A DNA stretch of 19,824 bases from NCBI GenBank assembly GCA_964619725.1, contig CAZUFC010000139.1, forward strand, positions 1 to 19,824, written 5' to 3'. Below, piece by piece: positions 1 to 19,824 of the stretch. This DNA is from an uncultured bacterium (lineage in GTDB: Bacteria; CSSED10-310; CAZUFC01). A model generated the notes under the pieces. That model ran no database searches and had not been told where the DNA came from. It worked only from the letters and a program-made list of their open reading frames with translations. The position numbers and the translations under genes were made by a program. Every line of letters begins with the position of its first letter. Within the stretch, counting starts at the first letter, position 1.

Positions 1-123
1 GACCTTCATTTTTAATTGGTTTTACTTGGATCCACACACAGCGGAAAAAGCTCGTTAAAGGCGCAAATGTCGCTGAAGGAGCAGGCGGATTGGATGATCG
101 GGAAGGAAAGGCGACGGGTCGGC

Positions 124-152
124 TTGAAAATCGTTTAAACAGACTCTAATAT
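124..152 (+). promoter_or_regulatory. possible sigma70 promoter upstream of the peptidase gene
   Basis: TTGAAA (124-129), 17-nt spacer, TAATAT (147-152). Confidence 0.3.
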
Positions 153-360
153 TGTTTCTGCTGCGGTGCTGCGGAGACATATTCGCTTTAACGGGAATCT
201 GAGAGGCGTAAAGAGGGCAGAGGATTGCAGGATGTCGTGTTGAGCCGGGTTTTATTCTGGATATTAACGGAAGGAGCCTGCCGGAGATGACAGTTAAGGT
301 TTTTAGATTAAAGGATTTGAGGTTAGTTTGCATCAGTGCGTGAGAGGGAAGGAGAGCGAG

Positions 361-1557
361 ATGAGCGATGGAGCTGGGGGAAGAATCGAAAAGATCAAAG
401 AGGCAATGCAGAGGCTTGATATAAATGGATGGCTTTTGTATGGGAAGCCCGGAGGGAATCCAATAGCTGCGAAAGTGTTGGGTTTTGAAGGAAAGCATCT
501 GTCCCGGCCGTGGTATTGGTGGATACCTGCAGAAGGCGAGCCTGCATTCATCGTCAGCGTAATAGAAAGCGACCGGTTTGAATCCCTGGGATACCCGATT
601 TTCGGCTGCAGGTCCTGGCGAGAATTGCATGATATTTTAAAAAGGGAGCTGAGCGGCGAAAGCAAAATCGCCATGGAATATTCTCCTTCGAATCGAATTC
701 CGGCCGTATCCTATGTGGACGGAGGAGTGATAGAATTATTAACCGGTTTCGGTTTAGAAATAGTAAGTTCCGGGGATTTGCTGCAGGAGGTTTTCTGCCG
801 GTGGAGCGATGAGCAGTTGGAGTCTCATAAGCGTTCGGCTCGCAGACTGGAGCAGATAGTGAACGAATCGTATGATTTCATCCTGGACCGCTGCGACCGG
901 AAGCTCCAGGTTACGGAACGCGATATTCAGTCATTTATAATGAGCCGATTCGAGAAAAGCGGCTTGAAAACGGATTTTATGCCCATCGTTGCATTTGAGG
1001 GCAATTCGGGCAATCCTCATTATGAGCCTCCGCAACATCGGTCGGCAGCTTTAAAAGAGGGAAATTTAATTCTGATCGATCTTTGGGCCAGGGAAGCAAA
1101 AAGAGACATGCCTTATGCCGATATAACGAAGATGTCGTCATTGGGCGAGCCGATGCAGCGAGAAGCGGACAAGATTTTCGGAATCGTAAGGAAGGCTCGC
1201 GACCGGGGCGTTGAATTCATCCGGAGCTCTTTAGCGGAAGGCAGGCGAATAAGGGGATATGAAGTGGATTCGGAGGTTCGTAAAGTTATCGAAGCTGCAG
1301 GGTACGGGGAATATTTTATTCACAGGACGGGTCACAACCTGGGTTTCGATTCGGCGCACGGCGCGGGAGCGAACTTTGACGATCTTGAAACCCATGATGA
1401 TCGTGAGATACTTTCCCAAATGGGATTCACGATTGAGCCGGGAATATACTTGGAGGATTTTGGAGTAAGAAGTGAGATCAATATCGTGTTGGAGGGGGAA
1501 AAATGCGTCGTCACGACTGATCCCCAGGCGGAGATCACTTTAATCAAGAGCAGATGA
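361..1557 (+). CDS. M24-family Xaa-Pro aminopeptidase/dipeptidase (creatinase-like N-domain + pita-bread catalytic domain)
   Basis: Metal-ligand motifs: LIDLW..YADIT, HRTGHNLG...H, FTIEPGIY..GVRSE. ATG at 361 preceded by GGAAGGAG is preferred over the TTG at 328. Confidence 0.9.
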   Translation: MSDGAGGRIEKIKEAMQRLDINGWLLYGKPGGNPIAAKVLGFEGKHLSRPWYWWIPAEGEPAFIVSVIESDRFESLGYPIFGCRSWRELHDILKRELSGESKIAMEYSPSNRIPAVSYVDGGVIELLTGFGLEIVSSGDLLQEVFCRWSDEQLESHKRSARRLEQIVNESYDFILDRCDRKLQVTERDIQSFIMSRFEKSGLKTDFMPIVAFEGNSGNPHYEPPQHRSAALKEGNLILIDLWAREAKRDMPYADITKMSSLGEPMQREADKIFGIVRKARDRGVEFIRSSLAEGRRIRGYEVDSEVRKVIEAAGYGEYFIHRTGHNLGFDSAHGAGANFDDLETHDDREILSQMGFTIEPGIYLEDFGVRSEINIVLEGEKCVVTTDPQAEITLIKSR

Positions 1558-2414
1558 AGGATGGTGACATGGCAAATTTAAAGGACAAACTAAAGGAATC
1601 ACTGGATTATTTAAAGGAACGCATTGAAATAATGCCGGAGATAGGCGTTATTTTGGGTTCAGGATTAGGCCCTTTTGCTGAGAGCGTAAGAGAGCGAAGA
1701 GCTGATGTTCCGTTCGGGGATATTCCCTATTTTCGTCATGCGGGAGTGGAAGGACACGAAGGCAATCTGGCAGCGGGAATTTTTGACGGCGTGCCGTTGG
1801 CGATTCTTCAAGGAAGATATCATTATTATGAAGGACATGCGATGGAAGATGTGGTTTACCCGGTGCAATTGTTGGGATTGTGGGGCATCAGGGTTCTGAT
1901 CGTGACCAACGCTGCGGGCGGAATCAACGAGAATTTTATTCCCGGAGACCTGATGATGATAAGGGATCACATCAACATGATGGGCGTTGATCCGTTGCGC
2001 GGAGGGTCCGCTTCGAGTCTGGGCCCTTATTTTCCAGATTTGACTGAAGCGTATTCTCCTTTCTATTCGGACATACTGGAGGAAGCAGCGAAAGAAACAG
2101 GGATAAAGCTACAAAAGGGCGTTTATGCGGCCCGTTCCGGTCCCAGCTATGAGACGCCGGCCGAGATTAAAATGCTCAGGAGGTTGGGAGCGGATGCCGT
2201 AGGTATGTCAACGGTCCCGGAAATAATTGCGGCCAATCAAATGGGGATTGATGCGATCGGCATTTCCTGTATAACGAATCAGGCGGCCGGCATGAGCGGC
2301 AAGAAGCTGAGTCATGCAGAAGTAAAGGAAACTGCGGACAGGGTTAGGATGAAATTTTCGAATTTGCTGGGAGTTTTCATACGCAAACTGGCGGAAAATC
2401 TCGGTGACGGATGA
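1554..2414 (+). CDS. punA: purine nucleoside phosphorylase, trimeric PNP-I/XapA type
   Basis: ILGSGLG, GHEG, QGRYHYYEG, TNAAGG, GPSYETPAE, DAVGMSTVPE, SCITN motifs; ATGA overlap with the upstream stop (alternative start 1569). Confidence 0.93.
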   Translation: MKDGDMANLKDKLKESLDYLKERIEIMPEIGVILGSGLGPFAESVRERRADVPFGDIPYFRHAGVEGHEGNLAAGIFDGVPLAILQGRYHYYEGHAMEDVVYPVQLLGLWGIRVLIVTNAAGGINENFIPGDLMMIRDHINMMGVDPLRGGSASSLGPYFPDLTEAYSPFYSDILEEAAKETGIKLQKGVYAARSGPSYETPAEIKMLRRLGADAVGMSTVPEIIAANQMGIDAIGISCITNQAAGMSGKKLSHAEVKETADRVRMKFSNLLGVFIRKLAENLGDG

Positions 2415-2502
2415 GCGTGACGTTCTACGGTACTGTTACAGCTTACCGGGAAAATAGAGATTGGAATAAGGCGGAAACGGATGCTTGTTTTAGCCGAATG
2501 GA

Positions 2503-3591
2503 GTGCGGGGATACTTGAAAAAGGATGTGCTTAAAGCTGAAGGGCTCTGCTCGTATATTGCGGTTAAGGAAGGATTGTTGCGGGCTGTAGAGGACGTGAG
2601 TTTATGCGTGCGAGAAAGCGAAATAGTAGGCGTTACCGGCGAATCGGGGGCCGGTAAGTCACGCCTGGCCGCTGCCCTGACGGGAATGGACCTCGAACCG
2701 CCCGGTACGGTCAAGGGCCGGTTGTGGTGGTACGGCTGTAATGTGCTGGAGGACATTGAACGATTCACGGAAGTTCAACGGCGGGGGAAGGAGATACGCA
2801 TTAAAAAGGACCACAAGAAGTGGGATAAAGTCATTCCCCAAAGATTCGCCGCACTGAGAGGCCGGACGTTTTCCATGATATTTCAGGAGTCTCAACGTTA
2901 TTTATCGCCTTATCTTACCGTGCGGGAACATTTGAATGAGGTTTTAAAACGGACGGAAAAGAACGACGGAGACGGTTATATTCAGAGGCTGCTGGAAAGA
3001 GTTGGATTGCCTTTTCATGAAGAGCTGATGAACAGTTATCCTCATCAGTTAAGCGGAGGAATGTGTCAGCGGCTATATATCGCAATGGCGGCGGCTTCAG
3101 GACCTAAAATGATAATAGCCGATGAACCCACGGCATCGCTCGACGTGACAGGTCAGGCTGTCGTCAATGAATATTTTGACTTCCTGAAAGAAAAAGGACT
3201 GTCAATCCTGTACATTTCTCACAATCTGGCTGCCCTGGCCTCGTGCGCCGATTGGATGATCGTTCTTTACGGCGGAATGATCATGGAAGAATTTCCCGTA
3301 ATTTATTCGTTTGAAGATAAAATCCATCATCCTTATACGAAATCCTTATGGCGACTCTTTAAGCGTATGGGAGGGAAAGAAGATGACGGGCGCAGGTTGC
3401 CGACGTTGCCGGGGGAACCGCACAAGGAAAGGTTCGGCATCCAGGGGTGCGTTTTTTCGGATAGATGCCTTCTTAAGCGTCGTTTGCCTTCTGAAAAACA
3501 AAGAAAATGCGAATCGGAAACTCCTCCGTTGAAAAGAAGCGCGACTGAAGTTTCGGCTTGCCGGTGTTGGTGGAGTCACCCGGGGCATTGA
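2503..3591 (+). CDS. oligopeptide/dipeptide-type ABC transporter ATP-binding protein (OppD/DppD family)
   Basis: Walker A GESGAGKS, Q-loop IFQE, signature LSGGMCQR, Walker B IIADEPT, H-loop ISH, C-terminal HPYT...GCVFSDRC...C...CRC domain; start uncertain (GTG 2503 or 2527). Confidence 0.88.
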   Translation: MRGYLKKDVLKAEGLCSYIAVKEGLLRAVEDVSLCVRESEIVGVTGESGAGKSRLAAALTGMDLEPPGTVKGRLWWYGCNVLEDIERFTEVQRRGKEIRIKKDHKKWDKVIPQRFAALRGRTFSMIFQESQRYLSPYLTVREHLNEVLKRTEKNDGDGYIQRLLERVGLPFHEELMNSYPHQLSGGMCQRLYIAMAAASGPKMIIADEPTASLDVTGQAVVNEYFDFLKEKGLSILYISHNLAALASCADWMIVLYGGMIMEEFPVIYSFEDKIHHPYTKSLWRLFKRMGGKEDDGRRLPTLPGEPHKERFGIQGCVFSDRCLLKRRLPSEKQRKCESETPPLKRSATEVSACRCWWSHPGH

Positions 3592-3708
3592 AAATGTGTC
3601 GTAATATGTTTATGATTTATTAATTCTCGCTGTGCGGGAATTGACGGGTCCGCAGCGCGGAAACGATCATACTGCAACTATGGAAATTAATTTTTTGAGG
3701 GTGGAATC

Positions 3709-4302
3709 ATGATACTAATCAGACGTTACGCAAACAGGAAATTATATGATACCAAACACAGCCGATACGTTACGTTAAAGGACCTGAGGAGCATGGTTCA
3801 GAAGGGAGAGGATGTTCAGATCATCGATAACGAGACGGGAGAAGACATTACGCAACAGACGCTGGCGAATATATTAATTCAAATCGAAAAACAGAAAAAG
3901 GATTCTGTGCCTCATGAAGTCCTGATTGAGCTCGTCAGAACGGGCGGTGAGTCCGTAATGGGATATTTTAAAAAGTCTATTAATGCAGGCGTAAACGTCT
4001 TCGGTCAGCTCGAATCGGAAATAAAAAGTTTCACCTCAAAGCTCCTCGATATGGGAATCGTATCGAAGGAAGAAAAAGAAACGCTGGAAAAAAGAATTCC
4101 GACGTGGATTGAAAACAGGCAAAAAGAGGTTGAAAAATTCATCGAAGCAAGTTTCAGCAAAGCCTACAAGAGCGTCAAACCCGCAACGTCGCGGGATATG
4201 GAGACGTTAAGAAAAAAAATAGAGCTTCTGCAAAAGAAGATGGAAAAACTGGAATCTGTTCTGGAGAAGAGAAATGGGCAAAAAATCGACGAAAAAGGAT
4301 AG
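3709..4302 (+). CDS. phaR: PhaR-type polyhydroxyalkanoate regulator (PHB_acc_N DNA-binding domain) with phasin-like coiled-coil C-terminus
   Basis: N-terminus IRRYANRKLYDTKHSRYVTL..L...V..GEDVQIIDNETGEDIT is the PhaR DNA-binding signature; RBS GAGG upstream. Confidence 0.82.
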   Translation: MILIRRYANRKLYDTKHSRYVTLKDLRSMVQKGEDVQIIDNETGEDITQQTLANILIQIEKQKKDSVPHEVLIELVRTGGESVMGYFKKSINAGVNVFGQLESEIKSFTSKLLDMGIVSKEEKETLEKRIPTWIENRQKEVEKFIEASFSKAYKSVKPATSRDMETLRKKIELLQKKMEKLESVLEKRNGQKIDEKG

Positions 4303-4648
4303 TATAACGGGACCGGTATTTAATTTGCTGAAAGACCTTTTCAATTATGGAAAAGATACGGTAAACCAGGCTGAAGAAGAGACGGAAAAGTTCATAAGGG
4401 CCGTCATGGATAAGGCGCAGGCGACCGAAGATGAAGCGGAAAAGGTGTTAAAAGAGTTCATATTAAGATTGCAGGATAACCGTCGGATTATGATGACTCA
4501 ACTCGAATCGGGCATGCAGAATTTCTTTCAAATGATGAAACTGGCATCTCAGGATGAAGTTCATCGGATGCAAAATGAAGTAGAGGGTATGACTGACAGA
4601 ATTGACAGGATAATTGAACGGTTGGAAAGGGACGGAAAAGAGGTTTAA
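4274..4648 (+). CDS. phasin-like (PhaF/PhaI-type) PHA granule-associated helical protein
   Basis: All-helical acidic protein ending in the LASQDEV..M...V..M..RID..IERLE pattern typical of this family; overlaps phaR. Confidence 0.6.
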   Translation: MGKKSTKKDSITGPVFNLLKDLFNYGKDTVNQAEEETEKFIRAVMDKAQATEDEAEKVLKEFILRLQDNRRIMMTQLESGMQNFFQMMKLASQDEVHRMQNEVEGMTDRIDRIIERLERDGKEV

Positions 4649-4672
4649 ACGGACATATAAATTCCGGTAGTG

Positions 4673-6052
4673 ATGGACGCGGCGAAGAGCAACAGCAGAA
4701 GAATCTGGCTATTCATATTATTAATGAGTTTAGGAGTGCATCTTTTTTCAGTCGTTACCATTTTGCATCATTTGAAGTTTGCATCCGTTTTTCCCCTGGA
4801 AATACAGCCGGTTCAAAACGCGCCCGATTTACGGAAAATTATGAAGGCGGGTGAGCGGATTCCGCTTCAGAAAAAAACGATTGAGGACATTTTCCGGTTA
4901 AAGAAGGAAGTTCAACCGGAGAAAAAGGGCAAGGTAGAGACGCGTCTTCACCAGATACCGAGAAGGAAGGGACGGTATTTTTTCGATAGACTTTTTGCTG
5001 AGCCTGTTGTTCTGAATCCCGGTTATGATTTTTTTCAATTTTACAAGAGCGGCATAGATTTCAGAGAGGGTTTGGGGATTTATGAGAACTACGGGGAGGA
5101 TGAGATTGAGAGGGCGGCGGAGCTGCAGTCATTGACGCCTTTTCATCATCCGAATCGTTATTTGCCTGTTTTCGCGGTACCGACAGGCATTGTATTTTCC
5201 CTTTTAACGCCCTGGAACGCTTATTTCTGGTGGCTGGTGATGCTGGAAGCTCTGCTGCTTTCATTCGCCTGGTATTTGTATAGAATGAGCGAGCGAGCGA
5301 GCGTTACGCCTGCGGCTCTATCGATGTTGTTTGGGTTCGTGCCGTTTTACCTGGAGTTGTATTTGGGACAGACGTCATTCATTGTCGGTTTATGTCTGGT
5401 TTTCATTATTGTGGGGATGGAAAAAAACAGAAGCATATTGACTGGAATCGCTTTTTTCATCGGCACGGCCATTAAGTTAATTCCCTTGTATCTGGGATTC
5501 TATTTTTTACGGAAAAGAAGATGGTTCACACTGATCTTACCGGTGTCGGCAGTCGTTGTGCTGTCGGGGCTATATTTTTTGGACCGGCCTGAGGATTTCG
5601 ATGTATTCTGGTCTTGGATGCTGGGTGAGGAGAAGGTGCCGAGTGTGAATTTTCGAGGCTTGATGGATTATTTTTTCCCGGAATGGAGCATTGCTGTCAT
5701 TTTGGCGCTGATTTTAGCCGGCGCTGCTTTAAGGACCTTCGGAAAAGAACCGCTGCGGCCGCATGCCGCTGTGTTGCTTTGGATTTCCGTTTATTTTCTG
5801 ACTTACAATCATGTGTGGCAACACCATTACAATTTATTTATTCCGCTATTCGCGTATCTTCTCATAAAAACAGGCGACCACCGCCTGTGGATACCGTTTA
5901 TTGCGACAGCGTTTCCTTCGCATGTTCTGGGTGGCGCCGGCGGCGGAAGAGCCCTGTCGCTGATACTGGTCAGAACGCCGAAAATCGCAGGCGTGCTGTG
6001 GATGTATTTTTATGCGATGCGGAAAAATGACGGATATGAAAATCAAAATTGA
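4673..6052 (+). CDS. GT-C fold membrane glycosyltransferase, GT87/DUF2029-like
   Basis: YDF..FY, YLP, LGQ, IKL.P and W.HHY motifs with about 10 hydrophobic segments; ~90-aa basic soluble loop after the first TM; start ATG 4673 (GTG 4670 alternative). Confidence 0.7.
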   Translation: MDAAKSNSRRIWLFILLMSLGVHLFSVVTILHHLKFASVFPLEIQPVQNAPDLRKIMKAGERIPLQKKTIEDIFRLKKEVQPEKKGKVETRLHQIPRRKGRYFFDRLFAEPVVLNPGYDFFQFYKSGIDFREGLGIYENYGEDEIERAAELQSLTPFHHPNRYLPVFAVPTGIVFSLLTPWNAYFWWLVMLEALLLSFAWYLYRMSERASVTPAALSMLFGFVPFYLELYLGQTSFIVGLCLVFIIVGMEKNRSILTGIAFFIGTAIKLIPLYLGFYFLRKRRWFTLILPVSAVVVLSGLYFLDRPEDFDVFWSWMLGEEKVPSVNFRGLMDYFFPEWSIAVILALILAGAALRTFGKEPLRPHAAVLLWISVYFLTYNHVWQHHYNLFIPLFAYLLIKTGDHRLWIPFIATAFPSHVLGGAGGGRALSLILVRTPKIAGVLWMYFYAMRKNDGYENQN

Positions 6053-8777
6053 GCAGAGACATTTAAGAGTCCCGGCTGTCCTGGCAGGATATTTTTTGTT
6101 GACGGTCATCATGACTTATCCGCTCGTCGTTGACTTTTTCACCGCTGTTCCGGGAGACGGAGGCGACGCTCCCGTATTTCTGAATAATCATTGGTGGACG
6201 AAGAAGGCGTTGACCGAGCTGCAGACGAATCCTTTTCATCATGAGTACAAATTTTATCCTGAGGGCGTCAGTTTGACTTTTCACACTTATACTTTTCTGA
6301 ACACGCTGTTGTCGCTGCCTCTGCAATTCGTAATCGGTACGATAGGGGCCTTTAATTCCGTTTATTTCCTTACTTTTATTCTTTCAGGATTCGGCATGTA
6401 TTGTTTGCTCAGGGAATTTCGCGCGCCGGTTTCCGCAGCCTTTTTTGCCGGTTGCGTTTACGCTTTCTGTCCCTATCGGACCGCGCATTCGCTGGGGTCT
6501 TTCAACCTTTTGACGACTCAGTGGTTCCCTTTCTATTTCATATATATAAGAAGGTCTTTTGACCGTCTGAAGATCAGGAATCTTTTTTCAATGTCGATAT
6601 TCCTGCTGCTTATAGGTCTGTCCGACCTAACCTATCTGATGTTCGCCCTCATGCTGATGGGATTCTACATAGCGTATCAGTTTGTTCGTCTGTTTATTTC
6701 CAGGCCCGCTTTCGTGGAAAAAGCCGACGAAACGGGACCGGACGCAAAATCAACGTCGCTTTTGCACGATTTAAAGCGTTGGCTTATTTTCAGTTGCCTT
6801 TGTACGGCATGTGCTGCTGCGGTCATTTCTCCCGTGTGGATTTCTGCATTGCTGGAATTGAAGGAGCAGGGAAATTACATTTCCAGTCCGTTAATCGATG
6901 CCGAGCGTTGGTCGGCCGATGTGGGCGCTTACTTGCTTCCCAGCATCTTTCATCCCATGATGGGCGGACTGACGCACCTTTTCAGGAACGTTTTCACCGG
7001 TTATCCAAGCGAATGGACCGTATTTCCGGGGTATATAACTGTGGGATTGAGCGTCATTTTTTTCCTGTTTTTTTCAAGGAGGCGTTCAGAGGGTAAAACG
7101 AGAGATTTATATTTCTTTTTGCTCATTGCCGTGATTTTTTTCATATTATCTTTGGGGCCGACCTTACAGATTTTCGGAAAGAAATATTTCGCCGGGCGCA
7201 TGCCGTTTTCCTGGTTATACTCTCTGCCCGCTGTATCCGGCGGAAGAATGCCGGCCCGTTATTCTCTTATGGTGATTTTCGGGTTGAGCATCTATGCCGG
7301 GTTGGGTTATCGCTGCGTTATCGATTTTTTATGCGGTTCTTTTGCCTGTAAACGCATAATGAAAGCGGCTTTGACTGCAGCTCTGCTGTATGAATTCTGG
7401 CCTTTTCCTTTGGAAGTTCAGAGGTTGGAGGTTCCGGACATCTACAGGGAAATAGCGCAGGAAGAGGGAGATTTTACTGTTCTGGAGGTTCCGATCGGGA
7501 TACGAAGCGGCACTTATGCAGACATGACGGAACGTTCTATTTACGAATATTATCAAACCGTGCATGAAAAAAGACTGTTAAGCGGTATGGCCGCGCGTCT
7601 CCCCTTCCGTCATATCAGTTACAGACGTTCTGTTCCGTTTATTTCCGATTTGTATAAAGCCGGCAAGGGGGAAATTGATTTTCCGGAAGTCGATCAGGAT
7701 TACAGGGCCGGCGCTTACAGGGTTCTGAGGTTCTTGAGCGTAAAATACATAATTCTTCACGAAGCTACGCCGGTGCACGGTTGGACAACAACCCGCGAAA
7801 TTCTGAAACAAATGCGTTCCTGGTTGTCCGATGTGCTGGCAAGAGAACCTGACAGGATTCTAAATCAAAGCCAGGGAAGCATCTATATATGGAAGCGGAA
7901 GGATTGGAACCGGCGCTCCGAAAAGAAAAGGAAAACAGTAGATTTCGGAACCAGGGAAGCCCGCATGCATCTTCCGGTTTCATGCGGACCGGAACGAAAT
8001 TGGGATGAGCATACATTAATCGTTTGCCATGGTGACGTTATCGACACGTTTATAAGATTTGACGAAAAGAGAGATCGAAAGGCGACGGCTGTCGTTTCTC
8101 CCTATTTTTTCTCCGACAGAATACCTGTTCCCTTTGAGATAAAAATATGTTCGGAAGAGGCTGAGTTAAAGGCCGTTTATTTGCGCGACAAGTGGGTGAA
8201 TGTGGAATTCGACTGGCCGGGCGAACAGCAGCGAACGGGCATGAATCGTTTGACGATCAGGAACATGAGCCGGCCGGAAACGATTGGAGAAACGGAGAGC
8301 TTTTCGCCCGTCAACATCACGGCCAGGAGCGGAATATGGAAAGATGAGCCGAGGGGCGACGTCTATCGGGCCGGAGTCAATGTGGCTTTACCGGTTGAAG
8401 GATTCCAGGCTGCAGTCATTGATGCGGAAAACGGCGCCGTACTATGGCAGCAGAGCTTTCAGGCAGAGGAAACGGATAAATTCAGGGATTCGCTGGATGA
8501 TACCCGGCGAGGCGCTATTGTTATTGTGCTTTATAAATCCGGCATCGCTATTCGAAACGGCCGGGAATGGGCTGAAGCGCTTCGACCGGCCGGCGGAGGA
8601 AAAGACGGCCCTTCAGGAAAGGGCATGATTTTCATCGGCGTAATGGGTGCGGATGAAGATACTGCTGTTCAAAGCTATCAGGAAGAGCTGTCGGTCGTGC
8701 ATATTGCCGGAAAAAATTCGAAGACGGCAGCTCCTTTGCTCCTGGATACTATTTCAATTGAAAATTATGAATTTTAG
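6036..8777 (+). CDS. large polytopic GT-C/YfhO-like membrane protein with C-terminal ILEI/PANDER-like domain
   Basis: GDGGD....NHWW, FYP.G.SL, AFCPYR, ILSLGP, R.PARY, YYQTVH.K.L..G motifs; C-terminal GFQAAVID...G.V....SF...GAIVIV...FIG resembles ILEI; ATG 6036 overlaps the upstream gene (6012/6027 alternatives). Confidence 0.62.
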   Translation: MKIKIEQRHLRVPAVLAGYFLLTVIMTYPLVVDFFTAVPGDGGDAPVFLNNHWWTKKALTELQTNPFHHEYKFYPEGVSLTFHTYTFLNTLLSLPLQFVIGTIGAFNSVYFLTFILSGFGMYCLLREFRAPVSAAFFAGCVYAFCPYRTAHSLGSFNLLTTQWFPFYFIYIRRSFDRLKIRNLFSMSIFLLLIGLSDLTYLMFALMLMGFYIAYQFVRLFISRPAFVEKADETGPDAKSTSLLHDLKRWLIFSCLCTACAAAVISPVWISALLELKEQGNYISSPLIDAERWSADVGAYLLPSIFHPMMGGLTHLFRNVFTGYPSEWTVFPGYITVGLSVIFFLFFSRRRSEGKTRDLYFFLLIAVIFFILSLGPTLQIFGKKYFAGRMPFSWLYSLPAVSGGRMPARYSLMVIFGLSIYAGLGYRCVIDFLCGSFACKRIMKAALTAALLYEFWPFPLEVQRLEVPDIYREIAQEEGDFTVLEVPIGIRSGTYADMTERSIYEYYQTVHEKRLLSGMAARLPFRHISYRRSVPFISDLYKAGKGEIDFPEVDQDYRAGAYRVLRFLSVKYIILHEATPVHGWTTTREILKQMRSWLSDVLAREPDRILNQSQGSIYIWKRKDWNRRSEKKRKTVDFGTREARMHLPVSCGPERNWDEHTLIVCHGDVIDTFIRFDEKRDRKATAVVSPYFFSDRIPVPFEIKICSEEAELKAVYLRDKWVNVEFDWPGEQQRTGMNRLTIRNMSRPETIGETESFSPVNITARSGIWKDEPRGDVYRAGVNVALPVEGFQAAVIDAENGAVLWQQSFQAEETDKFRDSLDDTRRGAIVIVLYKSGIAIRNGREWAEALRPAGGGKDGPSGKGMIFIGVMGADEDTAVQSYQEELSVVHIAGKNSKTAAPLLLDTISIENYEF

Positions 8778-8842
8778 GTTAATATTAGAGGCGGCGGCGA
8801 TGATTTTCTTGATTTTTATACTTCGGTGCGGGAGGAATTCCA

Positions 8843-9559
8843 GTGTTTCCCATTAAAGATTCCGTAAGATCGGAAAAATGGCCTGTGGTCACTATAATTC
8901 TGATAGGATTGAACGGGCTTGCGTTTTTATATGAATTGAGCCTGGGGCCGCACCTGCAGGAATTCATCAAAGCCAGGGCATTGATTCCGTTCAGATTTAC
9001 AGCGCTCATTCGTGAAGGATATTTCGGTGTGGCGTTTTTACAGGTTTTAACGAGCATGTTTCTTCATGGCGGGTGGTTTCATTTGATTGGAAACATGTGG
9101 TTTCTATGGATTTTCGGGGACAATGTCGAGGACAGAATGGGCCATTTTCGATTCATCATTTTTTACCTTTTATGCGGAATCATCTCATCACTCGTTCAAA
9201 TTGCGACGGCTCCTCAGTCCATGATACCGAATGTGGGGGCGAGCGGCGCTATTGCGGGGGCGCTTGCCGCTTACATGATTTTTTTTCCGAGGTCCCGGGT
9301 TTATACGGTCATATTTCTGTTTTTTTTCATTGAGATCATACAATTGCCTGCCTTTATTTTCCTGGGCATCTGGTTTTTAATGCAACTGGTCAGCGGTGTA
9401 GGCAGCCTGGGAGCAGCGACGGTGAATCAGACAGGGGGAATTGCCTGGTTTGCTCATATCGGAGGATTTGCCGCCGGATTCATATTAGGTCCGATAATGG
9501 GATACCGTTCCAGGAAGAAGAGGCGAAGGATATATCAGGATGAATATTTTCCCTGGTAG
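8843..9559 (+). CDS. rhomboid-family intramembrane serine protease
   Basis: TSMFLHGGWFHLIGNM, FGDNVEDRMG, catalytic GASGA and AHIGGF; GTG start with GGAGG RBS. Confidence 0.93.
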   Translation: MFPIKDSVRSEKWPVVTIILIGLNGLAFLYELSLGPHLQEFIKARALIPFRFTALIREGYFGVAFLQVLTSMFLHGGWFHLIGNMWFLWIFGDNVEDRMGHFRFIIFYLLCGIISSLVQIATAPQSMIPNVGASGAIAGALAAYMIFFPRSRVYTVIFLFFFIEIIQLPAFIFLGIWFLMQLVSGVGSLGAATVNQTGGIAWFAHIGGFAAGFILGPIMGYRSRKKRRRIYQDEYFPW

Positions 9560-9589
9560 ACATTTTGATATTGAAAGGAGGGAATTTCA

Positions 9590-10450
9590 GTGGAATATTC
9601 GTTCTTCCACGCGATATTTTGGTTTTTTCTTATCTTTGTAATGGCTTATCCGGCCATGAAAAAACGCATGCTGGAGGCCGCAAGGCTGAAAATGCTCAGG
9701 ATGATCGAGAAAAAGAGGAGCTCCCGGGTTATCGCGTTGATACACCGGCAGGAGGTGATGACGTTTTTGGGATTCCCCCTGATGCGTTTTTTAAATATAG
9801 AAGACTCGGAACAGGTTTTGCGCGCTATTCGAATGACCCCTGACGATATGGACATTGATTTGATTCTGCATACGCCTGGCGGACTCGTGCTGGCGACTGA
9901 GCAGATCGCATCCGCCTTGTCGGAGCATCCCGCAAGGGTGACTGTTCATATTCCGCATTATGCGATGTCAGGCGGCGCTTTCATAGCTTTTGCCGCGGAC
10001 GAGATCATTATGGACAAAAACGCCGTCCTCGGACCTATTGATCCCCAGTTAGGCGAATATCCCGCTGCTTCCATTCTAAGGGTCGCTGAACAAAAGAACA
10101 GGGAAGAAATGGAAGACAGGACGCTGATATTGGCTGATGTGGCTCAAAAAGCGGTGAATCAGGTCAGGGCCAGTTTGATTCAGTTGCTGTCGAAAAAAAT
10201 GCCGGAAAAGGATGCCGAAAAAGTGGCTGAAGTCATGTCTTCAGGGCAATTCACGCATGATTATCCCATCACGGTTTCCATCGCCGGGGATTTGAAATTG
10301 CCGGTTAAAACGGAGCTGGCGCCGGAGATTTACGAACTCATGAATCTTTTCCCTCAACCGGGCATTGGAAGGCCCTCAGTCCTATATGTGCCGACTCCAT
10401 ACGGAAAACCCGAAGGGCCGAAAGATAGAAGCGCAAATATCTCGCGATGA
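9590..10450 (+). CDS. ClpP-class serine protease (SDH_sah/DUF114 family) with N-terminal membrane anchor
   Basis: IDLILHTPGG, HYAMSGG, AADEI.M...AVLGPIDPQ, THDYPI motifs; GGAGG RBS. Confidence 0.88.
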   Translation: MEYSFFHAIFWFFLIFVMAYPAMKKRMLEAARLKMLRMIEKKRSSRVIALIHRQEVMTFLGFPLMRFLNIEDSEQVLRAIRMTPDDMDIDLILHTPGGLVLATEQIASALSEHPARVTVHIPHYAMSGGAFIAFAADEIIMDKNAVLGPIDPQLGEYPAASILRVAEQKNREEMEDRTLILADVAQKAVNQVRASLIQLLSKKMPEKDAEKVAEVMSSGQFTHDYPITVSIAGDLKLPVKTELAPEIYELMNLFPQPGIGRPSVLYVPTPYGKPEGPKDRSANISR

Positions 10451-10531
10451 TGCATGTGCCGGAATAATGACTTCCGGCGTTGAGTGTAAACGCTGTGTTT
10501 GAGAAAAAAATTCTGAGCTTTTTGTTCGCTC

Positions 10532-10560
10532 TTGCATCTGAGAACCGGTTTCATTATAAT
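10532..10560 (+). promoter_or_regulatory. sigma70-type promoter of the DUF1573 gene
   Basis: TTGCAT (10532-10537), 17 nt, TATAAT (10555-10560); GAGGAG at 10619-10624. Confidence 0.7.
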
Positions 10561-10636
10561 AGGCATGATATGAGCTCGCTGGTCGGTGCGATTCCAGCGA
10601 GTAAAACAATTCAGCAGTGAGGAGTGATGATTCATT

Positions 10637-11923
10637 ATGAGCAGTAGAAGTAAAAGGAATATTTATCTGATCGCGCTGATGGGACTCGTGTTTCTGGGGT
10701 TGTTCAGTTATCACGCAGGCCTGAAGGAGTTGTTGTTTATTGAAGACTCAGTTGTCCTCGCGGGTGATGAGGAGGGTGAAGCGAAAAAGCCCGTGATAAA
10801 GGAAGTGAGCGCGAAAAAGGATGAGATGTCCCCTGAGAAGGCGTCGCCCCAAGAAATTAAGGAAGGCGAAACGCCTGAGATCGAATTTGAGGAATTGACT
10901 TATGATTTCGGCGATTCCAAACAGAACGAAAGCCTGACGCACGAATTCAAGTTCAAAAATAAAGGGGATGCAGAGTTGAAAATTGAAGACGTACGAGCCG
11001 GGTGAGGCTGCACCGCTACTTTGGTTACAAACAAGGTAGTTCCCCCGGGCGGGGAAGGTTCCATAAAGGTTACGTTCAGCACACGCGGTTACAGCGGCAA
11101 AAGGTCCAAGTCAGTAACGGTAAAGACTAACGATCCTGATGAAAATAATATTAGGTTGACGGTATCGGCCAACGTCATAGTGGATTTTGAATTCAAGCCG
11201 AATCGAGTTTATTTCGGAAGATTGAATGCTCCTGAGCGTACAGAGAAGGTTCTGGAAGTGCATGCCAAGGACCCGGAAAACTTGAAAATTGAATCTATTG
11301 AGTCTTCATCGGAACATATCAAGGCGGAGCTGATTACGGATGAGTCAGGTGAGAAAAAGAAATTCTCGCTCAAGGTGATCCTGCTGGATTCCGTGCCGGT
11401 CGGCCGAATCAATGAAAACATTACCGTCAAAACTAACGTTGAATCGCAGAAAGTAGTCAAGATACCGATTTATGGTGAGGTGATGGGCGACATCGTAGCC
11501 GAACCGGAAAGAATCAATTTCGGAGACTATTCCAAGGAAACGATGTATGAAAGGACTTTCACTCTGAAGAGTAAAAAGGGAAAACCGTTCAAGGTCCTGG
11601 AAGCGGAATCTTCAGACCCCAGGGTCAAAGTGGATTACGAGAAAATAGAAGGTCAGAGCGGATATGAATTTACAGCCGGCCTGGACGAAGATTTTTCCGA
11701 GAAGTTTTTGAGAGGTTCGATCAAGATTACTACGGATCAGGAAGATCAGAAATTGATCAATGTCAGTTTTCACGGTTATTTTCGTTCTAACGCACAGCAT
11801 ACTAAACCCGAAAAAGCAGAACCGAACAAAGATGAAAAGGAAAAATGGCATAGATCGACAAGCAACAGAAAAATAGACAAAAAAGCGATTTCGACCGGGA
11901 ACAAAGACCCTGACTTGAAATAG
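10637..11923 (+). CDS. exported/membrane-anchored DUF1573 + tandem Ig-like domain protein, probable selenoprotein (in-frame TGA 11003-11005, codon 123), 428 aa
   Basis: ORFs 10637..11005 and 11021..11923 share a frame (offset 384 nt). The joined translation reads YDFG...HEFKFKNKGDAELKIEDVRAG*GCTATLVTNKVVPPGGEGSIKVTF, a DUF1573 domain whose CGC motif has TGA at the first Cys. N-terminal basic + hydrophobic signal/anchor. Confidence 0.82.
11015..11040 (+). promoter_or_regulatory. candidate bacterial SECIS stem-loop
   Basis: GCTACTTTG (11015-11023) pairs with CAAGGTAGT (11032-11040), 9 bp including two G-U; loop GTTACAAA begins with G, 18 nt after the TGA. Confidence 0.62.
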
Positions 11924-11942
11924 AGCACAAGAAAAGGATAAT

Positions 11943-11977
11943 GCGGAGAACCTGACGAATGGTTCTCCGTTTTTTTT
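11943..11977 (+). terminator. rho-independent terminator
   Basis: GCGGAGAACC-TGACGAAT-GGTTCTCCGT stem-loop followed by T7, 19 nt after the stop at 11923. Confidence 0.85.
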
Positions 11978-11987
11978 ATATTAATGA

Positions 11988-12016
11988 TTGACCCGATGGA
12001 AATCCGTCATTATGAT
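11988..12016 (+). promoter_or_regulatory. sigma70-type promoter for the downstream genes
   Basis: TTGACC (11988-11993), 17 nt, TATGAT (12011-12016). Confidence 0.6.
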
Positions 12017-12072
12017 AGCAAAGTCTGTTAAGGCGGACGGGCAACAGAAAATACGCATTGGAGATTGAATTC

Positions 12073-12267
12073 ATGGTACAAGAGGTTTCCACTTTTTGGT
12101 CTTTAATAGTCGTAGCCGGATTCCTGGGTTGGATCGGCAGCGTAATTTCTTTTATCTTCAGAGCGATTGATGAGAATGACCATTTAATCAACAGGAGAGC
12201 GATATTCTGGGGAAGTTTGACCATTCTGTTTTATGCGCTCTGGGTTATCGGTCTGGTCAATGCCTGA
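12073..12267 (+). CDS. small two-TM hypothetical membrane protein
   Basis: Two hydrophobic segments (FWSLIVVAGFLGWIGSVISFIF; AIFWGSLTILFYALWVIGLV); ATG 12073 follows GGAG at 12060-12063; lies downstream of the promoter. Confidence 0.6.
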   Translation: MVQEVSTFWSLIVVAGFLGWIGSVISFIFRAIDENDHLINRRAIFWGSLTILFYALWVIGLVNA

Positions 12268-12370
12268 CGATTCTGAGCATATCTTCCGGGATTCTTCCGA
12301 AACGGTCCAATGTCTGACATGAATTGAAAATAAGATGTGAAGAGTTTCATCAAGGATTAGGGAAAAACGA

Positions 12371-13411
12371 GTGAAGAAAAAATACTGGCTGGGAGTAATC
12401 ATCAGCATTGGGATGCTGATTTATTTTTTTAATGACGTAAAACCCGGGGAATTGTGGTCAATTATTGTAAATGCTGATTACATTTGGGTCCTTCCCATTT
12501 TTTTCGTCAATATAATCAGTATCGCCATTCGTTCGTTTCGTTGGAAATATTTTTTCGGAAGCGATCAGAAGGTAGATTACTGGTCGATGTTTTCGGCTAC
12601 CGCCATAGGTTTTATGGCCAACAACATTTTACCGGCTCGTATGGGCGAGGTTTTACGGGCTTATTTGCTGGCAAAGAAGACCGAAATAAAAGGCAGTACG
12701 GCCTTTGCGACGATCGTAACGGAGAGAGTTTTTGATTTTGTTTCCGTTCTGATGCTTTTCGGGCTTTTTGCCATTTACAACACTTTTATGGTTAAAGAAG
12801 AAGTGCTTATCCCGAAGAATCTTATCATCGCCGGCTGGATATGTTTAAGCCTCAGCTTGATAGCCTTATTTTTTCTGATACTGCTGAGATTCCGCAGCCG
12901 GTTGTTGATCCGTATAGCCGATTTTATATTAAGCCGGGTGTTCTGTTCTCTAAGGAAACGGGTTATTGGAATGATCGAGGCTTTCGTCAAAGGACTGGAA
13001 ATTCTTACCGACATTAAAAGCATAATAATGGCTTTTATACTTTCGATGGGCATCTGGACGATTTTCAGTTTTTCCATATATGCGTTGTTTATCGCTTTCG
13101 ATATGCCGGCGACGATTCCAGGCTCGTTTTTCCTCCTGATCGTCCTGGCCGTTTCCACCGCCATTCCCTCCGGCCCGGGTTTCGTCGGAACCTTCGACGT
13201 GGCAAGCGAATGGGGGCTTCAGATTCTGGGTATCGTAAGAGGAGCCAAAGCTTTTACTTTAATTTTACACGCTTCCTCTTACATTTCCATTACGGCGCTG
13301 GGCTTGATTGTGCTGGCCATTGAAGGGATATCCTTGAAAGAGCTTAAAAAAGGCGAAGAACTGGCTCTGGAAGCTGCTGCAGATTCGGCGACTTCAGAAT
13401 CCTGCAATTAG
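12371..13411 (+). CDS. lysylphosphatidylglycerol synthase TM-domain / flippase-like protein (UPF0104)
   Basis: R..RW, GFMANNILPARMGEVLR, ERVFD, IPSGPGFVGTF motifs; multi-TM. Confidence 0.85.
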   Translation: MKKKYWLGVIISIGMLIYFFNDVKPGELWSIIVNADYIWVLPIFFVNIISIAIRSFRWKYFFGSDQKVDYWSMFSATAIGFMANNILPARMGEVLRAYLLAKKTEIKGSTAFATIVTERVFDFVSVLMLFGLFAIYNTFMVKEEVLIPKNLIIAGWICLSLSLIALFFLILLRFRSRLLIRIADFILSRVFCSLRKRVIGMIEAFVKGLEILTDIKSIIMAFILSMGIWTIFSFSIYALFIAFDMPATIPGSFFLLIVLAVSTAIPSGPGFVGTFDVASEWGLQILGIVRGAKAFTLILHASSYISITALGLIVLAIEGISLKELKKGEELALEAAADSATSESCN

Positions 13412-13421
13412 TCGTTTCGAA

Positions 13422-14312
13422 ATGTCCGTTCATATCCCCAAACCGTTAAAAACAGAAATACGGAAAATCCTTAGCGAATATAATTTAAGTCCCAACAAAT
13501 CGCTGGGACAAAATTTCATGATTGACCGTGATAAAATATACGCCATGGCGGAATATGCAGAGATGGACGGGCGACAGCGCGTTTTGGAAATCGGCGCGGG
13601 GCTGGGAATGCTGACTTCCGTTATAGCTGAAAGAGCGAAACGGGTATGGGCATTGGAGTTTGACAGAGGTTATGCGGAATATTTGAGCAGAAAATTCAGG
13701 GATGCTTCAAAGGTAAAGACCATGCATGTCGATGCCGTGTCATACCTGGATGACCTGTTGCATGGCGCAGCGGAACCGGAATCCCCTTTTTCAATCGTAT
13801 CCAACCTGCCGTACGGAATAACCGCTCCCGTGCTGATGAAGATTTGGCAGGCAGGAAAGCGCCTGGAGAAGGCTGTGATTACGGTTCAATATGAGCCTGC
13901 AGCCAGATTGACGGCAAAAGAAGGCGTGAAGGACAGGAATTCTTTAAGCGTATTGTTTGAAGCGACGCATGAAACGGAAATAATTGAAAAACTCCCGCCT
14001 GATGTTTTTTGGCCGAAGCCTGCGGTCAGCAGCGCGGTCGTGCGAATCAGGCCGCTTGAGGCGCCGAAGATAAAGATTAATGATAACATGCTTTTCGGGA
14101 AATTCGTCAGAGGGCTGTTTCTGCAACGGAGAAAAATGTTGAGAAAAGTGATGAAAAGATATCTGAAATCTTGCGGTAAGGCGGAAGTCCTGTCTGAAGA
14201 GGATATTTTCGCGCTGACCGGCATAGACGCGAACAGGAGAGCCGAAACTCTTTCGATAGAAGAATTTTCAGAACTGTTCCATGCTGTTCACGGCAGAAAT
14301 GAGGGTGATTAG
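13422..14312 (+). CDS. rsmA: 16S rRNA (adenine-N6)-dimethyltransferase RsmA/KsgA
   Basis: KSLGQNF, VLEIGAGLG, SNLPY, FWPKP.V.S, F.QRRKML, RRAETLS. Confidence 0.95.
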   Translation: MSVHIPKPLKTEIRKILSEYNLSPNKSLGQNFMIDRDKIYAMAEYAEMDGRQRVLEIGAGLGMLTSVIAERAKRVWALEFDRGYAEYLSRKFRDASKVKTMHVDAVSYLDDLLHGAAEPESPFSIVSNLPYGITAPVLMKIWQAGKRLEKAVITVQYEPAARLTAKEGVKDRNSLSVLFEATHETEIIEKLPPDVFWPKPAVSSAVVRIRPLEAPKIKINDNMLFGKFVRGLFLQRRKMLRKVMKRYLKSCGKAEVLSEEDIFALTGIDANRRAETLSIEEFSELFHAVHGRNEGD

Positions 14313-15158
14313 ATGGGAGAACCGGAAGCGTTGTTGTTGGGCATAATTCAAGGTTTAACGGAGTTTCTGCCTGTAAGCAGCTCCGGACACCTGGTTATCG
14401 CTCAGCAAATATTAAAAAAATTCGAGGAACCGGGTCTAATTTTCGATTTATTTCTTCATTTGGGAACGGCCGCCGCCGTTATTCTATATTTCCGAAAAGA
14501 GATGTGGGCGGCCGCAGCATCTATTTTCAGCAAGGGATATCGTCCTCCTGAGGAATCAAAATGGATTGGGAACAGAAAAACCGCTCTCCGTTTCGCCGCG
14601 TTAATCGCTGTAGGCAATATTCCCACAGCCCTTATTGGAATATTTTTAGAAGATCAGGTAGCGGGTTTATTCAACAGCGTCATGCCGGTAGGTTTTGCAT
14701 TATTGGCGACATCCGGACTGTTGTTTTTATCCGACAGAAAAGCCGGCAATGTGAAGACCTCCGTGATGGAAATAAGATTCAGGGATGCATTGCTGATAGG
14801 ATTATTTCAGGGGTTGGCCGTAATGCCGGGACTGTCCAGGTCCGGTTCAGCGATTGCTGCAGGAATATTTTCAGGAATAAGAAGGGACATAGCGGCAAAA
14901 TTTTCCTTTTACATGGTAATCCCCCCGATTCTGGGCGCCGTAACGTTGAAAGCCCGACATGTAATGGAAAACGTGGTTACAAGTCAACAATCGTTGACCG
15001 TCTACGCCATAGGAATACTGACGGCTTTCATCATAGGATATCTGACCATAGGAGTTCTCATTAAAGCGGTTTCTAATAAACGCCTGAAGCTTTTCGCAAT
15101 CTATTGCGTCTGCATAGGAACAGCCGTAATAGCGCTCTCCTTTGCAGGAATTTTATAA
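14313..15158 (+). CDS. uppP: undecaprenyl-diphosphate phosphatase UppP/BacA
   Basis: GIIQGLTEFLPVSSSGH, LHLGT, PGLSRSG, AAKFSF. Confidence 0.95.
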   Translation: MGEPEALLLGIIQGLTEFLPVSSSGHLVIAQQILKKFEEPGLIFDLFLHLGTAAAVILYFRKEMWAAAASIFSKGYRPPEESKWIGNRKTALRFAALIAVGNIPTALIGIFLEDQVAGLFNSVMPVGFALLATSGLLFLSDRKAGNVKTSVMEIRFRDALLIGLFQGLAVMPGLSRSGSAIAAGIFSGIRRDIAAKFSFYMVIPPILGAVTLKARHVMENVVTSQQSLTVYAIGILTAFIIGYLTIGVLIKAVSNKRLKLFAIYCVCIGTAVIALSFAGIL

Positions 15159-15208
15159 CAAGTGCGACGTGTCGTGGACCACAGGCCGGCTTTGGTACCA
15201 CGCAGAGA

Positions 15209-15389
15209 TATCGGTAGACCGGGATTCTGCGGAGGGCTCTGACCCCCGTGCGAACCCTTGGACCTTCGAAGGTGTATCGGTATACCGGGATTCTGCGGAG
15301 TGCTCTGACCCCCGTGCGAACCCTTGGACCTTCGAAGGTGTATCGGTATTCCGGGGCTTTGCGGAGGGCTCTGACCCCCGTGCGAACCC
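15209..15389. repeat. 66-bp tandem repeat, about 2.7 copies, palindrome-rich
   Basis: Units start at 15209, 15275 and 15341 (TATCGGTA..CCGGG....GCGGAGGGCTCTGACCCCCGTGCGAACCCTTGGACCTTCGAAGGTG); the third is truncated. Confidence 0.95.
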
Positions 15390-15445
15390 CCGTGCGGACC
15401 CCCGTGCGGACTCCCGTGCGGACCCCCGTGCGGACTCCCGTGCGA
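15374..15445. repeat. 12-bp tandem repeat, 6 copies (ACYCCCGTGCGR)
   Basis: Copies at 15374, 15386, 15398, 15410, 15422 and 15434; the unit is an internal segment of the 66-bp repeat. Confidence 0.95.
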
Positions 15446-15506
15446 GCCTGCCTGAATGAGCGGCATTCTCAGTGACTGTTATTCTGAACCTCAATCATTC
15501 AACCTG

Positions 15507-18089
15507 TTATTCCGGTCCATATCCAAACGTCCAGTCGCCTATGCCTTCTTCACCTCCCAGAACGGAAGTAAATTCATAATCCGTCATGGCGCCCAGGAAA
15601 GCCAGACCCTCCATGGTTTGATTTCCTGTATCGGGCCAGACAAAGGGTTCCACGACGGAAATGACGGTCGTTCCATAGGGAACGTCAACCGTGTTGAATG
15701 CCGGTTCGCGGCTCCAGCCGTCCCAGAACCAGTATTCAGCGTTGATGTCCAGGATGACGAATAACGGTATGTCGGGCAGGGCGTACCCTGTATAATTGTG
15801 AAGGAAAGCTTTCAATTCGCATTCATCGCCCGGCGAAAAACAGTCATCAGGCATCTGCAGCGTAACTCCCAGTTGAAGGACCGGCGTCCGCGTATACGGC
15901 GGGGTGACGATCAGAGTGGGAGTGGATGTCGGGGCCGGAGTGACCGTAAAGGTATGCGCAGGCGTGAGTGTGTTTGTCTGTGCCGGCGTGGGCGACATGT
16001 AATGGAAGCCCATGTCGACTGTTCCTTCATCAGGCGCCTGGTCCGTCCTGGTGGTCAATTCGTCCAGACATATAGTTTCTTCGGGCGTATCGAAACATAT
16101 CTCCGAAGCGGGATCGCCGCCTGAGTCCACACATGGGCTGTCCTCATGCTGACCGGCGGCCGTTTGACTCAAATATCCGTCCCCGCAGATTCCCCCTGTG
16201 AAAAACGGATTCTCGTCGATGTTTCCCTCGCCCTGGAATCCTCCCTGAATGTCCGAATAGGTCACGTCAGGCTCCACACCGACGATCTGATCCGGCGCAT
16301 TGTCCCAGAATATGCTGTTTCGCATGTGCAAATCCGTGGAATAAGGACAGTGTACTGCGCCTCCGCTTATTCCCGCTGCGTTGCCTCGCAAAGTGCAATT
16401 TTCAACAATAATCGGAGTTCCATGCATTGCACGGTCGAAGGCCAGTCCGCCCCCGACGTTCTCCGCATAATTGTACGCAATGTAACAGTTGACTATCAAA
16501 GGGGAGCCGTAATAATCAAAAGCGAATGCGCCGCCCCACTGGTTGTTGGCGGAAGAGTTGAACATTGCCTCACAGTCCGTTATAATAGGAGATGAGACCG
16601 ATGCAGCAATCGCTCCACCCTCAAAATAAGACGCATTACTTATAAAACTGCAGCCGGTAATCAAAGGAGAAGATTCCTTGTTGCAATCTACGCCGCCGCC
16701 GATACCTGTAAAAATGCAATTCCTTATTATCGGCGAAGAACATTCCATATAAACTTTCCTGATTCCTCCTCTGCAGGTCAAGTCGGATAATTCCAATAAA
16801 TCGTCCTGATAAAAATACATACCCCAGTAAGCTTCCGACGTATGCAAGAAAACCGATTGCGCCGAAGTTCCCCTCACAGAAACGAATTCAACCGCAGGCA
16901 GAGGAAAGCTCTCGCCGGTCTCCTCCTCTGAATAAAGTCCGGTACCAATATGAATAGTTAAAGGATTATCCTCGTCGGCGCAAACTGTTTTCAAAGCCTT
17001 GTGCACCGTGAGAAAAGCAGTTTCCCAGGACAACCCGTCATTCTCATCGCTGCCGTCGACGGATACGAAAACGTCCTGCATGACCGGCACGGTTTCTGAA
17101 ATGCCGCCGCTTACGTCGAAAGCCTCCTGGGGCGACACGTAATAATCCGACTGATGCAGTCCCGCAAATATGTTGAAGCGGGCGTTCAGAGGAGTCTCCG
17201 GAATTTCCAGGTAATAACCCAGGTCAGCGCCGGCTCCGGCGTAATTGTTCTCGAACCGGTTCTCTGAACCAGGCGAACCTCCTATCACGGGACTGGGACC
17301 GGAATGACAGAAAATTCCCCCACCGTAATTCACAGCATAATTATTCGAAATCGTGCAGTTCTCGATCACCGGACTTGAATTGGGATCGCAATAAATGCCG
17401 CCGCCGCGACCGCCGTACCTGACCAACGCTGAATTGCCGGATATTAAGCAGTTCGTTATGGTGGGAGCTGTTTTGGGACCGCAATATATTCCGCCTCCTC
17501 CACCGTTTACTGTGTTGTTCTCTATGACACAATTATTTATAACGGCATAACAATATCCATAACAGCCGATACCCGCTCCCACATCGCTTACGAAATTGTC
17601 TTTTATTATACAATTCGATATTGAAGGATAAGAAAAAAGATTAACATCACCCGTGCAATCAATACCCCTCGATTCATGTACTGAATTGCCTATTATTCGA
17701 CAATTTGAAATTGATGGAGATGCACCTGACCACGATACGATTCCTATTGTTGCATTCCGGATTGTAAATCCCTCTAACACTGAATCAGCCTGTTCCTGAT
17801 CATGAAAATTAAATCCTGATCCTACTCCCTGACAATCGATAATGCATGCTTCACAACCCAATTCCGATAAAACATCAATATTTTTACCCTTAAAAGACAA
17901 ATTCATATTTCCCGCACCAACGTAGGTTCCATCGGCCACCAGAACAGTATCTCCATCAGAAGCGGCATCGATCCCTGCCTGAATTGTCGGCTGCTCTTCT
18001 GGAACACGGATCGTCGCCGGTCGAACGGTCAGCGACGTCAAAACGCATAAAAATACTGCTGCAAAAACTATAGACAGTAAATATTTCAT
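15507..18089 (-). CDS. exported right-handed parallel beta-helix (pectin-lyase-like/Pmp-like) protein with DUF1565-like module, Thr/Pro linker and C-terminal beta-domain, 860 aa
   Basis: Likely start ATG 18089 ([14 protein letters not shown] signal peptide; ATGA overlap with the upstream stop) rather than 18215; [17 protein letters not shown], repeated GGGIYC/GGAI...P.I.NC.I..N, VFVS..GSD.NDG.SW..AF.T. Confidence 0.85.
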
Positions 18090-19318
18090 GGCTTTGTCGG
18101 CGTTAAAGAAGGAGTTAAAGTGGGGGTCAACGTAGGCGTCCGGGTCGGAGTGAGCGTCGGAGTAATCGTAGGCGTATAACTGGGCGTTTCCCAGCGAGTC
18201 CAGTAAATGTTCCATCTGACAGGCACGGCGCTAGCCGTTGGAGTTGACGTGCAGGTAGGGGTATAAGAGGGATTACCGGACGGCGTCAGCGTTGGGGTGC
18301 GAGTTGCAGACTGCGTAATAGTCGGAGTTAAAGTCGGCTTGTCCGTGGGGGAGTTCGTCGGCGTATTCGACGGATTCCCCGAAGGCGTCAACGTGGGCGT
18401 CAAAGTCGGCGTCCTCGTCATGGTCCAGGTAGGGATTTCAGTCAGCGTACCGGTCGGCGTCGGCGTCAATGTCGGTCCGGAATCGAAAACCACATGCGGC
18501 TTGTTGGATATGGGATCAATATACAGATACACGAAACTGTGTTCATGATTAACCGGCGTTTCGCCGCCCGCCGGCGTCGGCGTTATGACGTGCTCCTCCG
18601 GAAGAGGCGTTACCGTAATCCATCTTGATAAGCTATAGTCATATTGTTTTATCCACGGATTCACGTCATGCCCTAAAAAAGCGATGTAAATATCGTTTAT
18701 GTCCGATCCTTCCTTCACTATATCCATAACCGGTCCGGCATCTACGCCCTCAGGCGGCGCTGCTGCTATGGGCGTGGGATCGCTGTATATCGGCGTAGGA
18801 CTTTTAAGAACTTCGACCAGATAATATCCCCGCTCATCTTCATCATCAGTAGTCGCTTTCAAATAGGCTATGAATATCCTGCCGTCCGGTCTGACCTTAA
18901 TGGACGGCCTGTAACCGAAACGGGTGTAAGGTATCTCACTGTCGAACCAGGCATCCTCCGACCTGTCGTACATCGTATGAATTATCGCTTCAGCCTTGCC
19001 GATCGGAAAATCCCACGAGGCTATATGCACGTCCCCTGAATCATCCACGTCGGCAGACGGCCCCATGTCCGCTATCCATCCCGTCTCCGCAGAACCTGCA
19101 TTCGATGCCTGGTATACGCTTATGAACTCACCGTCATACAGGTAATTGCCCTCTCCCTCGTAAGCCCGGTTTGTCGCCTTCGCCATATCCTCGTTTCCGG
19201 CTGCTTTTATCGTACCCGTCGCAGCGATTTCATCAGGCAAAAACTGATTGATCGACTCTAACAAAGATGCAGAAAAACATGAGTCGATTAAAATAATAAA
19301 TAAAATTTTGGTCTTCAA
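18086..19318 (-). CDS. exported Thr/Pro-rich protein with beta-propeller-like repeats, possibly C-terminally truncated
   Basis: TTG start at 19318 with AGGAG 7 nt upstream and hydrophobic N-terminus; blade-like repeats ([39 protein letters not shown]) and long TPT runs. Confidence 0.7.
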
Positions 19319-19670
19319 TTTTTTTCTCCTTTTAATGATGTACCCGCTTAAATGTGCACATAATGTGCAAAATACGATTTTTATGGTGCTCATTAATTCT
19401 ATTACTCCGCCACGATTAATCTCAATACGTCCGTTTTATGCTTCTGGTCAGCTCATATCATCGGTCCGGCTTTCGCTTTCATTCTCAGCAATTAATACAG
19501 AGCAAATTCAGCGCCGGCTGTGGGAATAACGGCAATTAATGAATATCCATGAGTTCTGGAATTTTTTCTTTTGTGCATTTAAAGCACGGAACAGGCCAAT
19601 CGTTGTGTTAATATCCGGCCCTTTAATAAGTTTTCGGAATTGATCAGAATGCGTACTTTGAGGTTACAAT

Positions 19671-19738
19671 TCTTACGAAGGGCTCTAACCCCCGTGCGAA
19701 CCCTGAACCTCCAAAGCGGGATTGGTACTCCGGGGTTT
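19671..19738. repeat. single diverged copy of the 66-bp repeat family, same orientation
   Basis: 19679-19704 matches 15233-15258 at 25/26 nt; 19724-19735 matches 15345-15356 at 11/12 nt. Confidence 0.9.
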
Positions 19739-19824
19739 TTAATGCCGAATCATTTCGTTCAAGATTATCCTCATTAGTGCCTGTCCATAAACTCGATTGT
19801 CGATTCAAAATTTAATGCTGGACA

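Follow-up and report, generated by a model that had tools for sequence, protein, structure and literature searches.

The locus at positions 10,637 to 11,923 of the window (the whole 19,824-nt stretch of DNA analysed here, contig C139 of the host genome) raised the question of whether a long reading frame interrupted by one TGA is a single gene in which that codon is read as selenocysteine (Sec, U), and what kind of protein such a gene would encode. The host genome comprised 9.17 Mb in 344 contigs and was 90.9% complete. Overall, the evidence set out below indicated that the frame is very probably a single gene whose selenoprotein product belongs to the known OS_HP2/DUF1573 'U-G-C' family, with hairpin-directed Sec decoding and an outward-facing, envelope-tethered Ig-like product. 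The gene and its internal codon were located as follows:

10637..11923, + strand: gene for a selenoprotein, 428 codons and a stop, codon 123 being UGA (Sec), with DUF1573 and NF041425 matches
11003..11005, + strand: UGA selenocysteine codon, aligned with TGA in 21 other distinct homologues and with TGY (Cys) in 12

The TGA at 11003-11005 shared its frame with the ATG at 10637 and the stop TAG at 11921-11923, and the window read GTA CGA GCC GGG TGA GGC TGC ACC around codon 123, giving VRAG-U-GCT. Translation with TGA as U produced 428 residues in which U123 was the single internal stop, while under table 11 the frame fell into two ORFs, one of 122 aa (10637-11005) and one of 300 aa (11021-11923). 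A large public protein collection held the 300-aa fragment alone (entry P0002), which showed that the ORF caller did split the gene, as a preliminary description of this DNA had proposed for a hidden DUF1573 selenoprotein. The same description had pointed to a frame that remains open long after the TGA and to a lone Cys two codons past it, and both were found: 305 codons were open past the TGA and Cys125 was the sole Cys of the 428-residue product. For annotation, the 300-residue fragment should be joined to the rest of the frame and named OS_HP2 selenoprotein.

A promoter and a terminator had also been described as bracketing the unit. The terminator was recovered with its T run, and the promoter only in part:

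10532..10560, + strand: possible promoter, TTGCAT (10532-10537), 17 nt, TATAAT (10555-10560), found by eye
11943..11980, + strand: intrinsic terminator, stem at 11943-11970 with 10 pairs (6 G-C), then TTTTTTTT (T run)

The candidate promoter had a perfect -10 box and a -35 box with only 3/6 matches. A consensus promoter scan reported zero sites upstream of the 10637-11923 gene, having missed this pair because its -35 box matches at just three of six positions.

With U read as C, the product scored 104.4 bits against NCBIfam NF041425 "OS_HP2 family (seleno)protein" (curated cut-off 100) and 123.1 bits against Pfam DUF1573 (PF07610; gathering threshold 26.1, E 5e-36), the latter over the whole profile at residues 82-180. 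When NF041425 was used in a six-frame search of the genome, in which a stop counts as no residue, the window gene scored 90.4 bits, under the cut-off. Three host paralogues scored 62-68 bits and are not members by that cut-off. OS_HP2 was introduced as a new selenoprotein family of the Olavius symbiont metagenome by Zhang and Gladyshev in 2007 (PMC1976440, Table 2), where two Sec sequences (symbionts delta1 and delta4) and no Cys homologues were recorded in the Olavius data. A 2008 ocean-sampling paper carries the entry "OS_HP2, pfam07610, UxC" (PMC2398784), and the figures of that row (2, 2, 354), which stand here apart from their column headings, were taken as two Sec sequences and 354 Cys homologues. 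The family also appears in reviews from 2022 and 2026, under the name "DUF1573 domain-containing protein, UGC". The high novelty assigned to the locus in the preliminary description was therefore not upheld, the family having been catalogued as OS_HP2 since 2007 (PMC1976440; PMC2398784) and as NF041425. In the main texts of the published descriptions of the OS_HP2/DUF1573 selenoprotein, neither a function nor a SECIS drawing was found, and the SECIS drawings in Figure 5 of PMC1976440 cover five other families.

Comparison of the window gene with the OS_HP2 family showed the same domain, Sec as the first residue of U-G-C(T) and abundant Cys homologues, with nothing essential different. It differed from its OS_HP2 relatives in having a membrane-helix anchor instead of a lipobox, in belonging to an uncultured microbial-mat genome and in being unannotated as one gene. 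The gene is a sound but ordinary further member of a family known since 2007. The OS_HP2 family is widespread, and its Sec/Cys pair on an Ig-like envelope scaffold makes it a sensible subject for initial biochemistry.

An AlphaFold model based on an alignment of 30 sequences, in which C stood for U as in all protein tools, had a mean pLDDT of 83 and a pTM of 0.65. The following parts were distinguished along the product:

10646..10729, + strand: hydrophobic helix at the N-terminus (AlphaFold, residues 4-31), either a signal anchor or a signal peptide
10880..11179, + strand: Ig-like domain 1 (DUF1573), residues 82-181, bearing U123-G124-C125 (Pfam and AlphaFold)
11186..11485, + strand: Ig-like domain 2, residues 184-283 (AlphaFold, pLDDT mostly >90)
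11492..11782, + strand: Ig-like domain 3, residues 286-382 (AlphaFold)
11783..11920, + strand: disordered Lys-rich C-terminal tail (AlphaFold, pLDDT about 46-61)

A disordered acidic/Lys linker was modelled at residues 34-68, and the U-G-C was placed in the turn that joins strand 114-121 to strand 125-129. The length of the C-terminal tail differed among homologues. The homologue N-termini were signal peptides, many with lipoprotein-like L-x-G/A-C boxes, and reading of the present copy by eye showed no good signal-peptidase site after helix 4-31. A membrane-anchored or exported tandem Ig-fold protein, as had been described, agreed with helix 4-31, with the three beta-sandwiches of the model and with the signal peptides of the homologues. 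An envelope-tethered, membrane-anchored or exported, outward-facing product is thus supported as a prediction from the model. The N-terminal helix would hold the protein at the cytoplasmic membrane, the relatives being mostly lipoproteins or secreted, and the three tandem Ig-like (ASH/HYDIN-type) domains would face outside the cytoplasm with Sec123 and Cys125 in the domain 1 turn. DsbA-like and DsbG-like proteins are periplasmic. Both occur as selenoproteins in the 2008 table (PMC2398784), and the earlier view that an exported location is unusual for Sec was not borne out.

The Cys-form DUF1573 proteins with the (S/T)CGCT motif, including the host paralogue on contig C28, had the three-domain plan, the exported location and the motif turn in common with the window gene, whereas they carried Cys in place of Sec, much weaker downstream hairpins and xPGxxG rather than PPGGEG. 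The product also matched Pfam PF22544 (HYDIN/VesB-like Ig domain) at E 5e-22. Tandem ASH/HYDIN-type Ig repeats of the ciliary central apparatus (9ijj, 7sqc) and of an uncharacterised P. gingivalis protein (2qsv) showed the same fold and tandem layout with Foldseek E values down to 1e-17. However, these repeat proteins are structural, have no Sec/Cys site and were only 10-17% identical to the product; the similarity is a resemblance of fold, not of function. A phmmer search of the product against the PDB sequences returned zero matches. A thioredoxin-fold thiol/selenol oxidoreductase was considered and rejected, as the product is an all-beta Ig-like sandwich with a U-x-C rather than a U/CxxC motif and had zero thioredoxin-type Pfam matches.

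For the working of the U-G-C site, the preferred mechanism is a redox-active Sec/Cys pair rather than metal binding, a preference held tentatively and at somewhat less than even confidence. The pair would cycle between selenol/thiol and selenenylsulfide on the envelope scaffold. Redox-active chalcogens one residue apart are known from the C-G-C tail of Erv2, and the N-terminal domain of DsbD is an Ig-like fold with a redox pair in the periplasm. These two systems may serve by analogy as a lead on how the site works, with no claim of membership. The three host paralogues varied at the site. The paralogue on contig C27 read U-G-S, with hairpin 2 (described below) kept, and that on contig C47, the closest (47% identity), read Pro-Gly-Ala; the frames of both were intact, which indicates that the Sec/Cys pair is dispensable to the scaffold. 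Paralogue C28 read C-G-C and followed an AhpC/TSA-Redoxin (TlpA-like) gene at a distance of 18 nt, which is a hint at redox cycling. A thioredoxin-like neighbour was clear at the C28 locus only: at a second locus the AhpC-TSA match was sub-threshold (23.4 vs 26 bits), at a third locus the thioredoxin-like neighbour was not recognised by Pfam, and none of the Redoxin matches listed in 22 genomes adjoined another DUF1573 match. The "CxC" may be catalytic, as the preliminary description inferred, but the intact U-G-S and Pro-Gly-Ala frames tell against this.

The same selenoprotein could instead use U-G-C to bind a soft metal such as copper, as an envelope metal chaperone or buffer. This is rather unlikely, even if two adjacent soft ligands on an exported beta-sandwich would suit such a role and published selenoprotein tables, including that of PMC2398784, contain the metal-handling families MerP, MerT, CopZ-like and YHS. 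Zero copper or other metal genes were found beside this gene or at 20 clustered homologue loci, and the sole copper-named match of the window was a weak NosD-type beta-helix 3.6 kb away on the opposite strand. Furthermore, only some 60% of the aligned homologues had His102, the nearest candidate for a third ligand. Gene neighbourhood likewise revealed no conserved redox partner beside the Sec forms in the window and the 20 loci. The neighbours in the window were a rhomboid protease, a ClpP-like SDH protease, an LPG-synthase-type membrane protein, KsgA and UppP, none of which recurred at the 20 homologue loci by ORF clustering. A housekeeping synteny block (amidohydrolase, FtsZ-like, acyltransferase, RNA methyltransferase, signal peptidase, aspartokinase and MurG-like genes) was present at nine of the 20 homologue loci, in related genomes.

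Decoding of the TGA as Sec was approached through the host machinery and the homologues. The sel genes that the preliminary description had proposed to look for were present in the genome: a tRNA-Sec (78.6 bits, anticodon TCA), SelA (480.5 bits), a SelB winged-helix domain (65 bits) inside a 657-aa open frame, and two SelD above the cut-off, one copy with its own in-frame TGA. A six-frame protein search of 61 genomes (the host and 60 relatives) at E <= 1e-10 produced 65 homologue matches in 22 of them, and 32 of the 65 had one in-frame TGA. At the codon of residue 123, 37 distinct aligned stretches from the fetched loci comprised 22 with TGA, 12 with Cys and three others, counts which, like the P values below, overstate independence, the homologue genomes being kin. 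The 22 TGA stretches were the window gene, one host paralogue and 20 sequences from 12 other genomes; the TGA was thus no nonsense mutation private to this strain. In the 12 Cys stretches, TGY stood in (S/T/A/P/G)-C-G/S/P-C motifs, and the idea that Sec replaces the first Cys of an (S/T)CGCT motif was borne out by this alternation. The three others were Pro (paralogue C47), Ser (a copy in genome G001) and one alignment mis-registered to the second domain.

The TGA was rechecked in the comparison contigs, which came from four runs, all DNA and all of one study. A second sample of this study yielded a contig that covered 10655-11124 with zero differences, the TGA included. Two of the contig sets (X3 and X4) had no coverage of the TGA, and the sample that spanned the whole gene (X1) may be the source of the assembly itself and was not counted as independent.

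TGA was the terminator codon in five of the 13 ORFs checked in the window (1557, 2414, 3591, 6052 and 10450), the first three of which had earlier been given as real stops; this points to site-specific recoding and not to an altered code. A reading of the UGA as a residue other than Sec, namely as Trp or Gly under an altered code or as Cys carried on tRNA-Sec, is for this reason very improbable. The inserted residue is indistinguishable from sequence alone, which leaves such a reading some room, but the homologues without TGA aligned Cys, and neither Trp nor Gly, at this position, and tRNA-Sec, SelA, SelB and SelD were all in the genome. TGA 11003-11005 is, on the sequence evidence, almost certainly a selenocysteine codon, and we infer actual Sec insertion at codon 123. 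The SelA, SelB, SelD and tRNA-Sec of the host would decode UGA 11003 as Sec, directed by RNA structure just downstream.

Two hairpins were found in that position:

11015..11040, + strand: SECIS hairpin 1, 9-bp stem with an 8-nt apical loop GUUACAAA (11024-11031), 18 nt past the UGA
11040..11056, + strand: hairpin 2, UUCCCC / GGGGAA with loop CGGGC (11046-11050), 40 nt past the UGA, encoding V-P-P-G-G-E

The published bSECIS model, as given in the Fig. 2 legend of PMC13188914, has a loop of 3-9 nt, a stem of 4-16 bp, a G in the first two loop positions and a spacing of 16-37 nt, with an MFE <= -7.5 kcal/mol. Hairpin 1, with an MFE of -8.5 to -10.9 kcal/mol and a loop beginning GU, lay within all four constraints of the model in that legend. 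A hairpin of at least five pairs was present at the hairpin 1 position in 75 of 76 Sec-form sequences, with a mean z-score against shuffles of -2.35 over the 76. Its stems differed among the Sec forms (CCUUGG/CCAAGG, CCGUCG/CGACGG, CUGUCG/CGACAG and others).

For the 22 Sec sequences from the protein search, hairpin 2 was the only helix kept in the RNAalifold consensus. Double changes from C-G to U-A were present in hairpin 2 at pair 42/50 in six sequences and at pair 41/51 in one. The helices of hairpins 1 and 2 combined had 87.5% of cells paired, and their covariation score was 0.254 vs 0.178 in shuffles, none of 500 shuffles reaching 0.254; the score was at most 0.146 in every slid register. 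The third codon positions in the stem of hairpin 2 were near-frozen in the 22 sequences (T in 21, G in 20 and A in 20) and the second base of its loop was G in 21, whereas four-fold sites in the loop and outside the stem varied freely. In the whole 9.17-Mb genome, the hairpin 2 motif had two occurrences, this gene and the Sec-form paralogue C27.

Both hairpins were much weaker in the Cys forms than in the Sec forms. The mean for hairpin 1 was -10.6 kcal/mol in the Sec forms and -5.4 in the 12 Cys forms (Mann-Whitney P 5e-5, overstated for such kin sequences), and for hairpin 2 -8.4 and -5.8 kcal/mol, respectively (P 0.008, likewise overstated by kinship). The peptide at hairpin 2 was PPGGEG or PPGEEG in the Sec forms vs xPGxxG in the Cys forms. 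A scan of 10900-11200 against Rfam (E up to 10) placed no curated RNA family on either hairpin. The only Rfam match in that interval was ClpQY-promoter, on the other strand, and was set aside as chance.

With a 5-nt loop, a G at position 2, 6 bp and -8.9 kcal/mol, hairpin 2 was within the limits of the bSECIS model and fell outside those of the legend (PMC13188914) on spacing alone, its 40 nt being just above 37. In the Sec-form family, the invariant G-bearing loop (CGGGY) sits on hairpin 2 at this spacing, and in the relatives G is absent from the first two positions of many hairpin 1 loops, both in contrast to the model. It is possible, and is suggested here with reserve, that the Sec forms use a two-hairpin SECIS outside the published model, with hairpin 2 as the SelB-binding element, hairpin 1 as a folded spacer and the RNA requirement fixing PPGGEG. 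Hairpin 2, near-invariant across phyla (UUCCYCC-GGG-Y-GRGGAA, loop CGGGY), would bind SelB. Hairpin 1, variable and covarying, would fold up as a spacer and so bring hairpin 2 within reach of the ribosome. The need for the hairpin 2 RNA would then fix PPGGEG in the Sec forms, as against xPGxxG in the Cys forms. If hairpin 2 is the functional element, it would be a clean case of an RNA signal imposing a motif on the protein, and would represent a bacterial SECIS class mis-scored by predictors limited to 16-37 nt. This arrangement may be the only addition that the locus makes to existing knowledge.

The spread of the Sec form was followed with an exact DNA pattern in one genome per species, consisting of UGA GGN UGY ACN GC, 23 nt and UUCCNCCGGG. 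A match needs both the 5' half of hairpin 2 and a TGY codon for Cys125, and the census of at least 113 stretches that it returned is biased toward Sec forms that bear hairpin 2. Among the 115 matches listed, 113 had a frame that stayed open over 50 upstream and 100 downstream codons and read U-G-C-T...PPGGEG, and the other two (L072 and L119), with stops nearby, were rejected as chance matches. All six hairpin 2 pairs were formed in 112 of the 113 open-frame matches listed, the 3' half of the hairpin lying outside the pattern.

The reading of the TGA as a true stop, by nonsense mutation or assembly error, with a broken gene or two small genes as the outcome, is the least credible of all and already close to refuted: the two ORFs under table 11, the ordinary use of TGA as a stop in the window and the 300-aa piece as the only one in the public collection speak for it, but it is opposed by TGA at the same codon in 21 other distinct sequences (13 genomes including the host), by at least 113 further pattern matches in several phyla, by the 305 open codons past the TGA, by covarying conserved hairpins that are much weaker in the Cys forms, by a complete Sec machinery and by the identical contig of the second sample.

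The Sec form, as the preferred reading of the TGA has it, was carried by a broad range of bacteria. Record titles among the matches listed named Myxococcota, Zixibacteria, Ignavibacteria, Thermodesulfobacteriota/Desulfobacteraceae, Acidobacteriota, candidate division CSSED10-310 and Glassbacteria, and the Myxococcota matches listed included the cultured carriers Enhygromyxa salina SWB005 and SWB007 and Plesiocystis pacifica SIR-1.

Three further DUF1573 genes of the window's own genome (G000; C, contig; L, fetched locus) differed from the selenoprotein gene at the U-G-C motif:

G000:C47:54154-55182 (locus L017:1255-2469), + strand, closest paralogue of the window gene (47% identity)
G000:C27:65086-65997 (locus L019:835-1980), - strand, U-G-S paralogue with a TGA in frame at the Sec codon of the window gene
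G000:C28:10331-11661 (locus L069:7792-9461), - strand, Cys-form paralogue with C-G-C

In the C47 paralogue, U-G-C was replaced by Pro-Gly-Ala and the first hairpin 3' of the UGA (hairpin 1) had decayed. Its frame of 405 codons was intact despite this replacement, and therefore the DUF1573 scaffold is retained there without the Sec/Cys site. The C27 paralogue carried Ser in place of the partner Cys, which produced U-G-S instead of U-G-C, while its frame of 382 codons was open and its second hairpin (hairpin 2) was perfect. The adjoining sequence of this paralogue contained a gene for a DNA methylase and a fragment of a reverse transcriptase. An AhpC/TSA-Redoxin, TlpA-like gene (168 aa) was located 18 nt upstream of the C28 paralogue on the same strand, and the two may form an operon which would tie the DUF1573 family to a periplasmic thioredoxin.

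Neighbouring DUF1573 copies were also identified in related genomes:

G006:C12, G012:C13, G009:C27 and G010:C7 (loci L055, L056, L058 and L063), two Sec-form genes in tandem
G003:C17, G008:C47 and G001:C154, Sec-form copy adjoining a Cys- or Ser-form copy

A pair of protease genes immediately preceded the selenoprotein gene and shared its strand:

window 8843-10450, + strand, rhomboid protease gene and ClpP-like SDH-type serine protease gene

This pair was not observed at any of the 20 other homologue loci compared.

Two SelD genes were found in G000, at C204:671-1600 and C59:48405-49325. The SelD on C204 had a TGA in frame at codon 10 of the match (context G-A-G-U-A-C-K). Two hairpins lay next to each other downstream of this TGA, and the loop of the second was GUU. 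The SelD on C59 lay within an open frame of 747 aa, which suggests a fusion. Further candidate selenoproteins of G000 were Redoxin-family matches, each of which contained a single TGA in frame:

G000:C25:58711-59151
G000:C71:15940-16353
G000:C56:35927-36295

Such Redoxin-family matches were also numerous among the related genomes.

Two other large ORFs of the window had no match in Pfam at an E value of 1e-5 or better:

window 6012-8777, + strand, 921-aa ORF
window 18086-19393, - strand, 435-aa ORF

The 435-aa ORF overlapped a 902-aa beta-helix/NosD-like ORF (15507-18215, - strand) by 130 nt, and the start of one of the two was thus probably miscalled.
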